In this document: positions 1 to 64,000 of the stretch, in pieces
How the letters are laid out: the number at the start of each line of letters is the position of its first letter
Numbering within the stretch: position 1 is the first letter of the stretch
Origin: a virus
Reading direction: 5' to 3' (one strand)
IMG/VR virus record: IMGVR_UViG_3300008108_000181
Coordinates: 17,197-81,196 of that record
DNA length: 64,000 nt
Made by a program: the position numbers and the translations under genes
Notes under the pieces: model-generated
What the model saw: only the letters and a program-made list of their open reading frames with translations
What the model was told of the DNA's origin: nothing
Database searches by the model: none

Positions 1-462
1 AGCAGTAATATTGGGAACATTATTTTTAGTAGTTGTTACTCCAATTAATATACTGCCTCCACCCAAATCGATTTGTAAATCTTGATCAACAAATGGTGTT
101 TGATTTGCAAATCGTGGATCAGTTAAATTAGCAGAGCCCTTTAATACTTTGATTTCACTTCTAAATTGTGTACCGATACTTTGTCTTTCGAATTTAATCC
201 ATTTGGAATCAGTTCTAAAGTTTACCGATTCTGAAATCAAACCCGTTTCAAATTCAGTAATATATCGAATAGAATTACCAACAAACACATCTGCATCAAT
301 ACGAATATCAGTCCCTATCACTGGTTGTGATAAATTTTCTTGTTGAGATGAAAAAGTAAATTGTATAGTTACATCAGGAGCATCGGTTGGATTAATAACG
401 CGTACCACTCCCTCATTTTCTTTAAAGATAGTTGTTTTATATGAAGTGGTAATTATAGTCAT
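1..462 (-). CDS. Partial CDS running off the left edge (MTIITTSYKTTIFKENEGVVRV...), probable virion structural protein
   Basis: ATG at 462-460 with an open frame to the window edge; lies in the structural block; absent from the ORF track because it is truncated. Confidence 0.75.
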   Translation of the reverse strand, partial: MTIITTSYKTTIFKENEGVVRVINPTDAPDVTIQFTFSSQQENLSQPVIGTDIRIDADVFVGNSIRYITEFETGLISESVNFRTDSKWIKFERQSIGTQFRSEIKVLKGSANLTDPRFANQTPFVDQDLQIDLGGGSILIGVTTTKNNVPNITA

Positions 463-474
463 TTATTATCGTAT

Positions 475-1032
475 TTATCGTTGTGCATTATTATCTTGTG
501 AAGTACCAGCTACAGCAAAAGCAGGTGTTCTAAACTGACCAGGAGTTATTTCAGTATCTCCTGCTCCCCCGGCCGATGTTTGTCCTGCTCCACCTCCTGC
601 AGTTGCACCAATCACATTAGTCACTACTTCTGATGAAAGAATATATGTTTCTTGTGAATTGTTTGTACCATTAACTACCGTAATAATTTTGGGAGTTAGT
701 AATTCAGTCTCTTCGAATTTCATAACATGAGGTGTAATAAAATTAGTATTAACCCCACCAAGTAAAATACTTGCACCATTTGGTGATGATGTTATAGTAA
801 AAGAAATTGTTCTACTTGTAGGTACACTTGTAACCGCACCTGACGTATTAGTAACGGTGGTAGTGGTGGTTTCACCCGGTTGTCCTGACCCACCTCCACC
901 TTCTTCACTATTCGAAAGACTTGCGGCATCTTGTTGAGTAGCTGTAAGTGGATTACTTGGATTGAATTGTCCTATTCCACCCCCTGCTCTAACATCTCCT
1001 ACACCAATATTTGAAACATCTACTACTGCCAT
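475..1032 (-). CDS. Gly/Thr-rich protein with a PEGA-like segment, probable virion protein
   Basis: ISFTITSSPNGASILLGGVNTNFITP resembles the PEGA S-x-P-x-G-A...TP pattern; late-type motif upstream. Confidence 0.6.
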   Translation of the reverse strand: MAVVDVSNIGVGDVRAGGGIGQFNPSNPLTATQQDAASLSNSEEGGGGSGQPGETTTTTVTNTSGAVTSVPTSRTISFTITSSPNGASILLGGVNTNFITPHVMKFEETELLTPKIITVVNGTNNSQETYILSSEVVTNVIGATAGGGAGQTSAGGAGDTEITPGQFRTPAFAVAGTSQDNNAQR

Positions 1033-1068
1033 TATCTTAATTTTATTTTATATAAATATTTTAATATT

Positions 1069-2565
1069 TTATTGTTGTGCCCCACGAGGTGCTGTACCCC
1101 CATCAATTCCAAATCCAGGACCTCTATACTGACCAGGATTTACTTCGATGAACCCTTCACCTGTTGCTGTGGTTTGGAATCCACTACCACCGCCACCGGT
1201 TGAAGTTGGTCCAAATGAACTACCATCTCCTCCTTGTTCTTCACGCGGTGGAGGTGGTGGTGGACTACCAGCTGGTTTTTGTGTTTCTCTAATATCACTT
1301 CCATCTGATGTTTTAAGAGAACCTTCGTAGTATGATAAGGTAAATTTATCATATTCATTAAATTTTTGTAATTGGCCACCTGACGCATTTACATATCTAG
1401 CAGATGAACCATCTTTCCAACCATACCAAGTTTTTGTTACAAGTTCGGTAGTGGGAGTTGGGTTAGCAGTTATTGTAGTGTTGGTTTCAAATACACAACT
1501 ACCATCATCTTCTTTTGCCAGAGGATTGTAGTTTTTAGCATTAGGATTGGTACAACCCCTTACAACAAATTGAGAATTATCAAATGCATCAGTATCATAT
1601 TTGGTACCTGATGTAACTGTTTTTAGAAGTTGTTTTACTTCGTCTAAAGTTATTTGTTCATCTAATGTTAAAATATTCTCTTCTTGATATGTACGCTTCG
1701 GTAGATATTTATCAATTACTTTTATCAAAATTGAATTTAAAGTTTCAACAATTTTTTCAACTGAAAGTTCTAAATCTCTTGGTGTGGAAAGTGGTTTCCC
1801 ATAATTGTTAGATGAAATGTTCCAGTCTCTATTTTCTACAAAGTATTGAGCACCTTCTACTAATTTTTCTTTAATTTGATTTACAAACAATTCCCAATTT
1901 TGTACTTTGAATTCCGATTGAATTAATTTAACATAATTTTCACCAGATGTAACTGTACCATTTAATGTTAAAAATGTTTTTAATACATCATCAACTTTAA
2001 TTGATTCTACCATAGATTTTACAAAATAAATGGTATCATCTCTAAAATTTTTACCATTTAATAAAATATCTAATCTTTTTTGTAAATCATCATAAACTAT
2101 TTCGTTTTCATCTTCCATTGGGAGAATACGAATTTCAGTACGAGATGGTGATATTTCATGAATCCATAATTTATCTTTATCAACCGTTTCAGAACCAACT
2201 CTTCGGTTTAATAAAGAAACTTGACTTTTAAAAATACCATTAGAATATCCGGCTTCAGTAATAAGTTTTTCTATATCAATAATATACTCATCTGCACCAT
2301 TCATTTTCATGTTTGATGGATTTTGAGTAATTAAAAAGTATTTTCTAATATTTTCTACATCTAAAGGAATGTATCTAACTAATTGTCCTGAATCACCTTG
2401 TGGTAATTGATTATCGTTTGAATCATAAACAATAAATTCAATCATATCAGATATACCAAGACCAAAGTATGATTTACCAATTTCTCTTTCAAAAATGGTT
2501 CTATCTTTAGCGTTTACTCTAAACCCTTTTTTATCGATTATCTCTTTGAATCCTCTTATTGCCAT
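1069..2565 (-). CDS. Hypothetical virion-associated protein with one GCT...NYNP...DDGSC repeat unit
   Basis: 498-aa ORF; GCTNPNAKNYNPLAKEDDGSC motif; Pro/Gly-rich tail. Confidence 0.7.
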   Translation of the reverse strand: MAIRGFKEIIDKKGFRVNAKDRTIFEREIGKSYFGLGISDMIEFIVYDSNDNQLPQGDSGQLVRYIPLDVENIRKYFLITQNPSNMKMNGADEYIIDIEKLITEAGYSNGIFKSQVSLLNRRVGSETVDKDKLWIHEISPSRTEIRILPMEDENEIVYDDLQKRLDILLNGKNFRDDTIYFVKSMVESIKVDDVLKTFLTLNGTVTSGENYVKLIQSEFKVQNWELFVNQIKEKLVEGAQYFVENRDWNISSNNYGKPLSTPRDLELSVEKIVETLNSILIKVIDKYLPKRTYQEENILTLDEQITLDEVKQLLKTVTSGTKYDTDAFDNSQFVVRGCTNPNAKNYNPLAKEDDGSCVFETNTTITANPTPTTELVTKTWYGWKDGSSARYVNASGGQLQKFNEYDKFTLSYYEGSLKTSDGSDIRETQKPAGSPPPPPPREEQGGDGSSFGPTSTGGGGSGFQTTATGEGFIEVNPGQYRGPGFGIDGGTAPRGAQQ

Positions 2566-3599
2566 GATACTTGTTTGTTCTTATTTGCAAACACTTTATA
2601 TACTAAAATTGAAAACTTCTCACCGAATTTGTGTAAGAATTTTCCCTTATAATTTTGTTTTGGTAAAACACCCATTTCGTATGCCATGTATTCTGACCAA
2701 TCTTTAACAAAATAATTGTAAACGAATTTAGAAAAAGATTTAGATGTTTTTAATCTATTGACAATTGGTTGTGCCCAAATCCAATATCCATACATAACTT
2801 CAGGATTTTTCTGAAGTACAATATCACCGAATTTAGAATCCATGTCGTAAATGAATTGTGGCATAAATCCTTGATTATACATTTCAGTACAAATGATAGT
2901 ACCTCTTCCTTCACTATTTCGTTCATTGAGTGCATTAGCAGCATCTGCAAAGTTATTTTGTGCAGCAACTAAATTATCTTGAATTGTTGCAATAGTGTTA
3001 TTTGCTCTATCGATTGTACTTTTTGATTCCTCTTGGAGTGCTATAAATGCTTCCTTTTCTGCAAGTAATCCTTGTAACGATGCTTCTCTCGATACTCGTT
3101 CTATAGCTTCTTTTACACCTTTAGAAAGTGCAGATTGTAAATCTAATGTTACTGATTGTAGTACTTGGTTTGTAGCATCTCTTTCGTTTTCTGCAGATGA
3201 TTTTAATAATTTTTGTAAATCTATATCAATTTGTAATTGTTCTATATCAGTTCTAAGTGATTCGTTTTCTACAAGTAATTGATCTACTTGTTCTTGTAAA
3301 TCTTGTATATCAAGAAGAGCTCGATTATACAATCTTCGTAAATCATCATAAATTGTTTTTAGTACAACTGCAGGTGCTTCTACTCGTGGAGGACCTATTA
3401 ATTCATCTACAACGGTATCAACTGCTTTTACAAGTTGTTCATTATTGTAAACGGGTCTTTCAACATATCCAAATGTAGAACCATCAGTATCTACTGAAGT
3501 ATCTGATAAAATAATACCTTCAGGAGTCACCTCTTGTTTTAATGCAGCCGAACCACTTTTTATAAGTTCTGATAATATAAATTCGTTACTTAATGCCAT
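2556..3599 (-). CDS. Coiled-coil protein with C-terminal IICTEMY domain
   Basis: Long heptad-rich middle; C-terminal GRGTIICTEMYNQG...GYWIWAQPIV segment. Confidence 0.7.
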   Translation of the reverse strand: MALSNEFILSELIKSGSAALKQEVTPEGIILSDTSVDTDGSTFGYVERPVYNNEQLVKAVDTVVDELIGPPRVEAPAVVLKTIYDDLRRLYNRALLDIQDLQEQVDQLLVENESLRTDIEQLQIDIDLQKLLKSSAENERDATNQVLQSVTLDLQSALSKGVKEAIERVSREASLQGLLAEKEAFIALQEESKSTIDRANNTIATIQDNLVAAQNNFADAANALNERNSEGRGTIICTEMYNQGFMPQFIYDMDSKFGDIVLQKNPEVMYGYWIWAQPIVNRLKTSKSFSKFVYNYFVKDWSEYMAYEMGVLPKQNYKGKFLHKFGEKFSILVYKVFANKNKQVSWQ

Positions 3600-4660
3600 T
3601 ATTTTTCTACTAAGAATGTTAAATCTCTATCTGAGAAGTATTCTATTACACCATCTCTATCTATTTTTATTTCAATATAGTATTCTCTATTAGTTTGCCA
3701 ATTTTGTAAATTTAACTTAAAAAAGTTACCATTGGAATCACAACTAACTTTTGAATAATCACCAAATGGTATAATTACATCATCAGTAACGATATCCTTT
3801 ATTTGATAATAGGTTGTTGATGGTAAGTATTTTAAATCAGTATATGTATAAAAATTAGTATAAGTTTTTAATGGATATTTTTCTCTACCAAATACTCTAA
3901 TTTCAGGTTTACTACCAATTTTATATTTACTTTTTAATCGTTTAAATGTCACATGGATATCATCAGATGTAAGTTCTGTAAGTGAACCAGTTGTGAAAAT
4001 AGAATCGTCCCATCCAACTCTTAATTTTGGTTGGTATATTGTATTTGTTTCTTTGGAAAAGAATTTTAATTGACCATAATCATTTGCATCATTTTCTAAT
4101 GAAGAATCGTATTTTATAATAAATCCATTATTTGGAAGTGAACCACTTAACCATAATTCGATTGTATTTTTTACATCGATTGATAAATCTGCAGTCTGAT
4201 ATTCAAATGATTGTGTTGCCTGAGATGCAGTATACCAAGTTCCTCCTCTACCATTATAAGAACCAGTTGAATCCAATGATAACGAATCTGCCATTAACCA
4301 ATTCGTATTAGTAGATTTGTGATTCCATGTTATACCATCACCCGAAATCTCATCAAAACGAGTTCCAATTCCCATTTCCCAAGATTGAGAAACCGGGTAG
4401 GCATATATTGTATATGATAATGGTATTTCAGATGCTTCGGCTTCATGTAAAATAAGGTCAACCGAACTCATTGTTACGTGTCCACTCACTATTGATGATG
4501 AAAGATTATTCAAATCAAACTGAATGAATGTACGAGCAACATCTTTTAGATTTCCATAATAAGTTTTAGAAACTTCTAATATTTCATCTAATCCAGTATT
4601 CTGGGTTGGTTGTTGTAAATATATTGATGCATCTTTTGATGCTGTTAAAAAATAATACAT
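3599..4660 (-). CDS. Structural protein, DNRLRE-like beta-rich domain (tentative)
   Basis: KDASIY...NTG...RTFIQFDL...W...G.TW...NNGFII...PKL pattern; overlaps the stop of the wedge gene. Confidence 0.5.
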   Translation of the reverse strand: MYYFLTASKDASIYLQQPTQNTGLDEILEVSKTYYGNLKDVARTFIQFDLNNLSSSIVSGHVTMSSVDLILHEAEASEIPLSYTIYAYPVSQSWEMGIGTRFDEISGDGITWNHKSTNTNWLMADSLSLDSTGSYNGRGGTWYTASQATQSFEYQTADLSIDVKNTIELWLSGSLPNNGFIIKYDSSLENDANDYGQLKFFSKETNTIYQPKLRVGWDDSIFTTGSLTELTSDDIHVTFKRLKSKYKIGSKPEIRVFGREKYPLKTYTNFYTYTDLKYLPSTTYYQIKDIVTDDVIIPFGDYSKVSCDSNGNFFKLNLQNWQTNREYYIEIKIDRDGVIEYFSDRDLTFLVEK

Positions 4661-6675
4661 TATATAGCCCTCCCCTTAATGTCTTTATTTGGAAATTTAA
4701 CTTCAAATACCGATGGATCTAATGATGGATATACCATCTTACCCTTTGTTGCAGCTCGAATATTATATGAATTTTTAGAATAACTACCCAAACATTTATT
4801 TACAATTTCACACTTAGGTACTGATTGAACTCCCTCTACACCTGCGATTAATAATTCAACTTCTGAAATATTAATTGGCATATTGAATGTCCAATTATCT
4901 ATATTAAAGTATTGTTGAAGTTCGGTGATACAACGAGTTAAAACTTCTCTCTTGTTATATCCACCATAAACTCTAATTTCAAAATCAACACCAATATTAA
5001 TTACAAACCCATCCAATAGATTTACACCATCAGTTAATAATCTATATTCATTCATGTATGTTTTTAGATTTTCTTTTACTGCTCTATTGAGAGGTGTTAA
5101 ATTTTTATTTAGGTTATAGCCTAAAACATATAAATTAATTGCAAATGGATTATTTTTTTCTTGTATATTATTTTTCTTACCAATTAAAAATTTTTGAACT
5201 TCTTGTTTAATTTGGTCTTCAGTTAATTCTCGATTTTTTAAATCAGTAATTAAACCAGTAAATTCATCCAACACATCAGGATTTGCCAAAATAGAAGAAG
5301 GTGAATTATTATCTAATTCTCCATCGGGTGCACAATATGCTTTAGCAATTCCACCGTATTTTGGAGGAAGTGATAATGCTCTTACTTGATAATCTTTACG
5401 AGTTACCGCTCTGTTTTGTGAACCAAAGTTAGCAAGTGAATTTTCTCTGATTTCTTCAATAGTTTCTGCACCTCTACCTCCAGTTGCAGGAATTTCATTA
5501 TCCACTGCAACTGATGCCTTCATTGAATTATATAATCGTAATTCATCTGGAGTAAAAGTTGTAGTATCATCATCGAATTCAATTCTATCAATTTTAGTTA
5601 AATCTCCTTTTGGTACATTGGAACTAATACCACCTCCAACTAAATACGAAACCGTAAGTGTCGTATTAGATGGTGCCTGACCGTATGTATTGGTTTTTAA
5701 GAAATTTGCCGGGTCAAACGATGAACCTAATTTATTAATTGAAGAATTAAGTCCTAATCCTACATTTTTAAAGTTTGGTATTAGAGTTTCATCACTTGAG
5801 TTTATTCCACCTCCAAATATAAGTGTGGTTGTATTATTTTCGTTTACTTGTTTTACAAATCTACGAGAAGTTTTAATTAACTTTAATATGTTTGGAACTG
5901 AATCTTTAAATTGAACTAAATCTTTATCGGTTTGTTCGGAATTTGGATAATCTATATACACCATTTCTTGTGCAAGATATGGTACCTCATACCATTTATT
6001 TCCATTAGAATCTCGAACATCGTAAATATCAATTACATTTGTATCTCCTATTTCTATTTTAGAGAATTGTTGTGCAGAACTAAATGATACATTTTGAGAT
6101 CTTAAAGTTGCCGAAATAGCATTAACATATTTTTTAACCAAGTATAAATTAGGTTCACCTGTTATGCTGTCATTTCTATATACACTTATTTCTCGTTCAT
6201 CCTCAACATTAAAATCTAATAATTCAGTTGTTCTGAATACAACTGAACTTGGGCCGGATACCAACATACCTTCCTTAATTCTTAAAAAATAAGTTTCATC
6301 AGGTTTAATATCACTTCCAGTTCGTGTTGCCGGTACTAATTGATATACTGATAATTTTGTAATTGCAGGAGATGTTACTTTGGGTTTATATCCTAAATAG
6401 TTTGCAAGAGCGATAACATTATTTTTATCCTCTGCATATAACATCATTGATTCTTTTAATGAATCATCAACATAGTATGATAGAACATCACCTATATACG
6501 ATGCCATTTCAATAAATAACATACCAGGGGATGCCTCATTGAAATCGGAATAAGTTTTTGGGAAATATGTTTTTGCGTATTCAATTAAATTACGTCTAAA
6601 TGATGCAAAATCTTTATTAAGATATTTTATATCTCTACCCTGATTACTTCTTCTTGTTGTACTATTTAGTGCCAT
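4660..6675 (-). CDS. Baseplate wedge subunit (T4 gp6-like)
   Basis: YLNKDF...SDFNEASPG..FIEMASYIGDVLSYY, GGRGAETIEEIR, QNRAVTRKDY motifs; next to a gp25-like gene. Confidence 0.9.
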   Translation of the reverse strand: MALNSTTRRSNQGRDIKYLNKDFASFRRNLIEYAKTYFPKTYSDFNEASPGMLFIEMASYIGDVLSYYVDDSLKESMMLYAEDKNNVIALANYLGYKPKVTSPAITKLSVYQLVPATRTGSDIKPDETYFLRIKEGMLVSGPSSVVFRTTELLDFNVEDEREISVYRNDSITGEPNLYLVKKYVNAISATLRSQNVSFSSAQQFSKIEIGDTNVIDIYDVRDSNGNKWYEVPYLAQEMVYIDYPNSEQTDKDLVQFKDSVPNILKLIKTSRRFVKQVNENNTTTLIFGGGINSSDETLIPNFKNVGLGLNSSINKLGSSFDPANFLKTNTYGQAPSNTTLTVSYLVGGGISSNVPKGDLTKIDRIEFDDDTTTFTPDELRLYNSMKASVAVDNEIPATGGRGAETIEEIRENSLANFGSQNRAVTRKDYQVRALSLPPKYGGIAKAYCAPDGELDNNSPSSILANPDVLDEFTGLITDLKNRELTEDQIKQEVQKFLIGKKNNIQEKNNPFAINLYVLGYNLNKNLTPLNRAVKENLKTYMNEYRLLTDGVNLLDGFVINIGVDFEIRVYGGYNKREVLTRCITELQQYFNIDNWTFNMPINISEVELLIAGVEGVQSVPKCEIVNKCLGSYSKNSYNIRAATKGKMVYPSLDPSVFEVKFPNKDIKGRAI

Positions 6676-6679
6676 TTAA

Positions 6680-7111
6680 TTAACCTCGTATCGTAAATGT
6701 TATTTCTTCTGTATTTATTTGATTACCAACTGTAAATTGAATATTCATATTTGCGATATTTCTATCTTTCATCTCATCTGTCATTTCAATATCGATTTGT
6801 TTGATAGTAATATATGGTAACCAATAATTTACATTAGTTGTTATTGTTTCTTCTAATCTAGTTTCAAAATCATCTGTCATTTGTTCAAAAAGTAAAGATT
6901 GTAATCCAGTACCAAAGTTGGGTTGCATAACTCGTTCACCTTTTTTGGTAAGTAAGAGATTTTTTAAATTAGCTTTTGCTTGTTCAAAGACAGAAAATGC
7001 TTGATTAAAATATCCAGTATTACCTCGTTGGACAGGTAGAGTAATACCGTAAGCAAAATCATTAAATGCTTCAGTATCTTTTACAATCTTTTTATTTAAA
7101 ACATATGCCAT
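6680..7111 (-). CDS. Baseplate wedge protein, GPW/gp25 family
   Basis: NLKNLLLTKKGERVMQPNFGTGL..LLFEQ...WLPYI signature. Confidence 0.9.
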   Translation of the reverse strand: MAYVLNKKIVKDTEAFNDFAYGITLPVQRGNTGYFNQAFSVFEQAKANLKNLLLTKKGERVMQPNFGTGLQSLLFEQMTDDFETRLEETITTNVNYWLPYITIKQIDIEMTDEMKDRNIANMNIQFTVGNQINTEEITFTIRG

Positions 7112-7113
7112 TA

Positions 7114-7749
7114 TTACTTATTGAACCTCTTAACTAATTGAGAGTAATCTCGGTTTAATGCTTTATCTAATGCTTCGTTTCCAGTTTTGACACCCAAACC
7201 ACCTCGTTGAGCACCGCCACCAAAATCACCATAACCCATTTTCTCTGCCATTTGATTTCTCATAGCACCCAAACCTACTTGTGCAGTTACTGGATTATTA
7301 AATGTAAATGTTTCATCAATATCAGGTTCTGCATCCATATAAGAAGGAACATAAGATGCTACTTCTTGAATGGGTTGTTGGTATGTATCTAAAATTGAAG
7401 TACCACCACCAAGACCACTTCTTTGAGCAGAACTAAATGGTTGTGTTTGATTTAGTATTTCATTCAATACCGGATTTTTTGTAAACTCTTTTGTTGGTTT
7501 ATTTTGAGTTTGTTGTCTTTCTTTTTGTAAGACAGATTCTGCAAGAGCAAAAGGGTCTAATTCTTTTGTTTTAGTTGTAGTTTGAATCGGAGTTTTACTT
7601 TTTGTTTCTTTTAAAAGTTTTACCATTTTGGCATTAACTTCTTCTTCCAAAATTTTTGGAAAAATTTTAGTTAGAAAATGTTCTTGTTTTTTAGCAACTT
7701 CCGCTTCTACAATTACTTGAATTAACTTTGCTAATTTTTTACTATCCAT
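7114..7749 (-). CDS. Hypothetical phage protein
   Basis: 211-aa ORF heading the baseplate transcription unit; late-type motif at 7772-7779. Confidence 0.7.
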   Translation of the reverse strand: MDSKKLAKLIQVIVEAEVAKKQEHFLTKIFPKILEEEVNAKMVKLLKETKSKTPIQTTTKTKELDPFALAESVLQKERQQTQNKPTKEFTKNPVLNEILNQTQPFSSAQRSGLGGGTSILDTYQQPIQEVASYVPSYMDAEPDIDETFTFNNPVTAQVGLGAMRNQMAEKMGYGDFGGGAQRGGLGVKTGNEALDKALNRDYSQLVKRFNK

Positions 7750-7807
7750 TTTTATTCGGTTTTATTCTTTATATAAATATACCTTTTATGGATTTTGTAT
7801 TCTAAAT

Positions 7808-7834
7808 AAAAAAAGGGAGTTTTCACTCCCTTTT
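7808..7834 (-). terminator. Intrinsic terminator after the lipoprotein gene
   Basis: Minus strand GGGAGT-GAAA-ACTCCC followed by a T run. Confidence 0.85.
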
Positions 7835-7837
7835 AAT

Positions 7838-9034
7838 TTAATTACCTTTAGATGGGAACCTAGTCCATCCATTACTCCAAATTGGTTTATCTAATTCAGG
7901 TATTACCACATCTATCTCCTTATTGCTCTTTGAAAGTGCTAGAGTTTTCAATTGGTCATTAGTTAGGATTGTAGTTGCCTTACTGATAAAGTTTAAGGTA
8001 GGATTAAATGTTCCTACTGAATTGTTTTCAAATACTGAAACTCCATCTTTTACAAATCCTGCAGTTTCATTACTTTCCAAACTCAAACCACCTTTCATCC
8101 AACCCCACACAATACTGTTCTTCATTGTGAATTGAGTTGCTCTCCTAAATCTCAAACCTAAATTGTGATTTGCTAATGCAGTAGATACATTAGGTCCAAC
8201 TAAAATCATATTGTAAAGTTTCGGATGTGTGTATGGTTGTGCAGGTGAACCCGTTCCATCGTTATCACATTCAACACCATTTCCAGCATCACCACTATCT
8301 ACGAATTGTGGGTCTCTCTTTGCTACACCATTTGTAATTGTTCCAGTATATCCAAAATCAAAATCAAAATCATCATCTGCGGTTGCGAATGCGTATAGAT
8401 TTCTTGCAGATACTGTTCCACCAAAGAATTCAAATGCATCATCGTTAGCGTAGATAGTTTGAACATTCTCAACGATTGTTCCACTACCAACTCCACCCAA
8501 TGTTAGTGCATTGATTTCTGAGTTTGGAAGTGCAGCAATACCTGCGTATTCAATTCTTACAAAACGAAGAACACCACTATTATCTAAATCGTTTGTTCCT
8601 CCATAAGGTCTACCAATACCACCTTCAATAGTTGGTTCTGATGTTCTATTGGTTTTTGCTCTACCCAATATCACAATACCACCCCAATCTCCAGGTGCTC
8701 TTTCTCCAACTGCTTTACCTGAAGTAAATACGATTGGTTTTGTTGCAGTTCCTTCTGCTACAATTTGTGCTCCTCTTTCAATTACCAATGCACCTTTCTC
8801 ACTTATATCGGATACGATTGTAGTTCCAGGTTGAATAATTAGTTTTGCTCCATCGGTTACATATACATAACCTTTCAATGTCCAAACTTTATCCGCAGTT
8901 AAAGTTGTTGTTGTGTTTATGTTACCGGAAATTGTTGTAGTTGATGGAATGTTAATTGGTCCATCACCTCCACCCAATTCGGTTTCACAACTTAATAATC
9001 CGAATGCTAAAATAGCTACTAATAGTTTTTTCAT
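7838..9034 (-). CDS. Outer-membrane lipoprotein partner of the TonB-dependent receptor (likely beta-helix)
   Basis: Lipobox LLSC; PIVFTS...PGDWGGIVILGRA, DNSGVLRFVRIEYAG, DDAFEFFGG, DDDFDFDFGY motifs. Confidence 0.85.
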   Translation of the reverse strand: MKKLLVAILAFGLLSCETELGGGDGPINIPSTTTISGNINTTTTLTADKVWTLKGYVYVTDGAKLIIQPGTTIVSDISEKGALVIERGAQIVAEGTATKPIVFTSGKAVGERAPGDWGGIVILGRAKTNRTSEPTIEGGIGRPYGGTNDLDNSGVLRFVRIEYAGIAALPNSEINALTLGGVGSGTIVENVQTIYANDDAFEFFGGTVSARNLYAFATADDDFDFDFGYTGTITNGVAKRDPQFVDSGDAGNGVECDNDGTGSPAQPYTHPKLYNMILVGPNVSTALANHNLGLRFRRATQFTMKNSIVWGWMKGGLSLESNETAGFVKDGVSVFENNSVGTFNPTLNFISKATTILTNDQLKTLALSKSNKEIDVVIPELDKPIWSNGWTRFPSKGN

Positions 9035-11508
9035 AGTGTTAAATTTAGTGTTAATGAAACTGTTTGTTCGTTGTTTGTTTTAATTAAATCTCTGTTTTGT
9101 AACTTTTGGTAAAAGATTGATGATTGAGCAAATACATCACCTATTGCCAATTTTAATTCTCCCTTTGGAAGTTTGTATAAGAATGTAATATCTAATACAT
9201 CTCTACTATTTTCAAAGATGTCAGGATACCCCTGAAATCCTACTGCTGATATTCTATCTCCAACCCTATTATAGGTTATATTAAGGGTTTCATTCTTTTT
9301 GTGTATATTCACCCCACCGTTTAACACATAGGTTGACTGTCCTTGTAATTGTCTTTTAACACCATTCACTTCAACTTCGGAATTCATTACCGATGTATTT
9401 GCGTATATATCAAACCAACCATTTATCTTTTTTCTTGCTTCCAATTCAACACCATATAGGATAGCTGAATTTGGATTGGTGTAGGTTAGAAGGAGGTTAG
9501 ATGGAACCGAACCATCTGCTACAATTTGTTCTATTGGATTGATAAAGTTTTTACCAAATAGGGAAATGGAAATGTTCTCACCTGTATTCGGATACCATTC
9601 GTATTTAAGGTCAGCATTGTATATATCAGTTTTCTCTAAATTAGAGTTACCCAATAGTTGTGCGTTTCTAACAAAATCATAATACGCAAAATTTGCTACT
9701 TCTCTGAACTCTGGTCTTACTAATGTTTTACTTAATGAAAATCTATACTTTGTTTTTTCTTCGTTATATGAAAGGTTTAGGGATGGTAGTATATCCAAAT
9801 ACTCTCTATCTACATTTACTTTCTGTCCACTAAAATCTGCGGTTTGGACATCAAATAAATTGTACTCACCTCTTAATCCAGTGTTTAGTTTCCACTTACC
9901 AAATTCGGTATCATACATTGTGTATAACGAACCCAAATCAAAATCTGCCGTGTATCTATCAGTATTGTTTGTTATCTCATCTAACATATCATTTGATACA
10001 TAACGAAATACTCTAGCATTAAATCCTCGCATCTTTTTTAGGTAACCACCACCTACTTTAATCTTACCAAACTCTTTGTTGATATTACCATTCAAAGAGT
10101 TCTCATCCATCACACTCCAAAAACGATATGTATCTCTCCACGCAGTTTGATATGGTTCATCTACCCCCAATGATTTTGTAATTGGATTAACTCTATAATC
10201 GGGTTGTTCTCTGAAGGTGTATGTGTATCCTAAATTGAAATCCCAAGTCTTAACCTTACCATCTAATTGAGAACTGATTACAACATTGTTAATATGATTT
10301 GATGCCGTAGATAAAACATTCTGCACGTTATCAAAGTTATCACCAGTACGAGTTAGGTATGTATCATCGGTTTGGTAGTTCACTAATGTTTTCCAACTAT
10401 ATCTATTCTCACCCAAATAAGTCAAATTGAATAAACCATTTGTTGAAAATCTTTTTGTGAATAGAACATCTTTGTAATCATAAGCCAATTCGGTTGATGA
10501 TTGGTAATCCTTTCTATCAATGTTATTTATTGTAAATGAGTTCCTTACGGTAGAACTGAATAAGGAGTTCCATTTTCCGTTTACATATCCGAATGATACA
10601 CCACCATTTAAGTTCTGAATAGATTGGATTGTTTCAGTTGATGGATTACCAAATAGTTTAGTGTAAGCTCTCTTATCACCATTACCACTAATTCGGTATT
10701 TGTATGTGGATGGGAATGTGGAGGGGAAATCGGTAGCTTGAACTAACTTAAAATCTCTAAAAGTTGAAACCGAACCCCAACCACTTCCCGATGATATATT
10801 AAAAAAGTTATCAGATACTTCTTTAGTTGTTATCTGAACCAATCCACCTGCCCAATCACCTGGTAGATTTGCCGATGCTGATTTAGCAACTATTATGTTA
10901 TCAATTAGTGATGTGGGGATTATATCAAATGAGAATGCTCTCCTATCGGGTTCGGTTGATGGTAGTGGGGTTTTGTTTAGTAGTGCCGAATTATATCTAT
11001 CTGCTAATCCTCTTACTAATACAAACTTATCGTTTTGTATTGTTACACCACTTACTCTTTTAAGAGCATCTCCAACATTTCTATCGGGTGTCTTTTTGAT
11101 AAATTCTATGGATAATCCATCTGATACAACATTACTATTTCGTATTGATTTAACAATAGTTATATCATTTACTTTTTGGGATACACCTTGAACAATAACT
11201 TCTGATAAATCAGTAGCATCATCTGGGAATATAATATCGAATTCAGTATCGGTATCGAATACCACTTCGTTTGTGTATTCTTTGTATCCAACAAATGAAG
11301 ATTTTATTTGATACTTTCCGTTTTCTAATTGAATTAAATACTTACCATCGGTATCGGAAAGTGTTGTAAAAATACCACCCTTATCATTTATAAAAGAAAT
11401 ATGAGAAAAGTAAAGTGTTTCGGATTTTGATTTTGTAGTTCCCTTTATTGTTACTTGCGAAAACAATAAATTGGGTAGTAATAAAAGTATTAGTAAAAAC
11501 CTTTTCAT
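9031..11508 (-). CDS. TonB-dependent outer-membrane receptor (Bacteroidota type)
   Basis: Signal peptide, CarboxypepD_reg-like N-domain, plug motif DALKRVSGVT...VRGLADRYN, barrel motifs RPEFRE and GNSNL, terminal amphipathic beta strand. Confidence 0.92.
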   Translation of the reverse strand: MKRFLLILLLLPNLLFSQVTIKGTTKSKSETLYFSHISFINDKGGIFTTLSDTDGKYLIQLENGKYQIKSSFVGYKEYTNEVVFDTDTEFDIIFPDDATDLSEVIVQGVSQKVNDITIVKSIRNSNVVSDGLSIEFIKKTPDRNVGDALKRVSGVTIQNDKFVLVRGLADRYNSALLNKTPLPSTEPDRRAFSFDIIPTSLIDNIIVAKSASANLPGDWAGGLVQITTKEVSDNFFNISSGSGWGSVSTFRDFKLVQATDFPSTFPSTYKYRISGNGDKRAYTKLFGNPSTETIQSIQNLNGGVSFGYVNGKWNSLFSSTVRNSFTINNIDRKDYQSSTELAYDYKDVLFTKRFSTNGLFNLTYLGENRYSWKTLVNYQTDDTYLTRTGDNFDNVQNVLSTASNHINNVVISSQLDGKVKTWDFNLGYTYTFREQPDYRVNPITKSLGVDEPYQTAWRDTYRFWSVMDENSLNGNINKEFGKIKVGGGYLKKMRGFNARVFRYVSNDMLDEITNNTDRYTADFDLGSLYTMYDTEFGKWKLNTGLRGEYNLFDVQTADFSGQKVNVDREYLDILPSLNLSYNEEKTKYRFSLSKTLVRPEFREVANFAYYDFVRNAQLLGNSNLEKTDIYNADLKYEWYPNTGENISISLFGKNFINPIEQIVADGSVPSNLLLTYTNPNSAILYGVELEARKKINGWFDIYANTSVMNSEVEVNGVKRQLQGQSTYVLNGGVNIHKKNETLNITYNRVGDRISAVGFQGYPDIFENSRDVLDITFLYKLPKGELKLAIGDVFAQSSIFYQKLQNRDLIKTNNEQTVSLTLNLTL

Positions 11509-11605
11509 AGTTATAAAGTTAGTTCTCCAATAACTATTATGGGGTTTTTTTAAAATTTTAACTTTTTGATTAACAAATTATTATCAAATTGTTTATAATA
11601 ATGTA

Positions 11606-12592
11606 TTATTTGTATCTAAAAAGTGCAGCTTCTTCTCTTCTTCTTCTAATTAATCCTGTATAAACTTTACCATCTTCTGCTCCTTTACTTGGACCATTTT
11701 CAATACCTACTGCAGCTTCCTCAAACTTACCAGCTTTTATATTATCGATTATATCTGGATAATAGTAGAAACTTCCACAATTATACGCAAAAGATACTAA
11801 TCCTGCTTTTTGTGTTTTAGTTAACGCATCAAAAGTTTCTTTTGGCATCTGATAAATCCTTCCTTGCGGATTTTTAGCATTACCTACTACTTTATAATAA
11901 AATGTATTTCTAACTTGATATTGTAAAACTAACATAGCATCTTCTTTGGTAGTTGTATCACCATATTGTACTGTTCTAGTTGTCCAAGGATTTGCTTTTA
12001 CTAATAGCATCGATGTACCATAGCCTAATCGTGGATTTCCTTGGTCATTTCTAGCAGTATCACGAAATGATTCTTTCCTAGCAATATATTGAGCTGCAAT
12101 AACATCCCATGTTGCACCAAAATCTATTTTGGTTAAACTTGGTTCAGTACCTGCTGGGAAATTAGATGTACCAGTGTTTGTTGGAGTATTGGATTCTTGT
12201 TTAACTTCAGTTGATTTTACTTTAACCAAATCAGTTGCTGTAGAATTAAAACCGTTTCCACCGAGTCCTGCACTTGTACTACCATCGGTTTCCAATCGAG
12301 TTTCGTTCCATTCTTTATTCACAATCGGGTCAGTTTCTAATTCAACTTGAACCGAAACAATAGTATTATCATATTGTGGCTCAGGTGGTGTTTGCATTGG
12401 AACTTCAGGGCCGCCAGCCCCACTTGGTGGTATAGTATAACCTGTCCAAGTTTTAAATCCCGGCAATGGTAGTGGTGACGGCATTATAGTACCAATGGTG
12501 ATATAAATACCACCTACTGTTTGTAAATGTAATTGCATTTGAGTAATTAACTGGTTTAAAAACACTTCACTATTATCAGTTGGTCTTGCCAT
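11606..12592 (-). CDS. Baseplate-associated protein with C-terminal GH24 (phage) lysozyme
   Basis: KESFRDTARNDQGNPRLGYG, LVSFAYNCG, GLIRRRREEAALF. Confidence 0.85.
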   Translation of the reverse strand: MARPTDNSEVFLNQLITQMQLHLQTVGGIYITIGTIMPSPLPLPGFKTWTGYTIPPSGAGGPEVPMQTPPEPQYDNTIVSVQVELETDPIVNKEWNETRLETDGSTSAGLGGNGFNSTATDLVKVKSTEVKQESNTPTNTGTSNFPAGTEPSLTKIDFGATWDVIAAQYIARKESFRDTARNDQGNPRLGYGTSMLLVKANPWTTRTVQYGDTTTKEDAMLVLQYQVRNTFYYKVVGNAKNPQGRIYQMPKETFDALTKTQKAGLVSFAYNCGSFYYYPDIIDNIKAGKFEEAAVGIENGPSKGAEDGKVYTGLIRRRREEAALFRYK

Positions 12593-12598
12593 ATCTTA

Positions 12599-13534
12599 TT
12601 ATCCTCCCTTTTGTGATTCAACTGCAGCTATACCATTTTCATTTAATCTCCAAAGAGCAACTGTATTAAAATCAACACCGCTTGTTTGAACCTTACCTTG
12701 AGTGAAATCACTAACCCAAGCAAATCCGGTCCAAACTTGTATGTGACCGTATCTTTTTGATTTATATCCCTGTGCAATCACATCTCCAACTTGCCATTTT
12801 GTAGAGTCTTTAATCCACTCTTCATCTACCTTGACCTTATTGTGATAATATGTGGTACCCCCAACATCAATTGCAAAAGAAGAGGCACCAGTTGAGTTAG
12901 TATCAGTACCGGGACTTTTAAACGAAAACCAATCTGCATGCCCTCGTATTGTACCAAGTTCATTTTTACCAGTCAGTGCAGCAACTACTGCTTGAGTACC
13001 TTGTGGACATAATCCATGTATATCTTGAATATAACCTCTTCTTAAATTTTCATATTTTACTCGTGGATTCTTACCAAGTTTTGGTGCAAGACTCCCTGCA
13101 ATTTGTAATAATTTATCTAAAGTACGATATCCACTTTTTACCTCTTTAGAATCAACTATTTCTTTTAATCCTTGTTCTTCAACTGCATCATCAATTATTT
13201 GTGTTTTAACATTATTTAATTGAGTTGCTGCTGATTTTTCCAAATCAGTAACAGCTTTGGCATCAATTATTTTTTGTTGTATTTTTTCAGAATTTGGATT
13301 TATAATTTCTTGAACCTCTGGATCATTTTTATCTAATGAAACTCTACTCCAATCTAATTTTTGATAAACATCATAATTAATAGGGTCTGGGTCAAGTGGG
13401 GTTTCCAATGTCACATCCGATGGAGTCCATACACCCGAATTTGTTGTAAAGTTAGATATTTGTGAAATGTGCACAAAAACTCCAAGTGGTGTTATTGATG
13501 GAATTGGTGGTGGAAATAATCGCATTGTTGCCAT
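12599..13534 (-). CDS. Baseplate-associated protein with C-terminal CHAP/NlpC-P60-like cysteine peptidase
   Basis: GLCPQGTQ (Cys), QVGDVI, YGHIQVWTGFAWVSDFTQ (His/Asp). Confidence 0.75.
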   Translation of the reverse strand: MATMRLFPPPIPSITPLGVFVHISQISNFTTNSGVWTPSDVTLETPLDPDPINYDVYQKLDWSRVSLDKNDPEVQEIINPNSEKIQQKIIDAKAVTDLEKSAATQLNNVKTQIIDDAVEEQGLKEIVDSKEVKSGYRTLDKLLQIAGSLAPKLGKNPRVKYENLRRGYIQDIHGLCPQGTQAVVAALTGKNELGTIRGHADWFSFKSPGTDTNSTGASSFAIDVGGTTYYHNKVKVDEEWIKDSTKWQVGDVIAQGYKSKRYGHIQVWTGFAWVSDFTQGKVQTSGVDFNTVALWRLNENGIAAVESQKGG

Positions 13535-13546
13535 AATTCTATATCT

Positions 13547-14650
13547 TTATTCGTAAATTGAAACGTGCATAGGGTCATTTCTTTTTAACCATGTCATTCC
13601 TACTGATTGAAAAATGCTGGCTACTTGTAAAAAACCCTTATCAAAATCGTTAAAACTTCTTACTTTAGTGTTTCCTTTGTATATACCATCATCTTTAAAT
13701 GATACTCCATATGGATATCGTACACTATTCATGTCAATAGCAGTTCCCCATGCATGGTTTGATAATCGAGTACCACCAGTAACATTTCTAACTGCTAGAC
13801 CACCTGCACAATTTTCTATATATTTTTGTAATTTTTTTTCTCTGATTACTTTTAGAGCAGGTTCAACTATTGCAGCTAAATCTTTATGAATTGTTATTTT
13901 TTTATCACCACTCGATATCGGAAACAATATTTGTGTACAATTTGTTTTAATATAATCAGGGTTTTGTTTATACCAACGGCGAGTACCTTCAGTACTTGAA
14001 ACTTCAAAGTTAGGAGCAGGACCAGGACCAATTGCTGGCCAATAACCATTACCACACTTTTCTAATAATTTGAAATCACCACCAGTACCAGTTGTAGTAG
14101 TTGGTCCAGTTTGAGTAGAACCTCCAGTATCCGAAGATTGTTGTCCTGAATTAGATTGTTGTATTTCTCGTTGATTTGAAAAAACTTGTTCTCTATCCAC
14201 ATTTTTATTATGAGATAATGCTGCAGATGTACTACTAAATTGACTTTCGTATATTCTTTGAGTTTTTGGATACTCTATTGTTATATCTTTCTGAATTGTT
14301 TCAGCCTCTTCTACTTCTTCAGCAGTGAATAATTCTATAATTTGTTGAAGAAGTGAACCTCCCCCTGAAATCGGAGTCCAATATGCTTGAAAAGCTTTAC
14401 CCATGTTGGTAATGATAGCATGTTCACCGGATGATTGTTGAAATGCAGTATTCAAAACTCCACCCAATACTTGTTCCATTGCTGCAGTATTTCCTTCTTG
14501 AAGAGTTATTCCATTTACAGTATCAAACCCTCTTTTAATTAATGCATCATATTCTTGTACTAATTTTTTAGCAAATTGTTCTTTAAATGCTATATTTGGT
14601 TGGTTTCGCATAAAAACCAACATATTTTGTTTAAAGATTTCGTATGACAT
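13547..14650 (-). CDS. Baseplate-associated protein with C-terminal M15 family zinc peptidase
   Basis: R..TGGTRLSNHAWGTAIDMN and DPMHV zinc-ligand motifs. Confidence 0.85.
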   Translation of the reverse strand: MSYEIFKQNMLVFMRNQPNIAFKEQFAKKLVQEYDALIKRGFDTVNGITLQEGNTAAMEQVLGGVLNTAFQQSSGEHAIITNMGKAFQAYWTPISGGGSLLQQIIELFTAEEVEEAETIQKDITIEYPKTQRIYESQFSSTSAALSHNKNVDREQVFSNQREIQQSNSGQQSSDTGGSTQTGPTTTTGTGGDFKLLEKCGNGYWPAIGPGPAPNFEVSSTEGTRRWYKQNPDYIKTNCTQILFPISSGDKKITIHKDLAAIVEPALKVIREKKLQKYIENCAGGLAVRNVTGGTRLSNHAWGTAIDMNSVRYPYGVSFKDDGIYKGNTKVRSFNDFDKGFLQVASIFQSVGMTWLKRNDPMHVSIYE

Positions 14651-14651
14651 T

Positions 14652-15887
14652 TTATTCAGTATAATTTAAAGTAGATAACATTTCTGATAACCTTGCTTTT
14701 AAAGAATTTAATTGTGCCCTATTTTCAGGACCTGTTGCAGTTGGACCAGATGGAGTTCGATATACTTGTGAGTTAATCAAATCAATCATAGTAGATAAAA
14801 TTTCTTTTAGAATATTACCCCTAACTAATGGTTGGGACGAACTATTAGTGTTTAACAATATTTTACCACTACCTGTATTTAGTGTAATGTTAGAATTACT
14901 TCGGGATGTGGTTATATTTACATTACCACCAAAATCTAAATCTGCACCAAGACCGTTATCAATTGAAAATTTACCATCAGATATAAATCCATAATCGCCT
15001 TTTGAATGAAACACCATTTGACCTGTCTTTGCAGAAATTATAATTTTACCACTATTGATTAGTAAATGGTCATCACCCTTGAGCGGATTTGGGTATGAGG
15101 AAAATTTACTTGGAGTGATAGATGTTGTTGCAGTAAATGGTATTTGGTAATCCCCACTTGATAAAACAATAACACTACCATCACTATTCACATTTTCTTC
15201 AGTTATATCACCTTCTTTTAATGATGATATAGTTTGTGAATCTTGTCTATTACGAATTATTATAGTTGGTGAATATACATTATTTGCATTGTTATATGCA
15301 CTAAATCTGATTGATTGACCAAATCTGGTTTGTATCAATTTATCACCTTCGTATAATTTTAATCTATTTATTGGATTTGACCTAAAATACTTTCCAAAAT
15401 CACTTGTTTCAGAAGTTTCATTCGCAGTATTTCCAAGTGGAGTTCCTGTCTGTGCCGATTCTTTTATAGATGCATCAACTGCAATTTTTTCTTTTTTATC
15501 GTAAATTACATCAGCTCTTTTTTTAATAGCATTTCCAGTATTCAATGAAAATCCTGGTATTCTTCTATAATATTCAATCGAACCGACCATTACCAATTCA
15601 ACTGATTCTCCAATTACTGGTAATTCAGTATCCGATGGATTTAGACATGGATACATATTTAATTGTTCGTTTGGAGTTGTACTATCTGAATATTTTCGTA
15701 CTATAGCATAACCTACAAAAGTTGTATTTTTTTCTGTAAATGCCGTTTGAAAATCTTTTTTGTTTTTTATTCTTGGGTGGGTCTCATCCAAAATTACATC
15801 AACAACAACACCAGTACTTGTGGATGCAATTGCAGTTTGTTTATTAGTACCACTCGATATATTTGATTGTTGTATTCTAGTACTCAT
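14652..15887 (-). CDS. Baseplate hub/central spike-like protein (gp5/VgrG-like)
   Basis: OB-fold-like LPVIGESV, EGDKLIQTRFGQSIRF, beta-rich C-terminus, QPLVRG...TPSGPT; baseplate context. Confidence 0.7.
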   Translation of the reverse strand: MSTRIQQSNISSGTNKQTAIASTSTGVVVDVILDETHPRIKNKKDFQTAFTEKNTTFVGYAIVRKYSDSTTPNEQLNMYPCLNPSDTELPVIGESVELVMVGSIEYYRRIPGFSLNTGNAIKKRADVIYDKKEKIAVDASIKESAQTGTPLGNTANETSETSDFGKYFRSNPINRLKLYEGDKLIQTRFGQSIRFSAYNNANNVYSPTIIIRNRQDSQTISSLKEGDITEENVNSDGSVIVLSSGDYQIPFTATTSITPSKFSSYPNPLKGDDHLLINSGKIIISAKTGQMVFHSKGDYGFISDGKFSIDNGLGADLDFGGNVNITTSRSNSNITLNTGSGKILLNTNSSSQPLVRGNILKEILSTMIDLINSQVYRTPSGPTATGPENRAQLNSLKARLSEMLSTLNYTE

Positions 15888-16300
15888 TACTTTTTATTAA
15901 TTTTTTGTTTCAATTCTTCTACTTCGTAAGTTAATTCATCAACTTTTTGGTCTTGGACATCTACTACTTCTTTAGCAGTTAATTCGATTTCTTTTAGTAA
16001 TTGTTCCTTTTCCTCATCACTTAGGAATCCAGCATCACCTTCTGATTTATGTTGAGAAGACATGATTCTTTGTGCAATTGCAGCAAGTTTAATTAATGCA
16101 TCATCATTCTTAACTGATGTATCTACTAAATCTTTTATGATTGGACCAATCACCGCCATATCTCCTGCATGTCTGATTACTTTTTTCATCTCTGCAATCA
16201 ATTCGGAGATTCGTTGTTTTTTATTTACTTGGTTATCGTAAATATCCTTAAATAGACCAGAAAGGTTCTTACCAGGAAATAATTCAAAATCTGTACTCAT
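15887..16300 (-). CDS. Hypothetical phage protein
   Basis: 137-aa ORF coupled to the spike gene; late-type motif upstream. Confidence 0.7.
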   Translation of the reverse strand: MSTDFELFPGKNLSGLFKDIYDNQVNKKQRISELIAEMKKVIRHAGDMAVIGPIIKDLVDTSVKNDDALIKLAAIAQRIMSSQHKSEGDAGFLSDEEKEQLLKEIELTAKEVVDVQDQKVDELTYEVEELKQKINKK

Positions 16301-16339
16301 GATTTTACCATATTATGTTGTATATAAATATAGTAAACG

Positions 16340-16366
16340 AAAAAACCTCACCGAAGTGAGGTTTTT
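16340..16366 (-). terminator. Intrinsic terminator with UUCG loop, possibly bidirectional
   Basis: Minus strand AAAAACCTCAC-TTCG-GTGAGGTTTTTT. Confidence 0.85.
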
Positions 16367-16373
16367 ATCTAAT

Positions 16374-16793
16374 TTACTTTTTTATATTGACCCTTTTTTT
16401 GTTGGGATTTAATGGTTTGTTTTGCCATTCTTTTTCATCAATACCATCCATTTTACCATCTCCATCTTCATCGACTTCGATACCAATTCTTGGTTCTTGT
16501 TTTACAATTTCAGGTTCAACAATTTCAACTTCTTTTACGATTGGTTTGATTGGTGTAGAGGGCTCGGGTGAATCATCACCCATCGTATTAGAAAGTGAAA
16601 CTCCATCTTCTTCATCCATTTTTTGAACCAACATCTTATCCTTATCTGTATCACTAAACCAATAATCTATAATCTTACCATACGAACCAATGAAGGCACC
16701 CAACATTAATAATAGTAGTTCTTTCCATTCTTGACCTACTATTGTTTCAGTATGATTTAATAAATCCTTAAATCCAGAACTTTGATTTTCCAT
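16374..16793 (-). CDS. Small membrane protein with an acidic DxDGDG motif
   Basis: Hydrophobic LLLLMLGAFIGSYG; VDEDGDGKMDGID. Confidence 0.6.
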   Translation of the reverse strand: MENQSSGFKDLLNHTETIVGQEWKELLLLMLGAFIGSYGKIIDYWFSDTDKDKMLVQKMDEEDGVSLSNTMGDDSPEPSTPIKPIVKEVEIVEPEIVKQEPRIGIEVDEDGDGKMDGIDEKEWQNKPLNPNKKRVNIKK

Positions 16794-16831
16794 TTATGTA
16801 ATCTCCTATTTTTTACATATAAATATAAAAT

Positions 16832-16858
16832 AAAAAACCCAAGTATTAACTTGGGTTT
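16832..16858 (-). terminator. Intrinsic terminator after the carbamoyltransferase gene
   Basis: AAACCCAAGT...ACTTGGGTTT hairpin with a T run on the minus strand. Confidence 0.7.
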
Positions 16859-16891
16859 AATTTTTTGTTAGTTTTTATACTCTGAGTATAA

Positions 16892-18610
16892 TTATATTAT
16901 CTTTTTTCGAACTATATAATTGTGTAATACTAAAGTATCCATTTCACAATTCAAAAATGTTTTAACTGCAGTTTCTGGGTCTAACACCATAGTTTGATCT
17001 TTTAAGTTAAATGAAGTGTTGAGGACAATTGGATAACCATTATCTATTTCCAATTGATTTAACAATCTATACATTCGTGATTGTTGTCTATTATTCAATG
17101 TTTGAATTCTTGCAGAACCATCAATGTGAGTAATTGCTGGTAAATTCTTTCTATGTTCTTCTTTCACTTTCACTACTTGATTCATATATGGAACCAAATG
17201 TTTATAATCAAAGTACTTTAATCGTTCTTCTTCTTTTATAATTGGTGCAAATGGTCTAAACCCTTCTCTTTTTTTAATTACACGATTTACTCGTGCTTTC
17301 ATTTGTGGGTCTCTTGGATTAGCCAAAATAGAACGATTCCCAAGGGCTCGAGAACCAAATTCCATTCTCCCCTCGAACCAACCAATGACATTTCCATCAG
17401 TAATTTCTCTACTGATGATTGGAATAATTTCTGAATGATTTTTATATTCATACCAAACTTCATTTTCGTGTTTATCTAATACTTCTTTTATTTTTTCATT
17501 TGTATACGAAGGCCCCAAATAAGGATTTGTATTTACTACTCTATTTTTGTTATTTAATTGATTATACCAATAATAAAGAGCAGAACCAATAGCAGAACCA
17601 GCATCAGATGGTGCAGGTGGAATCCACAATCCCTTGAATGGTGTCATATCGGTAATCTTCCCATTTGCAGTTCCATTGTATGCACACCCACCACTCAGAC
17701 AAACATTATTAGCAGGTCTTAATGCAATTGCACGATTTAATAATCTAAAAAAATAATGTTCGTACTCGTGTTGTAATGTTGCAGCTAAATCTTTATGGTC
17801 TTGTGTAATTTCCTCATCGGGTAATCTATTAGGGAATCCAAACAACTCTCCCAATTTCTCGTTAAACATAGATTTATCATCCCAATCATAGGTAAAATAA
17901 TCCATATTGATTTTATATCCACCATCATCGGTAGATGAAATCAAATGAGAAAATTTAGATAAATATTTTTTGTAATCACCATACGGTGCAAGACCCATTA
18001 CTTTGTATTCACCTTCATTTGGTTTGAATCCAAGAAATGCGGTAAATACTGAGTATAACATTCCTAAAGAATGTGGGAACTCTACACTTTGAAGTTTAAT
18101 TATTCTATTCTCTTCACCATAAGCAATTACGGTAGTTTCCCACTCACCTACCCCATCTACCGAAACAATCATTGCTCTCTCGTAGGGTGATGTATAGAAT
18201 GAATATGCTAAATGTGAGAGGTGGTGTTCGGTGTGAAACAATTCTGAATTAGGAAATAATTTCTTAATCTTTTTTTCTACCTTTTTGTATTCTTGTTTAT
18301 TATTGTAGATAATTTTTTGTCTATTAATTTCATTAACGAACCCACCACGTTTTGTAGATTTTTCAATTCTATCAATTTTCAATTCGGGTAGTTCATAAAA
18401 AGTAACTACATTAATATCGTTAGGAGTAATTCCTTCGTTTTCTAATAACCAAGTTATAGTATTAATTGGAAATGAAGAATCATGCTTTATACCAGTAAAT
18501 CTTTCCTCTTCAACTGCACCTACAACCTCACCATTTTTAATGAGAGCAGCAGCAGAATCATGATAACCAGAACTTATTCCTAAAATATAAAAATTATTCA
18601 CTTTCATCAA
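16892..18610 (-). CDS. O-carbamoyltransferase (NodU/CmcH/TobZ family)
   Basis: HDSAAAL..EEERF, EHHLSH, DGVGE, EYKVMGLAPYG, EFGSRALGNRSILA, KREGFRPFAP, HIDGSARIQT, LNTSFN. Confidence 0.95.
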   Translation of the reverse strand: MMKVNNFYILGISSGYHDSAAALIKNGEVVGAVEEERFTGIKHDSSFPINTITWLLENEGITPNDINVVTFYELPELKIDRIEKSTKRGGFVNEINRQKIIYNNKQEYKKVEKKIKKLFPNSELFHTEHHLSHLAYSFYTSPYERAMIVSVDGVGEWETTVIAYGEENRIIKLQSVEFPHSLGMLYSVFTAFLGFKPNEGEYKVMGLAPYGDYKKYLSKFSHLISSTDDGGYKINMDYFTYDWDDKSMFNEKLGELFGFPNRLPDEEITQDHKDLAATLQHEYEHYFFRLLNRAIALRPANNVCLSGGCAYNGTANGKITDMTPFKGLWIPPAPSDAGSAIGSALYYWYNQLNNKNRVVNTNPYLGPSYTNEKIKEVLDKHENEVWYEYKNHSEIIPIISREITDGNVIGWFEGRMEFGSRALGNRSILANPRDPQMKARVNRVIKKREGFRPFAPIIKEEERLKYFDYKHLVPYMNQVVKVKEEHRKNLPAITHIDGSARIQTLNNRQQSRMYRLLNQLEIDNGYPIVLNTSFNLKDQTMVLDPETAVKTFLNCEMDTLVLHNYIVRKKII

Positions 18611-19358
18611 ATATATCGTCTTCGAATTCTATATTAGATACATCAATCCAAAATGGTTTTTCTTTTACTGAAAATTCTCCATTTTCTAAATACTCATTTA
18701 ACATTTTTTTCTGATGTTGTTTCATTACATTTACCACTTTGGTAATATAATGTGTTTTACAATCAGTCATTTCTCTAATAAGTAGATAAAGATGTTTTTT
18801 ATTAAAATTTTCTATATACTGACTTCTACGAAACAATTCTAATACTGCATCTGCTATTTGAATATCTCTTTTCTTATTAAAGACAGTAGCAAGATGTTTA
18901 TCCCAATACTCTAACATTATCTCATTAAACTCTCTAAACTCACCTGCCTCTTCAGTTTCATAAAAATCATTTTCGGGATTCCAACTCTCAGGCATTTCTG
19001 ATACAAGAGCGTTTTGTTTCCATCTTTTAAAATTACCATTGTTTTTTAAGATAAGATGATTCTTTGCAATAATACTAAAATAAGAAAATGCCCTACCTTT
19101 GTTTTCTTTATACATATGTATTTTTTCAATCATAGTAGATACAACCTCTGCCTGAATATCTTTTTTAGGTGAATCAAAGTATGAAAACTTAAATGTATTA
19201 AGAACATTTTCTGCTAACTTTTCAAACGGATATTTAATTCTTTCTTCATAGATTCTTGACCGTTTGATTGGGTCTTTTGTTTTATTGTATTCTACTATTG
19301 CATCTTGTGCAGGAGTACCAAAATAAATTTTATCTTTTGGTTTTCTTTGTTTCATCAT
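18594..19358 (-). CDS. Phage sigma factor, T4 gp55-like (probable late sigma)
   Basis: KLAENV...KFSYF...DIQAE...KGRAFSYFSIIAKN resembles region 2 of gp55-type sigma factors. Confidence 0.6.
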   Translation of the reverse strand: MMKQRKPKDKIYFGTPAQDAIVEYNKTKDPIKRSRIYEERIKYPFEKLAENVLNTFKFSYFDSPKKDIQAEVVSTMIEKIHMYKENKGRAFSYFSIIAKNHLILKNNGNFKRWKQNALVSEMPESWNPENDFYETEEAGEFREFNEIMLEYWDKHLATVFNKKRDIQIADAVLELFRRSQYIENFNKKHLYLLIREMTDCKTHYITKVVNVMKQHQKKMLNEYLENGEFSVKEKPFWIDVSNIEFEDDIFDESE

Positions 19359-19359
19359 A

Positions 19360-19623
19360 TTATAATTCTTGATTTAGATCTTCGATAATGTTTTTTAGTT
19401 GCTCGAACGTGGCACCAACCTCATCATCTTTTTCAAAAACTTCTCGGTTATCAATATCTCTCATTTGTTGTAATGTAGTTTCAATTTTAATACGAGTTCC
19501 TTCCACAACATCGGTTAGAGTATCTTCAAGTTCTTCGTTTTGTTTGATAAGGTTTCTTAAACCAATTCCCAAAACAATATTAAGTATAGCTAATAAAACA
19601 AGGAGTGTATAAACTAATTCCAT
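19360..19623 (-). CDS. Small membrane-anchored coiled-coil protein
   Basis: N-terminal hydrophobic helix. Confidence 0.65.
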   Translation of the reverse strand: MELVYTLLVLLAILNIVLGIGLRNLIKQNEELEDTLTDVVEGTRIKIETTLQQMRDIDNREVFEKDDEVGATFEQLKNIIEDLNQEL

Positions 19624-19626
19624 AAA

Positions 19627-20004
19627 TTAAATTGTTTTGATAGAAGATTTGATATTTTGAAGTAATTGTAACTCATTCTGAAATACTTTCTTTTCAAATT
19701 CTTCTCTATCTTTTTCAATATAATTCCTCACAACATTAATAACATAATCGTTAAATGGCAGTGGGGATTGCGCAACATAGGTAAATTTGTGATTAGTGAT
19801 TGTCACCGAAGTATCTCCAACTTTTACATAGTATCCCAATCGTTTGTTAGAGATATAATACTTACCACTAATTGGAGCAGTGATACATTCAGTATCTTCA
19901 TCATCAAAAAGTAATCCAATAATATCAATTACTAATTGTTCGTGTTCTTGTGGTTTAAATGATGGGATAATTTTTTCTTTAAATTTGGTAAATAAGGATT
20001 TCAT
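19627..20004 (-). CDS. Hypothetical protein
   Basis: ORF in a tightly packed minus-strand operon. Confidence 0.65.
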   Translation of the reverse strand: MKSLFTKFKEKIIPSFKPQEHEQLVIDIIGLLFDDEDTECITAPISGKYYISNKRLGYYVKVGDTSVTITNHKFTYVAQSPLPFNDYVINVVRNYIEKDREEFEKKVFQNELQLLQNIKSSIKTI

Positions 20005-20010
20005 AACTTT

Positions 20011-20571
20011 TTAGAATTTAGATTTAAGATTTTGATTTTGAATAATTTCTTGTAGTTTTAAAATGTAATTAGGGTCTTCTGCATACGAAGATGAGAGATA
20101 TGAAAAATAATCACTCTCACTTTTTAATTTATGAAGATATGTTGATGAATACAATGCATAATCATATACCGATTCTGTCCAAGTATCATAATACGCATGA
20201 CCGTGTTGTGTTCCACCTGCAGTATTAATTCGTGTCACTGCTTGTTTCATTCCAAAAAGGTTGTTGTTCTCATTAAACATTTTGGATGTAAAATGTGCAG
20301 TTTCCAATTTGGCCTGAGCTAATACGATGTGTGGGAATTTGAAATTTAACTCTTTGATTTTAGAAATCAATTTTTCTTCGGAGAACTCATTTTGTTTTGC
20401 AAAAATTAATTCAACCTCCCTTTCAGTTAAATCACCATTTTTGTAATTATTGATTTGTGAAATGGCACCGATTGAAACGAGTACCGAAACTACAAATGTA
20501 AATTTAAATAAATGGTTTGAGAATTTAATTTTTCTAAAATCTCTTGTTTTTTTGTCATAAATGTAAATCAT
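20011..20571 (-). CDS. GH73 glucosaminidase-family peptidoglycan hydrolase with N-terminal membrane anchor
   Basis: AQAKLET...NNNLFGMK...YAEDPNY. Confidence 0.85.
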   Translation of the reverse strand: MIYIYDKKTRDFRKIKFSNHLFKFTFVVSVLVSIGAISQINNYKNGDLTEREVELIFAKQNEFSEEKLISKIKELNFKFPHIVLAQAKLETAHFTSKMFNENNNLFGMKQAVTRINTAGGTQHGHAYYDTWTESVYDYALYSSTYLHKLKSESDYFSYLSSSYAEDPNYILKLQEIIQNQNLKSKF

Positions 20572-20592
20572 AATAGTTTAAATTTGTTACTC

Positions 20593-20627
20593 TACAAAGA
20601 TACGAAAAAAAACCCAAACTACCAAAT
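20593..20627 (-). promoter_or_regulatory. Bacteroidota housekeeping-sigma-type promoter (representative of ~18 copies)
   Basis: Minus strand TTTGG...TTTCGTATCTTTGTA matches -33 TTTG and -7 TAnnTTTG. Confidence 0.8.
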
Positions 20628-20642
20628 TCTAAGGTAATTTTT

Positions 20643-20900
20643 TTATGCCTCACCAATATCATTTCCCATAAACATTGTCATGGTATTCATTTTTTTGGAG
20701 GCCAAGTTCAACTCTTGGACTTGTTTATTTAGTATTGTAAGATTATTTTGAATCTTATCATTTACTTTATCTGAATCAATTACATTGGTTTCTACCAATT
20801 CATCAAAAATGGCACTTAAAGTAATTTCTAGTGTTAGAATTCTTTCAAACAAAATAGTAATCTCATCTTTCGATTGAGTTGGTTTACTTTTAGAAGTCAT
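20643..20900 (-). CDS. Hypothetical protein
   Basis: ORF track; operon packing. Confidence 0.6.
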   Translation of the reverse strand: MTSKSKPTQSKDEITILFERILTLEITLSAIFDELVETNVIDSDKVNDKIQNNLTILNKQVQELNLASKKMNTMTMFMGNDIGEA

Positions 20901-21150
20901 AAGATGATGAATAGTTTAGTGCAGATTTTAAAAAATCTTGAAAATGGATATCGAGATCTGAATCATAAACATTTTCTCCAAATGAGTTTTTTATGGTTGA
21001 TTCGGCAAATCCAATTGCTGCAGCCAATCTCGTACAAATGATTTTGTATTCGTGAATATTGAAGTCATCGGGTATGGTTAGTTCAATTTGTGATGCTTCT
21101 CTGCAATCTTTTAACAAATCATCGGTATATTTAAATATAAGTTTTGCCAT
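20890..21150 (-). CDS. Hypothetical protein
   Basis: ORF track; operon packing. Confidence 0.65.
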   Translation of the reverse strand: MAKLIFKYTDDLLKDCREASQIELTIPDDFNIHEYKIICTRLAAAIGFAESTIKNSFGENVYDSDLDIHFQDFLKSALNYSSSYDF

Positions 21151-21161
21151 AATAAATACAA

Positions 21162-21773
21162 TTATAGTACTTCTACTCCTTGAATTAGTTGAGCCTTTTT
21201 GTACTTCATGAACTCGGTTTCACCGTTTGGTAATTTAACCATTACCATTTCATTTCTACCATATTTCTTTGGTGCATAAAAAGTTGGATTGTATCGTCTG
21301 ATTGGGTCGGTAATCAACACACCATTCAAGTGGTCAATTTCGTGTTGTGCGCAAACACTTTCCAACAATCCCATATCATTAAAAAATTCATTACCATCTT
21401 TCCAATTACCAACTACATTATCCGGCCCGAATACAACTCTTCCCAAATTATCACATTCAATTGTGATTGATTTATGTCTAACTGTCTTTATGGGTTTTCT
21501 CATAGTTTTTGGTATGGATAAACATTGTTCTACATACGCAACTGTGTCTTGTGATGCTTCTACTATTCGTGGGTTAATCAATACAAGCGGTTCGATTACA
21601 TTAACCACACATGCCCTAACATCTAATCCGATTTGGGTTGCCGATAAGCCAATACCACCATAAGTTTTTAAACCATCAAGAAGTTTGACTGATATATCAT
21701 CAATTTGTTCTTGTGTGAATGAACTTGGTTCAATTCTTTTTTGTAATTTTGAAGGGTTTTTAATAAGTGTCAT
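21162..21773 (-). CDS. def: Peptide deformylase (likely start MTLIKN at 21773)
   Basis: GIGLSATQIG, EQCLS, QHEIDHLNG motifs. Confidence 0.93.
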   Translation of the reverse strand: MTLIKNPSKLQKRIEPSSFTQEQIDDISVKLLDGLKTYGGIGLSATQIGLDVRACVVNVIEPLVLINPRIVEASQDTVAYVEQCLSIPKTMRKPIKTVRHKSITIECDNLGRVVFGPDNVVGNWKDGNEFFNDMGLLESVCAQHEIDHLNGVLITDPIRRYNPTFYAPKKYGRNEMVMVKLPNGETEFMKYKKAQLIQGVEVL

Positions 21774-21774
21774 A

Positions 21775-22116
21775 TTATTTTGTTTTATGTGGGTGATATG
21801 GGTCAATAAAGGTTGATTTGTAATACTCATCAGTATATTCTACTTCAGGTGGAAAAATTGAAGATTTTGTTTTATCAACAAGAGTTCTTTCTGAAAGTGG
21901 TGAACCCAACGGCCTTTGATAAATAGTCTCACCCTTATCAGGGGATTCGTAAATAAATTTACCTTCTACTAATTTCATATATTCTTGTATTTTTTCTTGA
22001 TGTTCGTAATACAATTTCCTAACTTGTTTACCCAATTCCATATCATTTGAATACTGATTAACTAATTCGATTATTTCTTTCATTCTGCTAAATTTAAATA
22101 TTTTTCTAATAGCCAA
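21775..22116 (-). CDS. Hypothetical protein (true start probably near 22083)
   Basis: IYESPDKGETIYQRP segment; ORF track. Confidence 0.6.
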   Translation of the reverse strand: MAIRKIFKFSRMKEIIELVNQYSNDMELGKQVRKLYYEHQEKIQEYMKLVEGKFIYESPDKGETIYQRPLGSPLSERTLVDKTKSSIFPPEVEYTDEYYKSTFIDPYHPHKTK

Positions 22117-22556
22117 GATGATGATTGAACTTTATCACCAAGACCCCATACCGAATCGATTCCTAATGAATCACATACTGCATTTTCAGGAGTTGTGGTT
22201 TCAGTTCTATCTCCACCATTACCAAATGCTACAGCACCTTTTAGTAATTCTCCATTTTCTTTTATATACTTTCGTTTGGATGCGTTAATAAAATCAATCG
22301 CTGTATTATCCAAATGGTCCTTTGGATTCATAACATAAACCCAATCCACGTTTTTAAGATTACTCATTATGAATGCTCGTTCTTGTTCGTTCATGAATGA
22401 CCTTCCTTTTTTTCGTGTCAACCATGCATCGTTATTTAAACCAATCCAAACTTCATCTGCTAGTTCTTTTGCGTTGTTGATACATTCAATGTGGCCTTTA
22501 TGAACAGGGTCAAATCCACCACTAATTAAAATTACTTTATATTTTTTTTGTTCCAT
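22080..22556 (-). CDS. Cytidylyltransferase-family nucleotidyltransferase (RfaE/TagD-like)
   Basis: SGGFDPVHKGH (HxGH), LNND.WL.RKKG, NGGDR, KVQSSS. Confidence 0.9.
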   Translation of the reverse strand: MEQKKYKVILISGGFDPVHKGHIECINNAKELADEVWIGLNNDAWLTRKKGRSFMNEQERAFIMSNLKNVDWVYVMNPKDHLDNTAIDFINASKRKYIKENGELLKGAVAFGNGGDRTETTTPENAVCDSLGIDSVWGLGDKVQSSSWLLEKYLNLAE

Positions 22557-22595
22557 AAGTGTAAAGATACGAAATTATTTTTAATTAAACAAGTT

Positions 22596-23333
22596 TTATG
22601 TAAAATTACTAATGTGTAATTTATAATTTGGTTGAGCTTCGTTGTGAATTTGTATATATCGTTTGGCATATTTTGAACTTCTATCTTGAGTTATTAATTT
22701 GATAGAATTATCATTTAGTGCAGCTGCAAAATTTCGATGCCATTCACGAATTAAAAATGTTTTAAGTTTTAAAGTTTTCCAATTAAAATTATTTTCTATT
22801 ATTTTATTTCCAATAGGAATGTGTGATGCTGGGTCATTATTATCTTTAAATAAATTTACAAATCGTTTTACTGTTTTAAAATCACCACCCATGTAATAAT
22901 CATTAATCCAAAATTCATCAATTTTAGCAGGACCACCTGTCTGAACATAAAGAGTATCAGGATTCCACTCTTGAGTTAGTATTGTATGCCAATCACTTAC
23001 CATATCACAACGATGTAAAAATACTTTATCATATTTTTCTTCATCAGTTACGGAGTTAATACCTGTAATCCAATGATGGTACATCTTTTTTGAGTTATGA
23101 ATATGTTTCTCACCAAAATAAATGTAATCATTTAATAATAATTTAATATTTGGTACTAATTTATAAACTAAATCAATTTCTTTTTGAGATAACTGAAAGT
23201 TTCTTCCATGAGTTTTTAAAATTTTCCAAGTTGAAAAAATAACATCAACTTTATCTAAATCAAATAATTGTTGTGGAATTACGGGAAATGTTCTAAATTC
23301 CCCAAAAAAAATAAAAAGATTTTTTTTTTCCAT
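22596..23333 (-). CDS. Hypothetical protein, possibly glycosyltransferase-like
   Basis: GEFRTF, DVIFSTW, YDKVFLHRCD, INDYYMGG pattern; next to a nucleotidyltransferase. Confidence 0.5.
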   Translation of the reverse strand: MEKKNLFIFFGEFRTFPVIPQQLFDLDKVDVIFSTWKILKTHGRNFQLSQKEIDLVYKLVPNIKLLLNDYIYFGEKHIHNSKKMYHHWITGINSVTDEEKYDKVFLHRCDMVSDWHTILTQEWNPDTLYVQTGGPAKIDEFWINDYYMGGDFKTVKRFVNLFKDNNDPASHIPIGNKIIENNFNWKTLKLKTFLIREWHRNFAAALNDNSIKLITQDRSSKYAKRYIQIHNEAQPNYKLHISNFT

Positions 23334-23469
23334 AAATGTTATTCCTTATCTAAAATTTGTTGAATATGTTGGATTCTCATCTTATCCTCAACTGATTGAA
23401 TTTTTTGAAGTTTTAATTTCATTAATTCTAATCTTAATTGTTCTTTATTGTTTTCGTGTAAGTTCATAT

Positions 23470-23703
23470 TTAATTTTCTTTAAAGTATGCATCGATACTA
23501 TCATTAATATCTTTATTTAGGATTTCTAATTCGAATACCAAACTTTTTAAAAACTCCTCTGACCACAATCCCCAACTTTTATTTTTATTTTCCGAATAGT
23601 AGTAGAACCCATGTACCTTTGTAAACTCACCAACAATAATTCCAGTTGATTTTAAACTTATTTCATAAGTTTGATTTTTAATTTTTTCTGTTATCTTAAG
23701 CAT
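23470..23703 (-). CDS. Hypothetical protein
   Basis: ORF track. Confidence 0.6.
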   Translation of the reverse strand: MLKITEKIKNQTYEISLKSTGIIVGEFTKVHGFYYYSENKNKSWGLWSEEFLKSLVFELEILNKDINDSIDAYFKEN

Positions 23704-23938
23704 TTTTTTTAATGTTTATGGTTATTCCGGCATTTCCAGTTGAAATCTCGTATGAATTATAACGATTATCATTTATCCAACCACACCTTTCAAATTTAAA
23801 TATAATCACATCCCTACCTTGAAATACTCCATGAATAGCATTAGTGGCATAATCTATATGGGGATGTATTATATGACCCATCTTCCAACTATCTACAAAT
23901 TCTGATTCTAATTCTTCAGGTAGGATGTGAATCAACAT
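23696..23938 (-). CDS. Hypothetical protein
   Basis: ORF track. Confidence 0.6.
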   Translation of the reverse strand: MLIHILPEELESEFVDSWKMGHIIHPHIDYATNAIHGVFQGRDVIIFKFERCGWINDNRYNSYEISTGNAGITINIKKNA

Positions 23939-23941
23939 TTT

Positions 23942-25057
23942 TTAATTACTTAAAGGTGCTTTGATTTTATCATGTGATTGATAACCTATTAACTCAAAAC
24001 AATCAGGTCTATAACTCATAATCTTTTGATCGAAAGTTTTTTCACCCAATCTTTCTTTTACCAATTGGTGTTGATACCAATTTCTTTCAGTTATTTGCAC
24101 CTTTGGTAATTTAAACGGTTCTCTACTGATTTGTTCTTTCGCTTGTTCAATGTGGTTTGAATATAGATGCACATCTCCCAAATTACCAATCAATTCATCT
24201 GGTACCATATTTACTTCCTTTGCAATAATCTCCAATAACAAACCATAGGAAGCTATGTTAAATGGTAATCCTAAAAATGTATCTACTGACCTCTGGTTCC
24301 ACATTAAAGAGATTGCTCGTTTAGGAACATTAGCATCATCACATACTTTATGCATTTCTACATCAGTATCTATTGTTTCATAACCACCTTCTTTAAGAGA
24401 ATCGTATAATCTTGTACTTCCTTTAGAACCTAACTCTGTTCTTTCTTTAGCACTCAATTCTCTTGTATAAACTTGGAATCCATAATGACAAGGAGGTAAA
24501 ACCATTTCATCCAATTGACCCACATTCCAAGCAGATACCATTAATCTTCTACTATCGGGATTTGTTTTGAGTTCGTTGATTAGATTTGTGATTTGGTCTA
24601 TTCCAATGAAGTATTCGTTACTAATTGAGTCGTGTTTTCTTTCACCCCAACTTCTCCATTGCTTACCATAGATTGGTCCTAAATCACCCCACTTCTTTGC
24701 AAACTCATTATCGGTTTTAATATTATGGATGAATTGTTCTTTAGTGAATTGGTAACCAGAGTCAAGTGAAGTCTTGGAAGCGTAGTTCTTATAAGCATCA
24801 CCATCCCAAATGTGACAATCGTAATCCAATAAAAACTTAATGTTTGTACTACCTCTCAAAAACCATAGGAGTTCTGCCACCATAACATTCCACGCCATTT
24901 TCTTTGTGGTTAATAATGGGAATCCTTGTGACATTCGGTGACGGATTTGTCTACCAAATACTGAAATAGTTCCAGTACCTGTCCTATCCTTTTTCTCCAC
25001 ACCGTTATCAAGAATATCTTGTAGTAAGTCTTGGTATTTTGTATCTAATCTATTCAT
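23942..25057 (-). CDS. thyA: Thymidylate synthase
   Basis: DRTGTGT, FPLLTTKK, ELLWFLRG, LGPIYGKQWR, LPPCH, QRSVDTFLGLPFNIASY. Confidence 0.98.
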   Translation of the reverse strand: MNRLDTKYQDLLQDILDNGVEKKDRTGTGTISVFGRQIRHRMSQGFPLLTTKKMAWNVMVAELLWFLRGSTNIKFLLDYDCHIWDGDAYKNYASKTSLDSGYQFTKEQFIHNIKTDNEFAKKWGDLGPIYGKQWRSWGERKHDSISNEYFIGIDQITNLINELKTNPDSRRLMVSAWNVGQLDEMVLPPCHYGFQVYTRELSAKERTELGSKGSTRLYDSLKEGGYETIDTDVEMHKVCDDANVPKRAISLMWNQRSVDTFLGLPFNIASYGLLLEIIAKEVNMVPDELIGNLGDVHLYSNHIEQAKEQISREPFKLPKVQITERNWYQHQLVKERLGEKTFDQKIMSYRPDCFELIGYQSHDKIKAPLSN

Positions 25058-25063
25058 ATAATA

Positions 25064-25423
25064 TTAATTTGTAAATCCATGAGAAGTTGGTTTTCCATTT
25101 TCATCAACCAATACAAATACAATTTTATCTATTCGGATAATACTTTGTTTAGTATCTTTGTTTCGTACTTCACAAGCAATGGTTATTGAAGTTTTACCAA
25201 AATTAACTAATTCACATCCGATTTCGATTATATCACCAAGTTTAGCAGATGCAACAAAGTTCACCTCACTCATTGCTTTGGTGACAATACTTCTACTACC
25301 TAATTGACAAATGCAAAAGATTGCAGCTTCTTCATCAATCCATTTTAGGAGTTGACCACCAAAGAGTGTACCTCTTGCATTTAAATCTTCGTACTTAACT
25401 AATTTTCGTGTTCTAAAATTCAT
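25064..25423 (-). CDS. Hotdog-fold acyl-CoA thioesterase (YciA-like)
   Basis: DLNARGTLFGGQLLKWIDEEAA. Confidence 0.9.
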   Translation of the reverse strand: MNFRTRKLVKYEDLNARGTLFGGQLLKWIDEEAAIFCICQLGSRSIVTKAMSEVNFVASAKLGDIIEIGCELVNFGKTSITIACEVRNKDTKQSIIRIDKIVFVLVDENGKPTSHGFTN

Positions 25424-25450
25424 TTTACAAATATACTAAAAAAATTTTAA

Positions 25451-25657
25451 TTATCCAAATGTTGATGTTCTAACATCTGCCATAAAATTTCTTAATTTTT
25501 GTAATTTGTAAATTAATTGTTCTTGCTCAAGTGAACCTTTTCTAATTTCAAAAATCAAATCATCTATTGAGACAACCCCAATACTTAATCCATCTTCTTT
25601 TGAATGTAAAAAATTTTCTGATACTTTGTGTTTTCTTGCTACGTCTTGTAAATTCAT
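25451..25657 (-). CDS. Hypothetical protein
   Basis: ORF track. Confidence 0.6.
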   Translation of the reverse strand: MNLQDVARKHKVSENFLHSKEDGLSIGVVSIDDLIFEIRKGSLEQEQLIYKLQKLRNFMADVRTSTFG

Positions 25658-25662
25658 AATTT

Positions 25663-27048
25663 CTATTTTTTAATTGTTTCTAATCTAATAATTTCTTCTT
25701 TAATTTTTTGGTTATATGGATTCCAAGTAATATTATCCAACAACCATTTTCTATAATAAGGAGGTATAGATGCAACTGGTTTGTTTTTATATTTACCAAA
25801 TGTCATATATACTTTTTGGATTTCTCCTTCTTCATTTCGTTGTTCGGCAAGATTTATCCCACCTTCCAAGTGTAATCCTATTTCGTGAATTGGTACACCA
25901 GTAATCTTCTTCTTATTCTCCCCATATAACTCCCATGTACCATCTTCATCCTCTTTATAATACAAATCCTCTACCTTACCAAATCGTTCAACAGAACCCA
26001 CGAAATCAACTACTAAGCAATCCTTCTTCTTTTCATGGATACGAGTTCCTCTACCAACAAACTGATACCACCATGAAATGGATGCGGTAGGTCTTGCGGT
26101 AATCAAACAATCCAATTCAGGATAATCAAATCCAACAGTTAGAACATTGACTTGAACTATAACTCTAATCTTTTGATTTCTAAATTCTTCAATGATTCGA
26201 TTTCTATCTTGAGTAGGAGTTTCACCAGTAACAACTGCTGCCATTGGAATTCTTCCTGCAAGTTTGGTTGCTTGTTCAATTGTTGGTACAGCGACAAGAA
26301 TAGATTTTCTATCTTCGATTTCTCGTACCTTCTTTACTATTTTATCTTCTATGTTTTGATTTTCATATGCTCGAGCAATAGAATCATTTGTAAATTCTGC
26401 ACCTGATGAATTGAATACCAATGCACCAGTATCAAAATCATAAGATTGATACACAAGTGGTGTCCAAAATCCTAACTTAACGGTATCTTGAATTTGAGCA
26501 ACATGAATGATGTGTTTAAAGAACGCACCTTTACTTGAACGATTGGTCAACATCACTAACTTAGAGTAAGGACCAGTATCACCCATATTCGATTGTAATT
26601 TGAGTGGAGTTGCAGTTAACCCAAGAATATGAGTTGCTTTCATCCCATCCACAAATCTTCTTAACTGACCTGATTTTTCTCTTGGGTATCTATCACACTC
26701 ATCTATAATAATCTTACTAACACCCATTTCTCTGAACTTGTGAGCAATGTTAATAATAGAACCGATGGTTGCGTAAGTAATATCACCTAACTCTTTCTGT
26801 CCCATAGAAGCAGAATAGATTGATGCAGACCCACCAAAGAAAATAAACTTATTATAATTTTGTTCTAATAATTCTTTTGATGGTTGGAGAACCAAAACCT
26901 TTTCACCAATACCTTTTGCGATATGGGCAATAACAATTGATTTACCGAATGCAGTAGGTGCAACGATAATGGATGGTGCCATTTTTGGTAGTTTAAAAAA
27001 TTCAACACCGATTGTTACTGGTTCAATTTGGTTCGCTCGTAACTTCAC
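25663..27048 (-). CDS. Superfamily 2 DExD/H helicase (RadD/YejH-like)
   Basis: PTAFGKS, DECD, GLTATP, VLTVGFD, QFVGRGTR; C-terminal MTFGKYK...YRKWL module. Confidence 0.92.
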   Translation of the reverse strand: MKLRANQIEPVTIGVEFFKLPKMAPSIIVAPTAFGKSIVIAHIAKGIGEKVLVLQPSKELLEQNYNKFIFFGGSASIYSASMGQKELGDITYATIGSIINIAHKFREMGVSKIIIDECDRYPREKSGQLRRFVDGMKATHILGLTATPLKLQSNMGDTGPYSKLVMLTNRSSKGAFFKHIIHVAQIQDTVKLGFWTPLVYQSYDFDTGALVFNSSGAEFTNDSIARAYENQNIEDKIVKKVREIEDRKSILVAVPTIEQATKLAGRIPMAAVVTGETPTQDRNRIIEEFRNQKIRVIVQVNVLTVGFDYPELDCLITARPTASISWWYQFVGRGTRIHEKKKDCLVVDFVGSVERFGKVEDLYYKEDEDGTWELYGENKKKITGVPIHEIGLHLEGGINLAEQRNEEGEIQKVYMTFGKYKNKPVASIPPYYRKWLLDNITWNPYNQKIKEEIIRLETIKK

Positions 27049-27260
27049 ACTTTATATTTACTTTTAAATCTTGCCAAAAACGATTCCCCAATTCCAATTT
27101 CTAATATTTGGTGTTCGTTTGGAATTATTGGTTTTCGTTTTGTATTATCAATAATATCATCAATTCTTATATTAGTAAATATATCAATATATATTTTTGG
27201 GTTTTTTTCTGGTCCTTTGTGAACTACAACTACTTTTAATAATTCATTTAAATTACCCAT
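27045..27260 (-). CDS. Hypothetical protein
   Basis: ORF track; overlaps the helicase start. Confidence 0.6.
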   Translation of the reverse strand: MGNLNELLKVVVVHKGPEKNPKIYIDIFTNIRIDDIIDNTKRKPIIPNEHQILEIGIGESFLARFKSKYKV

Positions 27261-27411
27261 TTTAGAGAGATAAACTTAAATTATGTAAAATTAATGCCAA
27301 TAACATAATAACAACCGCTGCAAAAGCGTATGTTACTACTTTTTCATTTGTAGATTGTCTATCTTTACTTCTACCTTGTCTATATTTTCTATCATTTTTT
27401 TTCATATCACA

Positions 27412-28311
27412 TTAATTTAAAAATGGTAAAATTGCTAATTCTTTTGCTTTTGATTCAACCATAATGTCCAAATCCAACTCGTATGTATTGGGGAGGGCAT
27501 TAATATAATCCGAATGTGCTTGTGGTTTGATTTTGATGTTGTTTTCATGTAATGATTTTGATTCGGAATAATGAACTTCGGGTGTAATACCTTTTGGCCA
27601 AGTTGATACTGCAAGTTTGAGTGCCTGTTCTTCACTCAATCCACCAGTACAAAACTTGTGGTGATGGTAATCAAACACAATTGGAATACCTGTCTTCTCA
27701 TGGATATACATCAAATCTTTTACCGAATACATAGATTCCTTGTCATCGTTCTCAACTGTCAATCGTGTCTGAACTGATGGTGATAATCGTTGGAAGTTTA
27801 AGATAAATCTATCCATTGCAGATTTCTTATCACCATACACACCATTACAATGAATGTTGATATTGTTATATGGAGATTTTTCTAATCCCATCAAATCAAA
27901 TATCTTACCATGAAGTTCCAAATCAATAATTGTATTTTGAACTACCGATTCTTTAGGAGATGTCAGAACATTAAATGGGCCAGGATGTGAATTGATTCTC
28001 ATACCAACTGATTGTGCGTAATGACCTGCACCCGATAATAAAGTTCGGATACGAAGGAATTGTGGTAAATCCTCAAACTTGTATTCACTTGCCCAAGGAA
28101 AGAACTCGGATGATAATCGGAATAGTTTGATATTATTCTCATGATTCCATCTGAGAATGTGAATCAAATCACGAGAATTTTCTAACCCCAATTCACCGGC
28201 GTAATCTAAACCTCGTTCTAAAAAGGTTTTTCTAACCATAGAACGATTAGTAGTAATCTTGGGTTTGCGACTACCAAGTGTCATGTTAATACAAGCATAT
28301 CCTAAATTCAT
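27412..28311 (-). CDS. uvsE: UV DNA damage endonuclease (likely start MNLGYACIN at 28311)
   Basis: LGYACIN, FRLSS..FP, HPGPF.VL.SP, VENDD, VFDYHHH, HYSES, AHSDY, MVESKAKELA. Confidence 0.95.
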   Translation of the reverse strand: MNLGYACINMTLGSRKPKITTNRSMVRKTFLERGLDYAGELGLENSRDLIHILRWNHENNIKLFRLSSEFFPWASEYKFEDLPQFLRIRTLLSGAGHYAQSVGMRINSHPGPFNVLTSPKESVVQNTIIDLELHGKIFDLMGLEKSPYNNINIHCNGVYGDKKSAMDRFILNFQRLSPSVQTRLTVENDDKESMYSVKDLMYIHEKTGIPIVFDYHHHKFCTGGLSEEQALKLAVSTWPKGITPEVHYSESKSLHENNIKIKPQAHSDYINALPNTYELDLDIMVESKAKELAILPFLN

Positions 28312-28370
28312 AAGTGTAGTTTTAAATGTTATTCTACAAATATACAAAAAATAAATGAATTATCCTACTA

Positions 28371-28694
28371 CTATATCGAAAAACTTTCACCGCACCCACA
28401 AGTTCGTGATGCGTTTGGATTTACAAAGTGGAATCCTTTTCCATTCAAACCCGAAGTATAACTCAATTCAGTTCCAACCAAATATAGTAATGATTTTTTA
28501 TCTATCAGAACTTTTACACCATTATCTTCACAAATAGTATCACTATCAGTTTTAGTTCCATCAAATTGTAAATCATACATCAACCCACTACAACCACCCC
28601 CCTTTACTGAAACCCGAATGAATTGTTCGGTTTGGTTTTCAGTATCTATTAATCGTTGTATCTCATTAGATGCATCGTTAGAAACTGTAATCAT
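28371..28694 (-). CDS. iscA: A-type Fe-S cluster carrier (IscA/HesB family)
   Basis: GGGCSG and NPNASRTCGCGESF. Confidence 0.95.
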   Translation of the reverse strand: MITVSNDASNEIQRLIDTENQTEQFIRVSVKGGGCSGLMYDLQFDGTKTDSDTICEDNGVKVLIDKKSLLYLVGTELSYTSGLNGKGFHFVNPNASRTCGCGESFSI

Positions 28695-28696
28695 AA

Positions 28697-30115
28697 TTAA
28701 TAAGTTTTACTTGTAAAATCAGTTGGATAAATTTCTTTTTTATATTGTTCTACTGCATTTTGATTACCCCCTTGGTAATTAATCCAAAACTCAATAGCTT
28801 TTCTATCGTTAATCCATCTATCTCTTTTACTCCAATCAAATCGTGGGTTAGTATAATATGGACCATCTTTATATGGTGTCTTCCAACCACCACCTTCATA
28901 CCATTCCATATATTCTTCGTCAGATATTACTCCATCACCATCTTTATCTGCAGATAATTCATCATCCGAAACAACACCATCACCATTTAAATCTAATCCT
29001 TTTTTGGATTTTTTTTCAAGATAGTTGTCAAATGCTTCTTTTAATACTTCGTTTGGGTCTGAATCTTCTTTTATTGTTTCAAAAAATACTTCTCCATCAA
29101 TTGACGATAGTATGTATGGTTTATCTTCTAATCCATCCATTAAAGTGACATCCCAATCATCATACAAACCATCTTTCTCATCTGCTTCTATGATTTCTTT
29201 AATAAGTTCTCTTTGTTTTTCTTTATCATTGGCTATACCAGCATCATCTATAATAACATCCATTCCTTTTTCTGATAAATCATCACCATATAATTCTCTT
29301 TTCTGAATCACTTTCTTTTTATCTTCTTCACCTTTATCAACTTTCATAGCGTTATTGAAAGCAACTACTAATGCAATTGCAAGTGGGTCAAATACAAATA
29401 TGATGATTAAAATAAACCAGTTAATAATAACATCCATAGGTTTTCCTAATAAACCACTCAAGTATTCCAAAGGTCCTAATTCAGAACCCACTTCAACATT
29501 AGTATCAATTTCTAATATTTGTAATTGGATTGATTGTAGTGAATCTGCTGCAACTTGTCTTTTAGATTGAACTTCTTTTCGGTTTTGTTCTTCAATTACT
29601 ATACGAGATTGTGCTGCTCTTAATTCGGTTGTAGATACTGAACTTTGTGTTTTACCATTTTTATCAGTATACTGAATTTGTTGTGTCTTTGCAGATGATA
29701 GTGTAGAAATGTTTTCAGAAATTCTTTCTAACTCTTTATCATATCGAATAACATCATCTTCCCAAAACTTTTCTTTTTGTTGTAAGAATGTTTTTTCTTT
29801 TGATGTTACTGAATATAGTTTGAATGTATCTTGGAATGCAGCAGTTAGGAATCCATAAATACCAAGAGAGGTAATAAGAACCAATACTAAAGTTGCACCT
29901 AACAAATAGATTCGGAATCCTTTGTTAATCTTCTCCCAATAGTTGTAAAGGTAACCTGCAACAATTAGTTTAGCAAGTTCCAATGAGGATGCCATTAAAA
30001 TTACCGAGAGGGATGCACCGGCAAACAATTTCGCTAAACCAGTTACCGAAAAGAATGCTGCGTTAAATGCTATGAATAGTGCGGATAACCCTAATAATAG
30101 AGTTCTTAATTTCAT
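28697..30115 (-). CDS. Multi-pass membrane protein with coiled coil and two EF-hand-like loops
   Basis: Hydrophobic helices, IIIFVFDPLAI, DLNGDGVVSDDE, DKDGDGVISDEE. Confidence 0.75.
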   Translation of the reverse strand: MKLRTLLLGLSALFIAFNAAFFSVTGLAKLFAGASLSVILMASSLELAKLIVAGYLYNYWEKINKGFRIYLLGATLVLVLITSLGIYGFLTAAFQDTFKLYSVTSKEKTFLQQKEKFWEDDVIRYDKELERISENISTLSSAKTQQIQYTDKNGKTQSSVSTTELRAAQSRIVIEEQNRKEVQSKRQVAADSLQSIQLQILEIDTNVEVGSELGPLEYLSGLLGKPMDVIINWFILIIIFVFDPLAIALVVAFNNAMKVDKGEEDKKKVIQKRELYGDDLSEKGMDVIIDDAGIANDKEKQRELIKEIIEADEKDGLYDDWDVTLMDGLEDKPYILSSIDGEVFFETIKEDSDPNEVLKEAFDNYLEKKSKKGLDLNGDGVVSDDELSADKDGDGVISDEEYMEWYEGGGWKTPYKDGPYYTNPRFDWSKRDRWINDRKAIEFWINYQGGNQNAVEQYKKEIYPTDFTSKTY

Positions 30116-30121
30116 GTTGTA

Positions 30122-30301
30122 TTATCCTAAATGAACGATTTCTTGTAACTTCTCTAACCCATAGAGAATTTCTTTAAGATAAATTTCTGCTTGTTTTTGG
30201 TCTGCTGCTCTGTCACCAGAAACCATTTCTTTAACAATTTTGGTTCTTGATATCAAAGATTCGATAGTATCATCTGCTCTTTGTTTGTAAATATCTTTCA
30301 T
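30122..30301 (-). CDS. Small hypothetical protein, 59 aa (MKDIYKQRADD...), below the track cutoff
   Basis: Open frame from ATG 30301 to TAA 30122; late-type motif at 30324-30331. Confidence 0.7.
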   Translation of the reverse strand: MKDIYKQRADDTIESLISRTKIVKEMVSGDRAADQKQAEIYLKEILYGLEKLQEIVHLG

Positions 30302-30340
30302 AGTTATGTTTTTAGTACTACTTTATAAATATTGTGAGGT

Positions 30341-30368
30341 AAAAAAAGGGGAGTTTTCACTCCCCTTT
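30341..30368 (-). terminator. Intrinsic terminator after Hsp20
   Basis: Minus strand GGGGAGT-GAAA-ACTCCCC followed by T7. Confidence 0.85.
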
Positions 30369-30388
30369 CAAAAATCAAGTTAAAAAAA

Positions 30389-30754
30389 TTAATAAGAGAT
30401 TTTAAGAGTTCTACTCTTTCTTTCGTTCTTCTTATCAATTAATAAAACCAATAATCCATTTTCGAATTTAGCTTCTGATTTAGTACCATCGTAATCAGTA
30501 CCGACCGTAAGTTTCAAATCAATATCCTTTACAAACCGAGAAGTACCTTCTTCTTTTTTTGCAATGATATGAACGAATTCTTCGGTTACATCAACTTGGA
30601 TATTTTTTGGTGAATGACCGAGTGTGTTGATGATTACTTGTTGTTTTCCACTTTCCAATACTTCAACTTCAAATTGAGAAGTTTTGTAATTGTAAGTTGG
30701 TTCTTTTGCCAATTCTTTAAATAGTTTGTCAAATGTGTCAAGTGTGTAGAACAT
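30389..30754 (-). CDS. Small heat-shock protein (Hsp20/alpha-crystallin)
   Basis: LGHSPKNIQVDV...SEAKFENGLLVLLIDK. Confidence 0.8.
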   Translation of the reverse strand: MFYTLDTFDKLFKELAKEPTYNYKTSQFEVEVLESGKQQVIINTLGHSPKNIQVDVTEEFVHIIAKKEEGTSRFVKDIDLKLTVGTDYDGTKSEAKFENGLLVLLIDKKNERKSRTLKISY

Positions 30755-30859
30755 AGTTTTTTTCCTTTTTTTTAGTTAAACATTTATATCTTATTTTACA
30801 ATTTATATACCATAGGAGTTTTTATGACACAATGTCAGTTTGTATGTGACAACTTGTCA

Positions 30860-31519
30860 TTAGAATACTTTAGAATCTTCCCACTGTTTGTTTTCTTGTC
30901 TACAACTCATGTGGTCTGCCCAATGTAGAACATAAGGTAAATCTGTCTTCAATCTCATTTCTGGTCTGAACGAAATAAAGTATCCTTTTGTTGCTTCGTT
31001 ATACAATCCATCGGCCAACATAATACCAATCATTTCTTTTTCGTTGTACTGAATACCATATTGATTTAACAACCATAAGGCACGATGGGTGACATCCATA
31101 TAATGATTCTCACCATTAATCTTAAACATCATACCTTGATTCTTACGATGCCAATCAGAAGTTTCTTCAATATAGTGTGGTTGACCGGGAACCCCTAACT
31201 TACCTAAATCGTGATGGAATGCAGCAAAGAATAATTCTTCATCAGTAAAATCAACCTTAACTCCACCTTCCTCATACACCTTTTTAAGTTTGTATGAGTT
31301 TCTGGCAACATTCATAACATGGTCGATATATCCACCTACATACGCAGAGTGATAATGTTCTTTACCACTTGCAGGTGCAATTGCTAGTTCGGTCCCTAAT
31401 TCTGATTCCGAATACATATGAAGTAACTTTTCTAATCGTTCTCCACTAAATACTTTTTTCAGAGCCTCTATGAATCTATCATAGTTCCCTTGTAGTTGTT
31501 CTGCTGTATAATTTTTCAT
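30860..31519 (-). CDS. HD-domain phosphohydrolase
   Basis: APAS..HYHSAY.GGY.DH, HHDLGK, LHWAD. Confidence 0.88.
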   Translation of the reverse strand: MKNYTAEQLQGNYDRFIEALKKVFSGERLEKLLHMYSESELGTELAIAPASGKEHYHSAYVGGYIDHVMNVARNSYKLKKVYEEGGVKVDFTDEELFFAAFHHDLGKLGVPGQPHYIEETSDWHRKNQGMMFKINGENHYMDVTHRALWLLNQYGIQYNEKEMIGIMLADGLYNEATKGYFISFRPEMRLKTDLPYVLHWADHMSCRQENKQWEDSKVF

Positions 31520-31555
31520 TTTGCTAAGTTACAAAATTATTTTCATTTATCAAAA

Positions 31556-31900
31556 TTAATCCTCATAAATCTCCCTACCTGTCAGGGCTCGATATAGTAT
31601 TTCAATTTCTTCTTCTGATTTACAAAAACCAAGACCATTCAAATCTTCTAACTCTACATAATAGTGACCTTTTGGTAATCCAAGTTCTTTATTCTCATCA
31701 TTACAACTTGATATCATAACCAAACAATCTTCATCGGGATTATCTTTGGGTAAGGGTAGAACATAATAATAATAGACATAAGTACCACCTTCTTCATCCT
31801 CATCTTCTTCAATCTCCTCTATTTTCAACCAACCTTGTCTTTCAAAGGTTTCTTCAGTTATAGGAGTTTCTGGAAATTCAATAATATCTTCGTTTATCAT
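31556..31900 (-). CDS. Acidic hypothetical protein
   Basis: ORF track. Confidence 0.65.
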   Translation of the reverse strand: MINEDIIEFPETPITEETFERQGWLKIEEIEEDEDEEGGTYVYYYYVLPLPKDNPDEDCLVMISSCNDENKELGLPKGHYYVELEDLNGLGFCKSEEEIEILYRALTGREIYED

Positions 31901-31912
31901 TTGGATAATTTA

Positions 31913-32398
31913 TTATAGTAATCGTTCCAAAATACTATCCCAAGTTGGAAATTCATTTACAGTGTTGGTTTCCCAATTAGTACCGAACTGAAGAAGAGTA
32001 CCTCGAAACTCCCCAGCACCATTCTTGGTTCTATCATCGATTAGGTAATCACCCATCAACAAATCCTTTCGGTGAGTAATAAACATTTTCTTGTGGAATA
32101 GGTTACCAAAGTAATCCTCAATCCAAAATCTCTTATCCATTCCTGCCATTGGGTTTCCCCAAGGTGCGGTAGTTGCGATAAACAATTCGTACTTACCACA
32201 CTCTGCCAGTTTCTTCACCGCCTCGATAGCACCTTCCATAGGTGGAGCGTTTCGGAATAACCCTTGAATGTGGTCGGGATGTGTTTTGTATCGTTCTCTT
32301 AGATGTGGATGAAGGGTGAAGAAGTTTTCTATTGCCTTTCCAAAATCAACAAGGACACCGTCCATGTCAATGTAGATGATTTGTTTTCTCTCGTTCAT
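31913..32398 (-). CDS. 5'(3')-deoxyribonucleotidase (HAD, NT5C family)
   Basis: IYIDMDGVLVDF, KDLLMGDYLIDDR..NGA. Confidence 0.92.
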   Translation of the reverse strand: MNERKQIIYIDMDGVLVDFGKAIENFFTLHPHLRERYKTHPDHIQGLFRNAPPMEGAIEAVKKLAECGKYELFIATTAPWGNPMAGMDKRFWIEDYFGNLFHKKMFITHRKDLLMGDYLIDDRTKNGAGEFRGTLLQFGTNWETNTVNEFPTWDSILERLL

Positions 32399-32482
32399 AT
32401 TGTTTTTTATTATCTCTTAATCTTACATAACAAATATACAAAAAAAGTTTCGTATTTCCAAATCCTAGTCAATGTTTTTTAA

Positions 32483-33634
32483 TTAAATCAATGCTTTTTT
32501 GTTAAAATCACATTGAAGTAATTTAAATAAATCTCTAATCTCATTGTTTTTAAAAAAGTTTAAATAATTGTGAACTATTACATCTTGCATTTCATTCTTT
32601 AATTCTTTCAATTCATCCAAATTTAATTCGGATATAGTTTCCATCACCTTTACTATTTTATTAAATCGTTTTTTTAAATCAGTTTCAGTATCATAACTCT
32701 CATCCCACCAATTACTAAATGTTTTATAACCCAATTCATGTAATTTATTTAAAGTAAAAGGATTTCCAAATACAATAAAAGGTTGGCATAGGTAAATGGG
32801 TTTGTATGTTTTTTCGGATATAAAAAGTGAATCATTATCATATAGAGTTTCAGTAACGATATTTAAAAAAGATTTTAAATGAGCATCTACATTTAATCTT
32901 GCACCTCCACCTATTTTTTGATTATCCCAACGAGGGACATCATAATAATAGTTTTTATCAACACCTCGTAATGTTGTAATAGATTTATTTTTAAACTTTG
33001 AATTAGTAGTTAATTCATTAAACATTAATAATCTATTTTCTCTAGCTATACCGTTGAAACATAAAAAATGAAATTCAAAATTGGTATTCAAAAATTTAGT
33101 ATATTCAGTTTGATGTGAATTTACTTTTATTGAATCCAATTTAGATATTGATAGAAAGTTTATATGGTTACCAAAATAGTTGTAATTGATTATAGTAAAA
33201 TTATTATTTGAAAATTGAATTAGGTTTGAGGTAATTACAATAACATCATCCTTTGAAAAATTATATTTTTGACATAAGTCATTTATCCAATTCACACACG
33301 AAGTATTGAAATATCCTTCAAGTAAATAAGCAAAAACAATTTTACATTTTTTGAGTTTAATTGATGCTATTAAATTTTCATCTAAATCAATAGTTTTATG
33401 ATTGTCAAATAACTTATTATCAAATAGTATTATGGGATATATAAAATTTAAATTATTTTTAATAAAAAAATGAATACTACTTTCTTTAAAATTACCTAAA
33501 GTATTATCTAATAAATTTGAAATACTTGTTTTGCCACTGATAATCCAATCAGGTTCGATATCATAGTTGTGTAAGTTTAAATAAGATGTATTATCATAAC
33601 CAACATTTATTAATAAGTTTTTTAAATCACTCAT
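32483..33634 (-). CDS. Putative glycosyltransferase (GT-B, GT10-like ET...SEK motif)
   Basis: FLCFNG..R..R, FLNIVTET...FISEKTYKPI...PFIVFG; ends KKALI. Confidence 0.55.
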   Translation of the reverse strand: MSDLKNLLINVGYDNTSYLNLHNYDIEPDWIISGKTSISNLLDNTLGNFKESSIHFFIKNNLNFIYPIILFDNKLFDNHKTIDLDENLIASIKLKKCKIVFAYLLEGYFNTSCVNWINDLCQKYNFSKDDVIVITSNLIQFSNNNFTIINYNYFGNHINFLSISKLDSIKVNSHQTEYTKFLNTNFEFHFLCFNGIARENRLLMFNELTTNSKFKNKSITTLRGVDKNYYYDVPRWDNQKIGGGARLNVDAHLKSFLNIVTETLYDNDSLFISEKTYKPIYLCQPFIVFGNPFTLNKLHELGYKTFSNWWDESYDTETDLKKRFNKIVKVMETISELNLDELKELKNEMQDVIVHNYLNFFKNNEIRDLFKLLQCDFNKKALI

Positions 33635-34251
33635 ATCAAATCAGGTTCAAAGTACTTTTTATAAAAAATTTCAGATAATGATTTATGTGATTTAAATGAA
33701 AGATGATAATCTACTATTTGTCCTTCAGTTGCATCTTTTATAGTTTCAAGACCTTTTAAATCAGTCTGAACATTCCATAAAATTACTTTTTCACATCCCT
33801 TTTGTATGAGGAGTTTTTTAATCCATTCAAATCTTTTTATCTGTCTATTCTTATATAAAATGTTATCTGCAAAGTAATACTGGAAATTTATGATGGTTTC
33901 AAATTCATCATTCGTTAATCCATTTTCGGTTTTACTTTTTGAAAAATCGTGAACTATGGACTCAAAATGATTATTAATTGGTACATCAAATCGGTGGGCG
34001 TGTGTCATTCCAATAAACACATAATCATCTTTACTTATCTCTTTCCACGTATCAATTATAGTATCTATGATTGTATCGTTTGAACTTCCATTCTTTCCAA
34101 GATTTTTTAGTTCAACATTTAATTTATCACTTAACCATACTGGCCAAACCCCATCTCCTGATTTGTAATAACTTTCATAATACTCATCATTTGGATGACA
34201 CCCATGTCCTGCAGTATTACTATCACCAAATGTCCATAGTGTAGATTTCAT
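33631..34251 (-). CDS. SGNH/GDSL-like hydrolase or acyltransferase
   Basis: FGDSNTAG, NLGKNGSSN, DYHLS; ends EPDLI. Confidence 0.75.
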   Translation of the reverse strand: MKSTLWTFGDSNTAGHGCHPNDEYYESYYKSGDGVWPVWLSDKLNVELKNLGKNGSSNDTIIDTIIDTWKEISKDDYVFIGMTHAHRFDVPINNHFESIVHDFSKSKTENGLTNDEFETIINFQYYFADNILYKNRQIKRFEWIKKLLIQKGCEKVILWNVQTDLKGLETIKDATEGQIVDYHLSFKSHKSLSEIFYKKYFEPDLI

Positions 34252-34688
34252 AATTTAGAAGTATAACCAATACTTTCAACTAACTCAAACACAACATTAT
34301 TCCAATCTTCTATTTCAACATGGATTGAATTATATTTTTCTAACATAACACCACTAACTTTTCTGTAAAACCAAGTTGGTGAATACTTTGGTCTTGGTAT
34401 TTGTTTGGTGACATATAAGTTATAACCAAAACAAGTATCTGAAGTAAGTTCTTTAAACCAGACATATCCAATTGGTGTATTGTTTAATTTTAATAAAAAT
34501 AAATAATGTTTTGATTCTAATCTTAATTTGCAATCATCTATATCAAACATCCCATCCCACTTATATTCTGAATTAAATGAATCTATAAGTGATTGAATAT
34601 CGGAAATATAATTTTCTATATCCACTACAAGATGAGTGGTTAGTTCTTCTTTTATAAAATTATCTTTATGTAAAATATATTTTCTCAT
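34248..34688 (-). CDS. GNAT-like acetyltransferase (tentative)
   Basis: PIGYVWF...YNLYV...WN......ESIGY pattern. Confidence 0.5.
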   Translation of the reverse strand: MRKYILHKDNFIKEELTTHLVVDIENYISDIQSLIDSFNSEYKWDGMFDIDDCKLRLESKHYLFLLKLNNTPIGYVWFKELTSDTCFGYNLYVTKQIPRPKYSPTWFYRKVSGVMLEKYNSIHVEIEDWNNVVFELVESIGYTSKL

Positions 34689-35425
34689 CAGAATAATGTT
34701 TTTACATTTTTTACTTTATCATAAGGTAAATAAATAGAATCATATTTTTCTTTAAATTCATCATTAAGTTTTAGTTTTGTATCAAAGTGTTGGCTAGTAT
34801 TTATATTCATTAATTTAAAATCCATATTTAATTTATTTGATACCCACTCTTCTAATTTATACAACTCATTAAAATCAAACCATATTATATTAGGGTCATG
34901 GTTGTGCCACTTTGAATACGGAAATAATAAAATTTTTAACCAGTTTATACCATGTTGATTAACATTTAATTTATATTTTTTTATAAAAACTTGAACAATT
35001 ACTTCTACACTTTCTGCTGATTGTAAGTCATATTTTTTATACCATAATAATTCATCAATAGTAAGATTTGATAATTTATTAAATGTATCTAAATGATTAT
35101 ATCTATGAAACATTTTTAATATATGTTTCCATAAGGATATAAATCTTTCATACTTATTTCTCTTAACAGATATAACATCATAATGATATCCAAATTTTTC
35201 TTTTAAAATACGTATTTGCTCATGACCATGTACAAAGTCTATATCAAACTCTTGAAAATTTATTTGATTTATATTATCATATTGAGTGTGAATTAATTGA
35301 TTTTCTATATTAAACTCGGTATGATAGTGTTTAATTTCTAAATTTTGTTTTACACATGATGCCATAAATGCAGTAGATGCACATCTTGGTAATGATAAAT
35401 AAATAAATTTATTTTCTACTAACAT
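34688..35425 (-). CDS. Sulfotransferase-like protein (Sulfotransfer_2-type)
   Basis: FIYLSLPRCASTAF (5'-PSB-like), RNKYERFISLW (3'-PB-like); ends VKTLF. Confidence 0.65.
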   Translation of the reverse strand: MLVENKFIYLSLPRCASTAFMASCVKQNLEIKHYHTEFNIENQLIHTQYDNINQINFQEFDIDFVHGHEQIRILKEKFGYHYDVISVKRNKYERFISLWKHILKMFHRYNHLDTFNKLSNLTIDELLWYKKYDLQSAESVEVIVQVFIKKYKLNVNQHGINWLKILLFPYSKWHNHDPNIIWFDFNELYKLEEWVSNKLNMDFKLMNINTSQHFDTKLKLNDEFKEKYDSIYLPYDKVKNVKTLF

Positions 35426-36073
35426 TTAAATTATTGATTTTAAGTCTGTTTGTATTATACTAACATTACCAGAAACTGAAATTCTCTCAACTCCTTGTGT
35501 GTAAAATGGTGATACATAATGAATCAAATATGATGGAAATATAATTACCTCTCCCTTTTTAGGAGTGTGTTGAATCAAAGCTGATGGGGATAACAAATTA
35601 TTTACCAATTGAGTGTAAGGGGTTACATCGAGTTGTGTATTATTTCCATAAAAAAAAGATATTGTACCTGGTCGATATGATGCTTCACTAAATGGTTGTT
35701 CATTTATTATTTCTTGTGGGAAATCTAAATAAATTACAAATGATATTTCTCCATTATGATGTCTGTGTGGTGGATTATGTTCACCTGATTTTTGTCTATT
35801 AATCCATAAACTATTTAATGTTGTTTTATAGTTCGAATGGATAATACCTCTTTCAATTCGAATCCATTCGATATATTCTTTAATTTTTATTAATATATCT
35901 GATTCAAATTTCTTTTTTAATAATTCAGAATACGTTTTTTCGTTTTCAATATGACCAGCTAGGCTTGATTTAGCATCATCTCTTTGTTGTACACCGTCTA
36001 ATAACAAATCTGCCCTTAATTTTTCAGAGATAGTACTAATTAATACAGGTGGTCCAAATTTTAATTCTTTCAT
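35426..36073 (-). CDS. 2OG-Fe(II) oxygenase
   Basis: WINRQKSGEHNPPHRH, FPSYLIHYV, RISVSGN; ends LKSII. Confidence 0.85.
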   Translation of the reverse strand: MKELKFGPPVLISTISEKLRADLLLDGVQQRDDAKSSLAGHIENEKTYSELLKKKFESDILIKIKEYIEWIRIERGIIHSNYKTTLNSLWINRQKSGEHNPPHRHHNGEISFVIYLDFPQEIINEQPFSEASYRPGTISFFYGNNTQLDVTPYTQLVNNLLSPSALIQHTPKKGEVIIFPSYLIHYVSPFYTQGVERISVSGNVSIIQTDLKSII

Positions 36074-36102
36074 ATCAACTTATATGTTTTTTTTTTAGAA
36101 AA

Positions 36103-36846
36103 TTATATTAGTGTTTTATTATTTTTTTGAATATCATAATAATCATAAATGTCATTATATCTTTTTATAAACTCATCATTTAATTTTAATTCACATTCAA
36201 AATGCTGACTTCCATTTGATTTTTCCATTTTAAATGGTTTATTGGTTTTATTAGATACCCAATCCTCCAATTCTGTAAAATTTCCAAAATCAAAGTATTT
36301 TATTTTTGGATTATTATTATGCCAATACGATGTTGGTCTAAATGCAATTTGTAACATATTGATAAAATAATCATCAACGTATTTTTCAATACCATTTCTT
36401 TTACAAAACTCAATAAATACTAATTTTTCAGATTCATGTGAAATTAAATCGAAAGTTTTAAAAAATAATATATCATCTAAATTTAATTTTTTAAGTATAT
36501 TTACCAGTTCAATTGGATACCGATACCGTAATCGTTCCATTTCTACCATATCAATTGTGTGCTTCCATACCGAAATAAATCTTTCATATCTATTTCGTTT
36601 AATTGATATTATATCATATTTGTTTCCAAATTTATCAATTAACTCACTTGATTTTTCGTGAACATGAAATATATGGTCAGCTAATTCTTCATTATTCATA
36701 GATAAATCTATAAAATGTGCCGATTCATCATACCGTTTTTGATTAAAATGATTTATTTCAAATCCATGTCGAATACATGATATATAAAAAGAAAAAGATG
36801 CACATCTTGGTAAAGACACAAATAAAAATTTATTTTCTACTAACAT
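36103..36846 (-). CDS. Sulfotransferase-like protein, paralogue of 34688..35425
   Basis: Same MLVENKF..SLPRCAS start, RNRYERFISVWKH; ends NKTLI. Confidence 0.65.
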   Translation of the reverse strand: MLVENKFLFVSLPRCASFSFYISCIRHGFEINHFNQKRYDESAHFIDLSMNNEELADHIFHVHEKSSELIDKFGNKYDIISIKRNRYERFISVWKHTIDMVEMERLRYRYPIELVNILKKLNLDDILFFKTFDLISHESEKLVFIEFCKRNGIEKYVDDYFINMLQIAFRPTSYWHNNNPKIKYFDFGNFTELEDWVSNKTNKPFKMEKSNGSQHFECELKLNDEFIKRYNDIYDYYDIQKNNKTLI

Positions 36847-37491
36847 TTATATCAATGATTTTTGTTTTTTTATATATTCAAATCCAGTATTTCCAGCAAA
36901 TACTATTCTATCTATGTTAGATTTTGGTGCATTATTAGCAGCATGGGGAAGTGATGCCTCCATTATTATTAAATCATCTTCTTCTGGTCTAATCCAATAA
37001 TCTTCTCCAGTTTTTCCTTTTATATATAAAACACTATCATCTCCTTCTACAATATCAGGCATTTGTATATAATATACCCATGTGTAATGTGGAAAAAAAC
37101 CTTTTTGTTTTTTTTTAATTTCAATATGAGTATGGTATCTAGTATCATCTTTTGTTATGTGATACACATCATTATCTCCTTTTACAAATTCGCGTTGTAC
37201 TGGTTTTTTTGAACGAGTTACATTTATCCACGCATCTGCATTAAATTTATTGTATATATTATAATTTTTAATGTATAGTGATTTACACATCTTCCAACTT
37301 TTATTCATAATTTCATCAAATATAGCATCCATACCATCATAGTATGGATATGCATCGACCTCTTTAAATGGACTAAAAAAATCTTCCATTTCCATTTTAT
37401 AAAACCATTTTAATAAATGTTGTTTATTATCTAACATATTTAATTTTGTTTTCCAAATATAGGTAGAATTATCAAAATATATCTTTTCCAT
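36847..37491 (-). CDS. 2OG-Fe(II) oxygenase-like protein
   Basis: AWIN, YHTH, WVYYIQMP, LPHA, RIVFAGN; ends QKSLI. Confidence 0.7.
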   Translation of the reverse strand: MEKIYFDNSTYIWKTKLNMLDNKQHLLKWFYKMEMEDFFSPFKEVDAYPYYDGMDAIFDEIMNKSWKMCKSLYIKNYNIYNKFNADAWINVTRSKKPVQREFVKGDNDVYHITKDDTRYHTHIEIKKKQKGFFPHYTWVYYIQMPDIVEGDDSVLYIKGKTGEDYWIRPEEDDLIIMEASLPHAANNAPKSNIDRIVFAGNTGFEYIKKQKSLI

Positions 37492-37492
37492 A

Positions 37493-38773
37493 TTATATAA
37501 TATTTTTGTATATAGTATTTCTTTCTATAATAAAGTTATTATGAATTATACTTTTTAAAAATGAATTTTCATTGTTAATAAAACTCATTAATTTACTATG
37601 TGTGGTATTACTCCAATCAATACATAGCTGTCTATTAGTTTCATAATTTTTCATAAATTCTTCTACGAATAAAACAAATTTTTCAGGATTACCGTTTACC
37701 CTTTTTATTTCATTATAAAATGGATGTGAATGTGTATCTAATATTTCAGATACTACATCTAATGGATATTGATGAGTAGATATAAAAGGAATGTTAGCCA
37801 GTAAGAATCCATATGTTTTTTCAGATAAATAGTTTGATGTAAAATCACCTTCTTTCCAATCCCAAGTTTCGGATAGTATATGCATTTTAGACATAGGAAG
37901 AATTCTCATCAAATAATCCAAATAATGCTCTATGTTTTCAATCCAAGATATATCATCAAAATCATCTCCTTTATTAATATTGTAGTTGATATTTTTTTCT
38001 AATTGTTTAGAATACATAGTAAATTCTTTATTAATACAATTATCTACTCTCGAAAGATATATTCTTTCATCATTTAGTTTTGCTAATCCATTTATGATAC
38101 TAGTTCTATTTCTCTTATGATACCTCATAGAAAAACATAAATCATACGGTTGATTTAATTTACTAAATATGTTTTTAAATTCATAATACCAACGAATTGA
38201 TAGGAGTTCATTCCATTGATGTATTGTATTTGTCAAACAAAAAAAATGATTTGGATATTTGGTTTTCACGAACTCGTTAAAGATTACATTATCTGTTATG
38301 ATAAAATGATTTTTTAATCTATCTATCTGAACCTCCAAATCCATCACATTTGGATAGTTAATCCCATCATATTTAATGATAGATTTTTCAGTTCGTAATA
38401 AAAAAATAAACCAATTACTTTTATTTTCCAAAGTATCGGCTATCCATTTCATTATTGGAATATCATTAATACCAAATTCTGCTCCCCATTTTCCACGATG
38501 AGAAGTATCACCTTCTTTACGATTTACACAATCAATAATTTTTAACTTATCATCTTGGTTTATTTGTTCTAAACAAGTTAAAAAATCTAATATATGATAT
38601 CCATCGGTATTATCATTTATAAAAGGATTGAATACTAATTCCAAATCTTGCTTTTCATATCTGCAAAAAATAGAACCAATATTATTAGTTAGTTCATATC
38701 TCCTATTAGTTGTTTTATGAAACAACTTATAAAAAAGAGAAATGGAATAAAAATGATGAATGTAAAATTTCAT
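37493..38773 (-). CDS. Putative glycosyltransferase (GT10-like ET...SEK motif)
   Basis: HILSETW...YLSEKTYG...IPFI; ends YKNII. Confidence 0.5.
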   Translation of the reverse strand: MKFYIHHFYSISLFYKLFHKTTNRRYELTNNIGSIFCRYEKQDLELVFNPFINDNTDGYHILDFLTCLEQINQDDKLKIIDCVNRKEGDTSHRGKWGAEFGINDIPIMKWIADTLENKSNWFIFLLRTEKSIIKYDGINYPNVMDLEVQIDRLKNHFIITDNVIFNEFVKTKYPNHFFCLTNTIHQWNELLSIRWYYEFKNIFSKLNQPYDLCFSMRYHKRNRTSIINGLAKLNDERIYLSRVDNCINKEFTMYSKQLEKNINYNINKGDDFDDISWIENIEHYLDYLMRILPMSKMHILSETWDWKEGDFTSNYLSEKTYGFLLANIPFISTHQYPLDVVSEILDTHSHPFYNEIKRVNGNPEKFVLFVEEFMKNYETNRQLCIDWSNTTHSKLMSFINNENSFLKSIIHNNFIIERNTIYKNII

Positions 38774-38797
38774 TAAAAATAATAACCAATTTTAATA

Positions 38798-39181
38798 CTA
38801 AATTATTTTATTTTTTCTGATATCCCAGTATGTTTGCCAATATTTAGTTCCATAATCATGACACAATTCATCATCTGGTTCAATTTCCTTTAATGAATAA
38901 AATTCAATAAATTTATCATCTTTTACTTTCCAATTGATATTAGGAGAATCTGAATGATTATAAATAGCACCATACCCTAATGGAAAGATTCGTTTGGTGG
39001 TGTGTTCATCAATTTGAAACAAATAATCTAGTAATGGATTGATATTAGAATTATAAATTGGTAAAAAATAACAAGTTTCAACTATCTCACCTATATTAAT
39101 TTTTTCCAAAGTAAATACACCAAAACCCTTTACTTCGTCTATATACCTTATTTCTAATTTAATTTTATTAAAAATTTTCAT
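38798..39181 (-). CDS. SET-domain methyltransferase
   Basis: KGFGVF, GAIYNHSDSPN, ELCHDYG; ends KNKII. Confidence 0.9.
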   Translation of the reverse strand: MKIFNKIKLEIRYIDEVKGFGVFTLEKINIGEIVETCYFLPIYNSNINPLLDYLFQIDEHTTKRIFPLGYGAIYNHSDSPNINWKVKDDKFIEFYSLKEIEPDDELCHDYGTKYWQTYWDIRKNKII

Positions 39182-39209
39182 TTATTAAAAAAATAAGCAC
39201 AACCCTTAT

Positions 39210-48125: not shown

Positions 48126-49901
48126 TTAAATTATTTTTTTACTTACCAAATTATATTTATGCTCACCTTGTTTTGTAAAAACATAATTATCAAACTCTTT
48201 TATTTTTTCAGGTATTTTACAATCCTCGAGATTATATATATCACCAAGCGAATGAGAATGATGGTCACTATTTCTTTCAATCAGTTCATAATAAAGACCA
48301 CGATTGTAAACCGAATGAGTAATTCCTATTTCTTTAAATACTTGTTCAATACGATTCAATCTATCCAATCGTTCGTATGAATTGTTGTAGTTGGTATTAA
48401 AGTTAACCGTGTTGTGGTATTGAATATAGTTTCCCTCCTTAACCCATTTTTGTTTAAGAGTTTCATGTATTAAAAATCCAGAACAAGTTAAAATTTCTGA
48501 CATACAATCATGATACTCTTTGATAAAATCAACAGTTAATTGAAAATCTTCTTCAGTTTCATTTAAATACCCAATGATTAATTGCATTGCAAATTGCATT
48601 GGCCATTTATATTCTTTATTTATAATTCTTACATTTTCAAAAATTTCACGAACCCCATCGGTATTTGGATATTTTTTCATGTGTTTCAAAACTGATTCCG
48701 ATGCAGATTCAAATCCGGTAATCATTTTAAGTAATCCGGCTCTACGATACAATCTCATAGTTTCCAAATCTCTCATAGGAGTTTGTAATCTCATATTGCC
48801 ACCAAAAGTAAATCCCTTATCAGGCCAACCTTTTTCGATAATAACTTCACAAAATCTTTTTAACCATTTTGGGTCTCCATTGATAATCGAATCATGACAG
48901 AAAAAATTCATTCTACCTTTAGCAATCCAGTATTCGATTTCTTCTATTACAGTTTCTAATTTTCTATATCTGAATACTGGTATGAATTCTGGTACAGAAC
49001 AAAAGGTACAACGATATGGACATCCTCTACTTAATACCAATGGTACATTATGTTGATAAACTGATTTGTAATAATAATTATCTTCTAGCAATTCATAATT
49101 TGGAAAAGGTAATATATCCATATCAATAGTACCTCGTTGTGAATTGAATACTAATTTACCATTAGAATCTCTCCAAACTGCACCATTAATTTTTGCTAAA
49201 GATTCATCTGTCATATCACAAGTTAATAACTCAACAAATGTAATCTCACCATCTCCTCGTACAAAAACATCTATAAAATCATAACTTTCGGTCTTGTAAT
49301 TTGCATTTGGAAGAACACCAAAATCCAAAACTTCAATTCCATTACCACCAAAAAGTATTTTTATATGTGGATATTTTTCTTTTATCTTTTTAGCAATTGC
49401 TATCGATGCATCTATATTACCATCAATTATACTAAAACCAAAAAATGCAGGATTTGTCTTATCAATATATTTGAATACGAATCCTTCAATAATATGATTC
49501 ATTTCTCGAAAGGTATACAAGTGTTCGTATTGACCTTGATTTGCATAGGTATTAAACCATTGAAAAAATTCAGATTGTTTATTGGGAGGATTTAAGTAAA
49601 AATAATCAATTACTGGGTCAATAATCGATACTCGTAAATCTGAATGATATTTATCAATATAAGATTTTAATGCAACAACCCCTGCATAATAACCCGATTC
49701 ATTGATATTTGGAACTTGCATTAAAATACAATCTTGTTCTTTAATATCTTCGTAATGAAATTTATGGGTAAATTGATTTTCCTTATCAATGACTTGTTTG
49801 TGATTGATATAATTACTTAAATCAATCTTGACATCAATTAATGGGACATTATTATTTATTTGATGTAAAATTCTTTCTTCAACTTTTGAAATTTCTGTCA
49901 T
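48126..49901 (-). CDS. B12-binding-domain radical SAM enzyme
   Basis: ILFGG...DVFVRGDGE, LPFPNY, SRGCPYRCTFC, GFESAS..VL..MKK, IIGY..ET.EDF; ends SKKII. Confidence 0.93.
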   Translation of the reverse strand: MTEISKVEERILHQINNNVPLIDVKIDLSNYINHKQVIDKENQFTHKFHYEDIKEQDCILMQVPNINESGYYAGVVALKSYIDKYHSDLRVSIIDPVIDYFYLNPPNKQSEFFQWFNTYANQGQYEHLYTFREMNHIIEGFVFKYIDKTNPAFFGFSIIDGNIDASIAIAKKIKEKYPHIKILFGGNGIEVLDFGVLPNANYKTESYDFIDVFVRGDGEITFVELLTCDMTDESLAKINGAVWRDSNGKLVFNSQRGTIDMDILPFPNYELLEDNYYYKSVYQHNVPLVLSRGCPYRCTFCSVPEFIPVFRYRKLETVIEEIEYWIAKGRMNFFCHDSIINGDPKWLKRFCEVIIEKGWPDKGFTFGGNMRLQTPMRDLETMRLYRRAGLLKMITGFESASESVLKHMKKYPNTDGVREIFENVRIINKEYKWPMQFAMQLIIGYLNETEEDFQLTVDFIKEYHDCMSEILTCSGFLIHETLKQKWVKEGNYIQYHNTVNFNTNYNNSYERLDRLNRIEQVFKEIGITHSVYNRGLYYELIERNSDHHSHSLGDIYNLEDCKIPEKIKEFDNYVFTKQGEHKYNLVSKKII

Positions 49902-49985
49902 TTTTTTTTCGAAAATCTTATAGTTATAAAAGCTTATATACTTAAAACTGATAAGTACAAAGATAAGTATTATAACCCTTAACTA

Positions 49986-50273
49986 TTATACTTTATAACT
50001 AGCGTTTTTTTCCTCTATCCAAGATTTTCTTAATAGGTTTAAAACTTCCCTTTCTTCAGTTGTATAATAACCTTTTTTTAATACTGAAGATATCAATATC
50101 AAACTCTCATTAATTCCACTAATCCACTCGTTGTGCATTTCTAGAGTTGCACCGTTTAGTGCAGATTTATTTACCTTACTACCTTCAAGGTACATATCCT
50201 TTAACCAATACTCAATATCTAATAAAAGATTTTTTAATTCTTCGGTGAGAATATCACTTCTACCCATTGCCAT
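49986..50273 (-). CDS. Member of the small paralogue family (IL..G.Y...LN..R..W)
   Basis: VLKKGYYTTEEREVLNLLRKSW. Confidence 0.65.
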   Translation of the reverse strand: MAMGRSDILTEELKNLLLDIEYWLKDMYLEGSKVNKSALNGATLEMHNEWISGINESLILISSVLKKGYYTTEEREVLNLLRKSWIEEKNASYKV

Positions 50274-50279
50274 ATTATA

Positions 50280-50540
50280 TTACCATTTACCAGCTGGACA
50301 TTGAGATTGACGAGAAAGAGTTTTAGCTGCAATGTTACACCCACACCCACTTACCATTTGATTCGTTTTTTGATTAAGAATCATTTTGTTAGGGTCACAA
50401 GTATTATCGGTTCGTATAGAACATGCATTGCAATGAAGTAATCTTGATTCAGCTAACTTACGAGTTTCTTCATCTAATAAACCAAAATTAGATTTAACTA
50501 GATTTCCCCACCCATCGAGTATTTCACTTAATTTTCCCAT
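50280..50540 (-). CDS. Small Cys-rich protein, paralogue of 39210..39491 (start corrected to MGKLSE)
   Basis: RLLHCNAC...GCGCNIAAK....QCPAGKW; the track start lies inside tRNA-Asn. Confidence 0.8.
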   Translation of the reverse strand: MGKLSEILDGWGNLVKSNFGLLDEETRKLAESRLLHCNACSIRTDNTCDPNKMILNQKTNQMVSGCGCNIAAKTLSRQSQCPAGKW

Positions 50541-50557
50541 AATGCTATTTAATTGTG

Positions 50558-50631
50558 CTCCTCCTCTTGGGCTCGAACCAAGGACCCCATGATTAACAGT
50601 CATGTGCTCTAACCAGCTGAGCTAAGGAGGA
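50558..50631 (-). tRNA. tRNA-Asn(GTT)
   Basis: Cloverleaf: TCCTCCT/AGGAGGA acceptor, CTGTTAA loop, GTTCGA T-loop. Confidence 0.95.
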
Positions 50632-50638
50632 ATGTTTG

Positions 50639-50755
50639 CTGGTAAGGATGGATTCGAACCACCACGAGGACTTTAGCCAAAGGACATTGCATGCATTGTG
50701 GTCAACCCATTATCCTTCGTTTATCAGTTACTCCCCACCCCCGAGCTCACTTCCA
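50639..50755 (-). ncRNA. tRNA-like RNA with an enlarged central region
   Basis: Intact T-arm GGTGG-TTCGAAT-CCATC and acceptor 3' strand; no canonical anticodon arm. Confidence 0.5.
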
Positions 50756-50792
50756 GTTCCCAATCGAGTTCTTTCGTCATAGAATATCATTG

Positions 50793-50877
50793 CAGAGGAG
50801 GAGGGATTCGAACCCCCGTTACCTTTCAGTAAAACGGTTTTCAAGACCGCCGCGTTCAACCGCTCTGCCACTCCTCT
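50793..50877 (-). tRNA. tRNA-Ser(TGA)
   Basis: AGAGGAG/CTCCTCT acceptor, CTTGAAA loop, long variable arm. Confidence 0.95.
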
Positions 50878-50972
50878 AAATAGGAATGAGTATTTGCAAC
50901 TACTCAATCCCGAACATGACTTACTCTGGGACGCTGTTCTCATGGGTAGCGTAGTAAGTACTGTTGACTAAT

Positions 50973-51374
50973 TTATCTATATGTTCTACTTGATTTACGA
51001 TTACCAATATTTTTGTAGGTATTGGTAAGTGAATGACAATTAGGACACACTACTCTTAAATTATTTATATTGTTATTATATGCATCTCCATCAATATGGT
51101 CTATTTCTAATGGACTTTTACCGGTATATTTATTGACTTCATCCCAACCACATTTAGAACACTTGTGATTAGATTTATCAATTAAATATCTATTCATCCA
51201 AACTGGTACTGAGTTGCCACCTTTTTGAATAATATTATTACCACTTAACCATTCATTCAGTTTAAGTTTTGTTTGATACTCTCCCTGACATTTATTACCA
51301 CAATAAACATTATTATTTGGAATTGCTTTTTCACAATTTAAACATTTTTTTTCTAATTTTTCTCTATTTCTCAT
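50973..51374 (-). CDS. HNH endonuclease within the tRNA cluster
   Basis: CSKCG...LEIDHIDGD..NN...NLRVVCPNCH. Confidence 0.92.
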   Translation of the reverse strand: MRNREKLEKKCLNCEKAIPNNNVYCGNKCQGEYQTKLKLNEWLSGNNIIQKGGNSVPVWMNRYLIDKSNHKCSKCGWDEVNKYTGKSPLEIDHIDGDAYNNNINNLRVVCPNCHSLTNTYKNIGNRKSSRTYR

Positions 51375-51429
51375 TGGTATACCTATTCTTTAATATAAAT
51401 ATAGGTTTACCAAATAAAACATCAAAAAG

Positions 51430-51501
51430 AGCTCCCACTCGGAATCGAACCAAGTTATCATGATTACAAGTCATGTGCATCGCCAGCAATGCTTTAGGAG
51501 C
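51430..51501 (-). tRNA. tRNA-Thr(TGT)
   Basis: GCTCCTA/TGGGAGC acceptor, CTTGTAA loop. Confidence 0.9.
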
Positions 51502-51527
51502 TTTAACTATCGTTCTATTTAATTGAT

Positions 51528-51935
51528 TTACCCTTTCAGTAAATCTTTTTGTTTAATTTTATTTTCTAATTTATCTAAACGAGAATCTAATAAAGATAAA
51601 ACATCTTTTTCATTTTCATCTATATTAGATTGTACCTCTCGTATTTCTTCATCAATTCTTCTATGCAAAATATCTTTTGTATCACCAATAAAATCTAATG
51701 CATCTTTTAATTGAAGTTGTAAATCTCTTACTTCATTATCAATCCTACGATGTACATCATCTGATACATCCTCAACTCTACGATGTAGATTACTAACCTC
51801 ATCGTTTGAACTTCTTTCTAAGAATTGAACTTCTTCTTTCAACTCTTTTACTAAAGTACCTACCCTAACAATAACCACAACCCCTAATACTAAAAGAACT
51901 GTGACCACTCCTAAAACAAAATATACTATTTCCAT
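51528..51935 (-). CDS. Membrane-anchored coiled-coil protein with three HRR[IV][DE] repeats
   Basis: N-terminal TM helix; LHRRVED, VHRRIDN, LHRRIDE. Confidence 0.75.
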   Translation of the reverse strand: MEIVYFVLGVVTVLLVLGVVVIVRVGTLVKELKEEVQFLERSSNDEVSNLHRRVEDVSDDVHRRIDNEVRDLQLQLKDALDFIGDTKDILHRRIDEEIREVQSNIDENEKDVLSLLDSRLDKLENKIKQKDLLKG

Positions 51936-51984
51936 AATTTTTTCTTTTTTTTAAGTTATACAATATGTGAAAGAACGATAGTTG

Positions 51985-52056
51985 TACTCGATACGGGAAT
52001 CGAACCCGTGTTTTATCCGTGAAAGGGATACGTCCTAACCCCTAGACGAACCGAGC
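51985..52056 (-). tRNA. tRNA-Glu(TTC)
   Basis: CTTTCAC loop; canonical D- and T-arms. Confidence 0.92.
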
Positions 52057-52076
52057 AGGGTAATCATAATAATGAG

Positions 52077-52159
52077 TATCAGGAGCGGGAATCGAACCCG
52101 CACAGCCAATGGCCAACAGATTTTAAGTCTGTCGTGTCTACCTATTCCACCACCCCGAC
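52077..52159 (-). tRNA. tRNA-Leu(TAA)
   Basis: CTTAAAA loop, long variable arm. Confidence 0.93.
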
Positions 52160-52308
52160 ATTTCTTCGTATAAGAACTTGTATATAAATATATACAATAC
52201 AAATATACGAAATTTATTTTACAATTCCAAACTTGTAGTTTAGTTAGAAAGTCAGTTGGATAATAAACATATCCAACCGAACTAACTAAACGAACACGTC
52301 TGGGGGAG

Positions 52309-52382
52309 TGGGCCCACTTGGAATCGAACCAAGCACCTACTGATTATGAGTCAGTTGCTCTAACCGAATGAGCTATAGGCCC
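52309..52382 (-). tRNA. tRNA with CAT anticodon, probably Ile2 (lysidine type) rather than Met
   Basis: GGGCCTATAGCTCA 5' end typical of Ile2; CTCATAA loop. Confidence 0.85.
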
Positions 52383-52443
52383 TTAATTTTATATTTATCC
52401 AAAACTACTTTTTTTAAAGAGATTTGGAAGATTATAAATCGTG

Positions 52444-52515
52444 GGTGATTACTGGGATTCGAACCCAAACTAAAAGAACCACAAACTTTCGTGCTACCTT
52501 TACACCATAATCACC
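52444..52515 (-). tRNA. tRNA-His(GTG)
   Basis: Encoded G-1 pairing with C73; TTGTGGT loop. Confidence 0.9.
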
Positions 52516-52517
52516 AT

Positions 52518-52916
52518 TTAGTATTTACTCTTTACTTTTACTACATTCCAATCCATTTCACTATCCTTATTCAATCTAAAGTAATAATGACCACCAGTAG
52601 AATACGCTCTGAACTTTAGCATCCAAAAGATTGTATTTTCTAATTCACCGATTATAGATTCATTACCACTCCATCCTATGGTATGTAATTCAAGCATACC
52701 ATCTTCTTCTTTATATCCATAATCATAATACCACAATTCTTTAATGTAGTTTAGGAGTTGGGTATAATCAGTAGTATTGAAGAACTTACCATATACTAAC
52801 TCACCATCAATCTTTTCACTACCCCAATTACGAATATACTTCAGTGCCTCATCAGTTGGGTAACCATCCTCATCGAACAAATAGAATGGGTATATATAAT
52901 CTAATTTGGTTTCCAT
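52518..52916 (-). CDS. Hypothetical protein
   Basis: DEDGYPT...HTIGWSGNE..GGHY. Confidence 0.75.
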   Translation of the reverse strand: METKLDYIYPFYLFDEDGYPTDEALKYIRNWGSEKIDGELVYGKFFNTTDYTQLLNYIKELWYYDYGYKEEDGMLELHTIGWSGNESIIGELENTIFWMLKFRAYSTGGHYYFRLNKDSEMDWNVVKVKSKY

Positions 52917-52931
52917 AATTTTATTTTAATG

Positions 52932-53002
52932 TTATCCTACAAGGATTCGAACCTCGAACAACTGAACCAAAATCAGTAGTGTTACCGTTACACCATAGGA
53001 TA
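52932..53002 (-). tRNA. tRNA-Gln(TTG)
   Basis: TATCCTA/TAGGATA acceptor, TTTTGGT loop. Confidence 0.93.
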
Positions 53003-53067
53003 ATGTTTAGATTTGTAAAACTCATCCCTAACGGGGTAAAGAAACTCCATCTAATAAGTTTTTTGCG

Positions 53068-53158
53068 TAGTCAGGACAGGATTCGAACCTGTACTCCCCA
53101 TTACAGGGAGCGTGATACAGCCACCAATGTAGCTGTGGCACCCAATTGCCACCTGACT
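53068..53158 (-). ncRNA. Atypical tRNA-like RNA without a canonical anticodon loop
   Basis: AGTCAGG/CCTGACT acceptor, perfect T-arm, compact D-arm, extended anticodon-position stem, variable hairpin. Confidence 0.7.
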
Positions 53159-53255
53159 ATTTTATTTCAATTTCGGTAGGAGAACTTCTTTCTCCCTTAA
53201 CTCAACAATACAAAGATACGAAAAAGATTTCATATTTCCTAATGTTTTATTAAAT

Positions 53256-53288
53256 AAAAAACCCCAACTTAATTAAAGTTAGGGTTTC
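53256..53288 (-). terminator. Probable intrinsic terminator after the small lipoprotein gene
   Basis: AAACCCTAACTT...AAGTTGGGGTTTTT on the minus strand. Confidence 0.65.
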
Positions 53289-53312
53289 TAAAAATCGGTT
53301 GATTTTTAGAAA

Positions 53313-53522
53313 TTACTTCACTGACTGCTCAGAAACTGGCTCAGCTACTTCTTCACCTGCAGCTGCACCGGCAACTTCAAGAGTTTCTTCAGTTTGTACG
53401 GCTGCGGAATCAACTTGTACTGAATCAACTGCTACAGAGTCAGTTCCTTCAGATTGAACTCCTTTACCACCACAAGCAACCATTACTGTTGCAAGTACTG
53501 CGAATAGAAATACTTTTTTCAT
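53313..53522 (-). CDS. Small acidic lipoprotein
   Basis: Lipobox MVAC-GG; DSVAVDSVQVDS low-complexity tail. Confidence 0.8.
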   Translation of the reverse strand: MKKVFLFAVLATVMVACGGKGVQSEGTDSVAVDSVQVDSAAVQTEETLEVAGAAAGEEVAEPVSEQSVK

Positions 53523-53753
53523 TTTTCTTTTTTTTTAATTGTTAAACATTTGTTTTACTACATAAATTGATTTAGACCTTCTAAATCTTTTTATACTCTT
53601 TTTTAACTCGTATAATAAGTATAACGAATTAATAAAAACATTAAAAATCCAACCCGAGTATCTTTCATCACCTATAAGGATTTATGAATATTTGATGTTT
53701 TCAATTTACTTTTACAAAGATACGAAACTTTTTTCAGAATTCCTAATGCTTTG

Positions 53754-54032
53754 TTAAAATCTTTTCGATATTTTTAAAATTAATTCTTGTTCTTCATCTG
53801 TCAAGGATAGAAAGTTTGAACTAATCTTACCTAGTTGTTCTCTAAACAACTGCTCATTCAAACTTACATTATCATAATCGGACCCAGCGTAGATTTGTTT
53901 TTCCAATTCAGTTTGGTAATATCCATCTATATAGAGTTCGTCTACTAGTTCTTGTTTTTCATGTGAGGATAATCCATCAATAATTTCATCCAAATCAATA
54001 TCCATGTTAATGTATGCCATAGTTTTTCTCAT
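53754..54032 (-). CDS. Hypothetical protein
   Basis: ORF track; promoter at ~54040. Confidence 0.65.
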   Translation of the reverse strand: MRKTMAYINMDIDLDEIIDGLSSHEKQELVDELYIDGYYQTELEKQIYAGSDYDNVSLNEQLFREQLGKISSNFLSLTDEEQELILKISKRF

Positions 54033-54078
54033 TTTGTTTTACAAATATACGAAAAAAAATTCAGAATTCCTACTACTT

Positions 54079-55014
54079 CTAAAAGATATTTTTAATATAT
54101 GGTATAGGGTTTATTTCAGTTGTATCCTTCTCAATATGCTCTAATATGGAATCTGCTAAGTATTGATGCTGTATTAATGTTGGGTGTTCGTTTTTAGTAT
54201 TTGGAAATTCCTTATCGATTCTTTTATGTGGAAAGGTACATTCCCATTCTTCATAATATTTGTAATAGTTTCCATCATACCCCTTTAAAGGTACGAGTAA
54301 TGATTCTATGTAAGAATTATTGCGTATATGGTCAAATGATGTAGAATTACACCACGAATCAATCAGATAAAGTTTTGCAGTTTTCTGATACTTTTTAAGT
54401 TGTTCTATGTGGTACTCGAGATTTCTCTGTCTATGTGGATGAAATATAAAATCAACATAAGTTATAATATCACCTTGTTTTTCCCACTCTAACATTTTTT
54501 GAAAATTGAATTTAGGAATACCTTCATATTTTTCCAAATAATCAATTCTACTTTGTGTCCATTCATCTATTGGTTCATTATTAATAACTTTATGAACGTA
54601 ATCAACATAGACATTAAATGGTTTGGGTCTGTCTATTTTACAAAAATCACAATTACAATTAATATCAGAATGTAAAAAATTTCTATCAATTGAAGTAAAA
54701 AAATGTATAATATATTTTGTATCTAAACTTAAATTCTCTTCAATTAGTAATCGTGATGAATGCCAATCTCCTCCATTATCTTTTCTAACAATTGATTTTA
54801 AACCAAGTTTTTTTTCTATTAATCCTGCAAATCTATTCTCTTCTCTAAATTTTATTGATTCAGGAGTTTGTTTATACAACAATCCTCCAGATTCACTATC
54901 ATCAACCCACTCATTATAAACTTCTCGTTGAGATTTCCAATACGGAGTATCTATGTAAAGTTCCAATCCTTCTCCCCATACAAAAGAGTCACCGGAATAA
55001 ATTATATTATTCAT
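54079..55014 (-). CDS. SGNH-like hydrolase-fold protein
   Basis: YSGDSFVWGEG and C-terminal EHP...H..LA; ends IKNIF. Confidence 0.6.
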   Translation of the reverse strand: MNNIIYSGDSFVWGEGLELYIDTPYWKSQREVYNEWVDDSESGGLLYKQTPESIKFREENRFAGLIEKKLGLKSIVRKDNGGDWHSSRLLIEENLSLDTKYIIHFFTSIDRNFLHSDINCNCDFCKIDRPKPFNVYVDYVHKVINNEPIDEWTQSRIDYLEKYEGIPKFNFQKMLEWEKQGDIITYVDFIFHPHRQRNLEYHIEQLKKYQKTAKLYLIDSWCNSTSFDHIRNNSYIESLLVPLKGYDGNYYKYYEEWECTFPHKRIDKEFPNTKNEHPTLIQHQYLADSILEHIEKDTTEINPIPYIKNIF

Positions 55015-55067
55015 TATTGCTGTATTGATTTTTTATTAATAATAGATATTTAGAATTCTAATTTATT

Positions 55068-55292
55068 TTAAATAATCTTAACATCGAATCCATTTAGAAA
55101 CATATATTCCTCTATTATTTCTAAATCATGAAACTCACCTTCCTTTACAACTGCATGACCTTTGGTTGCCATGGTAAATGCAATTTGTTCACACTGGATT
55201 TCCTCGTGTTCGGTTATATCCCAAATGGCATCAATTGTCTCATCGATTGTTTTGTAGGGTGTATCGTATATAACTAATTTACGAGGTTCCAT
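55068..55292 (-). CDS. ClpS-like adaptor (divergent)
   Basis: LVIYD....TID...HEEIQCEQIA....TKGHAVVKEG. Confidence 0.6.
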   Translation of the reverse strand: MEPRKLVIYDTPYKTIDETIDAIWDITEHEEIQCEQIAFTMATKGHAVVKEGEFHDLEIIEEYMFLNGFDVKII

Positions 55293-55294
55293 TG

Positions 55295-55630
55295 TTATTG
55301 TAAGAAAGTTATTAGATAAGGTGATATTTTATATCCAACATACGCACCTAATGCGGTTGGGACTGGGAATACTATAAACTTACCCAAATCAGTAACATAC
55401 TTTGGTCTGTTTACAATCTTACCCAAGAAGAAGTAGAATATCATATAAGAGATAAGAACCGCCATATCAATTCTTAAACTAACTGCTACGATTACAACTG
55501 CACCCAAAAATCCATATAGGAAGTTGTATAACACTCCATCAATCCAAACTTCTTGTGGTGATGATGAATTGTAATCTTCTACTATGGTAGATAAGGGTAA
55601 TTTCTTTTTTCTTCTTAATTTACTTTCCAT
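55295..55630 (-). CDS. Membrane protein
   Basis: Three hydrophobic segments. Confidence 0.7.
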   Translation of the reverse strand: MESKLRRKKKLPLSTIVEDYNSSSPQEVWIDGVLYNFLYGFLGAVVIVAVSLRIDMAVLISYMIFYFFLGKIVNRPKYVTDLGKFIVFPVPTALGAYVGYKISPYLITFLQ

Positions 55631-55943
55631 TAGTGTAATCGTTTAACTTTTTAACTGCTTTGTTTAATCGTGTTTCTTGTATATATCTATCTCTCATTTC
55701 ATTTAGAAACACTTGTTGTTCTTTGGTATAGAATTGTACTCTTGATATTTCCGATAATTCATCTATCCGATTTCTCCAAATAGGTTCTTGTGGGGTCCCG
55801 AATGGGTGTGGTTGTTTTAATTTCTCTATACACCAATCTCGAAGGATAATGATTGCTCTTTTCTTGTCATCGGTAATCAGGTAATCCTCCCAATAACCCG
55901 AACTCAAATTATTCAAGTTCATCAGAATTTGTTTCATATCCAT
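55620..55943 (-). CDS. Member of the small paralogue family
   Basis: ISRVQFYTKEQQVFLNEMRDRY. Confidence 0.65.
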   Translation of the reverse strand: MDMKQILMNLNNLSSGYWEDYLITDDKKRAIIILRDWCIEKLKQPHPFGTPQEPIWRNRIDELSEISRVQFYTKEQQVFLNEMRDRYIQETRLNKAVKKLNDYTNGK

Positions 55944-55970
55944 ACTCGTCCGCTTTTGTCGGTCAAACTT

Positions 55971-56243
55971 TTAATTTTTAAATGGATCCCTTTTTATTGA
56001 TAGTTGCTCTCTTCTCTCCATCTCCAATGCTTTCAACCTCTGTCCTCGTATCAACTTAATTAAGTGTACTAGGATGATTATCCCATTCAAGGTCATTACC
56101 GATACCTCATCGTTATAATAACCCCACAATGCCCATCCCATACATCCTACGGAGTTGACTACTCTCATCTTCACCCCATCGAATCCAAACGATGATAGTG
56201 TCACTATGGTGGATATCCATCCTAATAATTCTATTGGTGTCAT
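55971..56243 (-). CDS. Small membrane protein (YgjV-like)
   Basis: IELLGW...LSSF...MRVVNSVGC..W..WG...LN. Confidence 0.65.
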   Translation of the reverse strand: MTPIELLGWISTIVTLSSFGFDGVKMRVVNSVGCMGWALWGYYNDEVSVMTLNGIIILVHLIKLIRGQRLKALEMERREQLSIKRDPFKN

Positions 56244-56249
56244 ACTGAG

Positions 56250-56546
56250 TTAGAAAGGTAGTGTGTCTTTATCTTTTAAATATAAGTAACGGATGTGATT
56301 GATAATGAATCTATCTTCTTCATCGTACCCATCTTGTTTAAGTATCTTTACTATCAAACTTATATACTCCATTACTTGTAGTGGGTCAATTGATAGAACT
56401 GTATTTGATGATAGGGATGATTTGTTAGTCATCATCCAATCTTGGAGTTTGACTAAAAACTTTTGTTGAGCTGGGGATAAGACATATCGTGTGAATTGTG
56501 TCCCATATCCTAGTCCATTGGTTGTGTTTGTAGTTTGAGTACTCAT
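56250..56546 (-). CDS. Member of the small paralogue family
   Basis: LSPAQQKFL...W...ILKQDGYDEEDRFIINHIR. Confidence 0.65.
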   Translation of the reverse strand: MSTQTTNTTNGLGYGTQFTRYVLSPAQQKFLVKLQDWMMTNKSSLSSNTVLSIDPLQVMEYISLIVKILKQDGYDEEDRFIINHIRYLYLKDKDTLPF

Positions 56547-56944
56547 TCGTTCTTAATTATTCTATACTATCTTTTATATTACCGAATTTCTCCATATCAA
56601 TATCATCTACCTTAATGTATGCACCACTCGGTTTTCCATCTTTTCCCATAATCATAAACACATTTCCCGAATCTTGGGCAGTGTTTATGATTTCGGTAGT
56701 GTAAGTGGGATTGAGTTTCAACATATATTGAATAGTATCGTTCATCAAAACCATCATTGTTTATCTTCTTTACTTTCTTTAAACTTTAATGTAGCGAGAC
56801 CAGTTGAAAATGATATGATAATACCAATCAATAGGTTTAACCAGTATGGTAAATGAGGAGAAGAGATGGCCATGGTGAATCCAAATACGAATACTATTGG
56901 AAGAAAGTTCCATTTTACGAGGTTGATAAATTTTTTCATATGAT

Positions 56945-57178
56945 TTAAACTGTTTTTTGTGCTAAAACTTTTAATTTAACTTTATTTCTTTTATCTATAT
57001 GGTAATTGTACCAACTTTCAGCTACGGATTGGGAATAAAATGTAGCTCCATTTTCAGAGTGTTCTTCAAAATAGTCAGTCCAGTACCCAAATATATTACA
57101 TTTTTGTACTTTCCAAAATGGTTTACCATCATTAGTCCACTTATCTTCTATCTCTAATAACCTATAAGTTCGCTTCAT
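56945..57178 (-). CDS. Hypothetical protein
   Basis: ORF track. Confidence 0.6.
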   Translation of the reverse strand: MKRTYRLLEIEDKWTNDGKPFWKVQKCNIFGYWTDYFEEHSENGATFYSQSVAESWYNYHIDKRNKVKLKVLAQKTV

Positions 57179-57183
57179 AACTT

Positions 57184-57729
57184 ATTTCTTTTTAGTTGGT
57201 TTTTTATATTTTTTCAAATTTAAAAAATTGATTAAGTTTTGCATTAGTAGGTGCATGATTGGAAACTCTAGCACTATCTCGAGAATATGTATATGGTCTA
57301 CGATTCTCAAACTTACCACCTCCCATTAAGTAGGTAAAATCATTCCAATCTAAAATATGGATTTGACAATCAAATTGTTTTTCCAAATCTTCAAGATGTT
57401 CACCAACACTCATGTGTATAGGTGAATAAGGATGTAGAATATAGATATTTGTTAATCCATACTTACGAATATATTTCCAACATTTATGTGGAAGCTTATC
57501 CCCAATCGAACCACTTATTCCTTGTGCAATACAATCCATGTGAAATGTACCATTGATGATGAAATCAATACCAGAAGAAAATCGTTTATATACAATTCCC
57601 ATAGATGTTAAGTATTTTTCAACTCTATCTTCTAATGCCCTTCCTCTTTCATGTACTTGTTCGGTAAATTGTACAATACGAGTCTCCCCTATTTTAGTAA
57701 GTGTTCTCATTTCTTTTTAGTTGGTTTTT
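57184..57729. repeat. 21-bp perfect direct repeat flanking the nuclease-like gene
   Basis: atttctttttagttggttttt at 57184-57204 and 57709-57729. Confidence 0.9.
57204..57710 (-). CDS. PD-(D/E)XK-like nuclease (tentative)
   Basis: GRALEDRVEKYL...GIDFII....DC..Q..SGSI.DKLP. Confidence 0.6.
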   Translation of the reverse strand: MRTLTKIGETRIVQFTEQVHERGRALEDRVEKYLTSMGIVYKRFSSGIDFIINGTFHMDCIAQGISGSIGDKLPHKCWKYIRKYGLTNIYILHPYSPIHMSVGEHLEDLEKQFDCQIHILDWNDFTYLMGGGKFENRRPYTYSRDSARVSNHAPTNAKLNQFFKFEKI

Positions 57730-58517
57730 CAGTAGGTTCACTTAAATCTTCATCAAAAAGGTCTTCACCTTTGTAATCGGGATGATTCTTACTCATGTAA
57801 TCAATTCCATTGACCCATTGGATACCAATGAATACTGAAACCAATACACATACAAATATACTAATTACTAGTTCCATATTGTTTTTGTTTATCGTTTATT
57901 ACGCAATCCTTTAATTCCATCCATGAGTACCATTACACAAAAGGTCAAGGTTACGATTGATAATGCAAATGTCATTAAGTCCATATCTTATTGATTTTTA
58001 ATAGTCACAAATATACAAATTATTTTTCACAATTCCAAATTAGAAGTTTGACCAACTGAAACTTTCAGAACCACAAGAACATTTAAATTGTCTTGCCCAC
58101 TTACCAAGGGTGAAGTTGTAGGTTCTCACACTTTTTTTATTACAACGATAACAGTTGCATGATTTCTTTTCGGTGTTGTGGTATCTGGCCATATCTTTTA
58201 TATTTTAAGTTTCTTTCTCATTACTCTACTAATATACGAAATGTTTTTCACATTTCCAAACGCTTTGATAAAAAAGATAAAAAATAAACCTACCACACTT
58301 GAGACCGATATGAGAGAGATAAAAGTGTGTGGTAGGTGATCCTGACGGATACTTGGGATAGGAGAGAATGGCCTCAAAAAATAAGGGAGATGAAGTATCC
58401 GGCTTTCTTTGCTCCCCAAATGGGAAACTGTCACGCAATCGGTTTTATTATTTGCTGGCTTCAACTTCATCTTGGTATTATACACCGTTAGAGTAGTATC
58501 TCAATCACGGCTTGGTC

Positions 58518-58700
58518 TTATACCCTTTTGGTATAAGAGTTAATTAGTAGTATGGTGGTTAATACCGAACATACAATGATTAATGTTAGTGGGTCTGCAA
58601 TCCATAGAAGGGCAAGACCACATATTGTCATGATGATTGGTTCTACGGAAATCAAGAACACAACAAGGACAGCGAGAGTAAGGGGGATGTACTTTAACAT
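58518..58700 (-). CDS. Small hydrophobic membrane protein
   Basis: Almost entirely hydrophobic; promoter at ~58728. Confidence 0.55.
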   Translation of the reverse strand: MLKYIPLTLAVLVVFLISVEPIIMTICGLALLWIADPLTLIIVCSVLTTILLINSYTKRV

Positions 58701-58778
58701 AGTTTTATCTTTTATCTTTTATAACATTACAAATATACGAAATGTTTTTCACAATTCCTACTATTTTGGAAAATATTT

Positions 58779-59015
58779 TTAGAAATTATATGCATTCCAA
58801 ATTCTTTCGGCTGGAGCGAGGTATTGTTCACCAACTCTATGGTTATGTTCCTTATTCAGTTCATAAGGAGAAGGTAGTACCTCCATAGTACAAGTACCAT
58901 GATAAGGATGTATACTAATCAACTTTGCCCGTAGGGTTGGGGAGAAGTTATCTGAAACCGGGAATCCAATTCTTGATTTGAGTTCTTCTGCGTAGTTTAT
59001 TCTGAAACGGTTCAT
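58779..59015 (-). CDS. Hypothetical protein
   Basis: ORF track. Confidence 0.6.
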   Translation of the reverse strand: MNRFRINYAEELKSRIGFPVSDNFSPTLRAKLISIHPYHGTCTMEVLPSPYELNKEHNHRVGEQYLAPAERIWNAYNF

Positions 59016-59433
59016 ATTAGTTATGGTTTAAGGTCCAAACTCCATTTTCCATCATTGAAGTAAATACCTTTCGTGGCATTACTCTTTCTACTCCATTGGG
59101 GAATAGGACCAGGACGATTGATTGTCCGTAGTGTAACCAGGTTCGGGTGATGTGGGGTTGTGTCATATCGTTTATGGTTTATCTCTTATTACTCTACTAA
59201 TGTACGAATAAAAGCTCACAATTCCAAATTTTTTAGGAATTATTTTTTGCTCTTCTTATGGCTAGAATCATATTGAAAGCCTCTAGTTGAGCTTCGGTAG
59301 GAGTGTATCCATTGTTCAGAGCTTGGTACTGATAAGTTTCATATAATTTTTTCTCCTTCGGACTGAGGGAAGAAAAGAATTCAAAGTTGGGGTTAATCTT
59401 ACTCATATCTTTTTAGTTTTAATGTTTTAATAA

Positions 59434-59670
59434 TTAAGGGGCCATCAACCATTGTGAATAAACTTCGTCATAAGTGACACCCATGATTTCGGATAGTCTA
59501 CTAAACACTCGTTCTCGAATCACACTATCACCTACTCCGATGTACTCATAGACATCTTCGTAGTTATCTAACACTCGGAACAAACCTTCAAAGGTTGCAT
59601 TCTCATTGATTTCGATTCCCATTTCATCTGTCGGGAAGTTCTCAAGGTAGTACTCTCTCATGTTTCTCAT
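59434..59670 (-). CDS. Hypothetical phage protein
   Basis: YYLE.FPTDEMG.EIN..ATF...DSVIRERVF; promoter at ~59692. Confidence 0.7.
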   Translation of the reverse strand: MRNMREYYLENFPTDEMGIEINENATFEGLFRVLDNYEDVYEYIGVGDSVIRERVFSRLSEIMGVTYDEVYSQWLMAP

Positions 59671-59768
59671 ATCTTTTATCTCTTATTACAATACTAATAT
59701 AGAAATAAATGCTGAGAAATACAAGTACTTTATTAAACTTTTTTATAACTACTTGATAATCAAGGAAA

Positions 59769-60011
59769 TTATTTTAAAGATATATGATATTTTTTTAAGG
59801 CCTCTTGGTGTTTTTTATTGATTATTTTAAACCTTCTACCTAAGTCATTTAGTTTTTCTCGTTGGATTCTATCGTACATTTGTTCTTTCAAGATTCCATT
59901 AATCATATCAAATACCTCAAGATCCATAAGGTAACTAGGATATTCCATCATAAGTTCTCTTAACCATTCATCTTGTCGGTAATTCAGGCTCCAGTATTGT
60001 GTCTTTGCCAT
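59769..60011 (-). CDS. Member of the small paralogue family
   Basis: LNYRQDEWL...ILKEQMYDRIQREKLNDL. Confidence 0.6.
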   Translation of the reverse strand: MAKTQYWSLNYRQDEWLRELMMEYPSYLMDLEVFDMINGILKEQMYDRIQREKLNDLGRRFKIINKKHQEALKKYHISLK

Positions 60012-60027
60012 TCTATAATTACATTTC

Positions 60028-60225
60028 TTAATCTAGTTCTCCATCGTAACGATATTCAACCTCATCTCTATATGAGGTAACATCTTGTTGGTGTTCTACA
60101 CCATCACATTCGTCCCAAGGACAATCTTCAACTTTTTCTAAAGCTTCTTCATATGTTTCAGCTTCAACATGGAGGGTCCAAGCCTCTTCCACATATCGTT
60201 CGGCAATAATAATAAATTTTGGCAT
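60028..60225 (-). CDS. Small acidic protein (VEAETYEEA motif)
   Basis: Resembles the C-terminal part of 60237..60815. Confidence 0.65.
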   Translation of the reverse strand: MPKFIIIAERYVEEAWTLHVEAETYEEALEKVEDCPWDECDGVEHQQDVTSYRDEVEYRYDGELD

Positions 60226-60236
60226 ATTGTGTTTGT

Positions 60237-60815
60237 TTAAATTGTTTCGTAATCTATCTCACCGTAATCATCAAAATCATCGTTCTCATCATGACCCTCA
60301 CCTTCTTCTGCTTTTCTATAAGCTTCACATACACTTCTAGCCATTACCGTATGAGTCCAAGTTTGAACTGCAGTTCTTGAGCATTGAATGGTGTATTCTG
60401 ATTCTTCGTTGTTTTCCCAATCTTCATCATCTTCCTCACATTCATCAGTATTGATTCTTGTTGGAGAATTCTCTCTAGTCATCTTATCACACTCCTCGAT
60501 GATTGAGTTTCGAAACTTTTTCAAATCATCGTATGAGTTAAAATCAAAACTAAATGAACCCACCTCGGAGTTAATAGTAACTTGAACGTGCTCGGGTGTA
60601 TCATTTTGATATTGGTTCTCTCTAACATACCTTACTGAATGTCGGTAGTTCTCGCCGAAATCAACTAATGAATTTTCGGGATACAAAGTATACCATGGCC
60701 AGTTCTCATCCGAACTCTTTACCATCTTATACTCGTTCTCTAACTCTTGTAGTTCTTTAATAACATTGGAATATCGTTTCTCAAAACTACTCTCCCATTT
60801 TTTTGTTCTTTTCAT
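60237..60815 (-). CDS. Acidic hypothetical protein
   Basis: ORF track. Confidence 0.65.
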   Translation of the reverse strand: MKRTKKWESSFEKRYSNVIKELQELENEYKMVKSSDENWPWYTLYPENSLVDFGENYRHSVRYVRENQYQNDTPEHVQVTINSEVGSFSFDFNSYDDLKKFRNSIIEECDKMTRENSPTRINTDECEEDDEDWENNEESEYTIQCSRTAVQTWTHTVMARSVCEAYRKAEEGEGHDENDDFDDYGEIDYETI

Positions 60816-60834
60816 AATTTAAAATAATTTTAAG

Positions 60835-61365
60835 TTATCCCCACCACGAATGTTGGGTCACATTTATTTGTTGATATTTGGTTTTAATTTTATATTTTAA
60901 GTATTGTGAAATAGGGTCATCGTTGGTTTCCAATTTATTCAGTTTGGAGTGCACCCAACCCATGTATGTATTCAATTCAATTTTACATTTTGTATACGAT
61001 TGTTTGTTTAACTTGAGCTGTATATTTTCTTCCTTGGTAGTATAGTGATACGATGCGTTATCCTTGATGAATTGTTTCATAACATCATTACTTAAATTCA
61101 TTTCAATAATTCTTTCAGCTAACCCTTTCAATCCATAGTGATGTTCTTTACATAGATTGGTATGGTTTCCTGAATCAAACACTTGTTCAAATGCTTCTTT
61201 GGAATAATACCCACTAAAAAACTCTTTAGTTTGAGTCATATAAAAAATGTTGTTTCTAATACCATCTACTACATAACGATGTAGATGTGGTGCGGTTTTG
61301 ACAATAGACATGCTATGTTCAATGTACTCCACCAATTCATTTAAGTTTTTAGGTTTATTATTCAT
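60835..61365 (-). CDS. Hypothetical protein, possible His-Me-type nuclease
   Basis: LCKEHH...YTTKEEN pattern. Confidence 0.5.
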   Translation of the reverse strand: MNNKPKNLNELVEYIEHSMSIVKTAPHLHRYVVDGIRNNIFYMTQTKEFFSGYYSKEAFEQVFDSGNHTNLCKEHHYGLKGLAERIIEMNLSNDVMKQFIKDNASYHYTTKEENIQLKLNKQSYTKCKIELNTYMGWVHSKLNKLETNDDPISQYLKYKIKTKYQQINVTQHSWWG

Positions 61366-61375
61366 AACTTATATT

Positions 61376-61651
61376 TTATATACTCATTACTAAATTTATA
61401 TCTAATGAATTCCTTATCCATCTCATTCGTAACTCATTCAACCAATCCTTGTCCGTATCCCAATAGTATCCATCAGATAAAATCGTTGTTACTCTTTTCT
61501 TATATAGATACAAATCAAAATCTTCACCTACTACTTTGATTCTCCCACCCTCATGTCCACCTTTCATATTATCCAACCACTTATTGGTTAGCCAGTATTC
61601 CATGTCTGCCAGATAGTATCTTTGTTTATAACTTAAATTAATTGATTTCAT
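61376..61651 (-). CDS. Member of the small paralogue family
   Basis: LSYKQRYYL...ILSDGYYWDTDKDWLNELRMRW. Confidence 0.75.
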   Translation of the reverse strand: MKSINLSYKQRYYLADMEYWLTNKWLDNMKGGHEGGRIKVVGEDFDLYLYKKRVTTILSDGYYWDTDKDWLNELRMRWIRNSLDINLVMSI

Positions 61652-61722
61652 AATTTTAAAATAAAGTTTTCAACCCTTCACTACAATTCGGACACCCAGT
61701 CAGATATAAAGAGATATAGTTA

Positions 61723-62007
61723 CTATATCCATATATCATCAACAAGATGTACATCTAAAGACTTCTTTAAAAATCTTTCTCTTAACTCATTCAACCATTT
61801 CTTATCAGATTCCGAATACCATCCATATAGAAGAATACCTTCTATCTCCATCTTATATCTTCTTATAGTAGAATCAAGACCATTTACTTTCAATCTACCA
61901 TCATCACCATCTTCAAGGTCTCGGATATAATCTGCATAAACCCAATCCTTTAACTTCTCTAAGAAGTGTCGTTGTTCAAAACTTAAATGTATTCTACTCA
62001 TAGCCAT
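61723..62007 (-). CDS. Member of the small paralogue family
   Basis: LSFEQRHFL...ILLYGWYSESDKKWLNELRERF. Confidence 0.75.
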   Translation of the reverse strand: MAMSRIHLSFEQRHFLEKLKDWVYADYIRDLEDGDDGRLKVNGLDSTIRRYKMEIEGILLYGWYSESDKKWLNELRERFLKKSLDVHLVDDIWI

Positions 62008-62279
62008 ATACCATTAACATAATGTATATCCATAGAATCATTAATATATCTTTCTCTTAACTCATTCAACATATCTCTTTCAACATTAGTATACCAACCA
62101 CCTCCCTCTCGGGAAAGAATATCATTAACATAGAAATAGTACCTACTTAATACCTTTTCCTTACCATTTATCTTAATAGGAGTATCTTCACCCCAAAGCA
62201 TGATTTGAGTATTATGTATCCATAGGGACATCTTTTGTAAATAGTATCGTTGTCCAAAAGTTAGGTTATGTGTCACCAT
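61998..62279 (-). CDS. Member of the small paralogue family
   Basis: LTFGQRYYL...ILSREGGGWYTNVERDMLNELRERY. Confidence 0.75.
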   Translation of the reverse strand: MVTHNLTFGQRYYLQKMSLWIHNTQIMLWGEDTPIKINGKEKVLSRYYFYVNDILSREGGGWYTNVERDMLNELRERYINDSMDIHYVNGIWL

Positions 62280-62286
62280 AGGTTTA

Positions 62287-62511
62287 TTAATTATCTAAAG
62301 AGTAATACTTCCAATCCTTTATCCACTCCTCTCGTATCTCATTCAACATGATTTGGTCAAAGTAATCATAATGACCAAGAGATAGGATAGTCATGATTCG
62401 TTGTATAGTCAAGGGGTCATATCTTCTTTTCAACCATAACAAGTTAGTGGTAGTAATCAACTCTAACCACATCCTTTGTTTATCATTTACCGTTAATGTT
62501 CTTTCTTTCAT
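62287..62511 (-). CDS. Member of the small paralogue family
   Basis: KQRMWL...ILSLGHYDYFDQIMLNEIREEW. Confidence 0.75.
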   Translation of the reverse strand: MKERTLTVNDKQRMWLELITTTNLLWLKRRYDPLTIQRIMTILSLGHYDYFDQIMLNEIREEWIKDWKYYSLDN

Positions 62512-62795
62512 AATTTTAAAATAAGATTTTCAACCCTTCACTCTATGTGTACTATTTACTCTATCGGCTCATCAAGACCCACTTTGCATTAATGCACATT
62601 GTGCACCACCATAGGGGGGTACTACTATGTTTTTTCCTAGAGTGAAAAAGCTAGCCCGCACAATAAAATGTATCCGAGCCCCCTATACAGGAACTTTTAA
62701 AATAGCATTTACAAGAAACTCGGAAGGGTGGCAGCTCCCCTACACCCCTCCACATAGGAAAACTATAAAAACTATAAAGGGAAAAACTATAAAAC

Positions 62796-63038
62796 TTATC
62801 CACAAAATAGTTCCTTAAATGCTTGGGCCTCTCTCATAGTTTCCGCATCCTTCTTAGTACCGCGATTTATGAGTTCTTCCGCCAGGTAGGAATCTACCGC
62901 GAGAATAGCCTTTTCTAAAGTTATATATTTCTTACCTAAAAATTGATTCTTATTCTTAGGGGTCTTGGTCATAGTTACCAAGGTAGGGAAAGACTCCGTA
63001 GGAGTAGATTCTATTAGGATGTTTTTATACTTCGTCAT
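62796..63038 (-). CDS. Hypothetical protein
   Basis: ORF track. Confidence 0.65.
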   Translation of the reverse strand: MTKYKNILIESTPTESFPTLVTMTKTPKNKNQFLGKKYITLEKAILAVDSYLAEELINRGTKKDAETMREAQAFKELFCG

Positions 63039-63050
63039 ATCTTATATTGA

Positions 63051-63584
63051 TTATAGGGATAGTGCCTGAATTACTTTACTTACCACACTCTTATTCATAT
63101 AGGTGAGTTCTTGTTCCAAGGTTCTACCCTCGTTCTTAATCTCGTTCACCCAGTATTCTACCGAACCCCAAGTTGCCTTATTCTCTATAAAGATATAAGA
63201 GGGGAAGTACTTCAGTTGTGTACCACTATCGGTTCTTACCTCCACATCAGAATACTCGTAACAATCTGTCATACCATCGTACCTACCGGCTTTGAAGGAT
63301 GTACCGAAAGAATGGATTTGGGAGTAGATAGGGAGGGAAAGTGGAGAACCATCAGAGTTACACACATTTACTCTCACGGAAGAACCTCCACTATATACAT
63401 CAGAGGTTGCCCACACTTTCACACCGGGAAAGTTCTTCTTCACGAACTGCTTAATCACACTCGCGGTGTTCTTGGCACTCATGTAGATATATTGGGTGTT
63501 GTCCCACTTGTCTACTCGTAGGGAGTTAGAGGGAAGTTCGAAGGTCTGGCCTGAAAGTTGGATTCTGATTTTCTTAGATTTCAT
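63051..63584 (-). CDS. LPD29-like (polyvalent-protein-associated) domain protein
   Basis: AKNTASVIKQFVKKNFPGVKV...YSGGSSVRV...G.YDGMTDCYEY. Confidence 0.6.
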   Translation of the reverse strand: MKSKKIRIQLSGQTFELPSNSLRVDKWDNTQYIYMSAKNTASVIKQFVKKNFPGVKVWATSDVYSGGSSVRVNVCNSDGSPLSLPIYSQIHSFGTSFKAGRYDGMTDCYEYSDVEVRTDSGTQLKYFPSYIFIENKATWGSVEYWVNEIKNEGRTLEQELTYMNKSVVSKVIQALSL

Positions 63585-63713
63585 ATCGTTTAGGGGTTAT
63601 GGTTTATCTCTTTTCTACACTACTAATATAGGGAATATATTCCATATATCCAAATCCTAGAGAAATATTTTTACCACATTTCTCTAAGTATCTGATAATG
63701 AGGAGCATTGTTT

Positions 63714-63995
63714 TTAAAGACGTACCTCAGATAGGTAGTTCTCTAGTCCCATCACCACCACCGGCTTGGAGAACTTCACCTCGTGGTCTATGTACTCATA
63801 AAGGCAATGGTCATTACTCTGTTCCTCCACCATCTTAGTAATGGCGAGTACCAATGCCTTTTTGTCGGCATATAATGCCATATCGGCATCTAGTGGGAAA
63901 TAGAAATCTACTCCACCCTTGGGTTTCCAATAGGGGGTATTGGTGTCAGAGTAGTTCTCATAATACTGGGCGGTTACTTGAATAGTACACATCAT
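63714..63995 (-). CDS. Hypothetical phage protein
   Basis: QYYENY.....YWKPKGG motif. Confidence 0.7.
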   Translation of the reverse strand: MMCTIQVTAQYYENYSDTNTPYWKPKGGVDFYFPLDADMALYADKKALVLAITKMVEEQSNDHCLYEYIDHEVKFSKPVVVMGLENYLSEVRL

Positions 63996-64000
63996 ATCTT

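Follow-up and report, generated by a model that had tools for sequence, protein, structure and literature searches.

A phage carrier domain divided among three tandem hydrolase genes and its probable reassembly at the tail spike/baseplate

Virion-associated peptidoglycan hydrolases, among them the T4 gp5 tail lysozyme, build the enzyme into the polypeptide of the spike, the tape measure or Tal, or place several enzyme domains on one chain. The locus described here shares with these lysins hydrolases encoded in a baseplate/spike module, probable tail-tip delivery, long linkers and modular domains, but its enzymes are held by a separate, unannotated carrier that is itself divided among three polypeptides. 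In the branched tailspikes of phages CBA120 and G7C, complete anchor domains attach to one another or to the baseplate, and the enzymes, carried on trimeric spikes, are depolymerases. Those systems likewise bring several specificities to one virion site through N-terminal anchors and swap modules, although the anchors here are fragments of a carrier. Type VI secretion systems (T6SS) load Tae amidase effectors onto VgrG/PAAR adaptors; spike-associated adaptors and interchangeable peptidoglycan-degrading cargo are common to both, and one of the three cargos here resembles Tae3, but T6SS adaptors are whole domains and the carrier has no homology to PAAR, VgrG or known adaptors. Engineered tripartite split proteins (split GFP) rebuild a fold from three fused fragments and co-localize the partners; these are man-made, whereas the present split is a natural one that recurs in evolution. 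Reassembly of products from split phage genes, namely, Aeh1 nrdA (mobE), T4 39/60 (mobA) and Aeromonas 43A/43B, was described in PMC2988022. There too, a region contiguous in relatives is encoded as separate reassembling polypeptides, but a homing endonuclease gene or an untranslated insert divides each of those enzymes in two, with no function gained. Here, a small structural domain is cut in three, with gaps of 6 to 12 nt and a different enzyme on each piece.

The window is a 64,000-nt stretch of DNA from a lake phage. A sequence-only reading had reported three tandem genes downstream of a gp5-like spike; both their coordinates, on the minus strand directly downstream of a 411-aa ORF, and the lengths given for their N-terminal segments were confirmed. 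The features are as follows.

14652-15887, minus strand: central-spike-like protein, 411 aa; the ORF directly upstream, 1 nt before P1
13547-14650, minus strand: P1, 367 aa; carrier piece 1, long linker, predicted M15_4 zinc peptidase
14375-14650, minus strand: N1, P1 residues 1-92, carrier profile positions 1-92; hmmsearch E 2.1e-20
13559-13780, minus strand: Peptidase_M15_4 domain, P1 residues 291-364; Pfam
12599-13534, minus strand: P2, 311 aa; carrier piece 2, linker, possible Tae3/CHAP-like cysteine amidase (weakly supported)
13415-13534, minus strand: N2, P2 residues 1-40, carrier profile positions 94-130
12602-13129, minus strand: papain-like (Tae3/Amidase_6/CHAP-like) candidate cargo domain, P2 residues ~136-311; weak profile evidence
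11606-12592, minus strand: P3, 328 aa; carrier piece 3, linker, predicted GH24 lysozyme
12422-12592, minus strand: N3, P3 residues 1-57, carrier profile positions 133-187; hmmsearch E 3.2e-10
11630-12076, minus strand: Phage_lysozyme (GH24) domain, P3 residues 173-321; Pfam

No terminator-like site was found on the coding strand from the spike gene to the end of P3, and a scan for sigma-70-like promoters performed at chance (25 found versus 27.1 expected).

The three N-terminal segments had been likened to a single contiguous domain of related large phages, and collinear matches of all three to single proteins had been set beforehand as the test. Such matches were obtained, and the contiguous domain is now backed by database entries: unsplit carrier ORFs directly follow a spike homologue in L013 (190 aa) and in L014 to L016 (188 aa). 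A carrier profile of 188 positions, built only from 19 contiguous proteins of 185 to 204 aa, was tiled collinearly and without overlap by residues 1-92 of P1 (E value of 2e-20), 2-40 of P2 (0.059) and 3-55 of P3 (3e-10). For the short middle piece, an N2-only profile derived from 29 relatives outside the window's clade scored P2 residues 2-43 at an E value of 4.7e-13, the next best of the 473 window ORFs scoring 1.2. At the profile level, these matches identify the three N termini as consecutive thirds of one predicted alpha/beta carrier domain of ~187 residues. Residues conserved in the carrier are also kept in the split forms (alignments A2 to A4); in N3, residues P4, H22, L23, G28, G45, G51 and Y52 are invariant across split and unsplit forms (alignment A4).

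The carrier family comprises 482 clusters at 50% identity. It has no Pfam or PHROG match, and cluster look-ups returned entries without names; the open-access full texts searched yielded no account of this family, nor of any split anchor for lysins. AlphaFold2 (AF2) predicted the unsplit carrier as one compact domain (pLDDT 84.9, pTM 0.81). With this model, Foldseek against the PDB gave nothing at an E value of ≤0.001, the best hit of a VIA-wide fold search was at noise level (Z 4.7, rmsd 3.9, 117 aligned), and BFVD and ESM Atlas returned only uncharacterized viral proteins; a profile search of the PDB reached an E value of 0.71 at best. In the model, N1 comprises five predicted helices, N2 a single 10-residue beta-strand (113-122), and N3 one helix and two strands. 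The first break would lie in the loop just past helix 79-91 and the second in the loop between strand 113-122 and helix 138-153. Judging from the DSSP string, the two N3 strands would be the only possible sheet partners of the N2 strand.

Carrier loci of relatives, read from their DNA with genetic code 11, gave 64 rows: the carrier is unsplit in 4, unsplit but with cargo at its C terminus in 2, divided between two genes at ~131 in 31, divided among three genes at 92 and ~131 in 11 (L029 labeled so by hand, its N2 ORF coming from blastp only, E value of 3.4e-09), kept as one ORF that has an in-frame insert near ~130 or ~114 in 11, and truncated by the contig end in 5; the rows count two contigs twice (L003 = L018, L004 = L017), include many near-identical contigs and come from queries favoring particular architectures, so these class frequencies are not population frequencies. 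At least 175 of the 188 profile positions were covered in 56 rows, all collinear, and the other 8 rows comprise 3 insertion forms, which reach 169 to 170 positions, and the 5 loci truncated by contig ends. None of the 64 rows holds an orphan carrier fragment away from a contig end. Intermediates are present: N2 is contiguous with N1 in L011 and L005, the in-frame insertion forms hold N1N2 and N3 on one chain, and cargo-less pieces persist as an N1-only ORF of 104 aa in L055 and an N2 ORF of 109 aa with only a Thr/Pro-rich tail in L029. The inserts of P0184, P0228, P0237, L030 and L062 contain no Pfam domain. Three-gene splits occur in at least two lineages, as placed on a tree of the neighboring spike protein (quick method, midpoint root) in which the three-split group was named only after the tree was seen, and division into three appears to have evolved repeatedly, with identical residue boundaries.

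Against 50,697 GenBank phage records, the region, P1 and P3 gave no match by blastn or tblastn, nor did the unsplit carrier by tblastn; the sole exception in these records is LR745206.1, a 634-kb uncultured phage that has in common only the P2 cargo domain, on a different N terminus. Flavobacterium phage immuto, a distant spike match, was rejected as a carrier relative, since it encodes a coiled-coil protein, and no carrier, at that place. In the sequencing archives, 16 runs labeled as lake, freshwater or "fungus" metagenomes (2017 to 2025) hold at least half of the sampled words from the stretch, and 6 of these runs may be the source of this DNA; Logan contigs of four of the runs, from four studies, span the stretch without indels. 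The RNA runs listed hold ≤0.09 of the sampled words.

These observations bear on whether the split forms are simply broken, nonfunctional remnants of the carrier, a reading to which we give almost no credence. Apart from the interruption itself, nothing points to decay. The ORFs are intact with family motifs, every piece retains conserved residues, and the three-piece arrangement is kept in 9 other contigs from two clades; the 16 runs and the indel-free contigs likewise argue against degradation. At the level of sequence, purifying selection on the carrier pieces is suggested.

The material between carrier pieces is the linker and hydrolase on the preceding piece's polypeptide, a low-complexity linker following each break in the ORF translations of P1 to P3. 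The three ORFs share one frame in the window: 12 nt separate the TAA stop of P1 from the P2 start, and P2 ends in a TAA TAA double stop followed by 3 nt (a 6-nt gap). The sequence-only reading had offered splicing, bypassing or recombination at the Trp-Thr-Pro sites as a way of selecting the attached enzyme. A polyprotein made by readthrough, or a choice of enzyme by bypassing, splicing or site-specific recombination at these sites, would fit the common frame, the single-ORF insertion forms of other lineages and the presence of TGGACTCC at both break points, as had been noted, but we judge it very improbable. A separate ATG opens every piece at the homologous residue, the relation of the frames varies (in frame in 18 of 53 gaps, about one third), the other three-split clade has gaps of 10 to 12 and 4 nt, and the double stop closes the P2-P3 junction. 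The shared octamer occurs in the window only at 14373-14380 and 13422-13429, but with an expected count of 1.04 and at least two copies in 28 of 100 shuffles it is at chance level; it simply encodes Trp-Thr-Pro and therefore has no evidence value. The W-T residues at the breaks are part of conserved carrier motifs. The contigs of the four runs bridge both gene junctions and, with the proviso that contigs drop rare forms, show no indel and no joint of the two sites. No Hint or intein family was detected in P1 to P3 at an E value of ≤0.01. Split inteins with trans-splicing were rejected because a low-complexity linker, not a Hint/intein half, follows each break, and an nrdA/mobE-type split by a homing endonuclease gene was rejected because the gaps of 12 and 6 nt contain no endonuclease ORF.

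Of the three hydrolase domains proposed earlier, the M15 and GH24 domains were recovered by Pfam above cutoff. The C terminus of P1 matched Peptidase_M15_4 (PF13539; E value of 1.7e-07, 32.1 bits versus a cutoff of 25), with a His/Asp/His pattern of zinc ligands recognized only by reading, and that of P3 matched Phage_lysozyme (PF00959; 5.1e-10, 40.2 bits versus 22.3) and PHROG 7 endolysin (3.7e-13). The CHAP/NlpC-P60 assignment of P2 fared less well: P2 had no Pfam match at an E value of ≤0.01, and its single sequence found nothing meaningful in the PDB. It did match PHROG endolysin family 38472 (7.5e-05), and a profile of six P2 cargo sequences (alignment A6), in which Cys57 and His145 are invariant, matched PDB 4hz9 along a 31-residue stretch that surrounds the conserved His (E value of 0.0033). 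According to PMC10318531, this entry is the papain-like amidase effector Tae3. The cargos of L005 and L011 (56 to 62% identical) matched CHAP, and that of L005 also Amidase_6, each at an E value of 0.008, below the cutoff. Together, these profile matches weakly support a Tae3/CHAP-like cysteine amidase as the P2 cargo. The enzymatic activities of P1 to P3 are predictions. Among 102 cargo-bearing family representatives, the recognized cargo was CHAP in 22, VanY in 11, Phage_lysozyme and M15_4 in 6 each, GH19 in 5, DUF2272, M23, M15_3 and GDSL in 2 each, and three families seen singly. Nearly all recognized cargos are cell-wall hydrolases, and cargo is swapped between close relatives and between co-occurring strains.

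The upstream 411-aa protein has no Pfam, PHROG or PDB sequence match, and its AF2 model is poor (pLDDT 54.2, pTM 0.29). Residues ~14-120 of this model resemble the central-spike OB-fold of the phage P1 baseplate (9vzk_q; Z 7.6, rmsd 3.2, 72 aligned), with further matches to A-1(L) (8kea_D, Z 7.3), phiKZ (6orj, Z 6.6), phage P2 gpV (3qr8, Z 6.5) and VgrG1 (4uhv, Z 6.4); spike/VgrG-type baseplate proteins make up 9 of the 11 best VIA rows (Z 6.0 to 7.6). The identity first given to it, a gp5-like spike, thus stands moderately, through an OB-fold at middling Z scores and with no sequence family behind it. The pairing with the carrier is recurrent. Of the 64 locus rows, 57 have a spike homologue ahead of the carrier gene. 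In 36 of those, the spike stop and the carrier start are no more than 3 nt apart; in the other 21, one stretch of 325 to 972 nt intervenes. Downstream of the carrier genes in the window lie gp25-like and gp6-like wedge genes.

The record is 81 kb and ~46% complete, and beyond this locus it holds no lysozyme (P3 being its only PF00959 match), Amidase_2 or SLT gene, an absence that carries little weight at this completeness; a role of the three enzymes in host lysis is possible. The carrier would then be an oligomerization or regulatory domain of endolysins, and complementation would work away from the tail tip. We hold this to be quite unlikely: the spike-like gene and the wedge genes flank the three genes, and reading of the ORF list revealed no adjacent holin-like small membrane ORFs. 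In G001, a complete 288-kb relative, a canonical PG_binding_1+GH19 endolysin gene, followed by small ORFs, lies ~158 kb from the carrier genes. From the gene order and this separate endolysin cassette, we infer that P1 to P3 sit at the tail/baseplate of the virion.

Because one carrier is cut into three consecutive enzyme-bearing pieces, the pieces probably rejoin and mount their enzymes at one spot. In the mechanism we propose, the carrier gene was broken within two loops on the domain surface, one following profile position 92 and the other ~131; each break, as well as the C terminus, would have gained a flexible linker of 100 to 190 residues and an enzyme, with the next piece restarting from its own ATG. 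N1 (a helical bundle), N2 (a beta-strand) and N3 (a helix and two strands) would refold noncovalently into the carrier domain, which would take its usual site in the spike/baseplate complex, so that a metallopeptidase, a cysteine amidase and a muramidase would be tethered together where the tail meets the wall. We consider it likely that a split carrier, reassembled by noncovalent complementation, mounts the three hydrolases in this way.

Fragment complementation had been suggested at the outset; the split was borne out, and physical reassembly of N1, N2 and N3 is what a three-chain structure prediction addressed. This returned "weak support," with a median ipSAE of 0.57 versus 0.01 for the best of 3 controls, on a mark that 58 of 80 solved complexes but just 2 of 110 mismatched pairs attained; only 7 of the 80 complexes and both passing mismatches passed at 0.60 or under. 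As our own alignments were used, this calibration holds only roughly, and no like complex is solved. At least 79% of contacts agreed between runs, and partner pLDDT was at least 62.

Such a weak pass also fits an arrangement in which each piece binds its own spike/baseplate site, or N1 alone anchors and the N2 and N3 segments persist as mere leader remnants. In the model, the five helices of N1 form a self-contained unit, which might fold and dock without the other pieces, and L055 has its N1-only ORF. Even so, independent docking seems unlikely to us. N2, with ~40 residues and one predicted strand, should be unable to fold by itself, and the unsplit form is modeled as one compact domain. N2 and N3 retain residues invariant in the unsplit form, the pieces are always found together and in order, and insertion forms keep N1N2 and N3 on one chain.

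More broadly, we lean slightly toward the carrier being a plug-in display platform, with its two surface loops and C terminus as hot spots where lysin cassettes would be inserted, exchanged between positions and strains, and turned by gene fission into subunits translated separately. Through three-piece complementation, one tail-tip site on such a platform could take up anywhere from zero to three enzymes in programmable combination. If reassembly is real, the locus would show tripartite split-domain complementation serving in nature as a device for assembly, an idea which to our knowledge has so far come mainly from protein engineering. Gene fission together with domain accretion may turn one structural protein into a multienzyme hub, and the permissive loops and small fragments could serve as ready-made tags to codisplay enzymes. 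The 482-cluster family would mark tail-associated lysins in uncultured phages of freshwater and other environments, from which the annotation of virion enzymes should gain, and the frequent cargo swaps between close strains suggest that the way in which these phages get through the host wall is under continuing selection.

Three tandem minus-strand ORFs lie tightly packed, directly downstream of a 411-aa ORF, where the sequence-only reading had placed them. We call the proteins P1 to P3 and their N-terminal pieces N1 to N3. The source record of the window (81 kb, IMG/VR) is ~46% complete according to CheckV, and almost every gene in it is encoded by the minus strand. ORF calls were as follows.

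14652-15887 (-), spike-like protein, 411 aa
13547-14650 (-), P1, 367 aa
12599-13534 (-), P2, 311 aa
11606-12592 (-), P3, 328 aa

The 411-aa ORF was tentatively assigned as the spike because its OB fold matched the phage P1, A-1(L), phiKZ, phage P2 gpV, and VgrG spikes (Z of 6.4 to 7.6, from a poor model). A gene just upstream of the spike module, at 16892-18610 (-), encodes a Nol-like carbamoyltransferase of 572 aa (PHROG 1601; E = 1.6e-114).

The C termini of P1 and P3 matched Peptidase_M15_4 and Phage_lysozyme, respectively, above Pfam cutoffs, in agreement with the M15 and GH24 lysozyme domains read earlier. P2, read as CHAP/NlpC-P60, had no Pfam match. A Cys and a His were invariant when its enzyme domain (cargo) was aligned with those of five relatives, and the cargo profile matched PDB entry 4hz9 (E = 0.0033) in the region around the His; PMC10318531 describes 4hz9 as Tae3, a papain-like peptidoglycan amidase. 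The CHAP/NlpC-P60 label is therefore plausible and weakly supported. A homologue of the P2 amidase cargo (51% identity), with an unrelated N terminus, occurs in the 634-kb uncultured phage LR745206.1 (locus L001) as a 431-aa amidase; on the opposite strand is encoded a 537-aa protein that is M15-like by reading (7332-8627 and 12402-14015). By eye, these two proteins have a short acidic linker motif in common, and this may represent a different type of anchor or linker signal for lysins.

The sequence-only reading had matched the three N-terminal segments to a single contiguous domain in related large phages. IMG/VR scans that used the spike-like protein and P1 as queries yielded 27 loci, and such an unsplit form was present among them: in L013 and L014-16, a single ORF of 188 to 190 aa directly follows the spike homologue, its start matching the P1 N terminus and its end matching the P3 N terminus. 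This carrier protein has 113 relatives in a word-indexed collection, none of which has a Pfam domain or is informatively named. A carrier profile built from 19 contiguous members (185 to 204 aa) matched the three segments collinearly, which bears out the proposal that they correspond to one single-protein family.

P1 residues 1-92: carrier profile positions 1-92, E = 2e-20
P2 residues 2-40: carrier profile positions 94-130, E = 0.059
P3 residues 3-55: carrier profile positions 133-187, E = 3e-10

The weak match in the middle is secured because N1 continues directly, in L011 and L005, into a protein 56 to 62% identical to the whole of P2 and because a profile of N2 only (29 relatives, all outside the window's clade) found P2 residues 2-43 among 473 window ORFs with an E value of 4.7e-13 (runner-up, 1.2). 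In alignments, P1 leaves the carrier right after an invariant Tyr-Trp in helix 5, P2 begins with a Met substituting for the next carrier residue, and P3 begins a few residues ahead of a conserved helix in the last third of the carrier. At the level of sequence, these comparisons establish that one carrier domain is split into three enzyme-bearing genes. The shared TGGACTCC noted at the first two break points is present, but at chance level (1.04 copies expected; at least 2 in 28 of 100 shuffles). Full-text searches of a library of open-access papers found no description of the carrier family or of its split arrangement.

AlphaFold2 modeling of the unsplit carrier from 20 unsplit sequences gave a confident single domain (pLDDT, 84.9; pTM, 0.81) with the following elements.

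Residues 1-91: five helices
Residues 113-122: strand
Residues 138-153: helix
Residues 157-164 and 177-182: strands

In this model, the first gene break falls just after helix 79-91 and the second in the loop that joins strand 113-122 to helix 138-153. As read from the DSSP string, the one long strand of N2 would pair only with strands of N3. Foldseek found nothing in the PDB at an E value of ≤0.001, the best Z against VIA was only 4.7, and BFVD and the Atlas returned uncharacterized phage proteins only.

We also predicted the three-chain complex suggested earlier, using the window's own fragments with a 32-row alignment each. The ipSAE values were 0.56, 0.57, and 0.65 (median, 0.57), compared with 0.01 for the highest-scoring of three controls; no fewer than 79% of contacts agreed between runs, and partner pLDDT was at least 62. 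In calibration, 58 of 80 solved complexes reached the ipSAE mark, as did 2 of 110 mismatched pairs; only 7 of the 80 complexes, and both of these mismatches, reached it with a value of 0.60 or under. These counts hold only roughly here, since the alignments were custom made. We take the prediction as weakly supporting the complex. The best-supported mechanism is one in which, we infer, N1, N2, and N3 would reassemble by fragment complementation at the spike. Tail-associated lysins in general are one of the closest precedents for the carrier arrangement. The other is the set of phage genes split in two whose products still reassemble (PMC2988022).

P1 to P3 have one common frame, their separators being TAA plus 12 nt and TAA TAA plus 3 nt.

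13534-13549: junction, TAA plus four sense codons
12592-12601: junction, TAA TAA plus one codon

Given this shared frame, readthrough would yield a polyprotein like the insertion forms found in relatives, and a rival explanation, ALTERNATIVES, invokes conserved recoding or rearrangement that joins P1 to P3 or acts at the W-T-P sites. Across loci, however, only 18 of 53 gaps between pieces are in frame, the pieces of the other three-split clade are out of frame, and every carrier piece has its own ATG. Pfam found no Hint domain in P1 to P3, and the ORF list held no endonuclease. Both junctions are spanned, with no indel, by contigs from four runs in four studies, and in no contig are the W-T-P sites joined, although rare forms could escape contigs. 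Splicing, bypassing, or recombination at these sites, offered earlier as the alternative to complementation, is therefore not supported. The common frame would fit genes that arose from an in-frame insertion form or that are easily converted to one.

The carrier profile matched 482 clusters among 1.84 billion representatives at an E value of ≤0.001 (307 at ≤1e-10 and 140 at ≤1e-30).

Architectures of 256 carrier-family proteins
Full carrier with C-terminal extension: 130
Stand-alone carrier: 44
Positions 1 to ~131-139 with long extension: 42
Positions 1 to ~131-139 without long extension: 10
Two matched carrier stretches: 10
N-terminal extension: 5
Other, mostly truncated: 15

Architectures at the DNA level (standard code)
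L030-L036: single 710- to 733-aa ORFs, N1N2, ~255-aa insert, N3, ~260-aa tail
L062, L064-66: insert after about position 114
L037-L053: carrier divided between two genes at ~131
L055-L060: carrier divided among three genes at 92 and ~131, N2 matched strongly (E = 5e-14)

Carrier pieces were collinear in all locus rows, and at least 175 of the 188 profile positions were covered in 56 of 64; the remaining rows were five loci at contig ends and three insertion forms covering 169 to 170 positions. No orphan carrier fragment was seen in the 64 rows. Cargo-free pieces do occur: L055 has a 104-aa N1-only ORF, and L029 has a 109-aa N2 ORF with a Thr/Pro-rich tail only. The insertion forms (L030-L036 and L062-L066) span about 484 to 733 aa. 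Their inserts and tails, which had no Pfam match in P0184, P0228, P0237, L030, and L062, may be unrecognized cargo types. The commonest carrier class among the proteins collected (P0016 to P0097) is ~274 to 295 aa long with a ~100-residue C-terminal extension; the one member scanned, P0067, had no Pfam or PHROG match.

A quick, midpoint-rooted tree of 40 distinct spike proteins, encoded next to the carrier, requires at least nine architecture changes and has unsplit forms as basal branches in each of the two large clades. A single clade of the six three-split rows was rejected (AU test, P = 5e-70, for a group named after the tree was viewed). The window's N1 is 66 to 76% identical to those of two-split L005, L006, and L011 and only 40 to 41% identical to those of the other three-split clade. 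At position 92, Met replaces the first N2 residue in the window's clade, whereas in L055 and L056 it is added before N2. On these identities and junctions, the cut at 92 would fit separate origins or an old divergence. Because insertions and splits use the same loop, the two forms may interconvert easily when a stop and a start are gained or lost.

Among 102 cargo-bearing representatives, Pfam recognized CHAP (22), VanY (11), Phage_lysozyme (6), M15_4 (6), GH19 (5), DUF2272, M23, M15_3, and GDSL lipase (2 each), and three further families (1 each), so that recognized cargo is almost entirely cell wall hydrolases. Judging from sequence comparisons, cargo moves freely between relatives. N3 bears GH19 rather than GH24 in the window's nearest relatives (spike, 91 to 92% identical), L022 has on N3 an M15_4 domain 59% identical to that of P1, and in the second three-split clade the cargo types, in the same order as in the window, are M15_4, CHAP, and GH19. 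Metagenome contigs fit a co-occurring lake strain with swapped cargo, which departs from the window at P3 codon 36 through 10 nt past the stop (contig X10 has a joint at 11596-12489, and X14 has a loose end), so that the linker and the GH24 cargo are replaced together with the remainder of N3. Translated by eye, the X14 end is an N3 variant of the type in L004, whose cargo is GH19.

In 36 of 57 rows, no more than 3 nt separate the spike stop from the carrier start; a stretch of 325 to 972 nt intervenes in the remaining 21. In L019 (1734-2645) and L056 (884-1459), this stretch holds one coiled-coil-like ORF each (191 to 303 aa) with weak Stathmin and Apolipoprotein matches; gp115 of Flavobacterium phage immuto has a similar place. 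Genes for gp25-like and gp6-like wedge proteins lie downstream of the lysin genes in the window. Inserted between them at 7838-11508 (-) are two ORFs, one for a TonB-dependent receptor of 825 aa (with Plug, OMP_b-brl_3, and CarboxypepD_reg domains) and a lipoprotein-like one of 398 aa. L003 and L004, which are close relatives, keep both at 79 to 95% identity, and neither had a match in the remaining loci retrieved by the spike and P1 searches.

In G001, a relative whose complete 288-kb genome has terminal repeats, a canonical PG_binding_1-GH19 endolysin is encoded ~158 kb from the carrier genes and is followed by three small ORFs that look membrane spanning by reading (1856-3602 of locus L070, G001:C1:230500-235500). 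These distant genes are likely a lysis cassette. With a separate endolysin, the carrier-borne enzymes would therefore be extra to the lysis enzyme in the G001 phage.
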